Assembly (NCBI GenBank): GCA_030390025.1
Contig: CM059432.1
Span: 53,818,001-53,882,000 of the forward strand
DNA: 64,000 nucleotides
DNA from: Squalus acanthias
Lineage: Eukaryota
Reading direction: 5' to 3'
Below, in pieces: positions 1-64,000 of this stretch (positions are counted from its first letter, which is position 1; each line of letters begins with the position of its first letter). The notes below the pieces were generated by a model. The model was not told the DNA's origin. It worked only from the letters and a program-made list of their open reading frames with translations, and made no database searches. Both the position numbers and the translations under genes were made by a program.

Positions 1-383
1 CATAATTGAGGCATATAAAATTATGAGGGGCCTAGATAGAGTGGATAGGAAGGAACTGTTTCCCTTGGCAGAGGGGTCAACAACCAGGGGGCATAGATTT
101 AAAGTAATTGGTGGAAGGTTTAGAGGGGATTTGAGGAGAATGTTTTTCACCCAGATGGTGGTGGGAGTCGGGAACTCACTGCCTGAAAGGGTGGGAGAGG
201 CAGAAACTCTCACCATTTTCAAAAATAACTTGGATATGCACTTGAAGTGCCGTAACCTACAAGGCTACGGACCAAGAGCTGGCAAGTGGGATTGGATTAG
301 GCTGGAGAGCTCTTTGTCAGCCGGCGCGGACACGATGGGCCGAATGGCCTCCTTCCGTGCTGTAAATTTCTATGATTCTATGA
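1..383 (+). mobile_element. CR1 LINE 3' end (ORF2 C-terminus, 3' UTR, tail)
   Basis: ORF 23-403 gives GLDRVD..LFPL..TRGHRFK..FFTQ..V..NSLP, the CR1 ORF2 C-terminus; ends in TTCTATGATTCTATGA (368-383). Confidence 0.93.
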
Positions 384-415
384 ATTGTAGCTTAATACAG
401 TGACTTACACATCTT

Positions 416-1171
416 GGGCTGGAAATTGTGGTTGGAGGCTTCCCGCGGGCGAATGCCTCTGATCTGCAAGAAAAGTACGCACCTACCTGGCGCCTCCATA
501 CCTTCGAACTCTTGCGGTCCTGGGCCTGCAGGCATACGCCTGCGTAAAGGATTGTGTATTCCAGGTGTGCAGGCAGTTCGTAAACATCCTGAGATCAAGT
601 GGGCCAGCCCAACCAATCACAAAAGGGGATTCCCATTATGCTTATGGGGATTCCTTTCATGTATGGAATCCCCATAAGCTGAATAGGAATCACCCAAAAA
701 AACACACTTTCACCCCACTTAAATAAAAATAAATCATGTGTTAAAAATTAATGAAAATACAATTTAACTAAACATTTAAAACAAAAATTTAATTTTTTGA
801 AAAATAAATGTAAACATTTTTAAAGGGGCCAAAAATAACCTAAACTAATTTTAAAGGTTTTTGAATGTTTAAATCATTTTTAAAAATTATTTAAATATTT
901 ATTTAAACCCTTACACTGGTAAAAGAAGGCCTTATGCCTGCTTTTACCAGGCGTAAGAGTTTTGTGGGCATTTGCTGGGCAGTAGTTGGGGAAATAGCCC
1001 AACCCTTCACCAGCAAATGTCCATTTCCTGCGCATTCATACGATCTGTCAAGAAGAATCTTGACAGATCTCAAGTTCCGGGTTTTAGTTCATGCGCAGCC
1101 CATGCCAAAACCTGAACTTGCGGGGCACTTATGGCCACGTACACCGTCCTAGGCCCGGGAAAATCCGGGCC
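416..1171. mobile_element. Non-autonomous Harbinger-like TIR element, 756 bp, multi-hairpin with AT-rich core
   Basis: Ends GGGCTGGAAATT / AAAATCCGGGCC; CTT on both sides (413-415, 1172-1174); internal stems 640-654/665-679, 1042-1053/1058-1069, 1071-1085/1107-1120. Confidence 0.8.
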
Positions 1172-1804
1172 CTTGTTTTTCTCAAATATGCAGCAAGGTA
1201 TCTTTCATCTTTCATTCAACACCATTTTAAAAAAGCTAGCACATTATTATATAAGAAGAATAAATTTGTATTAGATGTGCTATTTATGCTTTTGTATGGT
1301 GTGTCTGCAGTTTTTTTTCTTTAGGTCAAATCAAGTCATTTTCTAGTTTGTTAAAATTTTGAGTCTCTTAAAATCATTTCCCCACAGAGTAATAGATGTG
1401 GAGAGTAAAATACCAAAATATAGTGAATCCAAAGGCAGAACAATGGAAATAACAATATACATGTGCAAAGTGAAGTTTGTTCCTTTGTGCATGTGTCTCA
1501 CCAGGTTTTGAAGGTACTAAACCCAAATTAGTGTGAACTTGCCACAATTCAAAATTGACATTGCTTTTTCCTCTTAGCCTTAGTCAACACAACTCATGCA
1601 CGTCATCTTCCATTCACACCCTAATTCACTTTATACAAGACTAAAAGTGGTGGTTGTTGACAAAATTTCAAAACTAGCTTTGCATAGTGGACTGTTATGC
1701 TTATCATATGTTTATTTCAGCTGATTAATATGGCCTCAATCTTGGCATGTTGACTTCTACTGGCACTTCAATCCCCTGCAAAGGAAATATATCATAATGT
1801 TTAC

Positions 1805-2100
1805 TGGTAATCTAGTGGTTATAGTAGTGGTCTAACAATACAGAAGTTGTGAGTTCATAATACCATGATGATAAGCTGTGAAACTGAATTTTTTTTAAAA
1901 ATGTTAATTTATGGGCAAACACCAGAAAATAACCATGAAAGCTGCTGGGTTGTTGTAAAAACCCAACTGGTTCACTAATGTCCTTCAGGAATGAAAACCT
2001 GTCACCCCCTACCCAGTCTGGAGTGCACATGACTCCAGTTCCACATTATGTAGTTGACTCTTAATCCCCTCAGTGATGGACAGTAAATACTACCATGCCA
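1805..2100 (+). mobile_element. Old tRNA-headed SINE sharing 5' body and 3' tail with the LINE at 13175-16322
   Basis: GTAAAAACCCAACTGGTTCACTAATGTCCTTCAGG..GTTGACTCTTAAT matches 13339-13434; the end GATGGACAGTAAATACTACCATGCCA resembles the LINE tail GATGGACAATAAATGCTGGCCTTGCCA (~16258-16284). Confidence 0.7.
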
Positions 2101-2519
2101 GTTTCTTAAAAGCTACTCATTGTAGCTTAGTTTGAGCCTTTAAAGATAGAGAGAGTTAAATTCCATTCTTTGCTATTTTCTAGACCGTATACTGTGGTAT
2201 AGCATGACATAATCTCAAATCAATATCTACTGATGAGTCAAAGCAATCAATCCTTCTGAACAAGATTGTCCCCTAACCTATGGTAAGAACAAACAACAAA
2301 CAGGATTGGAATAAATTGGCTTTTTCTGGAAGTAAAATAAAATCTCTGGGGCCGAAAATCTGAAGCCTTTCTGGTATGCTCCCAGCCAGAATTTAGGTCA
2401 GGACACAGATGCATTGGATCCCAACTTAACACCAACGAATCTGATCTTGTGGGGATGGAAACATCGCCTGTCACTGATGAGGCCATTGTCATAGGGGGGG
2501 ATAGAACCTGGGAGAAGGA

Positions 2520-2881
2520 GTGTGGAGTTTGCACATTCTCCCCGTGTCTGCGTGGGTTTCCTCCGGGTGCTCCGGTTTCCTCCCACAGTCCAAAAATGTG
2601 CGGGTTAGGTTGATTTGGCTATGATAAATTGACCCTTAGTGTTAGGGGGGGATTAAATATGTGGGGTTACGGGGATAGGACAGGAAGGGATATGTTAGGG
2701 GGAATTAAATACGTGGGGTTACGGGGATAGGGTGGGATATGTGTCGGTGCAGGCTCGATGGGGATTCTGTGTGAGAAAGCAGGGACAGGGTACTGGATTT
2801 GGATAATCAGCCATGATCGTATTGAATGGTGGAGCAGGCTCGACGGGCCGAATGGCCTACTCCTGCTCCTAGTTTCTATGT
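2520..2881 (+). mobile_element. HE1-type V-SINE, 5'-truncated
   Basis: V-domain GTGTGGAGTTTGCACATTCTCCCCGTGTCTGCGTGGGTTTCCTCCGGGTGCTCCGGTTTCCTCCCACAGTCCAAA followed by a CR1-like tail ..AATGGCCTACTCCTGCTCCTAGTTTCTATGT. Confidence 0.9.
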
Positions 2882-3183
2882 AAGGGACTCGGCTGAACTT
2901 TTACTTTGCTGTTGGGGTAGGTTGAAACGGCGGGTCTTGCAGTGGCTTTTCAACGAAGCCACGGCAATTGACTCAGACTTCCGGCTTTCCCGACCAATTA
3001 ACTGAAATGCGTCTGATGACGTCACAGATGACTCGACTTCAGTTCAGCTATTTAAAGGAGCAATGCAGAGGTGACAGTTGAAGGTTGGTGGAGGTGCAAG
3101 AGAGGTTGTCGGGGAAGACAGTGGATTGTGCAAAGAATAAGTTGCTTGTTGGTATGTAAATTTATACTGATTGTTAATCAAAA

Positions 3184-3417
3184 ATGCAGTCTCAGCGCCA
3201 AAAGCTGCCCTGAGATTTAGTGATGCCTCCCTGGAAATCCTGCTCCAAAGAGTCAGGGCCCACAGGGACGACTCCTGGTGACAGGAGGAAGAGGCCAGCT
3301 GCCGAGACCAAGAGGGCATAGCTGCAGATCTCGGAGGATGTGAGCAGCAGGAGTGTGGTACCCAGGTCGAGGATACAATGCAGGAAACGATTCAATGACC
3401 TCATGAGGTCAGGAAAG
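3184..3417 (+). pseudogene. Harbinger Myb/SANT-like gene, exon 1 (degenerate)
   Basis: Translates to RFSDASLEILLQRV...VSSRSVVPRSRIQCRKRFNDLMRSGK, followed by donor GTGAGT at 3418; resembles Myb/SANT (NAIF1/MSANTD-like) domains. Confidence 0.8.
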
Positions 3418-3502
3418 GTGAGTACAATGCCTCATTGCTCTACATCCTGCTGTGCGTGTCACCCCAACCCCCTCACTCCGCCTTCCCGAGCCTACTCCTG
3501 CA

Positions 3503-6500
3503 CATAGAAACATAGAAACATAGAAGATAGGAGCAGGAGTAGGCCATTCGGCACCTTGAGCCTGCTCCGCCATTTAATGAGATCATGGCTGATCATCCAA
3601 ATTCAGTACCCTGTCGCTGCTTTCTCCCCATATCCCTTGATCCCTTTAGCCTTAAGAAATATATCTAACTCCTTGAATATATTTAATGAATTGGCCTCAA
3701 CTGCCTTTTGTGGTAGAAAATTCCACAGGTTCACCACTCTCTGGGTGAAGAAATTCCTCCTCATCTCTGTCTTAAATGGCTTACCCCTTATCTTTAGACT
3801 GTGACCCCTGGTTCTGGACTCCACCGCCATCGGGAACATCCTTCCTGCATCTAGTCTGTCTAGTCCTGTTGGAATTTTATAAGTTTCAATGATATCCCCT
3901 CTCATTCTTCTAAACTCCAGTGAATATAAGCCCAATCGACCCAATCTCTCCTCATACATCATTCCTGCCATCCCAGGTATCAGTCTGGTGAATCTTCGCT
4001 GCACTCCCTCCATGGCAAGAACATCCTTCCTCAGATAAGGCGACCAAAACTGCACACAATACTCAAGGTGTGGTCTCACCAAGGCCCTGTACAACTGTAG
4101 CAAGACATCCTTGCTCCTGTACTCGAATCCTCTCACTATGAAGGCCAACATACCATTTGCCTTCTTAACCACCTGCTGCACCTGCATGCTTACCTTCAGC
4201 GACTGGTGCACAAGGACACCCAGGTCTCGTTGCACTTCCCCTTCTCCCAATCTATTGCCGTTCAGATAATAATCTGCCTTCCTGTTTTTGCCACCAAAGT
4301 GGATAACCTCGCATTTATCCACATTATACTGCATCTGCCATGCATCTGCCCAATCACCCAACCTGTCCAAATCATACTGGAGTTTCTGGGCATCCTCCTC
4401 ACAGCACACATGCCCACCCAGCTTTGTGTCGTCTGCAAACTTGGAGATATTACATCTAGTTCCCTTGTCTAGATCATTAATATATATATATTGTGAATAG
4501 CTGGGGTCCTAGCACCGATCCCTGCGGTACCCCATTAGTCACTGCCTGCCACTCAGAAAAAGACTCGCTTATTCCAACTCTTTGCTTCCTGTCTGACAAC
4601 CAGTTCTCTATCCAAGTCAGTACCTTACCCCCAATCCCATGTGCTTTAACTTTACAAGCTAATCTCTTATGCGGGACCTTTTTGAAAGCCTTCTGAAAGT
4701 CCAAATATACCACATCCACTGGTTCTCCCTTATCTATTCTACCAGTTACATCCTCAAAAAATTCCAGTAGATTAGTCAAGCACGATTTACTTTTTGTAAA
4801 TCCATGTTGACTTTGTCCGATCCTGTCACTGTTTTCCAAGTGCTCTGCTATTACATCTTTCATAATGGACTCTAGCATTTTCCCCACTACCGATGTCAGG
4901 CTTACCGGTCTATAATTCCCCATTTTCTCTCTACCACCTTTTTTAAATGGCGGGGTTACATTAGCTACCCTCCAATCCATGGGAACTATTCCAGAGTCTA
5001 TAGAATTTTGGAAGATGACCAGCAATGCATCTACTATTTCTAGGGTCACTTCCTTAAGTACCCTAGGATGTAGATTATCAGGCCCTGGGGATTTATCGGC
5101 CTTCAATCCCATCAAATTCCCTAACACCATTTCCCTACAAATACTGATTTCATTCAGTTCCTCCCTCTCATTAGACCCTATGTTCCCCGACATCTCTGGG
5201 AGGTTATTTGTGTCCTCCTTTGTGAAGACAGAACCAAAGTATGTATTTAATTGGTCAGCCATTTCTTTGTTCCCCATTATACATAGAAACATAGAATCTA
5301 GGAGCAGGAGTAGGCCATTTGGCCCGTCGAGCCTGCTCCACCATTCAATACGATCATGGCTGATCACCCAAATCCAGTACCCTGTCCCTGCTTTAATCCC
5401 CACAGTACACATATCCCACCCTACCCCCGTAACCCCACGTATTTAATTCCCCTTAACATATCCCATCCTATCCCCATAACCCCACATATTTAATCCCCCC
5501 CTAACACTAAGGGTCAATTTATCATAGCCAAATCAACCTAACCCGCACATTTTTGGACTGTGGGAGGAAACCGGAGCACCCGGAGGAAACCCACGCAGAC
5601 ACGGGGAGAATGTGCAAACTCCACACAGACAGTCACCCGAGGTCAGATTCAAACCCGGGTCCCTGGCGCTGTGAGGCACCAGTGCTAACCACTATGCCAC
5701 CGTGTTGCCCTGATTCTGAGTGCAAGAGACCTACGCTTGACTTCACCAATCTTTTTCTCTTCACATATCTATAGAAGCTTTTACAGTCAGTTTTTATGTT
5801 CCCCGCAAGCTTACTCTCATACTCTAATTTCCCCCTCTTAATTAATCCTTTTGTCCTCCTTTGCTGAATCCTAAACTGCTCCCAATCCTCAGGTTTGCTG
5901 CTTTTTCTGGCCAATTTATATGTCCTCTCCTTGGATCTTACGCTATCCCTAATTTCCCTTGTTAGCCACAGTTGCGCCACCTTTTTTGTTTTATTTTTAT
6001 GCCAGACAGGGATGAACAAATTCTGTAGTTTATCCATGCGATCTTTAAATGTTTGCCATTGCCTATCCACCGTCAACCCTTTAAGTAACATTCCCCAATC
6101 CATCCTAGCCAACTCGCGCCTCATACCATCGTAGTTTCCTTTATTTAAATTCAGGACCCTAGTCTCTGAGTCAACTACTTCACTCTCCATCTTAATGAAG
6201 AATTCTATCATATTATGATCGCTCCTCAAGGGGCCTCGCACAACAAGATTGCTAATCAATCCTTTCTCATTACCTAATACCCAGTCTAAGATGGCCTGAT
6301 CTCTAGTTGGTTCCTCGACATATTGGTCCAGGAAACCATCCCGTATACACTCTAGGAATTCCTCCTCCACAGTATTGTTACTAATTTGGTTAGCCCAATC
6401 TATATGTAGATTAAAGTCACCCATGATAACTGCTGTGCCCTTATTGCACGCGTCTCTAATTTCCTGTTTAATGCCATCCCCAACCTCAGCATTACTGTTT

Positions 6501-6670
6501 GGGGGTCTGTATACAACTCCCACTAATGTTTTCTGCCCCTTGGTATTTCTCAGCTTTACCCATACAGATTCCACATCATCAGAGCTAATATCCTTCCTTA
6601 CTATTTTGTTAATCTCCTCTTTAACCAGCAATGCTACCCCACCTCCTTTTCCTTTTTGCCTGTCCTTCCT
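3503..6670 (-). mobile_element. CR1 LINE, 5'-truncated ORF2 (APE endonuclease + RT), split by an HE1 SINE
   Basis: ORFs 5633-6742 (GVVYRPP, MGDFN, SDHN), 4477-5412 ([23 protein letters not shown]) and 3603-4409; (TTTCTATG)n tail at ~3503-3525; frameshift at a TA run near 4480-4492. Confidence 0.95.
5281..5710 (-). mobile_element. HE1-type V-SINE, full length
   Basis: Minus strand: tRNA-like head GGGCAACACGGTGGCATAGTGGTTAGCA..GGGTTTGAATC, V-domain, CR1-like tail; inserted in CR1 ORF2 without a clear TSD. Confidence 0.92.
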
Positions 6671-7760
6671 GACACCAGCGCTGCCATTTTGGAGCTCAAT
6701 GCTCCAGCCAATGCCCTCTCTTAACCTCGCACAGCTGAACACGCGTTCAGTAGCAGGAAGGACTTCCCACCAATGCTATTTAAAGGGATCATCAACTAAT
6801 TGCAGGTTAGTTGCTGGTTGATTTCTTTTGGCTATTGGTACATGTTTACAAGTGTTTGGTGCTTTCTATAGTTGTTTAAAGTTGCCAAAGTTCACAGGAA
6901 GTGGTGTGGTAGGTGCTGAAGGACTTTTTCCTGAGTTCAAGGCTTCTGCACAATCAACTTGCTGCCAGACATTGGTGTACTAGCAGGAATTCCCCTTGGA
7001 ATACAACATAACTTGGAGAATGATCAGAGGACAAACAGAGCAGGACAAGCTGCCGGAAGAGGGAGGAGGAGGGGGGGAGAAGGGCTCTCAGCAGGAGATC
7101 ATAGCCACCCAGGGTGTTCAGGGACAATTCTCCTACCTGAACCTCAACGACGAACAATGTGTAAGATGTCTTTGCTTCAGTAACGATGTCCTCACTGAAA
7201 TCTGCCACCTGCTGCAGCCACAACTGCAACCTCAGTGCAGGGCAAGGATCGCATTGCCAGTAGCTGTGAAGGTGACCGTGGTGATGAACTTTTATGCATC
7301 GGGCTCTTTACAGGCTGGAGCTGGAGATATTTGCAACATCTCACAGTTTGCTGTCCACGGCAAACCACAGGGTGGTGGTATGTTGAATGCTGCACAACCG
7401 CACCATCATCAGTGCATGGCCCTTGCCACCAGCTATACGGAGGAGTCGGAGGATGAGGAAGAAGAGGGAGGAGGCAACCTATACAGCCCCTTTCTGGCCA
7501 GGGTGTCCATGAAGAACTCAGCCGAGTGCGATACAAGTAACCACAACATCAATTCCCCATTCATCACACCTTACCTTCCCTTGGTCACTGACCATCACAG
7601 CATCCGCTTGACCACAAAGTAAAAATAAAAGCCAACACAAAATAAACCAAATGTATAAATCAAATCATGCCATCTTACATACAAACGTAAACTAATCACC
7701 CTTGTGCATTCCCTTAGTGCCTGTCTTCTGTGTGCCTTTGCCTGTCCTAGTGCTCCTACA
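6671..7760 (+). mobile_element. Harbinger family B fragment (upstream region, internally deleted transposase, Myb 3' end on -)
   Basis: 6671-6800 is similar to the reverse complement of ~49200-49325; ORF 6996-7622 contains QFSYLNLND..EICHLLQPQLQP..ALPVAVKVT..NFYASGS; 7700-7755 matches the reverse complement of 44860-44920. Confidence 0.8.
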
Positions 7761-7764
7761 ACAG

Positions 7765-8206
7765 CTTGCAGACTCTGATTGCAGTCATATCTAGGAGGGA
7801 TACAAACCTAGATTTGGGCGTTCATCGCCCCAATTGTGTGCAGCAAGGTGCGCTTCAGCTACTTGCTAGCAGGCAAGTGCGAGTGGGCTATGAGAGGGAT
7901 GATGGTGAGTGGGGTCATGGAAGTGGGGGCTCTGCTCAAAGCGCTCCCACTTCTCCCCCGTTGCCTGCCCTCAGTCAGAGCCCCACATTCTGCCTTGTGT
8001 CCCGATGGCCGAGTCTGCCCCTGCACAGTTGCTGGAGGAGCAGTCTTTGGTGGGGCTCTCACAGGCTCCAAAACCCAGAGGACGTCCGCCAAGAGTGTCT
8101 AAGCAGTCAGAGCAGGGAAGTGAGCAGCCTGCCTCTACCTCTGCTGAAGCCACAGGGAGTGCACCTCATAGAAGTAGCAGAAAAAGAAAAAAGACAACAA
8201 TTGTAA
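7765..8206 (+). pseudogene. Harbinger family A Myb gene, last exon remnant
   Basis: QAPKPRGRPPRVSKQSEQGSEQPASTSAEATGSAPHRSSRKRK, paralogous to 36240-36600 on the - strand. Confidence 0.7.
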
Positions 8207-8519
8207 ATGCACAAGGGCTGCACATGGGTGCGTTATAAAATGTTAGCGGGTTAAGTTTCTGTTGAAGTTATGAGCCACATAAATTTATTTCTTTGCACCA
8301 CTTTCCCATCTTGTCCATTTTTGCCTGCTACCTTGAAAGTGGCCTTGTCAGTAGAAGTGAATGGTAAGACATTACTTAACCTCGAGCAATGGGTGTGTGT
8401 GTGACAGGAATGGTTTGGTCATTTTAGGACTGCTTTGTGGTGGTGGTGGGGTAGTGGGGGGCGGGTGGGGGGGGAGTTGGTTCAGCATCTGGGTGCCATA
8501 TGAGTGCACTGGTGCAACA

Positions 8520-9554
8520 TAACTAAATCGTACCATTATGAGGCCATCCTGGGCAGCAATATGCGCCGCTGCTGGTACCATGTCCACTTCAGGTTCCTCC
8601 TCCTCCTCATGTTGCTCCTGCTCCTCCTCCTCCTCCTCCTCAACCTCCTCCTCCGAAGAGGCTGTGTGCTCTGCGCCTTGCTCATCCTGCAGCTCCAATC
8701 CTAGCTGCTGCACTATGTTGTGCAGAGCGCAGCAAACGACGATCATTCTGGAGACCCTCGCTGGTGCGTACTGAAGGGCTCCTCCAGATCTGTCCAGCCA
8801 TCTGAAGCGCATCTTCAGCATCCTGATTGCTTGCTCTATGACAGATCTTGTCGTCCTCTGGCTTTGATTGTAGCGCTCTTTGGCCTCATTGCTTGGCCTC
8901 CTCAAGGGTATCATGAGCCACATCTTCAGTAGATACCCCTTGTCTCCAAGCAGCCAGCCGGTAAGCCTGGTTAGAGGTGTGAAGAGCTGAGGGAGGGTGA
9001 ACTGGCGCAGGATGAATGAGTCATGACAGCTCCCTGGGAATCTGGCACAGATGATGATCTTTTTATGGTTGCAGACGAGCTGCACATTGAGGGAGTGGAA
9101 GTCCTTACGGTTCACAAACACTCCTGGGTGATCTGGGGACGCCTTGATGGCCACAGTCGATGATGCCCTGCACCTGTGGGAAGCCAGCCAGAGCCACAAA
9201 GCTGAGCATACGCTGTCTGATTGGCTTCATCAGTGGCCAAGTGTACGTAAGTGCCTGACTTGTCAAACATGACATGGTCACCTGGGTAATGCATTTGTGG
9301 GTGGCCGATGGCAAGATCCTGCAAATGTCTCCTGCAGATCCCTGTTCAGTCAAGTCCAGAAAGCTGATCCTCTGCCTACATACGCTGTGTTGGGGGTATC
9401 GCCTTCTGCAAGGTGCACCCTTGTGCTCATCCCCTCTCTCCTGTGGAGTGGCAGGTCGGTGAGGAGAAGGCTGCTGCTGCTGGTGCTGGTGCTGCTGGGG
9501 CACATCTTGGACTGAATCTGTGGTCCAAGGTGAAACCGCCTAAGTGGCACCCAT
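8520..9554 (-). pseudogene. HARBI1-like DDE transposase (frameshifted)
   Basis: [68 protein letters not shown] and a poly-Glu tail; the track ORF reads on to 8372. Confidence 0.92.
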
Positions 9555-10227
9555 GCTGATCTGATAGATGCCAGGTAAAGTGGAGTTCAGGGGGTACTAT
9601 CCTCCAATGTAGTGAGAATGACTTCCAATGTAGTGAGAGTAACTTCCGAAGTTGTAGAAATCACCTGCAAACTCTCAGCACAAATGGTGTCAGCAAGAGC
9701 CTTCACTTAGGCAAGGAAGCAGGTGTGAGGTATGAGTATTTGTGATTGTTTTTTACTGTTAATTGTTTAACTCCCACAATGGCTGCTTGGCTCTCACCTT
9801 GCTTTCATTGGCGAGGTTCAGCAAGCCTGGATCAGGTTAAAAAGGCTGTTAATAACCTCTTAATGAGCTGTCAACTACCTTCATTAGCTCACCTGCCTCT
9901 CCTGAGTGGGTCTCTATCGTGCCCAGGTTAAAGGCAGAAGTTGACGGGCTGAAGCCGGCTTCCCAATGCGCTGTCAATTTCAGTGCTTTTAACAGCCCAC
10001 CCGCTCGCAAACCCGCACACTCTACAAAGTAAACATTCCGGCCACTGTGTCAACAGTTCCCGGATCCCTGGATTTCAGTGGAAGTCCGCTTAAGGTCAGT
10101 GGAGGTATACCTGGTTTCAGACTGCTTACCTCCTTGACATAGGCAGATAGGTCCCACCTGGTGAAACAGGCTGAGATTGAAGCCTGGATCCCCAAAGCAG
10201 AATATTAACTTTTTTTCAAAAGTATAT

Positions 10228-10914
10228 GGGGGGGAAATTGACTCGCTTTGGGGTGCTAACTTCACCGGGGCACTACTTTTAAAGTTAGCGCCCCCGTGCC
10301 CGAAATTGAATGGTAGCGTCCCAAGCAGGAGGCGGGGCGCTACTGGAAGCAGTCCCCCTCCCTCTTGGTGTGCTCCCATTGAATATCGCGGCGCTACGTG
10401 CAGCCACACCACTGATTAAAGGGGCCTAGTGCAGCGCGCACCAGGGCCCTGCTGTACCACTGGGGAGCAGGGTGCCGACAAAAGAGCCCGGCACTCAAGA
10501 GGAGTGCCGGGCTGACCGATCGCGGCCGGCACCCTGCAGGATAAGGCAGGTGCTGGCAGGTGGCCCAAAAAAAGCCACCCGGCACCTGCCCTTTAATTAT
10601 CGCCGCCCCGGCCGCAAAAACGCCACCCTAACCCTGTTGGACATATCGTCCGGCGGTAGGTCAGGGGGCGCGAGCCAAGTTTGTGGCTGGGGCACGAGCG
10701 GGGCGCTGCACACTGCAATGACGTCATCACCAGAGGCACTGCGCACTGCAATGACGTCATCGCCGGAGGCGCAGTGCCACAGGGTGCTACCGGCTACCGC
10801 CGCCGCTAACCTCCTGCTGAATTTCGCGGGAGGCGTTAGCGGCGCCGCACCTGGGCGCGAGTTACTTTGCGCCCCATTCTAACGGGAGGTGCAAAGCAAC
10901 TGAATTTTTCCCCC
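10228..10914. mobile_element. GC/CpG-rich non-autonomous Harbinger-like TIR element, 687 bp
   Basis: GGGGGGGAAATTGA / TGAATTTTTCCCCC; TAT on both sides; internal duplicated GCACTGCAATGACGTCATC. Confidence 0.8.
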
Positions 10915-13174
10915 TATATTTTTTTAACTCTGTTCTCTTGCCAAGGGGGCCTTTGAGGGCAACAAAATCCTCTTTTTGGGAATGTGGTGGGAGGCGGCAT
11001 TACCCTCACTGAGGCTGGTCCACCTCCACCAGACCTTCTGACCTTGCTGCAATGGCAGGCACCCCAAATGCGTCGCTAGTGGCATAGGTGCTTGCCAATG
11101 AAAGGAGTTTCCCCAAAATCCCATGTGGTGGAGGACCAGAGCATCTTGGCAATTACACAGAGGCTATTTCTCACGGATTTTTGAGCCAGCTATTTTTTAA
11201 AATCTTGGTCTAAAATGCTGTGGGGGTTCCATCAGTCGCAGGCCTTGACTCCCGATGGGAGACCAGTGGAAACCCAAGGGAAACAATTGATCTTCACTTA
11301 TGCTGGGTCGATGCTGTTTTGGAAATTTTCTTCATTGTCTAGTAATGGGCAGATGAAGGGGCAAAACTTCCATCCACCCTTTACAAGGAAACAACGGGAA
11401 GGGGCAGGGCTGGAGAGCACTGTCCAGCATGATCCAGGAATAACCACCAGGATCGCAACCCGAGGAACTTCAGGGTTCATGTTCAGACATCACATGTGGG
11501 TAAATGATTATCCACATCTATTGTTTACATTCTATTTGGAATTGCATGTAAAGGCCCGGAATTTTCTGTAATGGCGAAATTGGCCATTATTTAGATCCTC
11601 CAGTGGCGAATTTATGGCAAAGTTTGCTGGAGACTGATTAAAATACGCCACAGTCAGCATAGCAACACAGTCAATGTCCAAGGAGCATGACTACACCTCG
11701 CGGTTCCACATTCAGGTAAGTATTTTTCAACAAACTTACCTTTTTGGTGGCCATCTTCAGCTGATTAGGACGCATATGCACCATGTTTTCCTTGAATGCA
11801 GCAAGCCTGGTCCCTGGCTGCCTTTTTTTCTGCCTTTACCTATATGGTGGGTGGCACATTTCCAACGCATAATGAGTGCACACGCTCCACCAAATTGGAT
11901 GCTTCGACACCCGTTTTGCGGCTGAAAACGAGTGCAATGCCATTAAATACCTCTGCCGATATTCCTGTGCTAATGCTTTATGCAAATGGAATGAATGCTA
12001 CTATATGCTATGAGGTGGAAGCCCCTTTATCCTCAGTGCTCTTTGGCAATACCTATAGAAGTACAACTGAAAGAAGTATTTATTGCTACCACCAACACAT
12101 TCCTTGTAACATGTTGCACCTGCCAATCCCGACCATCCTATGGTGTTCTGGTGCCTGCCAAGTTTCCTATTGACAGGATGCCTGAGTAAGTGACAAATTC
12201 AGAGGAAAGAAAAAGCAGTGATGAAGGTTGCCAACCTGGTGATGCAGGTTGGCACCTGTATAATCTTTTCAAATGAGCTCTATGGAGTACCAGCTCACCA
12301 TCTCCAAAATTAAATCTTCCAAGTGCGTTAGGTGCTTGAGGTTCATGTGCCACCACTAGTTGCTAGTCTTTCCCTTCGGTTGTGGTTTCCTTCTCCTGCA
12401 ATTATAAAGAGATTGGTAAGATGCTAACTGTTTCACCTGCCCTGCCCTGTGATTGTTTAAAATATATTTAAAACTCCCTAATGATGAATACGCATCCTAT
12501 GTGAGGGAAAGTTGGTTGAAGTGAAAGTGGATGTTGCTGCCATGCAACAAAGCTCCACTGGATAGAGGTAAATTCAACAGACACGAGCCTTGGTAAACTT
12601 CTTTAATTATCTTGTGTGTCTGTGACAAGGGCTTCCTAACCACAGCAACTGTTCTGACATGATGTGCTACTTTTCCTACACAGCCTGGATAGCTCCCCTC
12701 GAAGATGGGTGCCAAACCAAAGCTAACAACCATACTTTGCTGTATCTCTGACAATTATCTCGGGGTCTGTCGCAAAAGAGAGGAGTCCTCCCTCCTCCTT
12801 GGGTCCTTGCAGTCTGTTCTGACATGAGCAGAATTTTACCCAAAGCCAATTACAAAACAGTGCACTAAAAGTGCAGGTGCCTCTTTACACTGCAGCTACA
12901 ACAATAGCAGCTTGCAATTAAACAGCTGCTGCATCAGCCTTCTTGCCCCACCCCCAGACCTTCAAACTCAGAACCTGAGCTCTGGAGATCCTGAAATGTA
13001 AAAGAACAGATGTTAGAATGCTGGTTGTATGTATGGGTGAGTGAGATGAGATGAAGTCACAATAAGAACAGAGTGGTACTAACCCTGAACTTGGGGAAGT
13101 CTATCACTTCACCTTCCCCTGCTCTTCACGTAAAGATATCCAGGAAGGTCTCCTCCAAGGGAATTATAGGCTTG

Positions 13175-16100
13175 AGGGGATATTACTGGACGAGTAATCC
13201 AGAAGCCTGGACTAATGATCCAGAGATATGAGTTCAACTCCCACCACAGCAGCTGGGGAATTTAAATTCAGTTACTTAAATAAATCTGGAATGAAAAGCT
13301 AGTATCAGTAATGGCGACCATGAAACTATCGGATTGTCGTAAAAACCCATCTGATTCATTAATGTCCTTCAGGGAAGGAAATCTGTCCTTACCTGGTCTG
13401 GTACCAGACCCACAGCAATTGGTTGACTCTTAATCGCCCTCTGAAATGGCCTAGCAAGCCACTTAGTTAGAACAAATCACTATGAAAAACAATAAGAATA
13501 AAACTGGATGGACCACCCTGGCATCGACCGAGGCACCAGCTTCGGACACGACAACGGCACACCCAGCCCAGTCCTCCACACTAACATCTGGGTACTTGTG
13601 CCAAAATTGAGAGAGCTGTCCTACAGACTAGTAAAGCAACAGCCTGACATAGTCATACTCCCAGAATCATACCTTTCAGCCAATGTACCAGAATCCTCCA
13701 TCATCATCTGGGTATGTCCAGTCCCACCGGCAGGACAGACCCACCAGAGGTGGCAGCACAGTGGTATACAGTCAGGAGGGAGTGGCCCTGGGAGTCTTCA
13801 ACATTAACTCCGGACCCCATGAAGTCTCATGGCTTCAGGTCAAGCATGGCCAAGGAAACCTCCTGCTGATTACCACCTATCACCCTCCCTCAGCTGATGA
13901 ATCAGTACTCCTCCATCTTGAACACCACTTGGAAGAAGCACTGAGGGTAGCAAGGGCACAGAATGTACTCTCGATGGGGGACTTCAATGTTCATCACCAA
14001 GAGTGGCTCGGTAGCACCACTAATGACCGAGCTGGCCAAGTCCCGAAGGACATAGCTGCCAGACTGAGCCTGCGGCAGGTTGTGAGAGAACCATCGCAAG
14101 GGAAAAACCTATTTGACCTCGTCCTCACCAATCCACCTGTCGCAGATGCATCTGTCCATGACAACATTTGTAGCAGTGACCACAGCACAGTCCTTGTAGA
14201 GACGAAGTCCCGTCTTCACACTACCACTGTGCTAAATGGGATGGATTCAGAACGGATCTAGCACCTCAAAACTGGGCATCCATGAGGCGCTGTGGGCCAG
14301 CAGCAGCAGCATTACCATCAAGCCAGGGGAGCAACCCTGGTCCAATGAAGAGCGTAGACGAGCATGTCAGGAGCAGCCCCAGGCGCACCTAAAAATGAGA
14401 TGCCAACCTGGGGAAGCTGCAACACAGGACTACATGTATACTAAACAGCAGAAGCAGCATGCTATAGACAGAGCTAAGCGATCCCACAATCAACGGATCA
14501 GATCAAAGCTCTGTAGTCATGCCACATCAAGTCGTGAATGGTGGTGGACAATTAAACAACTAACGGGAGGAAGAGGCTCCATGAATATCCCCATCCTCAA
14601 TGATGGTGGAGCGCAGCACGCAAGTGCAAAAGACAAGGCTGAAGCGTTTGCAACCATCATCAGCCAGAAGTGCGAGTGGATGATCCTGAGGTCCTCACCA
14701 TCACAGAAGCCAGTCTTCAGCCAATTCGATTCACTCCATGTGATATCAAGAAACGGCTGAGCGCACTGGATACAGCAAAGGCTATGGGCCCCGACAACAT
14801 CCCGGCAGTCATGCTGAAGACTTGTGCTCCAGAACTAGCTGCACCTTCAGCCAAGCTGTTCCTGTACAACACTGGCATTTACCCGACAATGTGGAAAACT
14901 GCCCAGGTATGTCCTGTCCAAAAAAAGCGGGACAAATCCAATCTGGCCAATTACCACCCCATCAGATGACTCTCAATCCTCAGCAAAGTGATGGAAGGTG
15001 TTGTCGACAGTGCTATCAAGTGGCACTTACCAATAACCTACTCACCGATGCTCAGTTTGGGTTCCGCCAGGACCACTCTGCTCCAGACCTCATTACAGCT
15101 TTGGTCCAAACATGGACAAAAGAGCTGAATTCCAGAGGTGAGATGAGAATGACTGCCCTTGACATCAAGGCAGTATTTGACTGAGTGTGGCATCAAGGAG
15201 CCCCAGTAAAATTGAAGTCAATGGGAATCAGGGGGAAAACTCTCCACTGGCTGGAGTTATACCTAGCACAAGATGGTTGTGGCTGTTGGAGGTCAATCAT
15301 CTCAGCCCCTGGACATTGCTGCAGGAGTTCCTCAGGGCAGTGTTCTAGGCCCAACCATCTTCAGCTGCTTCATCAATGACCTTCCCTCCATCATAAGGTC
15401 AGAAGTGGGGATGTTGGCTGATGATTGCACAGTGTTCAGTGCCAATCACAACTCCTCAGGTAATGAAGCAGTCCATGTCCGCAATCAGCAAGAACTGGAC
15501 AACATTCAGGTTTGGGTTGATAAGTGGCAGGTAACATTTGCACCACAGAAGTGCCAGGCAATGACTATCTCCAACAAGCAAGAGTCTAACCACCACCCCT
15601 TGACATTCAACGGCATTACCTTCGCCGAATCCCACACCATCAACATCCTGCAGGTCACCATTGACCAGAAACTTAACTGGACCAGCCACATGAATACTGT
15701 GGCAACAACAGCAGGTCAGAGGCTAGGTATTCTGCAGTGAGTGTCTCACCTGCTGACTCCCCAAAGCCTTTCCAGCATCTACAAGGCACAAGTCAGGAGT
15801 GTGATGGAATACTCTCCACTTGCCTGGATGAGTGCAGCTTCAACAACACTCAAGAAGCTCGACACCATCCAGGACAAAGCAGCCCACTTGATTGGCACCC
15901 CATCCACCACCTTAAATATTAACTCCCTCCACCACCAGCGTACCGTGGCTGCAGTGTGTACCATCTACAAGATGCACTGCAGCAACTCACCAAGGCTTCT
16001 TCAGCAGCACCTCCTAAACCCACGACCTCTTCCATCTCGAAGGACAAGGGCAGCAGGCATCTGGGAACACCATCACCTGCAAGTTCCCCTCCAAGTCACA

Positions 16101-16322
16101 CACCATCCTGACTTGGAAATAAAGCACCGTTCCTTCATCGTTGCTGGGTCAATATCCTGGAACTCCCTCCCTAACAGCATCATGGGAGTACCTTCACCAC
16201 ATGGACTGCAGTGGTTCAAGAAGGTGGCTCACTACCACCTTCTCAAGGGCAATAAGGGATGGACAATAAATGCTGGCCTTGCCAGCGATGCCCACATCCC
16301 AGGAACAAATTTAAAAAAAAAA
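13175..16322 (+). mobile_element. CR1-group LINE, single EN-RT ORF (frameshifted), tRNA-like 5' head, poly(A) end
   Basis: B-box-like GAGTTCAACTCC at 13230; EN motifs (QPDIVILPES, MGDFNVHH, SDH); RT motifs ([27 protein letters not shown]); AATAAA and A run at 16313-16322. Confidence 0.88.
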
Positions 16323-16428
16323 TCTTGTTCCTCTTCTAGTTTAGGTTGGTTCCCAAGCATCAAGTGCCACCTTGTCCTACAAGCAGAGAAGTAGTCTTGA
16401 AATATTGGAAGCTTAAGGAGCACATATA

Positions 16429-17171
16429 GGGCCAAAAATTCATCCCGCGACGCGAGAGTACGCACTGCGTACTCTCGCGTATTCTCACTCCAATTGCCGG
16501 TTTTCTGCATGCCCTGCGCATGCGCTGAAAACCGGCACTTGGTCTTTTGAAAAGGGGGCGGTTCCTCGGTGCATCGCGTGCGCGCTACAGGCTGCGCGCA
16601 CGCTGTGCACTTCGTGCTTTGGACGCGCAGGTAAGTACGGAAGATTTTAGAAATGGAAAAAGGAGGAGTAAGACCCACTTTTAACAAGGTAAGTAGTGAA
16701 TAAAGTATTTTTTTGAATTTTTTTTAACAGGTATATCTTTTTTAGAGACTTTAAAGACAGGTAAGTTTAGTTTATAACTTTTTAAAAGATTTTAAATTTT
16801 TTCAAAAATTTAATTTTTTATTTAAAATGGTTAATTTATTTAACTATACTTATTTTATTAATGTGATGGTTTTTTTTTTAAATTTAATTGAGGTTTAGCT
16901 GTTATTTTGGGGGGGTGTAAGATTCATAGATTTCACAGCACGTATGTGAAACTTATGAATGGAAGATGGCGTGCTGCCATTGGCTCTAACTGAGTCACGT
17001 GATCCCACAGCTCGCACAAATTCACTACGCCGGTGGGATACGCAAGCACTGCCCAGCTGATGTCTGGAACATCAAGTTCGTGCGAGCTGGATCTGAAAAA
17101 GCACACGCGGAGTGAGAGATCGCGGGGAAGCCTTACCCCCGCGGGAACAGAGCGAGATCAATTTCTGGGCC
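16429..17171. mobile_element. ~743-bp structured TIR element, copy 1
   Basis: GGGCCAAAAATT / AATTTCTGGGCC; ATA TSD; near-identical reverse complement of 23240-23984 and 26932-27673. Confidence 0.9.
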
Positions 17172-17465
17172 ATAGTGTCCAACCTGCAGTCTATCCTATG
17201 TAGCACTACCTGACCACACATCAGGTAACTAGCTTGAGTTAGAAAGATTTACTACATTTAAGATATCAGTGTGCCAAGGGTTTCAGTAAGTTGTAGCTTG
17301 TTCGGGGAGAATGGGAATGCATGGTAAACAATTAAAGAGCTGTAAGGTTATCTGAGGACTTTACATGATCTAATAGGAGGTTGATAGGCAATAATTTGAA
17401 GCACACAAGCTTGAGCCGTCTGCTACGTAGTACTGTAGGGCTGCCATACATTGGCAATTTTCTTA

Positions 17466-18277
17466 GGGCAGAATTTTCATTGACCCGTGGAGGCAGGTTT
17501 GGAGGCGTGTGGGGGGTTAAAATAGCAGATTCGGGGGTCCCGAACCCATCCCGCCCCCAACCCGCCTCCATGCCAGTTTCACAGGAGGCGGGTACCCAAC
17601 CTGTGCTGGGACCCGCCTCCCTGAGGCGGGGAGGGGATTAGTGCCAATAAACTGCCTGTTAACAGGTAGTTAACAGGCAGTTTTTTGCCTAATCCCTATT
17701 TTTAGCCCTGAAGTGTGGGTTTCCCGACAGGTCCGAACCACGTCGATTTAGCAAGGCAGACCGTCGGTCTGGAGGGCTTGGAGGGGTCGAGATGTCCGGT
17801 GTGCAGGTGAGTGATGGGTGCATGAGTGCAGAGGTAAGTGTGTTTGGTGTGTGTAAAGTGTTTTAAGAACTTGTACTTACCTTAACTTTGTCCTGCAGGC
17901 TTCCTTCCTTCAGTTCTCAGGAGTCCCTCAGCTCACCGGCACAGAAAGCAGAATGGCCGCGGAGCTGTCAAAAGCTGCAGTCTCTGCTTTCTGTGCTGGA
18001 TTGATTTCTAACTGAGTCTAAGTAAGGAGACTCATGTTAGAAATCATATTGTCAGTGTTTGACAGCTTCACAGAGCTGTCAAACGCTGAAATTTCATCTG
18101 TCAAAAGCTCTTGACAGATGAAATTTCAATGGCTGACGTCACCTGTATCCAAGGGACCCTTGATTGGCCTGCTAAGCCCACTGGGCGGGCTTAACAAGGT
18201 CAATCAAGGGAAAATACAGTGGGTTGGCCACAAGTCGATGGAGGCGGGACTACAACCCCATTGACAAAATCCAGCCC
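17466..18277. mobile_element. Non-autonomous Harbinger-like TIR element, ~810 bp
   Basis: GGGCAGAATTTT / AAAATCCAGCCC; homologous to 18472-19317; flanks do not match (TTA/GAA). Confidence 0.78.
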
Positions 18278-18471
18278 GAATGTCTAGAATCTTCCTGCAC
18301 ATTGGTTCCTAGTTGTGGCAGTTACTGTACAAAGGACTGACCATCGCTGCCATGCGTGCTGAACTCTGGGAAGATGCCCTGGATTGCCCGAGATGATAGC
18401 CATTCTCTCACTCAGCTCAAATAGTATCCAACAAATGATGGCTTCAGGTACATCTCTTGCTCAGATACACT

Positions 18472-19317
18472 GGGCTGGATTTTGCCAGCCCTGGGGAGAC
18501 GGGTTTGGAGGTGGGACTGCCGGGAAAATGGCAGAATCTGGGGGCGGTTACCCATCCCGCCCCCAACCCGCCTCCGTGCCATCTTCCCAGGAGGCGGGTA
18601 GTCGATCCGCGCCGGGTCCCGTCTCCTGGAGGCGGGAAGGGGATTACAGCCACTTAACTGCCTGTTAACAGGTAGTTAACAGGCAGTTAATAGGATTATC
18701 CCCATTTTTCCACCAGAGGCGCAGGCTTCCCGACGTTGGGAAACCCCGCCAGGGTCACCGAGGCAAGCAGTGGGTCTGCGGGGGTCTGCGGGGTCCAAAA
18801 GCGCGCTGTGGAGGTAAGTGATGGGTGCAAGTGTGGAGAGGTAAGTATGTGAGGTGAGTGAAAAGTGATAGAAAATGTTTACTTACCTTTGTTTCTTCCT
18901 GCAGGCTTCAACAGTTGATAAACCGGAGAGTCCCGCATCTCATCGGCAGAGATGACAGATGGCTGCTGCATTCTCCAATGCAACAGCCATCTGATTTCTG
19001 CTCACAAAAGAGGTTTGATGAGTCTTGAATACAAGGACTCATCAAACAACAGAGAATATCAGTGTTTGACAGCTTTACAGAGCTGTCAAACAATGACAAT
19101 TCATCTGTCAAACATTTTTGACAGATGAAACGTCATACGCTGACGTTCTCTGTAACCGGCTTCCCCTTAATTGGCCTGCTAAGCCCGCTGGGCGGGCTTA
19201 ACAAGGCCAATCAAGGGAAAATAGCGTGGGTTGGCCACAAGTCGATGGAGGCGGGACTGAAATCCAACAAGCAGCAGTCCCGCTTCCAACACGCCCCCAT
19301 TGGCAAAATCACCCCCC
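18472..19317. mobile_element. Non-autonomous Harbinger-like TIR element, 846 bp
   Basis: GGGCTGGATTTTGCCA / TGGCAAAATCACCCCCC; ACT TSD; palindrome AACTGCCTGTTAAC-AGGTA-GTTAACAGGCAGTT. Confidence 0.85.
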
Positions 19318-19996
19318 ACTGTTTCCTGCTTTCATATTTTTTTTGACCCACACATACTTGTTGCAGACTCTCTTTTGTCCTCCACATGCTTTTCAAACTT
19401 TGTCCTCCAGGTAACTTTAAATGGCCAGATACCTTTAACGGACTGCTGCAAATCTTTACGTAGCTGCCACACTACTGGAAATTCCATCTCCACTTTGTGA
19501 GCTCCTGGGCGGAAGTGCATTCCACAGTGGGAGATTGCACGGATTGTGTAACCAGGGATAACCCCAGAAGATTTGACAGGGTCACACATGTATAACTCAG
19601 GCTGGTGCAAAGCCAGTACTGCAATGTTCTCGCCACCTCCAGGAACACTGTGGAACTTCTACCCCAATGTCACAGATCTACAGATAAAACATCCCAGAAT
19701 CAGTTAGAGCACCTTTTAAAACTGCACAATAAACACTAGACTGGGCACTTTTATGAATGTTTATTCTGAACTAACTAGCAGCACTCTGAGGCAATCTTAG
19801 CTTCTGATCGGCCTTTTATGATTTCTGTGTGCTCTCAGGCAGCTTTAAACATCTTGCTGTGCCTGCTGTTTATGTACTAAAAGCTAAACCCAACTTTAAA
19901 AATTGTTGCAGTTTGAAATCTCCTGAAAGGATAAACTTCTCTGGTTGATTCAGCTGAATGTCTTACCTTACCCATAGTATTTGTTATGTACAATTT

Positions 19997-20168
19997 GGAA
20001 GTGAATTTCTGTGACGTTATCCCATTTGTCCGATGTAACTTCGCTGGAAGACTCGCAGAAACCCCGGAGAAATGGCGTACATAGCATTTACCATTTTTCC
20101 AGGGTTTCCACGCTTTTCCAGTGAAGTTACGTTGGACTAGTGGGAGAACCCTGCAGAAATTCACCCCC
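19997..20168. mobile_element. Short fold-back MITE (~170 bp)
   Basis: GTGAATTTCTG..TAACTTCGCTGGAA / TTCCAGTGAAGTTA..CAGAAATTCACCCCC; related copy at 54598-54762. Confidence 0.7.
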
Positions 20169-20421
20169 TTGATCTGTAAATGGACAGGGTAATTTAATAG
20201 TGTATGTATTTGATATATGATGGACTGAGGGCTGGGGCAGTGGGGTGTGGGGGGAGGGATACTTGGGCTCATGCTCGATACTCTGAGGAAATTATTTGTA
20301 ATCCGTGATGAACTAGAGAAAGGTCTATGTATCTGATTCATGTTGGTCTAGTATTGGTGTATGAATGTGTCTGACATGTGGTAGTCTATTAATGTGTATA
20401 ACTAAGTCTGATAATAATGCT

Positions 20422-20850
20422 ATAGCAAAATACTGCGGATGCTGGAAATCTGAAATAACAACAGAAAATGCTGGAAACACTCAGCAGGCCAGGCAGCATC
20501 CATGGAGAGAGAAACAGACTCAACATTGAGTTCAACAATTTCAGACTATAAACCCACCCCCCCCCCCATTTTTTCAGGCGGCAGCTGTTTATGATTCTGC
20601 CATCCCCATTTGCAACATTTAACCACTCCTGCCTTGGATTCTAGCACAGACTGTCCCTTCAGTTCCTTCCTCCCCTCCCCCGCACCCCACCCCCACACCT
20701 TCTCTGCCTCTGCACCTGCTTAAAATCTGTTACATCTCCAACTTTTACCAGTTCTGAAGAAGGGTCTCCGACCTGAAACGTTAACTCTGTTTCTCTCTCC
20801 ACGGATGCTGCCTGGCCTGCTGAGTGTTTCCAGCATTTTCTGTTGTTATT
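20422..20850 (+). mobile_element. Penelope-like non-autonomous element with inverted terminal repeat
   Basis: Inverted repeat (AAATAACAACAGAAAATGCTGGAAACACTCAGCAGGCCAGGCAGCATCC..) at ~20453-20520 and ~20785-20851; direct repeat TCTGATAATAATGCT at 20407-20421 and 20851-20865; hammerhead motif inside. Confidence 0.75.
20750..20786 (+). ncRNA. Minimal type I hammerhead ribozyme motif
   Basis: AGTT-CTGAAGA-A-GGGTC-TCC-GACCT-GAAA-CG-T-T-AACT: stem I AGTT/AACT, core CUGANGA and GAAA, stem II, palindromic ACGT in place of stem III. Confidence 0.75.
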
Positions 20851-20887
20851 TCTGATAATAATGCTGTATGTTATGGTCCAGCAATAC

Positions 20888-21126
20888 TGGAAACACTTCT
20901 ACACACAAAGGGTGGTAGAAGTTTGGAACTCTCTTCTGCAAACGGCAGTTGATGCTAGGTCAATTGTTAATTCTAAATCTGAGATTGATAGATTTCTGTT
21001 AACCAAAGGTAGTAAGGGATATGGAGCAAAGGCGGGTATATGGAGTTAGGTCACAGATCAGCCATGATCTCATTGAATGGCGGAACAGGCTCGAGGAGCT
21101 AAATGGCCTACTCCTGTTCCTATGTA
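20888..21126 (+). mobile_element. CR1 3' end fragment
   Basis: HFYTQRVVEVWNSL..EIDRFL..KGYG plus 3' UTR ending CTCCTGTTCCTATGT. Confidence 0.85.
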
Positions 21127-22719
21127 TAAATCTGATCCATGGGGCATATATTAGTCCGATCCATGATGGTCTAGTAATGCTGATGGCTACATAGTAAGGT
21201 GGTAATTTGCAATTCAATTTATTTATAAACCATGCTTCCTCTTTCACAACCAACCACCACCAACACCACCATCAAAAACCAAAATCTATTGTCTGAATTT
21301 CTTTGAATGCTTCTCATTATGATTTTCCTTTTCATTTTTACCCGCACCACGCAGAAGCAGGATGCCTAATTAATTGGTGTACACTGATAAATAGAACTGA
21401 ATAATTGGTATCTTGATAGTAAAGAATGACACGCACATGCACTTGATTACAAAGCAATCCTCTCTCCAAAGGCAAGAATCTCTTTCACAGCTTGTCACAG
21501 CCCAGATGACAGCCTAATGCTGTAAGCTGTTAAAGCCACTATTCAGAATTCAGGTCACAAAGCTACCAGATCTATCTAGTAGATCAGAATGCTTTAACCC
21601 ATTTGTTGCTATCACACTTTTATCACAGAATGTTTTTGAATGTTTTTGTTTATTTAATGCTTTACATATTTAATCGTATTTTTAATAAATTAGTAAAATA
21701 AAATATAAACTCTTCTGCAATCTTTACATACTTCCCATATTTTTCATGAAATGAGTGAGGGAAAACCTTAAAATACAGGACATTTCACATCACAGTATTA
21801 CGTATTCTCAACTCTATAAATTATTATCCATCTCTTTTCCATAAACCATATGATCATTGTTCCTACTCTAATATGTATAGTTTCACAAGAAACTGTCTAT
21901 CCACTTCCAGTAATCCCATATAGCCTATTCATGAAATTAATAATATATAAGCAATATAATGACGCCACCCTGTCATCAATTTCTTAATGCAGCAGAATAG
22001 TTTTTAGCGATGTCCTAAACATAATCTCCAAAGAGATCTGTACCTTCCATTTTCCATTTTATTTTTCCTTGTCAGACAGAAGGTTGGCATAAACTAGATC
22101 AGAAAAATGTCTTAGTGACCTCTATCAATGTCAATTTATGATTGGCTAACAGCTGGTGGGATTGCTAGGTCGGAGATCAAGATATGTTAGATTCTTTGTT
22201 GCACCATGGCTCTTAAACTAGGAGTCCAACTAAGAACTGATGAAAGCTGTTCACTGGTGGGTTTGAATGATAGATATGAACGGTCAACTGTCTAATTAGG
22301 AAACAGATATTGAATTCCCTGTGGTATCAGGTTAACCTTTTGGAGAGTATCTGCTATAAAGTACTGATAAGATCTAATTTGATTGAAACCCACTGCAAGT
22401 GCAAAACACGCCACAATGTTTTCCTGATGGTAAACCATTTACTTCCTTAATGATGACTTTGCTGTTTAAAAACCTAGTTATAAATTGTATGTTAATACAG
22501 CAATAATAATCATCATTCTCCATATTGTGGCAAGGAGTAATAGCTACTGATGGCACTGCTTTGATTCAATAAAGAGGTCACTCTACACAAAAAATACATT
22601 TTTATAGCTTTTTTTTCATGTATTAAAAAGGTGCGCCATTGGCTAGAAAATAAGATGAGGTAAGAGTCATCATAAAAAATAATGGGCTGCTGGGTTTCAT
22701 CATCATAGACATATGGAAC

Positions 22720-23120
22720 ATAAAAGAAAAGAAGTATTACTTCAATTATACAGAGCACTGATAATTTGGAATACTGTGTTCAGTTTTGGGCTCCCCACCT
22801 TAGGAAGAGTATACAGGCCTTGGAGAAAGTCCAGCAATGATTCACCAGGATGATACTTGGGATGAAGGGATTCAATAAAGAGGTCACTCTACACAAAAAA
22901 TATATTTTTGTAGCTGTTTTTTTCATGTATTAAAAAGGTGCGCCATTGTCTGGGATGAAGGGACTGAGTTATGATGAGAGACTGGGTAAACTCTGGTTAC
23001 ATTCCCTGAGAAAGTGAAGGGTGATCTGATTGAGATGTTTGAAATAATTACAGCAATGACAGAATAGACAGACAATGGTGCATCCCTTTAGGAGGGGAAT
23101 CCAGAACAAGGGCACATAAG
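22720..23120 (+). mobile_element. Old CR1 ORF2 fragment with an 80-bp templated insertion
   Basis: TTGGAATACTGTGTTCAGTTTTGGGCTCCCCACCTTAGGAAG (LEYCVQFWAPHLRK). Confidence 0.75.
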
Positions 23121-23239
23121 GGGAATGAATTTGGAAATGCTGTTGCACCACTAGCAGTGCAGTGGGGCAGAACCTCCTCGGCCGACCAGAGCTGTCCATG
23201 ACACCATTCCAAATCTTGAGACAGGGCCATTTAGATAAT

Positions 23240-23984
23240 GGCCCAGAAATTGATCTCGCTCTGTTCCCGCGGGGGTAAGGCTTCCCCACGATCTCTCACC
23301 TCGCTTGTGCTTTTTCAGATCCAGCTCGCACGAACTTGATGTTCTAGACATCAGCTGGGCAGTGCTTGCGTATCCCAGCGGCGTAGTGAATTCGTGCGAG
23401 CTGTGGGATCACGTGACTCAGTTAGAGCCAATGGCAGCACACCATCTTCCATTCATAAGTTTCACAGCACGGCTGTGAAATCTATGAATCTTACACCCCC
23501 CCAAAATAACAGCTAAACCTCAATTAAATTAAAAAAAAAAACCCATCACATTAATAAAATAAATATAGTTAATTAAATTAACCATTTTAAATAAAAAATT
23601 AAATTTTTGAAAAAATTTAAAATCTTTTAAAAAGTTATAAAAATAAACTTACCTGTCTTTAAAGTCTCTAAAAAAGATATACCTGTTAAAAAAAATTCAA
23701 AAAAATACTTAATTCACTACTTACCTTCTTAAAAGTGGGTCTTACTCCTCCTTTTTACATTTCCAAAATCTTCCGTACTTACCTGCGCGTCCAAAGCATG
23801 AAGTGCACAGCGTGCGCGCAGCCTGTAGCGCGCACGCGATGCACCGAGGACCCGCCCCCTTTTCAGAAGAGCAATTGCCGGTTTTCAGCGCATGCGCAGG
23901 GCATGCAGAAAACCGGCAATTGGAGTGGGAATACGCGAGAGTACGCAGTGCGTACTCTCGCGTCCCGGGATCAATTTTCGGCCC
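23240..23984. mobile_element. ~743-bp structured TIR element, copy 2
   Basis: GGCCCAGAAATT / AATTTTCGGCCC; flanks AAT/ATT (imperfect TSD). Confidence 0.88.
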
Positions 23985-24499
23985 ATTAGGGCTGATCACA
24001 CCCACTTGTAATGGTGCAGCTGGAGCTTCCAGCTCTGTGGAACATTGTTGATGTCAGAGCGAGATATCGAATCAGCCTCAAAATAAAGGATAACCAAACT
24101 TTTTTGAATTCATTCCCAAGATAGTAGGCCCAATCTGGAATGGTACTCGACCCTAATGGAATCAATTATCGTTCCATTCCTCAGTGGTGAGACGTATATT
24201 AGGCCCAGAATGGAACCTACATCTTCTCTCAGCAGATGCAGGCTCTGCTGGGCCAATGGGGGTGCATCTGGCAGGATTACTGGGGTAGCTCTGGAACACC
24301 CCAAGATGGGCTCCCAGACTGTTGCTGCAACATGAGTAAGGTGGGCATAAATAGCACCGGCCCCACCTCTGTTGGAATAATCTAAAATATTTTTATTGGA
24401 GTGATAACCCAGCAGATCCGGGTTCTTCCCCAAATTACAGATCCTATGCTGAGCCTGCCCTGGAAGTCCACAAAGCAGCAGGATTTCAACTTTATAATC

Positions 24500-25090
24500 A
24501 TAGAATTCGAGCTATACTGAACAAGAATGAATCCAGGGGAAACTTCTTCACACAAAAGATTGTGGGGATGTAGAATGCATTGTCCCAGATGCAAAGTCAA
24601 TTGAGGTGTTTACAATGGAGATACATATTTGTCTGGGATGTAAAGATAGTAGTGGAATTGGAGAAAAGGCAGGGAATTGAGATTTAAAAGACTGAGCTGC
24701 CACGACTAACAAAAATGACTTTGCGAGTGGAATTTGGGGATATAAGGGTAAATTTACTGATTTCCCCACCCATGGTGTGAGCACAAAGTGGAATATCATG
24801 GGCAGCAGGTCTGTGACTTTCCAATGCACACTCATAATGGGCCCGGTACCTTACCATGGGTGAGGAGTCAGAATATCTACTGTATATAGCCAGGATATTG
24901 GGGAACAGGTCGACAGAGATTATACTGAGGCTTCGTAACACACTCGTCATACCACAGCTGCAGAAGCATGTTCATTTTTCGGTTTCTACACCACAAAAAG
25001 AATGTACCTTGCAGAAGGTGCAGAGAAGGGGAACAAAAATCATCTTAAGTAAAGGGGATGACCGATGAGGAAAGATTAAGGGAAGCTCAC
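24500..25090 (+). mobile_element. Degraded CR1 fragments
   Basis: AACTTCTTCACACAAAAGATTGTGGGGATGTAGAATGCATTG and LQKVQRRGTKII-like remnants. Confidence 0.5.
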
Positions 25091-25289
25091 ACTGCACAGT
25101 ACATGGAAAGGAAGGTTTGCTTTGGCCTGACTTGCACAGAAACAGATTACCATGTTTGAGAATCGCTAAACCAAAGTACTGAGAATCCACAAAGTAGATA
25201 TTCTATTCACCTAACATGAAGTGCACACTTCCATTTACCTAATGACAGAGAATATAGTAGCAGGTTGGCAAGAGGCAAGGCATAGGGAC

Positions 25290-25443
25290 CAATGTTACCT
25301 TTTTTTTGGGGTGCACGGCCCCTTTAAGGGGCTGTGCGGCCCATTCACAGTTTTGCACACGTGCGAAACTTTACATAGGTAAAGCCGGTCCCGGGCTGCG
25401 AGGGACCGGCAGAGCGTGGCCGCGCACCTTATAGGGAACGTTG
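25290..25443. mobile_element. Short hAT-like MITE
   Basis: TIR CAATGTTACC / GGGAACGTTG; flanks ATAGGGAC / CCAGGGAT are a possible decayed 8-bp TSD. Confidence 0.55.
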
Positions 25444-25997
25444 CCAGGGATCATTCCCCTCCCAAGGATGTGTGAAGGAGCTGGAGTTTAATCAGTCAAA
25501 ATTGTGCAGTTTACCAGCAGAGGGCATTGATAAGATTGTTGCTGCTTGTGCATTGGTTTAAAGGTTTATCTGGAGCTGAGTGGTACGAATTCCAGCCCCG
25601 GCGACAGGTCAAAACAAATTATTTTGTCCATGATGTATTTTGGTTTTGTCTTTTCTTCATGGTATCTTTCAGGTTAAAACCAATCACACTTAACAAAATA
25701 CACCAGTTTAGGAACTCTAAATGCGGTGTATCTATTCACAGAGATAAACTGGCTGGATTGAGGCAAATTGACTTTTGATGTGTTAATACTGGTTAATGGC
25801 AAAGCTATTTAAGTTGATCTCACCCGAAGCACTTTCTTTTAACTGCTTGCTTTGTTCTGCAAGTAGCCAATCAAAATCAATGGGGTTTTCGGCAGGAGGA
25901 CAATGAATTGGTGTCCAACACTCTTGACCTAGATTTTCCTCTTCGGCCCATTTGGCCGTGCCCTCACCCCATTGGATATCCTGGTGTAAGTCTTATT

Positions 25998-26680
25998 ACA
26001 ACAACAGCTTGCATTTACATAGCGCCTTTATGTAATAAAACGTCCCAAAGGCGTTTCACAGGTGCTTAATCAGACAAAAATTGACACCGAGCCTATGAAA
26101 TATTAGGATAAGTGACTATAAGCTTGATTAAAGAGGTAGGTTTTCAGGAGCGTCTTAAAGGAGGAGAGAAAAGTGGGGAGGCAGAGAGGGTTAGGGAGAG
26201 AATTGCAGAAGTTAGGACCTAGATGACTGAAGGTATGGCTGGCAATGGTGGGGCAAAGGAAGTAAAGGCTGTACAAGAGGCCAGAGCTGAAGGAACACAG
26301 AGTTCTCAGAGGGTTGTAGGGCTAGAGGAGGTTACAGAGTTAGGGAGGCGCGAGGCCATGGGGTGATTTGAATACGATGAGGAGGATTTTAAAGTCAAGG
26401 CGTTGGTGGACCGGGAGCCAATGTAGGTCAGCGAGCACCTGGGTGAACGGGACTTAGTGCGAGCTAGGATACGGGCAGCAGGGTTTTGAATAAGCTTAAG
26501 TTTATGGAGAGTAGAAGATGGGAGGCCAGCCAGGAGAACATTGGAATAGTCCAGTCTGGAGGTACCAAAAGCATGGATGAGTGTTTCAGCAACAGATGGG
26601 CTGAGGCAGGGGCCGAGACAGCCAATATTATGGAGGTGGAAATAAGTATTACAGAGGTGAAATATAATAATATTTTTGCG
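25998..26680 (-). mobile_element. L2 LINE 3' fragment
   Basis: AETLIHAFGTSRLDYSNVLLAGLP..LKLIQNPAARIL; L2-type end GGCGCTATGTAAATGCAAGCTGTTGTTG on -. Confidence 0.85.
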
Positions 26681-26931
26681 GGCACCTGACGGTATTCCCA
26701 CCTGCACCAGGGGGCCCATGTCTGGGGAAGGAGTGTAATAATGTTGCTGGCAGCCATGAAAGCCTACAGCAGTTGAGCTTCCTCTGAAGAGAAAACCCTT
26801 TTTTTTTTGCTGGGTTTGGGACTGTAGTTGATCGATCTGTGATCCCATCTCGTCTGCCATAGTAATGCTGGACACCAAGAATATGCTAGTGTTCCTAGTG
26901 TTGCTATAGTGGTAATGATGGAAAAAATATC

Positions 26932-27673
26932 GGCCCAGAAATTGATCTCGCTCTGTTCCCGCGGGGGTAAGGAGCAGGCACGATCTCTCACTCCGCGTTG
27001 GCTTTTTCAGATCCAGCTCGCACGAACTTGATGTTCTAGACATCAGCTGGGCAGTGCTTGCGTATCCCACCGGCGTAGTGAATTCGTGCGAGCTGTGGGA
27101 TCACGTGACTCAGTTAGAGCCAATGGCAGCACACCATCTTCCATTCATAAGTTTCACATACGTGCGGTGAAAGCTATGAATCTTACACACCCCCAAAATA
27201 ACAGCTAAACCTCAATTAAATTTAAAAAAAAACATCACATTAATAAAATAAGTATAGTTAAATAAATTAACCATTTTAAATAAAAAATTAAATTTTTGAA
27301 AAAATTTAAAATCTTTTAAAAACTTATAAAAATAAACTTACCTGTCTTTAAAGTCTCTAAAAAAGATATACCTGTTAAAAAAAATTCAAAATAATACTTA
27401 ATTCACTACTTACCTTGTTAAAAGTGGGTCTTACTCCTCCTTTTTTCGTTTCTAAAATCTTCCGTCCTTACCTGCGCGTCCAAAGCACTAAGTGCACAGC
27501 GTGCGCGCAGCCTGTAGCGCGCACGCGGTGCACCGAGGAACCGCCCCCTTTTCCAAAGACCAAGTGCCGGTTTTCAGCGCATGCGCAGTGCATGCAGAAA
27601 ACCGGCAATTGGAGAGAGAATACGCGAGAGTACGCAGTGCGTACTCTCGCGCAGCGGGATCAATTTTTGGCCC
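26932..27673. mobile_element. ~743-bp structured TIR element, copy 3
   Basis: GGCCCAGAAATT / AATTTTTGGCCC; ATC TSD (26929-26931, 27674-27676). Confidence 0.9.
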
Positions 27674-27969
27674 ATCATAATGTCAGGTGCAGGGAGTTTA
27701 TGCAAATTGTTCAAATAAACTAACCGTGTAAAATTGGGCACAGTCAGCTCAGTGCACTGTGGGCCCAGCTTGCAAGGACATTGTTAGCTCCGATTTCTCT
27801 ACTATCACAAATTTGGTTCTATAATCTTTCTTAAACTTTCAATCTCAAAGTGAGAAATTATTTTGTTGGGAATGGAAAGCTTGTCTAACTTTTCTATCCA
27901 CTGTCAGCATCACGCACTCCTAGGATAGTTGTGCCACGAGCTAAATATAAGATAAAGGTGGATGGGGGA

Positions 27970-28952
27970 AGGGCAGTGTCCTAGGCCCAACCATCTTCAG
28001 CTGCATCATCAATGACCTTCCCTCCAACATAAGGTCAGAAATGGGGATGTTCGCTGATGACTGCACAGTGTTCAGCGCCATTCACAACTCCACAGATAAT
28101 GAAGCAGTCCATGCCCGCATGCAACAAGACCTGGACGACATTCTTGGGCTGATAAGTGGCAGGTAACATTCGCGCCACAGAAGTGCCAGGCAATGACTAT
28201 CTCCAACAAGCGAGAGTCTAACCACCGCCCCATGACATTCAATGGCATTACCATCACCGAATCCCCCACCATCAACATCCTGGGGGTCACCATTGACCAG
28301 AAACTTAACTGGACCAGCCACATAAATACTGTGGCAACAAGAGCAGGTCAGAGGCTAGGTATTCTGTGGCGAATGTCTCACCTCCTGACTCCCCAAAGCC
28401 TTTCTACCATCTACAAGGCACAAGTAAGGAGTGTGATGGAATACTCTCCACTTGCCTGGATGAGTGCAGCTCCAACAACACTCAAGAAGCTCAACACCGT
28501 ACAAGACAAAGCAGCCCGCTTGATTGGCACCCCATCGACCACCTTAAACATTCACTCCCTCCACCACCAGCGTACCGTGGCTGCAGTGTGTACCATCTAC
28601 AAGATGCACTGCAGCAACTCGTCAAGGCTTCTTCGGCAGCACCTCCCAAACCCGCGACCTCTTCCACCTAGAAGGACAAGGGCAGCAGGTGCATGGGAAC
28701 ACCATCACCTCCAAGTTCCCCTCCAAGTCACACACCATCATGACTGAGAAGTATATCGCCGATCCTTCATCGTCGCTGGGTCAAAATCCTGGAACTCCCT
28801 ACCTAACAGCACTGTGGGAGTACCTTCACCACACGGACTGCAGCGGTTCAAGAAGGTGGCTCACCACCACCTTCTCAAGGGCAATTAGGAATGGGCAATA
28901 AATGCTGGCCTTGCCAGCGACGCCCACATCCCATAAACGAATAAAAAAAAAT
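27970..28952 (+). mobile_element. 5'-truncated copy of the 13175-16322 LINE family
   Basis: Colinear with 15336-16322 (SVLGPTIFSC..FADD..); poly(A) end. Confidence 0.9.
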
Positions 28953-28954
28953 AT

Positions 28955-29880
28955 GGTGTACATGGACTTTCAACCCTTTGACAATGTACCACATAGGAGA
29001 ATACTGGAGAAGATTAAAGGGTATGAAATTAGGGAGGGAGAAGGTGGAAAATTGGATTAAAAACTGGTTAAAAGGAAGGAAACAGAGATTAGGAATTAAG
29101 GGCAATTTCTTATAGTGGTTGGGAGTGGTTAGCAGTATCCCACAGGGTTCTGTGTTGGGATTGCTTCTGTTCACTGTGTATATCAATGGTTTGTACATAG
29201 GGTGTGAAGGAGCGGTATCCAAATGTATAGATGATGCTCAGTATGAGGCATAGTAAATAATCAATAAAATGGTAGATGGAATTCAATGATCATTAATGTA
29301 AGGTGGTATATTTTGGTTAATGAAAAGTAATAATTATAGGGAAAGGCTGGGTAATATGGGAGAGCACGTGTATTTGTGGGTGCCAGTTCTCAAATGAATA
29401 AGGCCATAGAAAATGCTAATGGAATTACTGCATTTTATGGCAAGAGGTAGAGAATAAAACAGTCAAGATGTAATAGTGAATCTATATAAAATTTTAATAA
29501 GACAGCACTTGGCGTACTGTTTGCAGTTTTGGGCTTGGCGCTATAGAAAGGATGTTGACGCAGATTCACTAGAAATCTGCAAATACAAATAGAAGGAAAG
29601 ACTTGAAAATGGGTCTGTTTTCATTAGAACAAAGGATTTACGTGTGATTTGATAGAGGTGTTTAAATTTATGAAGGAATGGGACAGAGTAGATATAAACA
29701 GATTGTTTTCAGTGGTTGAGGGATCTAGAATGAACATAGATATAAGGTTAAATGTTAGAGATTTAGGACAGAGAGCAGAAGAAACATTTTTTTATGCAGA
29801 GGGCTGTGAGAATTTGGAATATACTACCAGTTAGTGATTGAACCACAGACCAGGTCAACTTTTAAGAATAGGTTAGATTA
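28955..29880 (+). mobile_element. Old degraded CR1 ORF2 fragment
   Basis: ATCCCACAGGGTTCTGTGTTGGGA (PQGSVLG), TACTGTTTGCAGTTTTGG, IEVFKFMK remnants. Confidence 0.7.
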
Positions 29881-29906
29881 GATTCATATTACATAGTATT
29901 ACATAA

Positions 29907-30381
29907 GAAAGAAAGAAAGACTTGCATTTATATAGCACCTTTCACGACCACTGGACGTCCCAAAGTGCTTTACAGCCAATTAAGCACTTTTTGAAGTGTA
30001 GTCACTGTTGTAATGTAGGAAATGCAGCAGACAATTTGCGCTTGGCAAACTCCCACAAACAGCAATGTGATAATGACCAGATAATCTGTTCTAGTGATGT
30101 TGATTGAGGGATAAATATTGGTCAGGACACCGGGGATAACTCCCCTGCTCTTCTTCGAAATAGTGCCATAGGATCTTTTACGTCCACCTGAGAGAGCAGA
30201 CAAGGCCTTGGTTTAATGTCTCATCTGAAAGACAGCACCTCCGACAGTGCAGCACTCCCTCAGCACTGCGCTGGAGTGTCAGCCTAGATTTTTGTACTCA
30301 AGTCTCTGGAGTGGGACTTTGAACCCACAATCTTCTGACTCCGAGGCAAGAGTGCTAACAACTGAACCACTAGCTGACACT
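29907..30381 (-). mobile_element. tRNA-headed Deu-type SINE with L2-like tail (SacSINE1/AmnSINE-like)
   Basis: Minus strand: GTGTCAGCTAGTGGTTCAGTTG..GGGTTCAAAGTCCC head, GCTGTCTTTCAGATGAGACATTAAACC core, ..GCTATATAAATGCAAGTC(TTTC)n tail. Confidence 0.85.
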
Positions 30382-30550
30382 ACTATTTACTGCACAGAAA
30401 CAGGCCATTTGGCCCAACAGATAGTTGAAGGAAAAGGGAATTATGGGAACAGGGTGGTGACATGGGATTAGGACTTCTGCTCGTATGGAGGATAAACACC
30501 AGCACAGACTGCTTGATCCAAAGGGCCTGTGTCCGTGTTGTAATGACAAG

Positions 30551-32736
30551 GGCCTAGAAATTCGTGTTCGCCACGAAAGTTGTTGGTGTCACCGGCAACT
30601 GGAGTTAACAGCCGCTGAAAATGGCTGCAATGCTAAGGAGAATAAATTCATCTGTGGGGCTGGAGATTGGTGGCGCAGCACTAACCTTCCATGTAACGCC
30701 CTCCTGGTGGCATTAGTGGAGGCCTCCGAGGCGAAGTTCCCATCCTGAAGTGACGTTTGAGCTTCGCACAGCCTCTGGGAGTGAGGCTGTGGAGCTCGCA
30801 AGGAATTGTGGGAAATTAAAAGGGCTGTGAATTAAAGGGGCAATGCGCGCAAAACTAATACAAATTAAAATGCAGTGAAAAAATGCAGTTTTCAGCCCTT
30901 ACTGCGTTTCAAAAAAAATTAACATTAATAAGAAGACCCAAATGTGATTATTCAGCTCTTGAAGCTAAATTCCCTTCCGAACCTCAAAAATGTGAAAACT
31001 TCTTCACCACTAACACAAATGGCTCAGCAAGCCAGGGAAGGGGCACCCAGGGTCTCGCACGCAGCACTCCAACTTTGTGCAGGGGTTCAACACTGCAAGA
31101 CAGGTCATCTACACAAAGGGGCCAGGAGGCCCTCCAGAAAGAAGGATGTGGGACAACATCACCGAGGCCGCCACTGCCAGCAGTCCACCCGCACCACCCC
31201 GCCACCCACCTCCCCCCCACCCACCCCCCCCCCCCACACCCCCCCACCCCACCACCTGGCTCCAGTGCCCAAAGAAGCTTCATGACCTCAAACCAGTGGT
31301 CCAGGTCAGTGAATGCATCTTCAAAAGCCATCTCCTGCCAACTGCACCACTAAGCTCACACACTGCTCAATGCACGATTCCCACCCCCAATCACTCACCT
31401 ACCAACAATCTGAAACAATCATGAGGCACATCTCCCATTCCTAGCCTCACCTCACCCCCTTGGAGGAGACGGTGCAGGCCATTCTTGGCATGGGCATGGC
31501 TGAGCCCTTGGCCAGTGGCGGGGCTGAAAGGATACAAGATACGGGTATCCTCATACGTTATCCTCCTTCTGGCATGACTTGCTTTCCCGCCCTCCCCTCA
31601 CCACAACCCTACCCTTGTGCCTTCCTCATTTCACACACCCAAGAAATGCAGCCTGCCCAGCCAGTGGTTGACCAAGAAGAGAGACAGGAGAGTGAAGAAG
31701 AAGAAGAAGAAGAAGAAACACCATCACTCGGTTTGACACTCCCAGCCACCAGCTCTCAAGGTCGACCAGCAGGGCCATTTGCAGTGTCCCCCACTGAAAG
31801 TCAGCAGCTTTCCACCAGCCATGCTGCAGCTACTGGGGTAGAACTGTGTGATATCAGTAGGACAGGCAAAGGCACACACAAGACAGTCACTAAGAGAATG
31901 CATAAGGGTGATGAGTTGATTTCTTGATGTCATATTGGATGAACAGATGTATAAAGTTGGATTGGAATGCTTGCTTTGTGGTGCCTTTTATTTTAGCATC
32001 GTGGCCAAGAGGATGCTGTGATGGTCAGTAACAGAGGGAAGGTAAGGTGTGGGGCTAATGTTGAAAGGGGAATTGGGGTTGTGGTCACTGGTACCACAAG
32101 CGAATGATTCCGTCCTGGATATCCCAGCCAGGAAGGGACTGTCTGGGTTGCATCTTTCCTTCTGCTTCTTCCTCTTCTGCTTCTTCCTCTTCCCTCTGCG
32201 AGCGGATGCTGCAAATCTGAAATGACAGCATAAAATGCTGGAAATACTCAGCAGCTCAGGCAGCATCTCAGCTTGAGGCATGAACTCTGTTTCTTCCTCC
32301 ATGGATGTTGCCTGACCTGCTGAGTATTTTGCAGCATTTTCTGTCTTCTCAGAGGCCTTCCTTTACAATCCGAGGCCTTGCAAGCATCCAGCGGCACTCC
32401 CTACACACTTAAAAAGTTTTAAAATCTATTGCAGCAAGCCACTATTTCAATAAAATCAAAAAAAACCAGTCCAAAAGCTTAAATGCAAACTTACCTGAAA
32501 GATGTGTGTGTCCCTTTAAAAGGTGCTGACTTCACCACTGTCAGCCTGCTTGCATGCCAGCATGCTTAGGACCAAGCGCTGAATTCACCACTAGGGTTGA
32601 AGTTTGGTGTGGTGACGTTAAGTCGGCGTTGCATGCCAATTAACATCACCATGCTGCCATTTTTTTCCAGGGCGGCCGCCATTTTTCACCATTCATGGCG
32701 CTACGGAGTGGTGGTAAGTAGATGAATTTCTAGCCC
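30551..32736. mobile_element. Internally deleted Harbinger (family B-like) with Myb gene remnant
   Basis: TIR GGCCTAGAAATTC / GAATTTCTAGCCC; MAQQAREGAPRVSHAAL at 31019; KKLHDL..Q|GTCAGT; acidic exon 3; TSD not matched. Confidence 0.75.
32203..32345. mobile_element. Penelope-like fold-back remnant
   Basis: Same inverted-repeat arms as 20422-20850 (AAAATGCTGGAAATACTCAGCAG / CTGCTGAGTATTTTGCAGCATTTT). Confidence 0.7.
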
Positions 32737-34859
32737 TATGTCTTTCCATGTAATAGTCAGCCTTAACAATAGGGGAAGATGTCCTCTGCTATGTGTAGTG
32801 AAACTGTAAACACATCCTTTATAAATGCCCTCATAATTTCATGACACATAGCACACAGAAAGAAACCTCTCTCCAATATCTCTAAATCCAGCTCCCTGGC
32901 TGTCGTGCTTGTACCCTCTTTGAATGTGAGTAACAATTTAGTGCTAATTAGTCGCAAATTAATGCATTTTTGTCAATCAGTAAGGTTCAAACTGCTTAAA
33001 ACCTTGACAGTTGATAGAAAAAGGAGGCTTTAATCCCAGCATATTTAATTGGGTGCAAATTTGGTCCCAAAGTCAAAGGACAGTGGTCCAACACACTGCA
33101 CCACCCTCTTAGCCATAATTTTTCTCACATGAATCAAATTAACAGTTCTAAAGATCAGAAATGCTATTCACTGCCTGCAGTTGCTATTGGTAATGCAGAT
33201 CTATTTTTGTCTCATCGCAGACTTAAAGAAAATCTTTACCATTTTCAAAGTTTAAATCACAAACACAAATCAGCTTCAGTAGAGGCTGTCCTTGAGGTTG
33301 GGGTAAGAGACTCTATTCAGGTAAAGCAGAAGCACCTTTATTCTACATATTCTACAATACTATGCCTCATGAGTCCGGGGGCAGTACTCACCGCTATATC
33401 CCACTGGTTAGCCTATTGTTTAGGATGGCGATTGAAGTGTACTAAATATCCAATATCGTCCGTGAAATTCTTTCCAAATTGCCTTGAATGGACCCTCTGA
33501 AACAGTTCTGAGAGAGCGTTACGCGAATTACATTTGACTTAAAAAAAAATTATATGAGTTACAATGCTGAGCTGTTAATTTGGGCAGTTCTTCAAAATTA
33601 CCATGAAAGTGATTTGAAGGGGCACAAATGAGTGCAATGATTTTGTACTTTTTTAATTGTTGAAAGTACTCTTAGAGCTATCAAAATGTATTGGCAGTTT
33701 GAAGGTTTTGCCTTTGACAAGTTTTCTCCTGGTAGTGTTCAAGATAAAGCAAAGTGGCATTGTTTTCTAAAACGCTGTTATGTTTATCCGTGTTCTGGTA
33801 CATTAGCGATGTTTGTACAAATCTCTATTTAAAATCTGCTTGCAAAGTTTTCCCCTACTCCAGTTCAATTTAGTTTAAAAGTCAAATAATCTTGTGGCAT
33901 TCAGTGCTGAGATCAATATATTATTGACTTACGGTTACAATGTTTTATTAGTGTAAAGACGATTCAACCCCTGTCCACCAATGGTGTCAAATGTTTTGTT
34001 TTCCCTTTCTTTCCTATCAAAGAAACAGTGACAATCCACTATGTGCAAATTCACAAGCAGCTTAACATGCAACAAATAAATAATGGAACAATGGCATAAT
34101 GTATTATTGTTATGGAGAAAATAATAATTCTTCTAATGGTTCAAAGGGAAGAAAGAACATGTTGCAATATAATTGGCCCAATGGGACTAAATCATGGGCA
34201 GTGACTTGATGCAAAAGCTGATCCCTGCTGCTTTAGCTGGTGAGTGGGAGGTGAGTGAGTGATGATGTAGTGGGGCAGTGGGGAATTACTGATTAAACTG
34301 TTCAGTTTCAAAACTTTGATTTCAGTTATTGCAACCAGGAAATTCCAGTCAATACAGAATGCAATGTTATGGTACATAACAGAAGGTCAGACTGAATTAT
34401 AGAATTAAGAATGTGTATTAGCATTTGATTTGTACTCTAGTCACTAGTTGCAGTTTCTCCAGTGTGAGGACTGATTTACACCATGGACACAGCAGGGCAC
34501 TTCTGAGTGTTGATAAGACTGCACGTATGTGACCAAATAGGGAAAGGAGAGAGAAAGAAGAAGTCTTTGTTATGGCTAGCATCTCTGTTGTCATGGTAAC
34601 AACTAGGCTGATCCTGGTATGAAAGTAGTATGAAGCTATACCATACTTTTGGTTTGACTTCCACAGATGGTGTTATAGAGAGAGTCTTGTGCATAATATT
34701 ATACAAATTATAAGGTTATTCTTCGTTGGATCTTATGGGCAGATTCAGCAGTCCTGAATGCTGGAAGAGCAGGTGCACAACCAATGCACAGGAGCACTGA
34801 ATTGGGACACCAGGCCCTGTGCCAATGTCCCATTTCACTGCAGTTCAATGCTTTTCTGC

Positions 34860-35930
34860 ATTTCTGAGTTGCACAGGCGAGGACCAAGATGACCAGCAGC
34901 ACCACCAGGAGCAGCAGTACCAGCAACAGCACCAGCAGCAACAGGACCAGCCTGCTGCTCACAGGCCTGCAGCTCCACAGGAGAGAGGGGATCAGCGGAG
35001 AGGTGCAGCTCGCAGGAGGCCATACTTGGCACACAGGGTCTACAGGCAGAGGATAACCTTCCTCAACATGTCAGAACACCAAGTGTCGCAGGAGGTTCAG
35101 GGTGTCACGTGAGGAGGTGGCAGACATTTGCAGCCTGCTGGAACAAGAGCTGCTGCCAACTATACTTGGTGGCCACGCTTTACCAGTGGCTGTCAAAGTC
35201 ACCACCGCCCTCAACACTTTTGCTTCTAGATCCTTCCAGGGCTCTGCTGGAGCATTTTCAGGATCTCACAGTCGGTGCCACACAAATGCATAAGTTAGGT
35301 GATTGATAGCTTGTTTACCAGGGCTGCCAATCATGTCAACTTTGCCTGCGATGATGCCTGTCAGTGTGAGCGGATGCTCAGGTTTGAGGCTCTGGCTGAC
35401 TTCCCACGGGTGCAGGGCGTCATCGCCTGCACACATGTGGCAATTAAGGCACCCCCAGGTCACCCAGGAGTATTCATCACCCGTAAGGGCTTCCACTCCA
35501 TCAATGTGCAGCTGGTGTGCAACCACAAAAAGATCTTTATGCAGGTGTGTGCAAGATTCCTGGGCAGCTGCCATGATGTTTTCGTCCTGCCCACCTTCCC
35601 TGATCTCTTCACACCTCGAAGTAGAGTTACTGGCTGGCTGCTCGGCATCAAGGGACACCCACTTAAAACATGGCTGATGACACCTCCCAGAAACCTGAGG
35701 AATGAAGCCTAGGAGCAATACAATGAATGCCATATGATTACCAGGCATGCTTCAGGTGCCTGGGCAGATCTGGGGGCACCTTTCAGTGCACACCAGCCAG
35801 GGTCTCCAGAATGGTCCTGCTGAAGATGCGCTCTGCACAACATTGTGCAGCAGCGAGGTTTGGACCTGCAGGAGGAACAAGGAGGAACAAGGCTGCCCAG
35901 GATGCCCTCATTATTCTGAGGTTCACTTAG
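34860..35930 (+). pseudogene. HARBI1-like transposase remnant
   Basis: ALPVAVKVTTALNTFA, DFPRVQGVIACTHVAIK, RKGFHSINVQLVC, GSCHD, WLLGIKGHPL; multiple frameshifts. Confidence 0.88.
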
Positions 35931-36239
35931 GTTCTACCAATGCATCCATCTAACAACCACGTGCAAAAGCCACTTTTGCACCCCCTACCCAATGGCACTA
36001 ACACAAAGCAGTCCTGCAAACAATCAAGCCTCCCTTTTACAGCCCCCCCTTGCTCGGCGTCAATTCTTAACTTTCCATTCATCATCACACAACTGAAAAT
36101 GCCACTTGCCAGCCAGCAACCAAGAAAGGGCAAGACAGGAAAGTGATGCAAAAGAATAATATTTATGTGCTTCAAATAGACAGCAGAAACTTAACAATCT
36201 AACAATGTGTAACACACCCATGTGCATACCCTTGTGCAA

Positions 36240-38153
36240 CTACAAATCTTTACTCTTCCTTTTTCTAGCACTTCTACGTGGTGCAACCTCTGTGCCTTTG
36301 GCAGAGGTAGAGGCAAGCTGCTCAGATCCCTGCTCTGACTGTTGAGTTGCTCTTAGACGATGTCCTCTGGGTTTTGGAGCCTGAGAGCCCCGCCAAAGAC
36401 TGTGCCAGCTACACCTGTGCAGGAGCAAACTCGGCCATCGGGATACAAGGCAACATGTGGAGTACTGACTGAGGGGGGCCAACAGGTGAGGAGTGGAAGC
36501 GCTTTGAGCAAAGTCCCCACTCCCATGTCCCCTTTCACCATTATCACTCTCATGGCGCAGCCGTTCTTCCCTGCTACCACTGTGCTGGAGAACACTCTGC
36601 TGCAGATTAGTGGGGCGATGAAAGGCCAAGGCTAGGGTATCATTCATCCTATATAAGGTGGCATTCATAGTGTGTAAGCCATTGGTGAAGGCCTATATGC
36701 ACTCATGTGATTGCCACGTTTGATGCTCCATGCAGTTGGCCACTCTTTCCATGGATGAAGACATCATCGCAAAGGCCTGCGACATCATGCCACTCATGCT
36801 TGAGACGGACTCCTCCAATCATTCAGCAATCATGCACAGTACGCCTGGAATGCCTGACAGTACATCGCACATTCTCTGCTGCTGCTCAATGATTCCCCTC
36901 TTTGTTGACGGTGCCCCGGGATACAGCATCTGCATCCAACTGAGCAGAGCTTGGAGAGTCCTGAGCCCTCCGGCGCGGACTTACCACTGCTGTCCCTGTC
37001 TCCACCATCTGCTCTTGCTCACTTGAGAAGTGCGAGTCACCATGTGAAAACCCAACTATCTCTGTAACTACTGACACCAAAGTGCGAGTATCTGAGCTGC
37101 TGCATGGTTTACATAAGTCCTGTGATGGTGCACCCACTGAGGAGTCGTCATCGTCATGGGTGACCTGGACCACTTCCCGCTGGATGCATGAAGGCCCCGT
37201 GGGAGATAAAAGACATGAATGATTACTGTGAAGGTAAGAATGCTTGAAGTTATCATTATGCACATGATCGTATTTCAGTCGCTGTTGACATCAAGTCAAT
37301 ATGACTGAGTGTTGTATGCCATGTGGCTGCTTGATATTCAATTCTCTCACCAAGTAGCTGGCAGGCCCCTATCTCCAATGGCCAGGCACGCTGAGACTCT
37401 GCTAATCTCCAGCACCTCCTCCTATGCAGATGTTAATTGAGAGGAAGTAGGACTAGCTGAAGTGCTCTTGCAGAGAGATGGCACGGGCTCGACAGGCTGA
37501 ATGGCCTTCGTCCGTGCTGTAACCATTCTATGATTCTATGAGAGATGGCTGGAGGGCCAGCTCTGGTTCTCTGCATCTCCCTGATGTTCCCTGCTCTCTT
37601 CTCCTACAATGAGGGAAAGAAGAGACCTATGAGTGAGAGTAATGGCATGTGTTCACCCGATGGATGGAGAGTATTTGTTGAGGGTGACTATGACATTGCA
37701 TAAGGCTGAGTGTGAGGGTTAGTGGTGGATGGATAGATGGGGATGTGACTAAGGCAGAGAGGGATGGCTGCACCTGCAAGGTAAGTTGCTGTGAGGAGTG
37801 AAGTGCTAGAGTAGGTTTGAGAGGGCAGAGTGAGGGGGTTAGGGTGATACGCACATTAGGATGTAGTTGAATGTGCCGCTATACTTACCTTTCCTGCCCT
37901 GCTGAGGTCATTGAATCGCTTCTTGCATTTGGATCCAGGAGCATGGCATCCATGCTTCTGCTGCTGACCTCCTCGGCAACCTCCAATTACGCCTTCTTGT
38001 CTCAGCTGCTGGCATCTTCCTCCCAGCACCAGGGAAGAGTATCTCCCTCTGGGCCCTTACAGCCCCCAACAGCACATCCAGGGAGGCATCGCTGAAGTGG
38101 GGCGCAGTCTTTGCCTGTCTCGACTCCATAGCAAGAGGTCTGTGGCTCTCCAT
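36240..38153 (-). pseudogene. Harbinger Myb/SANT gene remnant (3 exons)
   Basis: MESRQAKTAPHFSDASLDVLLGAVR..; donor GGAAAG|GTAAGT near 37885; last exon ends RRSARKRKSKDL. Confidence 0.75.
37452..37541 (+). mobile_element. CR1 3' tail-only insertion
   Basis: GGCACGGGCTCGACAGGCTGAATGGCC..ATTCTATGATTCTATGA; matches 52972-53045. Confidence 0.8.
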
Positions 38154-39466
38154 GACAAGTCCAAACTCCTTCAACTTATATGTTTGGAGTGTACCTTTAA
38201 ATACTGGAGTTGAAATCTCGTCATACGGAGCACCATCATGCCCACTGGCGCTAATTGGATAGGTGGGAAACCCAGATGTAAAATGATAATGCAGTGGCTG
38301 AATTAAAAAGCCACTGACAGATGCACTGCACTTACATCCAGGTTTCCCGCGCGCTCCCGGGCCCATCCAGCTCCCAACGCGTCTGCACATTAAAATCCAG
38401 CCTATTGTGTGTGAAGTGCTTTGGGACATCCTAGGGTTGTGAAAATCACTATATAAATACATATTCTTCTTTTTTTACCCTTCCTTCTTTACAGATGTTA
38501 CTAGTCCTGTTGTGCATGTGCAGCAACTTCTGCTTTTTTCTTGACTAACCCTAGTGAGCTAGATCAGTTTGAAATGCAAATGTGACAGTTTGACTTAATG
38601 AACTGGATAATCATTCTTTTAAATAAATGATTCAAAGGGTTGAAGCATTATAGGTCTAAGAATACCCAATTAAGCTAAGCAAAGTTGGGAAGAATCATCA
38701 AAACTTTCCAAGCAACGAACAGAATAAGTTGAAAAGCTGGGAGGAGTGTTACAATTTTTTCTATCACCAGTCTTTGCTCATTTTAGAATTTTTATATTGT
38801 CTGGTCCTACTAATCTGCTTCATGGGTATTAACAAGCTTAATTAAATTTCATATCACATTCTTACATTCTGAATACTGTGTAAGAAACAAAGCTGTAAAG
38901 GAGATCCATTATGAAGTCTATTTGATGTGGGGAAGGGAGCATTTTCAAGAAGTGCTACTGTTCTCAATCTCCTTTATTATACTTGACAACAAAGAAGCTG
39001 AAGAGCAGTATGACTTACTGAGAACATCCCTGTCATATGGTACGAATGAATGTGATATCACACATGGGATGAATAGGCCCAGAGACACTAGACTGAACAA
39101 TATGGTGTTTATGAAACAAAGCCAAAAACAAAGCTACTCATATTTTGGTCTAATTTTGCTCAATTTAGATTCAAAAAGATTTTGGTATGTTTTCTGGTTG
39201 TTTTCTTCTTATAGCAAACAAAGTGTAAGAAAATAAATAGCACACTAAAGAATTAACTCAAATATATGTTAATCAGTTCCATGGAATAAGTTTGTGAGCC
39301 AAACAATTCCACATGACAGGAAAATGTTGTCTTTTAGGAACTTTATTTCTACACTTGCATTTATTGTTTTCTGTAGTTGAATAGTAATTCAAAAAACAAA
39401 CTAAAAAAAATGCACTCTCTCAGCCATGACGTCCTGTTTGACCCTGAGTTGAGCTTTAAACCCAAC

Positions 39467-41170
39467 GGGGGCTAAATTGGATAACCCCCAAAAATGGGCA
39501 CGGGGATCACGATGCGCAATTACCTCACGCTCGTTCAGTGCAATGCAGGCAGCACGCCAACTTTGTGCTGCCTGCTAATTTCCATGATTGCTGCATGCAG
39601 CCAGCACCAACCGTGCTGTTCATTGGCTGCACGCATCAGCAGGAGTCCCAATATCTTTACTTTATAGCACTACATAAAGCTAGCCTGCACTGCTTAAAGT
39701 GAGCCTGCACCTCTTAAAGGGAAGGTGCATTGTCTGCTGGAGGTGCTGAGATCATTGAGAATAGTGTGCTGTGTAACAAGCAACAATGGCTGACCATGGG
39801 AGAGCGCGTGCACCAAGGTTTTCGGACGCTGCACTGGAGGCCTTGATGGAGGACGGGTAAAGCAGGAGAGAGGTGCTGTATCCACAAGGGGGCAGGAAGC
39901 CCTCCGACACACAATGAGAAGGCAGTGGGAACAAATAGCCGCAGAGGTCAATGCCAGGAGTGTAGCCCCAAGGACCTGGATAGGGTGCTGCAAGAAGTTT
40001 AATGACCTCACATGAGTGGTCAAGGTCAGTGAATGCCATATCTCACCAAGTGCACCACTAGCCTCACACACTGCTAAATGTACCCCCATCACTTACCTAC
40101 CAACAATCCCTATCAATGAGGACTCATACCTAACATTCATATGCTTCACCTCAACCTCACACACTTAGCACTGTTGGAAGCCTCACACCCACATCTCACA
40201 CCTTGCACACACTGCCAGCTATTCAACCATGACAGCCATATCACCCAAACATATTACACGACACTCATTGACACACTTCCCTCTCTTGCAGGAGAAGGTG
40301 GTGCACAACCGGAGGCAGCAGCAACTAACCGGAGGGGGATGGGCGTGCCTGCATGTTCTAACCCTCATGGAGAAGATGGTGCTGGCCATTATGGGACGGG
40401 CCATTGCTGAGGCCGTGGTCACCAGTGGGGCTGAATCCATTGCAGATGACGGTATCTTCCTTCTCACATACCACTTTCTCCTCATCCCACAATTTCTTCT
40501 GGCTTACAAGATGCAGATGGTGTAGGCATGCACTTCTTACTTTCCCCTCTCCCCTCACCACAAACTTACCCTTGTCCCTTTTTCCTTTCAGATACCCAAG
40601 AACTGCAACCTGGCCAGGCAGTGGAGGAAGATCAAAAAGACAGTGATGATGAAGACACAGCATCACTCGATTTCACACTCGCAGCCACCAGCTCATTTAC
40701 TGACACTGCATATCTTAGAGGAGAGCATAGAGGTAGGATCTGCATGTGGTGAGACACCGGGCACAAGTGCACTGCAGCTAGGGTAGGAGGCAAGCATAGC
40801 GCTGGTGCCAGCTCGCCAGAGGGCGAGGTCACACACGAGTTCTGCTGCAGAGAACTCAGATGAGGACTTCAATGGGCCAGGCTACAGAAGAAGGCTGATG
40901 GGTGTACACACCAAAATGGTTGGTGCACTGGGAAGCCTGCCAGAAAGCATGCATGCAATGACAAGGAGCATGGAGTATTCTGGGCACCAACTTGGCATAG
41001 GGCTTTGCGCAGAGCTTGGAGCCCATCTTTTCCAGCATTGAACTGGTGGCCAACTCCATCAACAAACATGTGGAGCCAACCATGATGCAGTGTCTGATGG
41101 CCGATGTCTCAGCTTCCATTGCAGCACAAGCAGTAACCACCCAACGACAGAGTGCTGCAGTGGAAGCTCA
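39467..41170 (+). mobile_element. Harbinger family B left half with spliced Myb gene (exons 39786-40024, 40292-40451, 40592-)
   Basis: TIR GGGGGCTAAATTGGATA; MADHGRARAPRFSDAALEAL..WIGCCKKFNDL; GT-AG introns with pyrimidine tracts. Confidence 0.82.
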
Positions 41171-43013
41171 GCCCTAGAAATTGGATATGGCCCAAAAACG
41201 GATGGTGTCATGACCCAGTGCTATTTGACTGCGCCTGTTCAAAGTGGTCCAGGCAGCACGCAAAATTCATGCTGCCTGCTCATTTGTTCATTTACATAAT
41301 TGTTGTGCTGACCGCAGTGCTAAATGCGCTGCTGATCGGCTTACCACTCAAAAGGTGGCCCACTATCGAGTGCAGTAATGTTTGGCCTAGTCTTTCTCCA
41401 CTACTTAAACGGGAGGTGCTTTGATGCAGCAGCACCTCATTGTCATTGGAGTTGGAGCTGGAATTACAGTTGGAATGCATGGCTCAGCAGCAGTAACGAG
41501 AACAAGCCAGAAGGTTCCCCGATGCAGCTCTGGAGGCATTGGTACTGGCCGTGGAGAAGAGGCGGGCTGTCCTGTTCCCGCAGGATGGCAGGAAGCCATC
41601 AGTGCATACATCGAGAAGGCTGTGGCAAGAGATAGCTGGGTACGTCATGGCCAACAGCGTCAGACCACGGACATGGATCCAGTGCCGCAAGAAGTTTAAT
41701 GATCTCACACGGCAGGTCAAGTGAGTGAAGGCTTCAGCAAATGCCATATCGCACCATCTGCACCACGAGCCTCACACACTGCTCAGTGCACCACACTCAC
41801 CTACCAATCTACCTTTCACCACTCAGACCTCACAATCATAGCTTCACTTCACCCTCACAACCGTACCACTGCTACAAAACTCACACCCACATCTCGCTCC
41901 TTCCACACGCTGCCAGCTATTCAACTATAGCAGGCACATCACTCAAACACATCTCACTGATGCACTTCCCTTTCTCTCGAAGGCCAAGGTGGCTCACAAT
42001 CGCCGCGAACAGCAGCAGACGGGAGGCGGCCAAGCCGCTTTAGAGACCTTGAGCCAACTGGAGGAGTTGGTGCTCGACATCATTGGAGGAGAAGTCACCA
42101 AGGCCGTGGCAACGGGCGAAGTTGAAGCCCTTGGGGACAATAACGGTCTGCTCATTCCTAATCCTTCTTCTCACATCCCACTTCACCCTCATCCCACAAT
42201 CTCTTCTCACTTACAAGCTGCTGATGCTGTATGCATGGATATCTTGCTTTCCCCCCTCCCAGCCCCTCACCATAACCCGACTCTTGTGCCTTTCTGCTTT
42301 CAGAAGACCAAGATCTGCCACCTGCACAGCCTGTCCCCGAAGTAATGGAGGAGAATGGAGATGAAGAAGGCAGCACACCGTCACTGCATCTGACACTCGC
42401 AGACACCAGCTCAGAAACTGGCACTGTGCGGAATGTAGAGATTAGTATAGATGTGGGATCTGCACAGGGTGAGGCACCGGGCATCAGTGGGCTCAGCAAG
42501 GCCAGGGGGAAAGGGTAGCTCGGGGGCCAGCTCCCCAGAGGGCGAGATTGGCGCATGGGTTCTGTTGCATAGGACTCAGATGATGACCTCAATGGGGCGG
42601 CCTTCAGAAGAAGGGTGATGGCTATGTACACCGAAATGCGAGGTGCAATGGGAAGCCTGCCAGAGAGCCTCTTGGCAATGTCAAGGAGCATGGAGGAGTC
42701 TGACTCCAACATTGGACGGGGCTTTGCGCTGAGCTTGGAGCCCATGATTTCCAGGCTGGAAATGATGGACAACTCCAGGCGAGACCTTGTGGACCCAGCC
42801 AGGATGCTGCGTCTGATGGGCGATGTCACAGCTTCCATTGCAACACAGGTGGAAGCAACCCAATGTCTCAGTGTTGCAGTGGAAGCACAGACTGCTCTCC
42901 TGCAGGCTCAGCTTGCTGCTACCCAAGCTCAGACTGCTGCCCTCGTGGCTGGGTTTACGAGTGTTGAAAGGGATTTCAGGGTGTCACAGCAGGCCAGCAT
43001 CTGTCCTCCAACA

Positions 43014-43603
43014 TAGAAACATTGAAAAATAGGAGCAGGGGTAGGACATTCGACCCTTCGAGCCTGCTCTGCCATTCAATATGATCATGGCTGATCCTCT
43101 ATCTCAATACCATATTCCCGCTCTCTCCCCATACCCCTAGTTGTCTTTTGCATCTAGAAATCTATCTATCTCCTTCTTAAATATATTCAGTGACTAGGCC
43201 TCCACAGCCTGCTGTGGTAGAGAATTCCACAGGTTCACCACCCTCTGAGTGAAGAAATTTCTCCTCATCTCAGTCCTAAATATCCTACCCTGTATCCTGA
43301 GACTGTGACCCCTCGTTCTAGACCCCACAGCCAGGGGAACCATCCTCCCTGCATCCAGTCTGTCTTGCCCTGTCAGAATTTTATACGTTTCAGTGAGATC
43401 CCCTCTCATTCTTCTAAACTCTAGTGAATACAGGCCTAGTCGACCCAATCTCTCCTCATACGACAGCCCTGCCATCCCAGGAATCAGTCTGGTGAACCTT
43501 TGCTGCACTCCCTCTACAGCAGGTATATCCTTTCTTAGGTAAGGAGATCAAAACTGCACACAGTACTCCAGGTGTGGTCTCACCAAGGTCCTGTATAACT
43601 GTA
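43014..43603 (-). mobile_element. CR1 3' fragment
   Basis: ORF 43194-43508 RFTRLIPGMAGLSYEERL..NFFTQRVVNLWNSLP; tail at ~43011-43030. Confidence 0.93.
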
Positions 43604-44523
43604 ATGCGGAGATGCCGGTGTTGGACTGGGGTGGACAAAAGTGAGAAGTCGCACAACACCAGGTTATAGTCCAACAGTTTTATTTGAAATCACAAGCTTT
43701 CGGAGCTACTGCCCCTTCGTCAGGTGAAGTGAAGGAATACGAATCGGCAAAGCATATATAGACAGAGAACAATGCCTGTGTAGCGTACAATGGCAGACGA
43801 CTACAGTTAATCTTGCTGACTGCCTTTTATCACACCTTGGCAGAGAAACAATCAGGTCAGGAAGGCATTATATCAAAGACATAGCAAGATACAGCTAAGA
43901 CAATAAGGTGGGGTTACAGGGGGTCTAATGTGTCAAATGCAGTCTGTAAAAAAACCATAAACTTTAAAATTTTTACTTTTTTTTAACTGGAAATCACATC
44001 TGTGAACAAGCCAACGACGACTCGAGTCTGGATGACTCTACGTCATGTAGCGTGACATGAACCCAAGATCCCGGTTGAGGCCGTCCTCATGGGTGCGGAA
44101 CTTGGCTATCAGTTTCTGCTCGATGATTTTGCGTTGTCGTGTGTCTCGAAGGCCGCCTTGGAGAACGCTTACCCGCAGATCCGAGGCTGAATGTCCTTGA
44201 TTGCTGAAGTGTTCCCCGACTGGGAGGTAACAATCCTGCCTGGCGATTGTTGCGCGGTGTCCGTTCATACGTTGTCTCAGTGTCTGCATGGTCTCGCCGA
44301 TGTACCATGCTCCGGTGCATCCTTTCCTGCAACGTATGAGGTAGACAACGTTGGCCGAGTCACATGAGTATGTACCATGTACCTGGTGGGTGGTGTCCTC
44401 ACGTGTGATGATGGTATCTGTGTTGATGATCTGGCATGTCTTGCAGAGGTTGCCGTGGCAGGGTTGTGTGGTGTCGTGGTCGCTGTTCTCCTGAAAGCTG
44501 GGTAATTTGCTGCGAACGATGGT
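43604..44523 (-). mobile_element. Penelope-like element 3' part (GIY-YIG endonuclease C-terminus + terminal repeat)
   Basis: Minus strand: CDSANVVYLIRCRKGCTGAWYIGETMQTLRQRMNGHR..VGEHFS..EQKLIAKF..GLNRD; hammerhead motif downstream. Confidence 0.9.
43690..43727 (-). ncRNA. Minimal type I hammerhead ribozyme motif
   Basis: Minus strand TCAC-CTGACGA-A-GGGGC-AGTA-GCTCC-GAAA-GC-T-T-GTGA: stem I TCAC/GTGA, intact core, stem II, palindromic AGCT. Confidence 0.8.
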
Positions 44524-45453
44524 ACTTTTGAGTACTTTCTGTCCTCCAACAGAATACTAAGATTTCTGAGTCGCTGCCCGGGGAAGTGGCAGTGGCTCTG
44601 TGGAGCATGAACCTGCTGTCCTCTCTCAGGATGACACCATTCGTTCTCCCACCCCTGCCACTCCGTCATTGCCCTTGCTTTTGCCTGTCAGCCAGCCAGC
44701 CTAGACTGCTGCTGCCCATGCCAAGATGGTGCAGTCTGAAGCCGATGTTCTAGGCCCAGAGCTTGTCAAGGTCATCCTCCAAGGCCATCTGCAGTCTCCT
44801 CCCCTAAAAGTCAGCAGCCTTCCACCAGCCATGCTGCAGCCACTGGGGTAGCACTGCATAGGAGCACTAGGACAGGCAAAAGCACACGGAAGACAGGCAC
44901 TAAGGGAATACACAAGGGTGATTCGTTTAATTTTGTTTGCAATATGGCATGCTTTAATTTATAAATTTGGTTTGGAATGTGTAATTTGTGTTGGCTTTCA
45001 TTTTTGCATTGTGGCCAAGATGAAGATGTGATGGTCAGTGACAGAGGGAAAGTAAGGAGTGTGAGACTGTTGGTCAATGGGGAATTGGGGTTGGGGTTAC
45101 TGGTATTGCACTTCAATTAGTTCTTCACATGCAGCCCAGATGGAAAGGGGCTGGCTAGGTTGCAGCCTCCCATCCTCTTCCTCTTCTTCTGCCTCCTCCT
45201 CTTCCTCCTCCTCCTCGTGCTCCTGCTCCTCAGCTTCTCTCCTGATAAGTGGTGGCAAGGGCTGTTCCCTCATGATGGCAAGGTTGTGCAGCATGAAGCA
45301 TAGTACCACAAATCTTGAGACCCGCTCAGCCGTGTACTGCAGGGCTCCTCCAGTGTGGTTCAGGCAGCGGAATCGTTGCTTCAGCACACCAATGGTCTGC
45401 TCTATAATATTTCTTGTGGCAGCATGGCTCTCATGTGTGCATGGGTTGTGAAC

Positions 45454-47957
45454 ATAAGAACATAAGAACATAAGAAATAGGAGCAGGAATAGGCCACTTG
45501 GCCCCTCGAGCCTGCTCCACCATTCAATAAGACCATGGCTGATCTTGGGCTCAAAGCCACTTCCCCACCCGCTCCCCATAACTATTCACTCCCTTATCTT
45601 GCAAACATTTGTCTATCTCCACCTTAAATGTATTTAATGACCCAGCCTCCACAGCTCTTTGGGGCAGAGAATTGCACAGATTTACGACCCTCTGAGAGAA
45701 GAAATTCCTCCTCATCTCAGTTCTAAAAGGGCGACCCTTTATTCTAAAACTGTGCCCCCGCGTTCTAGATTTCCCCACGAGGGGAAACATCCTCTCTGCA
45801 TCTACCTTGGCGAGCCCCCTCAGTATCTTATATGATTCAATAAGATCACCTCTCATTCTTCTAAATTCCAATGAGTATAGGCCCAGCCTGTAAAGTTTCC
45901 AAAATTTGCAGATCCCCAAAAATCTAAGGAAAAAGGACTTTGGAACTACCCCAGAGTGATAAAAATGCATTTGGGCCTAACATAAGGAATTTAAGACCAA
46001 AACCAAGCTTTGGCATTTTAAAAGGCCCTGGGAGAAGGCAGCCCCACCCAAAACACAGAACCCATTAAAGAGACGCATAAAGATAGGAGTGCTAGGCCCA
46101 GCAAGAAACCCAAAACATGAGGACAATGCAAACTCCGATTAAACAACAGATCGACAGGACGCAAGCCATTTGACACTCAGTAAAAAGCCATTACTGTTGA
46201 CGAGGTCTTACAATGACCAGGATTTGATTTGGTTTAGCATAATTGAAGGCCCATCAAGCAGTTACAACAGTTCAGTAAGAAGAGAGTTCAGAACATTTTA
46301 ACACCAAGTTAAACCCATCAAAACTTAACAAGCCCGCAAAACCAAGACAATGGAATGAACAGGCCTCAACTGAAACCAAATCACTTCAGCACGAAACCAT
46401 TTTTAGTAAGGGGTTCTGGGAGTGAAAAGAACAAAGGAGCTGAACAAGTATGACTGGGGGGCCTAATTCCCCAAGAGGCCCTCTCTCCGGACTCTCTGAC
46501 AACACTGGCACAGCTCCCTCTCGGCTCTGTTCCAGAAGCAGCACATTCCAGGAAGACACTCGACGACCAGACCACCATCGCAATCAACTTACCTGGTTGG
46601 ATTTCGCACTGTTAAAACCCCTGTTTGGTGAGCATTATCCCTGATCTCCTGAAACCGAAACCTAGCTAGATAGTGGGATTTTTGGGAGGTATAAGGGTTT
46701 TTGTATATTGTCGTTCTCCCTCGCCTGTACCGTGTGTTCCCCAACCTGTTTAAGTGTTAAGTGTGTTTTAAGTTTGTTACCTTTTTCTTTTAATAAAATT
46801 CAAAATTCTTTCATCAGAACCTGTTGTCTACTACATCTTTATTCACAACTCCTAAATAAGTCCAAGGTCTCAACCTGGGGCGTGGGAGCGATTTGAACCG
46901 CTCACTGAGTCAGGGGTAAGGCTGACCCCTACCACCACCACCCCCTACAAGCCTGCTCAACCTTTCCTCATAAGTCAACCCCCTCATCTCTGGAATTAAC
47001 CTAGTGAATCGTCTCTAAACTGCTTCCAATGCAAGTATATCCTTCCTTAAATAAGGAGACTAAAACTGTATGCAGTACTCAAGGTGTGGTCTCACCAATA
47101 CCCTGTACAATTGTAACAGGACTTCCCTGCCTTTATACTCCAACCCCTTTGAAATAAAGGCCAACATTCCATTTGCCTTTTTGATTATTTGCTGTACCTG
47201 CATGCTAACTTTTTGTGTTTCATGTACAAGGACCCCCAGGTCCCTCTGAACTGTAGCATTTTGTAATCTCTCTCCATTTAAATAATAATTTGCTTTTTTA
47301 TTTTTCCTGCCAAAGTGTATAACCTCGCACTTTCCCACATTATACTCCATCTGCCAAATGGTTGCCCACTCAGCCTGTCTATATCCCTTTGCAGGTTCTT
47401 TGAGTCCTCTGCACAACTTGATTTCCCACCCATCTTTGTATCATCGGCAAACTTGGCTATATTACACTCGGTCCCTTCATCCAAGTCATTAATGTAGATT
47501 GTAAATAGTTGAGGTCCCAGCACCGATCCCTGTGGCACCCCACTAGTTATCGTTTGCCAGCCGGAAAATTACCCATTTATCCCGACTCTCTGCTTTCTGT
47601 TAGTTAGCCAATTCTCTATCCATGCTAATATATTACCCTTAGTTCCAGAGCTCTTATCTTATGCAGTAACCTTTTATGTGGCACCTTATCGAATGCCTTC
47701 TGGAAATCTAAATACACCACATCCACTGGTTCACCCTTATCCACCCTGCTCGTTACCTCCTCAAAAGAACTCCAGCAAGTTTGCTAAACATGATTTCCCT
47801 TTCATAAAACCATGCTGACTCTGCTTGACTGCATTATGATTTTCCAAATGCCCTGCTACTGCTTCCTTAATGAAGGACTCCAGCATTTTCCCAATGACAG
47901 ATGTTAGGCTAACTGGTCTCTAGTTTCCTACTTTCTGTCTCCCTCCTTTCTTAAATA
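45454..47957 (-). mobile_element. CR1 (5'-truncated RT region) interrupted by a solo LTR
   Basis: [24 protein letters not shown]; (TTCTTATG)n tail; GTGAAC duplicated at 45448-45453 and 47958-47963. Confidence 0.92.
45889..46949 (+). mobile_element. Solo LTR, 1061 bp
   Basis: TGTA...TACA termini; AGCC 4-bp TSD (45885-45888, 46950-46953); CR1 sequence is contiguous across it; AATAAA at ~46792. Confidence 0.85.
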
Positions 47958-47992
47958 GTGAACCGGAGTCATGAGCCATGTAGTCAGCGGAT

Positions 47993-48520
47993 CCTGTGAG
48001 AGACAACATCATTCATGTCCGAGGCCGGGTCCCAGGAGTGAGGACGAGCCCAGCAGCGAGGTCAAGGCCCAGGAGTGGCGCAGTGTGGATCAGCAGCGGG
48101 GTCGGGGCCCAGGGAAGGTGCGGCATGGGCCAACAGCGAGGTCGGGAGGACCACAATGCATCCTACGAAACCCAGGCAGAGAGGACTTGCGGGAAGGAGG
48201 GAGGAGGACAGTAGGAGTATGTGTGTGTGTGTGTGTGTGCTAGGCTGTTGTAGCAGAGCCTGGTCTCCAATCGTCTTGGAACCCCTTGCCATTGGACCAA
48301 GACCTTGCTCTGTCAAGCCCGTGTGATGGCTGGTGTGCAACGGCCACCCCACGTGAAAAGAATTCACGCACAGGCATCTTCCACCCTTTAAAATGAAGTT
48401 CGGGACCTGGAACGTCAGGACCCTCATGGCTCGCATTGGACTCATCAGTCACCTGAGAACTCATTTTTAATGTGGGAGCAAGTCATCCTCGGTTCCGAGG
48501 GACTACCTAAGAAGAAAAAG
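47993..48520 (+). mobile_element. Bipartite non-autonomous RTE-clade element
   Basis: MKFGTWNVRTLM (48393) joined to RIGLISHLRTH and an (AAG)n tail; TSD AGTCAGYGGAT (47982-47992, 48521-48531); (TG)n at ~48220-48240. Confidence 0.8.
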
Positions 48521-49890
48521 AGTCAGTGGATAGCCCTTATCAGTCAGTAGCCACCCTTTTGTTTGCCGTGGTGGCTGAAATACAGCTGGCACAGCGGACT
48601 GGCGCAGAATGAAGGCATCATGACTGCTGCCAGGATACCGGGCATTGACCTGCATGATGCGCTGCCTATGGTCACACACCAGCTGCACAGTGAGAGAGCA
48701 TAAAAGTTCATCGTCACAGTCACCTTCAAAGCCACTGGCACTGCGGTCCTTGCCCTGCTCTGAGGTTGCAGTTGTGGCTGCAGCAGTTGGCAGATTTCAG
48801 TGATGACCTGCTTAGTGAAGTGCAGGCATCTCAAACATTGGTTGTCGCTGAGGTTCAGGTAGGAGAATTGCTCCCTGAACACCCTGTGAATATGGCCTCC
48901 TGCTGAGAGCCCTCCTCCTCCTCCTCCTCCTCCCTCTTCTAGCAGGTTGTCCTGCTCTGCGTGGCCTCCACTCATTCTCCCAGTCATGCTCTATTCCGAG
49001 AGGAAGGCCCACTAGTGCACCCACGTCTGGGAGCAATTGGTTTGTGCAGAAGCCTTGAAGTCAGCAAAAAGTACTTCAACATCTGCCTCACCACTCCCTG
49101 TACACTTTTGAAACTTGAAACAACTATGGAAAGCACCAAAAACGTGTAGAATTGTAGCAACAGCCAGAATAAATCAACAAGCAACTAACCTGTGAGTAGT
49201 TGACGATTCCTTTAAATAGCATTGGTGGGGGTTCCTTCCTGCTGTTGAACACGTGTTCAGCTATGCGAGGTTAAGAGAGGGCATCGGCTGGAGCGTGGAG
49301 CTCCGAAATGAAAGCGCTGGTGTCAAATCAGCATTGCACGCTGATTAACGCCTGCTCTGCATATTTCCGGCGGATGTTAAGAGCGCGCTCGCTAACCCCT
49401 TTACCAAGATGGTGTCCAGTGCACTTTGTGTCAGAAGTGCACGCGTGCACCACGGACGCCATTTTGGAAGCCTAACAGGACTTGATCTATACCTTTATCT
49501 TCAAAGCCCATTTTGGATGCGCTCTTAAAGCAGAACCAGTAATTAAAGCACAGAGCTCAGCACACCTCACAATTAATAGGTGGAAAATCCAATGGGGTGC
49601 ACTGACCCTTGTGTCTGAATTCTTGATAGCATGAGAAGCTCAGTGCCAGGAGTGTAAATTTGTAAAATTATCCCTATAACTTGCTATCTTTCAGGAGGTC
49701 TCCTACAGACTTCTTTTCACACTCTACCAATTGATGTGTACACCTCTCCTCCACTGCCACATTCCCTTTTGCAACCTCTGACTCAAAGTAAGCAGCACAC
49801 AGGCCATCTCTTAGTGTGTGTTTATAGCTCACATCTGTCATACTCCCAATGTTACACACCAAGTATTGCACACCAGACATCATATACTAA

Positions 49891-51106
49891 GGGCTGAATT
49901 TGAATCGAGAAGGTGGGTTGGGGGGGGTTGGGGGGGGGGAGAGAGGCTTTGAGGCGGTCAGGAAACCCGAGAGAATGGGTTTCCCGCAGGCCCTGCTGAC
50001 TTTAACGGCAGGGCCTGATTTGAATGGGAAGCCTCTGTTTCCCACCCGCAGCCAGCCAGACTGAGAGGCTGACTGACTCAGGGCGGGTATGCCTGTGGCA
50101 CGAGGCCGCACAGAGGTTGGTGGGAGGGATTGCGTGGGGGTCGTGCTGGGAGAAGATTGAGGGGTCAGGGGCCAGGAGAAAATTAGGGGGTGGGGGGTTG
50201 TCCGAAGTGGATCGAGGGCCGGGAGAAGATTTGGGGGGCCCAAAGAGACTCGCAGGCTGGAGGAGGATTGGGGGGGGGGGTTCCAAAGTGGATCAGAGGC
50301 TGGAGGAGCAGCATGGGGAGGGCCGGAGTGGGTGGGATTGGAGGCATGAGGATGGGAGGCCTCATGGAGGCATCGGAGGCCTGGGGGACGTGCGGGGCCA
50401 GGGGAGGCCTCGAGGAGGCATCGGCGGCCTCGGAGGGGTGGCCTCATAGAGGCATCAGAGGCCTGGGGGAGGAGGCCTCATGGAAGGATTGGAGGCCGGG
50501 GGGGAGAGTGTGGAGGCCTCATGGAGCGATTGGTGGCCTGGTGCGGGGGTGGTCTCCGAATGCAGGGGATGGGTTAGGCAGGGACCCTGGATCCAGGAGG
50601 TAGGTGTAAAGTCACTTACCTCCTGGATCTAGCAGTGCTCGCCTGGTGATTTTTACGAGGTGTGCAAAACCCGACCAACTACAGTTAAACATAAAATGGA
50701 GGTTAAAGAAGAGGCTTCCAGCCTCATTATAATATTTAAATAGATGTCCCACCTCCTGGCAGTGAGTTAGCTGCCCGCCCCCACCCGCTTCCAGTCCTGC
50801 CTCCTGTCCCGCCTCCTATCCCGCCTCCTGTCCCGCCTCCCGTCCCACCTCCTGTCCCGCCTCCTGTCCCGCCTCCCGTCCCGCCTCCCGTCCCGCCTCC
50901 TGTCCTCCCTCCTGTCCCACCTCCCGTCCCACTTCCGGTCCTGCCTCCCGCCCCGCCTCCTGTCCTGCCTCCCGCCCCGCCTCCTGTCCCGCCTCCCGTC
51001 CCGCCTACGTTAGAACCGGAAGTGGAGGCGGGTTCAGGTCGAGATTCCGATTTTTAACTACACACATGGCCCCAACCCACCGGTTTTTTAGGTTAAAATT
51101 CCCCCC
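49891..51106. mobile_element. GC-rich non-autonomous Harbinger-like TIR element
   Basis: GGGCTGAATTT / AAAATTCCCCCC; flanks TAA/TAG; homologous to 53151-54165 in the opposite orientation. Confidence 0.78.
50794..51006 (+). repeat. 12-bp minisatellite (GTCCCGCCTCCY)n, ~17 units
   Basis: Read directly from the sequence. Confidence 0.9.
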
Positions 51107-52699
51107 TAGATGTCACACTTTAACATGTTGCACCTTGCTATAGCTACAAATCAATCTGCCCTCTGATTGATTTCAACAGTTTAAAAAGAGCTACTATTAC
51201 CTGGACCTGCCTATTAAGTGTAATAGGTTAAAGGGACAAGCCAGGCTACAACGAAAGATCACAGCTGTGCCCCAGACAGCAGAATACCTGTGAGCAGTGC
51301 CACAGGAGATCTGCTGGTTTTTACATATATAAAAGCCTTGCATCTTGAATGCACCCATCACATACCAGTTGTCACACATCAGAAAATGACTTCGATACAG
51401 ATACAAGACAATCTTTAAAAAAGGAGAATAATGTCAGTCATGGACTTTGAGCTTGAAATTGACAAAGATATAATTGCTCTCTGATTGATTTTGCCATCTT
51501 ATAAGCAGCTTTAATGACTTGTATTTGCCTGTTTATAGCAGTGAGGGCTGAATTTCCAAGGAAGGCCAATGTGAGGCAGGGCATTACATCTTCCCATCCC
51601 CATGGGTACACCCCTGACCCTGCTGCCTGGATCAGGTTGGTGGGGGTGGGAGGGGGGCGGGTTGGGTGGTGAGATACTGGAATCAGGGCCCAGCTGTGGT
51701 CTATGTGGGCCGCCTGAAAGATTTAATGAAATAAATTTGCCCCGTTTGGTGAACAGGCTGCTTCCCATTCTGCAATCGACTGCAGTAGGAAAACCTTGGG
51801 CTTTTACATTTTAACCACCTTCAATGCCCTAACAATGCTGCATGCCAGGGTGCATAAGCATCCGCTGTGCACAGCATTGCTAAGGGCACAGATGCAGGAA
51901 TTACATTGGATGTCATCATTTCCGCTATTTGAATGGCAAATGAATAGCAGTTAAAGCTCAGTGATGCTGCGGACCCCAGACTAACGCTGAGCAATGCCAA
52001 GGGAGTTCTGCTAGTTTGCTAAAATAATACTGACCTTTTGGGTCTCACTTTAAAAAATTGCTTTAGTATAACCCAAGGTTATTTTCTAATGCTATGTTGG
52101 TCTGATTGGCTGATATGCCAATTAAAAAGTAGAACGTTAGAAAATGGAAGTGTGCTTTCCTTTTTGCCAGGCTGATAACATAGTTCAAAATATCTAATTT
52201 TGATTAATAATGAAAATATTGGTTTTGCCTGTCTTAGTGATTAATGCAGGCTATTTCTGATTATTTTTAAATAGTAAGTTTACGCTGAGATATGATGAAA
52301 CACAGGCTAATTTGATTGCAGGAAAATTGCTTTGTGTTTTTGCCCTGTCTACCTGAAAGGTGTAGGTTATAATTGTATTTACTTTATTTTTAACGGAGTG
52401 AATTAACCTAACGAAATGAAGTGCATCATAAACTTGTGGAATTTAGTTTTAAAAGTTGAAATCTGACTTCCCTGTGAAATGCGCTGTAGTGCATCATTTA
52501 TTTGTTAGGGAGCTTGATTAAAATTGTAATATAGAAGTGACTTGCTATTTCATCACTACACACCATGCCAATGATCAAAACGGAGCAAGAGGAAAGACAC
52601 TGCCCCAAGCAGAGTTTGCAGGAACACTGATAAATTTTCATTGGCACCATCTTCTACTCTCTACTGAAACATTTTACAGCTCTTTTTTTTTCTTGATTA

Positions 52700-53045
52700 T
52701 GTGTTCAAAATCATGAGGGGTCTAGATAGCAAGAAACTGTTCCCATTGGCAGAAGGGTCAAGAACTAGAGGTCACAGATTTAAGGTGATTGGCAAAAGAA
52801 CCAAAGGCGACATGAGGAAAAAAAAAATTACGCAGCGATTGGTTAGGATCTGGAATGCACTGCCTGAAAGGGTGGTGGAGGCAGACTCAATTGTAGCTTT
52901 CAAAATGGAGTTGGATAAGTACCTGAAGGAAAAAATTTGCAGGGCTACGGGGAAAGGGCGGGGGAGTGGGACTAGCTGAAGTGCTCTTGCAGAGAGCCGG
53001 CACGGGCTCGACGGGCCGAATAGCCTCCTTCTGTGCTGTAACTAT
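52700..53045 (+). mobile_element. CR1 3' end
   Basis: FKIMRGLD..LFPLAEGSRTRGHRFK..WNALPERVVEA. Confidence 0.9.
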
Positions 53046-53150
53046 GTGGTCCCTTTTTACCCCTCCCTCGTTCCCGTGCTCTGTTCCTTCTCATAACTTG
53101 TTCATCTGTAATGTGTTCCAGTTCCAATGAAGGGTTATACCTGAAACATT

Positions 53151-54165
53151 GGGGGAATTTTAACCCCAAAAAACGTGCGGGTTTGGGTTGGGTGGGATGT
53201 TAAAATATGAAGAATAATGAGGCTGCTGCCTCAAATTTAACCACCATTTTAAATTTAAACCTGGCCGGCCGAGTTTTCCGAGCCACAGGAAACCCAACGG
53301 CTAAAGGGAGGCGAGGACTGCTGGATCGAGGAGGTAAATGCCTTTCCACTTACCTGCTGGATCCAGGTAACCTGCTTCACCAACCCCCAGCGATCGGACA
53401 ACCCCAACCCTTCCGATCACCCCCCTACTCCAGCCTCCGATCTTGCCTCTGGCCTCCGATCTCCCACCCCTGCTCCGGATCTGATCCTTCCTCTGGCCTC
53501 CGATCTGCCTCTGGCCTCCGATCTCCCTCCGCCCCCACCCCGCTCCGGATCCGATATTTCCTCCGGCCTCCGGTCTGCCTTCTGGCCTCTAATCACCCCC
53601 CCCCCCTGCTCCAGCTTCCAATCTTGCCTCTGGCCTCTGATCACCCCCCCTGCTCCAGCTTCCAATCTTGCCTCTGGCCTCTGATCACCCCCCCTGCTCC
53701 AGCTTCCAATCTTGCCTCTGGCCTCTGATCACCCCCCCTGCTCCAGCTTCCAATCTTGCCTCTGGCCTCTGATCACCCCCCCTGCTCCAGCTTCCAATCT
53801 TGCCTCTGGCCTCCGATCTCCCCCCCTGCTCCGGATCCAATCTTTCCTCCGGCCTCCAGTCTGCCTTCTGGCCTCCGATCACCCCCCACCCTGCTCCGGA
53901 CCCCGATCTTGCCTATGACGTCCGATCTCCCCCATCCTCCTCCGGCCTTTCCAATCCATCCCGCCTCTCCCCTTCCCGGTTGCATCCTGATGCCGAAGGC
54001 CTATCCGCGCGACAGCCAACCAGCCTCTCAATCTGGCTGGCTGCGGCTGGGAAACGGAGATAAAAAATGCTAATCAGGTCCTGGAGTTAAATTCAGCAGG
54101 ATCTGCGGGAAACCCATTCTTCCGGGTTTCCCAAACTCAAAGCAGCCCCCCCCGCTCCCTTTCCC
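53151..54165. mobile_element. GC-rich TIR element (49891 family), right end lost
   Basis: GGGGGAATTTTAACC start; CAGCCTCTCAATCTGGCTGGCTGCG is close to the reverse complement of 50048-50072. Confidence 0.72.
53591..53820 (+). repeat. 44-bp minisatellite, ~5 near-perfect units
   Basis: GATC starts at 53639, 53683, 53727, 53771 and 53815; degenerate units extend to ~53410-53930. Confidence 0.92.
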
Positions 54166-54597
54166 TAATAGTTAACCAGTTTGGTTTTTAAATAATAATC
54201 TCATCAAGCAGATGGCAATTTGGTTTCCACTTTCTTAGTGGTTGATCCACACAGTTGATTCATAAAATTGTGTTTTCCTTTTAGTCATTACAGCAATACA
54301 TTTACATAGTGCCGTTAATGTTGAAAGGATCTGACAGTGCCTCACAGAAGAGAAAATGGATGCCAACCAGCAGTAAAAGAGTTAGTGAAGGTGAATAAAT
54401 ATATGTTGAAAAAGAAGCTTTTAAAAGCGAGGAAAGAACTAGCAAGGAATTAGGGAGGGAGTGCCGGAGAGCACCCTTTATGAAGCAACCTTAGTTCAAA
54501 GTCAATAATATTCAACAATCTAGCTAGAACACATAATCAGTGTTTTGCGTAATTTAATAATTAACAATTGGAATTTGAAGCAGGATTACAATTTATT

Positions 54598-54762
54598 GCC
54601 TGAAGTTTCCTTGGAGCTTCTCTGCTGGGAGGTTGTCATAACGCCCGGAGAAATGGCGCAAATGGCTTAAATCAGATATTTGCACCATTTCTCCAGGGTT
54701 TCCACTGATCTCCCAGCAAAGTTATTGCAGGAAATCGGGAGAACCACACAGAAATTCTGCCC
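54598..54762. mobile_element. Short fold-back MITE related to 19997-20168
   Basis: Shared CCGGAGAAATGGCG..CCATTT..CCAGGGTTTCCAC..AAGTTA..GGGAGAACC..CAGAAATTC. Confidence 0.65.
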
Positions 54763-56662
54763 TTGTATAATTTACAGTTGCCTCTTTAAGGATTACAAAA
54801 TGTCAACAAGAGGAAGAAGGCCTGTTGGTTTTAAAACCATTTTAACCTCTTTGCTAGTTACCAAGATATGGGAAGAAGAGGGGCAGGAAAAAGTAATATG
54901 TGGCAGGAAAAGAGGCTTAAAAAAGCATGACATTAGCCTCCTTTGAGCGGGTTGGTTGGCTGCCCCGGTCCCGCCTCCGTTAAAACCGGAAGTGGGCGGG
55001 TTGGGGTCGGGGTTCCTCTGGTGAGTACAGCCAGAGACAAGTCCACAGCACCATGGGTGGCTCAGCTGTACGGGGTGCGGGGGGGGGGGGAGGAAGAAGG
55101 TCAGAAAAGCACTCGTGATAGGAGATTCAATAGTTAGGGGAACAAACAGGCGTTTCTGCGGCCGCAGACGTGACTCCAGGATGGTATGTTGCTTCCCTGG
55201 TGCCAGGGTCAAGGATGTCACTGAGTGGCTGCAGGACATTCTGAGGTGGAGGGTGAACAGCCAGAGGTCGTGGTCCATATCGGTACCAGTGACAGAGGTA
55301 GAAAGAGGGATGAGGTCTTGCAGGCCGAGTTAGGGAGCGAAAGAAGAGATTAATAAGCAGGACCTCAAAGGTAGTAATCTCTGGATCTACGTGCTAGTGA
55401 GTACAGAAATAGAGGATCGAGCAGATGCATGCGTGGCTGGAGAGATGGTGCAGGAGTGAGGGCTTTAGATTCCTGAGGCGTTTGCCCAGTTCTGGGGAGG
55501 TGGGACCTGTAAAAGCCAGACGGGTTGCACCTCAACAGGGCTAGGAACAATATCCTCGTGGGGAGATTTGCTAGTGCTGTTGGGAGGGTTTAAACTAGCT
55601 TGATGGGAACCTGAGCGTAGATTTAGAAGGGAGAGAAGCAAATCTGGAAATGGAAGGCAATAAATTAGTAAGTGAGTTTTGAAAGCAGAGGAAACAAAGG
55701 CTAGAAAATAGACAACAAAGGGGTTTGGCTGTGCTTAATGCTATATACTTCAATGCAAGGCGTCTGGTGCATAAGGCAGATGAGCTGAGGGCACAGATAT
55801 ACATGTGGAAGTATGATATCATAGCTATTACTGAAATATGTTGCATACAAAGTTGCGAAGATTAGTGGTAAGCCAGAGGATTGGGGAATCTTTAGAAACC
55901 AGCAAAGGCCGACTAAAAAAATAATAAAGAGGGGGAAGATAGATTATGAGAGTAAACTAGCAAGAAATATAAAAACAGACAGTAAGAGCTTCGACAGGTA
56001 TATAAAAGGGAACAGAGTAGCTAAAGTAAACGTTGGTCCCATAGAGGATGAGACTGGGGAATTAATAATGGGAAACAGGGAAATGGCAGATACAATATTT
56101 TGTATTGGTCTTCATGGTAAAAGACACTAAAAGCATCCCAATAATAATAGATAATCAAGGGGCTATTGGGAGGGAGGAACTTAAAACAATCATTATCACT
56201 AGAGAAAAAGTACTAGGCAAACTAATGGGACCAAAGGTGGACAAGTCCCCTGGACCTGATGGCCTGCATCCTAGGGTCTTATAAGAAGTGGCTACAGAGA
56301 TAGTGGATGCATTGGTTGTAATCTACCAAAATTCCCTGGATTCTGGAGAGGTCCCAGCGGATTGGAAAACCGCAAATGTAACGCCCCTATTCAAGAAAGG
56401 AGGGAGACAGAAAGCAGGAAACTATAGACCAGTTTGCCTAATATCTGTCATTGGGAAAATGCTGGAGTCCATTATTAAGGAAGTAGTAGCAGGACATTTA
56501 GAAAATCATAATACAATCAAGCAGAGTCAGCATGGTTTTATGAAAGGGAAATCTTGTTTGACAAATTTGCTAGAGTTCTTTGAGGATGTAACGAGCAGGG
56601 TGGATAAAGGGGAACCAGTAGATGTAATGTAATTGGATTTCCAGAAGGCATTCGATAAGGTG

Positions 56663-57129
56663 AAAGAAAGACTTGCATTCATATAGCGCCTTTCACAATC
56701 ACCAGACATCTGAAAGCGCTTTACAGCCAATGAAGTACTTTTGAAGTGGCGTCACTGTTGTAATGTGGGAAACACAGCAGCCAATTTGCACACAGCAAGC
56801 TCCCACAAACAGCAATGTGATAATAACCAGATAATCTGTTCTAGTGATGTTGATTGAGGGATAAATATTTGGCCAGGACACCAGGAATAACTCCCCTCCT
56901 CTTCTTCGAAATAGTGCCATGGGATCTTTTACGCCAACCTGAGAGAGCAGACGGGGCCTCGCTTTAACGTCTCATCCGAAAGACGGCACCTCCGAAAGTA
57001 TAGCATTCCCTCAGCACTGCACTGGAGTGTCAGCCTAGATTTATGTGCTCAAGTCCCTGGAGTGGGACTTGAACCCACAACCTTCTGACTCAGAGGCAAG
57101 TGTGCTACCAACTGAGCCACAGCTGACAC
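56663..57129 (-). mobile_element. Deu-type SINE with L2-like tail
   Basis: Same family as 29907-30381; ATAAGGTG TSD at 56655-56662 and 57130-57137. Confidence 0.92.
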
Positions 57130-57612
57130 ATAAGGTGCCACATAAAATGTTACTGCACAAGATAAGAGCTCACGGGGTTGGGGGTAATAGATTAGCATGG
57201 ATAGAGGATTGGCTAACTAACAGAAAACAGAGAGTTGAGATAAATGGGTCATTTTCAGGTTGGCAAACTGTAACTAATGGGATGCTACAAGAATCAGTGC
57301 TGGGGCCTCAACTATTTACAATCTATATTAATGACTTGGATGAAGGGACCGAGTGTAATGTAGCCAAATTTGCTGATGATACAAAGATAGGTGGGAAAGC
57401 AAGTTGTGAGGAGAACACAAAGAATCTGCAAAGGGATATAGATAGGTTAAGTGAGTGGACAAAAATTTGGCAGATGGACTATAATATGGGAAAATGTGAG
57501 GTTATCCACTTTGGTAGGAAGAATAAAAAAGCAAATTATTATTTAAATGGAGAGAGATTACAAAATGCTGTGGTACAGAGGGATCTGGGGGTCCTTGCAC
57601 ATGAAACACAAA

Positions 57613-58375
57613 GGCCGAGAAATTCGATTCGGAGGCTTGCCGCGGGGGTAAGGATCGCGCTCGATATCACCTACCGCGTCTGCCGTTCTTGTTTGCCCCC
57701 GCAGGAACTTCGGGTCCTGGGCCTCTCCCTAGTGCCGGCGCGCAGTGCTTGCTTGTTCCAGGGGCGCAGTTAGTGCGATGCGACCCCTGGGATCATGTGG
57801 GCCATGGCGAGCCAATGGCAGCAGACCATCTTTCATTCATAGATTTGACAGGAGACCTGTCAAATCTGTGAATTGAAATCGGCCCCAAAAGAACAGCTAA
57901 ACCTCAAATAATTTTTTAAAAAAACCATCACATTTATAAAATAACTACAGTTAAATAAATTAACCACTTTAAACAAAAATTAAAATTTTTGAAAAAATTA
58001 AAATACTTTTTAAAAGTTATAAAAATAAACTTACCTTTCTTTAAAGTCTCTAAAAAAGATAAACCTGTTGAAAAAATTTAAAATTATACTTAATTAACTA
58101 CTTACCTTGTTCAAAACGGGTCTTACGCCTCCTTTTTACTAGCGTAGAATCTTCAATACTTACCCTCGCATTGAAACCTGAAAAAAAACCTAAGTGTGCT
58201 GCATGCGCGCAGCCTCTAGTGCGAACGCGGTTCACCTAGGAACCGCCCCCTTCGCCATACCGGAAGTGCCGGTTTCCCACGCATGCGCAGTGCATGCAGG
58301 AAACCGGCACTTCGGGAATGAATACGGGTGAGTACACAGTCCGTACTCACCCGAGAACGGCCGAATTTTTGGGCC
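57613..58375. mobile_element. ~763-bp structured TIR element (divergent sister of the 743-bp family)
   Basis: GGCCGAGAAATT / AATTTTTGGGCC; flanks AAA/ATA; the CR1 frame HETQ|KVSMQVQQ is contiguous across it. Confidence 0.88.
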
Positions 58376-59191
58376 ATAAGTTAGCATGCAGGTACAGCAA
58401 GTAATTAGGAAGGCAAATGGAATGTTGGCCTTTATTGCAAGGGGGATGGAGTATAAAAGTAGGGAAGTCTTGCTACAACTGTACAGAGCGCTGGTGAGAC
58501 CACATCTGGAGTACTGCATACAGTTTTGGTCTCCTTATTTAAGGAGAGATATACTTGCATTGGAGGCAGTTCAGAGACGGTTCACTAGGTTGATTCCTGA
58601 GATGAGATGGTTGTCTTATGAAGAAAGGTTGAGCAGGTTGGGCCTATACTCATTTGGAGTTTAAAAGAATGAGAGGTGATCTTATTGAAACATATAAGAT
58701 TCTGAGGGGGCTTGACAGGGTAGATGCAGAGAGGATGTTTCCACTCGTGGGGGAATCTAGAACTAGGGGGCATAGTTTCAGAATAAGGGGTTGCCCATTT
58801 AAAATGGAGATGAGGAGGAATTTCTTCTCTCAGAGGGTCGTGAATCTTTGGAATTCTCTTCCCCAGAGAGCTGTGGAGGCTGGGTCATTGAATATATTTA
58901 AGGTGGAGATCGACAGATTTTTGAACTATAGGGGTGTCAAGGATTATGGGGAGTGGGCAGCAAAGTGGAGTTGAGGCCAAGATCAAATCATCCATGATCT
59001 TATTGAGTGGCGGAACAGGCTCGAGGGGCCAAATGACCTACTCCTGCTCCTATTTCTTATGTTCTTATGTTCTTATGACTGAGAGAAGGGCAGGAATGAC
59101 AGCTCAACATTCCTGGTTACAGGGTTTTCAGACAAAGTAGAGAGGGTGATAAAAAAGGATGGTGGGTTGCAATATTGCTTAAAGAAGCAAT

Positions 59192-62100
59192 TGTGGCGGA
59201 TCGCCACCTAAACGGGCGCAATCCACTTTTCCGTCCGTGGACAATAAATCGGGCACCTTGCCTTTAAGGCACCTTGCCTTTAAGGCAGGAGAAAAGGAGT
59301 GGGCGGGGCCTCAGAACCTTCCAGATTCTAGTGTTAGCAGCCATCTTAGCAGGCAAATGTAATAAAAAGCTTTTGTGTTCCACACATGGACTCGACTTTA
59401 ATTCGTGTTTCGCGGCAGCTACAACATTGGTGACCCCGACGCTCAGAACGTATTCTGAGCACTGCAATGGCGGACACGAACGCAGTTTCCGTGAAACTGC
59501 CGGAGTTTTGGGAAAACCAGCCCGAAGTCTGGTTCCTTCAAGCCGAGTCGCGTTTCTGGCTGCGAAACATCACCACAGATGGGACGAAATACGACTATCT
59601 CGTCACATCACTCGGTAGCTCCACAGTTACGAAGGTCTGGACAGCACTGCAGAACCCACCAGGGGAGGGCAAGTATGCACATCTTAAGGCCGCGCTCCTT
59701 AAAAAATTTACGGCCTCAGCATACCAGCGAAACTGCCACCTCCTCGACCTTCCAGGCCTCGGTGATGCCTCACCGTCAGACCTCCTCTCCCACATGCTCT
59801 CCCTCACCGATGAGAGCCCACCCGGATCCCTCTTCCGCACGCTGTTCATCCGCCAGCTCCCTCTCAGCATCCGCCCAGCGATCGTGGCGTCCGGCCTCAC
59901 GGACCTGGAAGCCCTGGCCGATGAGGCCGACAAGCTGCTGTCCGCTCACTCCAGCCGCGACGTCACTCCGGACCTGGCAGCCACTGCCCGGGCGCGCCCC
60001 TCACTGGCCACCACGCGGCCACAAGGCCCAGCCACCGGGCTCACGGGGCCTTCGCGCCCCACTAACCCGGGCCACTGCTACTACCACACACGGTTCGGCG
60101 CCAGGGCACAACGGTGCACACCTCCCTGCTCTTTCAAGTCCGCCCCCGTACCAGCCCCCGCGATGGCCGTGGGCCACGCGGGCTCCCTGCTGTACGTCAC
60201 GGATGACAAAACCGGCCGCCGGTTCCTGTGCGACACTGGAGCTCAAAACAGCATCATCCCGGCCTCCTCCCTCGACATCCAAAAGGGCAAACAAGGACCG
60301 GCGCTGGCTGCTGCTAACGGCTCGGACATCCCGACGTACGGCACCCGCACAGTCACCCTCGACCTCGCTGGTCGCCGCTACCGATGGGAGTTCATCACTG
60401 CCAAGGTGCTCTCCCCTCTCATCGGCGCAGACTTCCTGTGCGCCCACAGCCTACTTGTAGACATCCCTCGACACCGCCTCATGGACATGAACACCATGTC
60501 CCCCATCCTGGGTGCCATGGCCCCCCGTCAACCCGCCGACATGGCGTCACAGTGCCACGCCCGGGCCACGGATGACTACTCGGCACTCCTGGCCGAATTC
60601 CCGGCCCTTACCAATCAGACCTTCTCCGCGGAGGCCGCCAAACACGGGGTGGAACACTTCATCCCCACCACAGGCCCCCCAGTGTACGCCCACGCCCACA
60701 GGCTGGACCCGGCCAAACTGGAGATCGCGCGGACCGAGTTTGCCACAATGGAACAGCTCGGCATCATCCACCGCTCCAACAGTCCCTGGGCCTCCCCACT
60801 CCACATCGCCCCCAAACCAGGCGGGGATTGGCGCCCCTGCGGGGATAACCGCCGCCTCAACGACGCCACCACCCAGGATCGGTACCCCGTGCCACACATC
60901 CAGGATTTCTCGGCTAGACTGGCCGGCCGCTCAGTCTTTTCCAAGGTCGACCTGGTGCGCGGCTACCACCAAGTCCCCGTCCACCCCATGGACGTCCCCA
61001 AGACGGCAGTAATCACCCCCTTCGGCCTTTTCGAGTTCCTGCGGATGCCCTTCGGCCTCAAAAATGCGGCCCAGGCATTCCAACGGCTCATGGACTCGAT
61101 CCTTCAGGACCTGAAGTTCCTGTTCGTCTACCTGGACGACATCCTGGTAGCCAGTTCCTCCAAGCAGGAACACCTCGAACACCTTCGCATCCTGTTCGGG
61201 CGCCTCAGCGACCACGGGCTCATCCTCAGCCCAGCCAAATGCCAGTTCGGCCTGGATAAGATCGACTTCCTCGGCCACCACATCACCCATGCTGGGGCCA
61301 TTCCCCTGCCCACCAAGGTGCAGGCCGTCCAACAATTTCCCCGCCCCACCACCATCAAAGGCCTCCAGGAGTTCCTCGGGATGGTGAATTTCTACAACCG
61401 CTTCATCCCCAAAGTGGCGTCCCTCATGAGGCTCCTGTATGAAGCCCTCCGGGGCAGGAGCGGCAAGATGGCGGTTGAATGGACGGCAGACGCGTCAGCC
61501 GCCTTCGACTCCACCAAGACCGCGCTCGCCAACACCACCCTGCTCGCGCACCCATGGCCCAATGCCAGGGTAGCGCTCACCACGGACGCCTCCAACCACG
61601 CGGTCGGCGCCGTGTATGAGCAGTGGGTCGACGGCGCCTGGCAACCACTTGCCTTCTTCAGCCGCCAACTACGCCCCCCGGACGTCAAATACAGCACCTT
61701 CGACCGCGAGCTCCTCGCGCTGTTCCTGGCGGTCCGCCAGTTTCGGTTTTTGCTGGAGGGCCACCCCTTCACTGCGTTTGTCGACCACAAGCCCCTGACA
61801 TTCGCAATGGCAAAGACAACCAACCCCTTGTCCGCCAGGCAGCAGCGCCAGCTCGCGGCAGTGTCCGAGTTCACCACGGACATCCAATACGTCTCCGGCT
61901 GAGACAATGTGGTAGCCGACTGCCTCTCCCGCCCCGCCATCCACGCCACACACCTGGCAGTCGACTACGCTCAACTCGCAGCAGACCAGATCACCAACCC
62001 TGATCTGCTCTCCGCACCTACCAACCTACCAGGGCTATGCCTGGCCGACGTCGCCTGTGGCCCGACCGCAGTCACGGTCAAGTGCGACATATCCCTATGT

Positions 62101-63525
62101 CAACCTCGGCCCGTCGTCCCAGCGTCCTGGCGCCGCCGCGTATTCGAGATTCTCCACAACCTTTCCCACCCCGGCGCCCGCGCATCCATCAAATTGGTAG
62201 CCAACTGCTTTGTCTGGCGCAGCCTTCGCAAGGATGTGCGTACTTGGGCCAACTCCTGCCTAGCCTGTCCAACGGGCCAAGGTGCAGCAACACATGAAAG
62301 CACCCTCGAGGAGTTTACCGTCCCTTCACGTAGATTCGGCCACATCCACGTGGACATCGTCGGGCCCCTGCCGCCGTCGCAAGGCCACACGCAATTGCTG
62401 ACGATCGTTGACCGCACCACGCGCTGGCCCGAGGCAATTCCACTGACCTCTACCACCACCGCCGACATCGCCAGAGCCTTCGTCAGCACCTGGGTCACAC
62501 GGTTCGTCGTCCCCTCCAACATGACGTCGGACAGAGGTCCGCAATTTACCTCTGAACTCTGGACCGCCGTCGCACGCAATCTCGGGGTGACCATTCACCG
62601 CACCACAGCGTACCACACCCAAGCCAACGGACTGTGTGAGCGGTTCCACAGATCCTTGAAGGCATCTCTTCGAGCCAGCCTCCAGGACGGCGCCTGGACC
62701 GACCGACTTCCGTGGGTCCTCCTCGGCCTGCGCACCGCGGTTAAAGAAGACCTCCACGCATCGGCAGCAGAGCTCGTGTATGGTCAGCCGCTGCGCGTAC
62801 CCCGCGAGTTCCTGCCCACCGCCACGACACCCTGGTCAGCCGACCAGCAACTCCACGACTTCGCCTCACCGGCGCTGCAGTTCGCCCCAGTGCCCATTGC
62901 CCGACACGGCGAATCCACCTCACACGTCCCACTAAGCCTGCACCAGGCACGGTTCATTTTCGTCCGGCACGACGCCCACTGTGGACCCCTTCAACCCCTG
63001 TACGATGGGCCCTACAAGGAGCTACAGGCTGGGGACAAATTTTTCACCCTGCAAGTGGACGACAGGACTGAAAAAGTGTCGGTTGACCGACTCAAGCCAG
63101 CACACTCGGAGCCCGGTGAGCTGGTCCCTGTAGCTCGTCCACCGCCACGCGGCCAACCTGCCCTGAAGCCGGTTCACCCGGCTGCTCCACGCCTGGCCGT
63201 TCCACATCCGCCGGCGTCCTACAAGAGCCGCTCCGGCCGGCCCATCAGACCACCGCACCGTCTTGTCCACACCTCCTAAGCGGATTCTGTGGGGAGCTGT
63301 GTGGCGGATCGCCACCTAAACGGGCGCAATCCACTTTTCCGTCGTGGACAATAAATCGGGCACCTTGCCTTTAAGGCACCTTACCTTTAAGGCAGGAGTG
63401 GGCAGGGCCTCAGAACCTTCCAGATTCTAGTGTTAGCAGCCATCTTAGCAGGCAGATGTAATAAAAAGCTTTTGTGTTCCACACATGGACTCGGCTTTAA
63501 TTCGTGTTTCGCGGCAGCCACAACA
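59192..63525 (+). mobile_element. Ty3/Gypsy LTR retrotransposon, CsRn1-like clade, full-length provirus
   Basis: LTRs 59192-59426 and 63300-63525 (TG..CA); CAAT TSD; PBS TGGTGACCCCGACG (tRNA-Trp type) at 59428-59441. Confidence 0.96.
59467..63279 (+). pseudogene. gag-pol (Gag CHCC, PR, RT, RNase H, IN) with one premature stop
   Basis: CYYHTRFGARAQRCTPPC; FLCDTGA; YLDD; TTDAS..DHKPL; HNLSH..CLAC; D,D35E region; TGA at 61900-61902 is in frame with ORF 61909-63279. Confidence 0.93.
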
Positions 63526-64000
63526 CAATTACAGCTGTGAGGAGGGATCATATGTTAGAAGGATAATAAAATGAGGCCATATGGGTTGAACTGAAGAACA
63601 AAAAAGGGGCAATTACACTGCTGGGAGTGTACTTTAGACACCCAAATAGTCAGAGGAAGATAGAAGAGCAAATATTAGGCAAATTTCAGAGAAGTGCAAA
63701 ATCAATAGGGCAGTAATAGTAGGGGATTTCAACTACCCTAACACTAACGGGGATAGAATTAGTGTAAAAGATGTAGAGGGTGCAGAATTATTAAAATGCA
63801 TTCAGGAGAACTTTTTTAGCCAGCACGTAGCAAGCTGAACAAGAGAGGGAGTGCTTCTGGACTTAGTTTTAGGGAATGAAGCTGGACAGGTGGAAGAGGT
63901 ATCAAATGGAGAGCGTTTTGGTGGTAGTGGTCATAATTCAGTTAGATTTAGCATAGTTATGGAAAAGGACAAAGATAGTCCAGGAGTAGAAGTTCTCGAA

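What the first reader, a model, noticed from the sequence alone, without database searches (positions are those of the whole stretch)
57613..58375. Compensatory base changes in three stems between sister ~750-bp families: candidate structured RNA/ssDNA element
Seen: stem A TTTCACAGC/GCTGTGAAA (~23460) becomes TTTGACAGG/CCTGTCAAA (57844-57864); stem B TGCCGGTTTTC/GAAAACCGGCA becomes TGCCGGTTTCC/GGAAACCGGCA (58267-58309) around a retained GCATGCGCAG.GCATGCA loop; stem C CGCGAGAGTAC/GTACTCTCGCG (27623-27651) becomes CGGGTGAGTAC/GTACTCACCCG (58325-58353). Spacing, the AT core and three ACTTACC donors are retained. There is no coding potential and no visible internal similarity to the autonomous Harbingers here. 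Inference: the best candidate for an undescribed system, a size-constrained, structured non-coding cargo carried between Harbinger-like TIRs.
Basis: partly seen in the sequence, partly recalled or inferred. Interest (0 to 1): 0.75.

Follow-up and report, generated by a model that had tools for sequence, protein, structure and literature searches.

The report
Harbinger mini-transposon with self-copying palindromes
This is one of tens of thousands of copies of a small non-coding cut-and-paste jumping element whose mirror-image stretches really do change in matched pairs, most likely because one arm gets copied onto the other in the DNA, not because it makes a folded RNA.

Summary
The paired changes are real: 11 of 56 pairs change on both sides across 24 subfamily representatives. 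The structured-RNA reading is not supported. 57613-58375 is a non-autonomous PIF/Harbinger element (one interior motif occurs 47,104 times). Its ends match 4.3-7.5-kb Myb+transposase elements elsewhere in the genome (0-4 differences in 98 bp left, 3-9 in 104 bp right), so stems B and C are ordinary transposon ends. Those partners carry imperfect stems. In stem A a three-base cluster jumped to match the other arm: 63 converted, 35 unconverted, 2 partial of 100. Stem C's 7-bp spacer occurs inverted. Mismatches show no G-U strand bias. These are template-switch signatures. Two things remain open: the ~380-bp interior matches none of 14 autonomous elements, which suggests an old lineage that swaps ends; and 23 of 69 target duplications are mismatched against ~6 expected, suggesting donor bases carried over. 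The scan reported this family and the mismatched duplications before on other DNA.

The parts
57613..58375 (+). Non-autonomous PIF/Harbinger element, subfamily B (763 bp)
   Evidence: The 40 scored genome copies are the window copy plus 39 at 95-97%, all near full length; ends defined on 30 loci; 351 exact hits of a B-specific 27-mer
57610..57612 (.). Left target triplet AAA (right triplet ATA at 58376-58378; mismatched pair)
   Evidence: Sequence; the host LINE is continuous across the site in the copy at 47689-46952
57613..57626 (+). Left terminal inverted repeat, 14 bp, 2 mismatches to the right one
   Evidence: Sequence
57613..57710 (+). Left end shared with the Myb-gene end of the cognate autonomous lineage; holds a single stem-C-like half-site at offset 29
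   Evidence: Family consensus differs by 0-4 of 98 bases from 8 autonomous-type elements; motif scan with a pattern made after the fact
57758..57816 (+). Small palindrome E, E-box (mutated in this copy) and CCAAT box; promoter-like interior (factor names recalled, untested)
   Evidence: Conserved in subfamilies and family C; no match above shuffled controls in 14 autonomous elements
57835..57873 (.). Stem A, interior palindrome, 18-bp arms
   Evidence: 12 of 16 pairs invariant, 3 change on both sides; one-step arm copy in family A
57895..58100 (.). AT-rich core (limits approximate)
   Evidence: Conserved among subfamilies; E-box-to-donor-2 interior is 66-71% identical to family C
58029..58035 (-). 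Donor-like motif 1
   Evidence: one contig of another organism breaks off exactly at the homologous donor of the 23240 copy (weak)
58100..58106 (-). Donor-like motif 2
58158..58164 (-). Donor-like motif 3; also present ~200 bp inside the transposase end of some autonomous lineages and resembles the stem-C half-site
   Evidence: Alignment with L112, L113, L124; decayed in L111, L115, L118
58201..58228 (.). Stem D (8-bp arms, decayed in this copy; limits approximate)
58263..58313 (.). Stem B, subterminal palindrome shared with autonomous elements
58325..58353 (.). Stem C: two 11-bp half-sites with a 7-bp spacer, shared with autonomous elements; likely Myb-protein sites
   Evidence: Spacer is 7 bp in 123 of 127 copies; the exact inversion of this copy's spacer occurs in another copy
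58362..58375 (-). Right terminal inverted repeat (transposase-promoter end in autonomous elements)
23240..23984 (+). Sister copy, family A (AAT|ATT duplication)
26932..27673 (+). Sister copy, family A group
16429..17171 (-). Sister copy, family A group
416..1172 (+). Older relative, family C: same size, palindromes at similar places with largely different letters

Best explanation
This is a non-autonomous PIF/Harbinger DNA transposon that shares its ends with Myb-plus-transposase elements in the same genome and is likely moved by them, and its palindromes likely change in step because one arm is copied onto the other during DNA replication or repair. Shown: termini, 3-bp target duplication, copy number, shared ends, the paired changes, one three-base jump and spacer inversions. 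Inferred: a mutation in one arm of a founder copy spreads, a later template switch overwrites one arm with the other, and recombination between subfamilies reshuffles arms. Inferred and untested: stems C and B stay conserved in sequence because they are binding sites (Myb-like protein at the half-sites, host promoter factors in stem B) on double-stranded DNA. The interior is likely a relic of an older partner's control regions kept by a long-lived non-autonomous lineage.
For: Partners: 8 of 11 fetched elements with B's left end have both ends; 5 of the 8 have reading frames of 377-420 aa from the first Met; L111 encodes Myb_DNA-bind_5 (E 4e-13) and DDE_Tnp_4 (E 4e-43) on converging strands. 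One-step copy: with the left arm of stem A fixed, the right arm is unconverted in 35, the exact mirror (3 changes) in 63 and partial in 2 of the first 100 of 1,999 hits (counted by hand). Inversions: stem C spacer pair with 5 direct differences and 0 after inversion, plus 6 further pairs closer after inversion. Arm extension up to 17 bp in one subfamily. PMC8794818 (passages) names multiple changes, stem extension and loop inversion as template-switch signatures. Shared mismatch types: 10 G.T, 7 A.C, 13 other. All 8 cognate partners have a G.G mismatch in stem C and a T.C mismatch in stem B. Four-gamete conflicts of 41-47% at all distances. PMC9710019 (passage): the zebrafish Harbinger Myb protein binds a subterminal 9-bp motif.
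Against: Only one clean one-step event was counted, and it is in family A, not in the finding's copy. Stem C also shows a complete stepwise series of intermediates, which fits selection as well as copying. Stems change less than neighbouring ends (0.56-1.19 vs 2.1-2.75 changes per column; rough, because the tree ignores recombination), and donors are conserved (5 changes, p 0.03), so something may select on the interior. Family C keeps a long hairpin at the stem A position with different letters. The one large interior deletion tested is single-copy. No binding or transposition was tested. The parent of the interior was not found.
Confidence: 0.75

Rival explanations
1. The palindromes work as DNA structures (hairpin or cruciform) that improve excision or insertion, so pairing itself is selected in founder copies.
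For: Hairpin position is kept while letters turn over between A/B and C. Subfamily B has perfect stems B and C where its partners do not. The tested interior deletion did not spread. Internal sequences affect mPing mobility (PMC10288884, passages).
Against: Subfamilies with G.A, T.C, T.T and G.G mismatches spread. The 7-bp spacer is fixed in length but often not self-complementary. 32 of 44 arm pairs show at most one mismatch type is not claimed; what is counted is that 27 of 56 pairs never vary, which is sequence conservation.
Confidence: 0.12
2. Both arms are sites for a dimeric Myb-like protein and drift together by two-step selection as the protein's specificity changes, without arm-to-arm copying.
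For: Fixed spacer and a lone half-site at the left end. Stem C variants track autonomous lineages. Stepwise intermediates exist.
Against: Does not explain the three-base jump in stem A, the spacer inversions or the interior stems absent from the partners. Myb N-terminal exons of A- and B-type partners are similar (84% over 87 aa), and one lineage's elements tolerate asymmetric sites.
Confidence: 0.08
3. The element carries a structured non-coding RNA that is selected for its fold.
For: Strong folding, covariation above controls, promoter-like motifs and conserved donor-like motifs; contigs from four or five guessed-RNA runs of two other organisms cover related elements.
Against: Both strands fold about equally; no G-U strand bias; loops vary and invert; best Rfam scores 27 and 23 bits against thresholds of 117 and 79; stems B and C lie in the ends of the autonomous DNA transposons; 3-bp duplications and inverted repeats show DNA-level movement.
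Confidence: 0.05

Closest known systems
Tourist-like MITEs of PIF/Harbinger, e.g. rice mPing (PMC2836001, PMC4561436, PMC10288884, PMC11254759: passages; section 7 of PMC4561436 read whole)
   Same: GG(G/C)CC termini, 3-bp duplication, no coding, two-gene partner; donor triplet bases can travel with mPing (PMC11254759).
   Different: Target AWT, not TAA/TTA; ~750 bp; interior not traceable to the sampled partners; a third of natural duplications mismatched, whereas PMC11254759 says free mPing insertions have an intact duplication.
Zebrafish Harbinger3_DR / Harbinger3N_DR (primary paper not held; seen through PMC9710019 and PMC2836001 passages)
   Same: Vertebrate Harbinger with Myb-like protein and transposase; subterminal motifs bound by the Myb-like protein.
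   Different: Binding here is untested; the motif was not compared with the published one by any search.
Template-switch mutation of hairpins (PMC8794818 passages; PMC5453318 listing only)
   Same: Multi-base one-step compensation, loop inversion, stem extension.
   Different: Described for rRNA, miRNA and human genome clusters; here in a transposon, where founder copies multiply each step into hundreds of copies.
piggyBac asymmetric duplications at non-canonical sites (PMC8717057 passages, citing Li et al. 2013)
   Same: One side keeps the element's carried bases, the other the host's.
   Different: Other superfamily; 2% of insertions there against about a quarter above background here.
Chompy crocodilian MITE-like repeats (recalled; one search gave only two passing mentions, not read)
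   Same: Recalled as hairpin-rich non-autonomous vertebrate elements.
   Different: No sequence comparison made; a lead only.

Membership tests
Non-autonomous PIF/Harbinger (Tourist-like MITE) | Short terminal inverted repeats starting GG(G/C)CC | tested here: met
   consensus from Table 1 of PMC4423477
Non-autonomous PIF/Harbinger (Tourist-like MITE) | 3-bp target-site duplication | tested here: met
   46 of 69 identical, mostly AAT or ATT; empty sites in host repeats hold one triplet. 23 of 69 mismatched.
Non-autonomous PIF/Harbinger (Tourist-like MITE) | Ends shared with an element encoding DDE transposase and Myb/SANT protein | tested here: met
Non-autonomous PIF/Harbinger (Tourist-like MITE) | No coding capacity, high copy number, uniform size | tested here: met
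   No frame of 150 aa or more inside it apart from LINE read-through; 47,104 motif hits; 65 of 89 motif-anchored places have both termini at the expected distance
Non-autonomous PIF/Harbinger (Tourist-like MITE) | Mobilised in trans by the partner's two proteins | not testable with these tools
   Needs a transposition assay
Simple internal-deletion derivative of a current autonomous element | Whole sequence aligns to the partner | tested here: inconclusive
   Bases ~100-480 score at shuffle level against 14 autonomous elements; those are a small part of 63,886 transposase candidates
Structured non-coding RNA | Covariation above controls | tested here: met
   not specific to RNA
Structured non-coding RNA | One strand favoured (G-U bias, folding asymmetry) | tested here: not met
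   10 G.T, 7 A.C, 13 other; z -9.2 and -10.1
Structured non-coding RNA | Match to a known RNA family | tested here: not met
   Two weak miRNA-hairpin hits far below threshold
Structured non-coding RNA | Discrete transcript | tested here: inconclusive
   Only unstranded contigs of guessed-RNA runs from other organisms

The most novel reading that the evidence does not exclude
A long-lived parasitic lineage: a ~750-bp non-autonomous Harbinger keeps an old, functionally constrained interior (promoter-like motifs, a self-renewing palindrome, splice donors) while repeatedly taking over the ends of whichever autonomous lineage is active, and this vertebrate Harbinger inserts piggyBac-style with carried 3-base overhangs, rewriting about a quarter of its target duplications.
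Probability: 0.4. Interest if true: 0.55.

Novelty: new member of a known kind. Interest (0 to 1): 0.3.

Why it matters
It is a clear natural case in which strong base-pair covariation arises in a DNA transposon with no sign of an RNA, a warning for covariation-based RNA discovery; founder amplification preserves each step in hundreds of copies, so template switching can be counted. The mismatched duplications, if confirmed, would show in natural vertebrate insertions that Harbinger ends carry donor bases, and would mean that tools requiring identical duplications miss many copies. Near-intact partners make all of this testable in a cell assay.

Tried and rejected
RNA evidence: no run on record as RNA holds the stretch (no RNA holder listed). 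Contigs of guessed-RNA runs showed no canonical splice joint in the element. In one search, 24 of 37 loose ends were shown: one lies exactly at donor 1 (23653), one 3 bases from it, none at donors 2 or 3; too weak to use. Rfam: nothing near threshold. Parent of the interior: an interior profile over all loci held then found no hit inside an autonomous element that I could identify. Window Harbingers as partners: rejected, other families. First extraction of copies by terminal motif alone gave wrong ends and was replaced. Family C copies were dropped from the duplication count because my end finder did not score them; the top-30 sets of A and B (14 of 29 and 13 of 30 mismatched) were kept out of the main count because the queries included flanking bases. 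Four subfamily representatives with stem deletions or high divergence were left out of alignment A2 (24 of 28). Rearrangement as the cause of mismatched duplications: rejected where testable, the flanks join up in host repeats. Literature: the primary zebrafish paper is not held; a search for its binding motif gave nothing relevant; searches listed no paper describing this family or mismatched Harbinger duplications at natural insertions (open-access library only; Repbase and Dfam could not be checked; no supplements read).

Full report
Observation. The element runs from 57613 to 58375 and interrupts a LINE whose copy at 47689-46952 is continuous across the site. Three sister copies of family A (23240, 26932, 16429) are about 78% identical over 610-640 bp, and an older relative, family C, lies at 416-1172. 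The element folds far better than shuffles on both strands (z -9.2 and -10.1). In 24 subfamily representatives, 11 of 56 chosen pairs change on both sides and 27 never vary.

What it is. The 40 scored genome matches to the finding are near full length and 95-100% identical. Ends are GGCC-type inverted repeats with 3-bp flanks, mostly AAT or ATT. An interior motif occurs 47,104 times (control 1); the finding's own subfamily has at least 351 copies. A Pfam search for the Harbinger transposase returned young elements whose transposase-side end carries stems B and C. One of them, L111 (4,719 bp), has a Myb/SANT exon and a DDE domain on converging strands (its transposase frame is broken). Twelve places share its left end. 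Of 11 fetched, 8 have both ends, differ from the family B majority by 0-4 of 98 bases left and 3-9 of 104 right, and 5 have frames of 377-420 aa. Other subfamilies pair with other autonomous lineages: c7 with L113 at both ends (94% and 92%), the A group with L117/L118 at the right end (91-97%), while A's left match is limited to about 42 bp. So stems B and C are transposon ends, not cargo. The host taxon was not tested; earlier notes call it shark-like.

The interior. Bases ~100-480 (E-box and CCAAT motifs, stem A, AT core, donors 1-2) score no better than shuffles against 14 autonomous elements, yet are 79-97% identical among A/B subfamilies and 66-71% identical to family C. Donor 3 and about 260 bp of the right end align with some autonomous lineages. 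A shared interior with lineage-specific ends suggests repeated exchange of ends; a parent that I did not sample is the alternative. Four-gamete conflicts of 41-47% at all distances fit recombination or repeated mutation.

How the arms change together. In family A, with the left arm of stem A held fixed, the right arm is the old form in 35, the exact mirror image three changes away in 63, and a partial form in 2 of the first 100 of 1,999 hits. The stem C spacer is 7 bp in 123 of 127 copies, and the finding's own spacer occurs exactly inverted in another copy. One subfamily has extended stem C to 17 bp. These are the patterns that PMC8794818 (passages) ascribes to template switching. Unpaired states are common in multi-copy subfamilies: 10 G.T, 7 A.C and 13 other types, with no strand bias. 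The cognate partners have imperfect stems B and C in 8 of 8. An 11-bp loss in the stem B loop occurs at 476 places. Against a purely neutral reading: stem C also shows a full stepwise series, stems and donor motifs change less than their surroundings, family C keeps a long hairpin at the stem A position with other letters, and the one large interior deletion that I tested is single-copy. Fixed spacing and a lone half-site 29 bp inside the left end (pattern made after the fact) fit protein-binding sites; PMC9710019 (passage) reports subterminal Myb binding for the zebrafish element. Binding is inferred.

RNA. No Rfam match nears threshold. No run on record as RNA holds the stretch. Unstranded contigs from other organisms cover related elements without a canonical joint; one breaks off exactly at donor 1. 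Expression is untested.

Side result. Among 69 full-length copies sampled without flank bias, 46 have identical triplets and 23 do not; about 6 are expected from the 1.5% divergence at A/T sites. The central base differs in 21, central A/T swaps number 10 against about 1 expected, and one side is AAT or ATT in 22. One or two cases may come from tandem duplication or abutting elements. In mismatched copies inside host repeats (18 of all sets had an empty-site match) the commonest empty-site triplet equals the left side in 6 and the right side in 4; the other 8 are tied or match neither. This fits ends that carry a 3-base donor overhang into a mismatched target. PMC4561436 (section 7) proposes staggered cuts in the duplication, PMC11254759 (passages) shows donor bases arriving with mPing at Cas9 cuts, and PMC8717057 (passages) describes the piggyBac parallel. 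Gene conversion reaching into the flank is not excluded.

Comparison and verdict. It meets the testable criteria for a non-autonomous PIF/Harbinger element and fails the strand test for a structured RNA. My searches listed no description of this family; repeat databases could not be checked. The scan had reached a similar reading on other copies; those notes are not independent support. New member of a known kind; interest 0.3, mainly for the countable template switch, the unexplained interior and the mismatched duplications.

Noticed in passing
window 59192-63525: LTR retrotransposon with 94% identical 235-bp LTRs and frames of 822 and 458 aa (Ty3/gypsy-like by recall)
   Followed up: no
window 8372-9226, 35266-35880, 45097-45585, 41515-41721: Transposase and Myb remnants of other Harbinger families, 39-54% identical to the cognate proteins
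   Followed up: partly
L094, L095, L108, L109: 2.9-3.2-kb derivatives with both ends that keep an open transposase frame but lack most of the Myb gene
   Followed up: no
L116:1312-6555 and L122:6908-7498: A MITE copy sits directly against (L116, sharing one triplet) or just inside (L122) the end of an autonomous element; such composites could be how ends are exchanged
   Followed up: partly
element positions 13-22 and the matching right-end positions: The ~10 bases just inside the inverted repeats are the most variable part (up to 9 changes per column) and often extend the repeat in a subfamily-specific way
   Followed up: no
L172:3030-5300; L147-L152: Tandem or segmentally duplicated runs of family A copies
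   Followed up: no
window 625-694, 18087-18128, 20001-20164, 32216-32353: Further long palindromes, the first being family C's counterpart of stem A
   Followed up: partly
window 44038-44556: 172-aa frame resembling a GIY-YIG nuclease of Penelope-type elements (recalled, not scanned)
   Followed up: no
runs X1-X8 (organisms A and B): Close relatives of several subfamilies occur in two other organisms, many contigs at 95-99% or more
   Followed up: no
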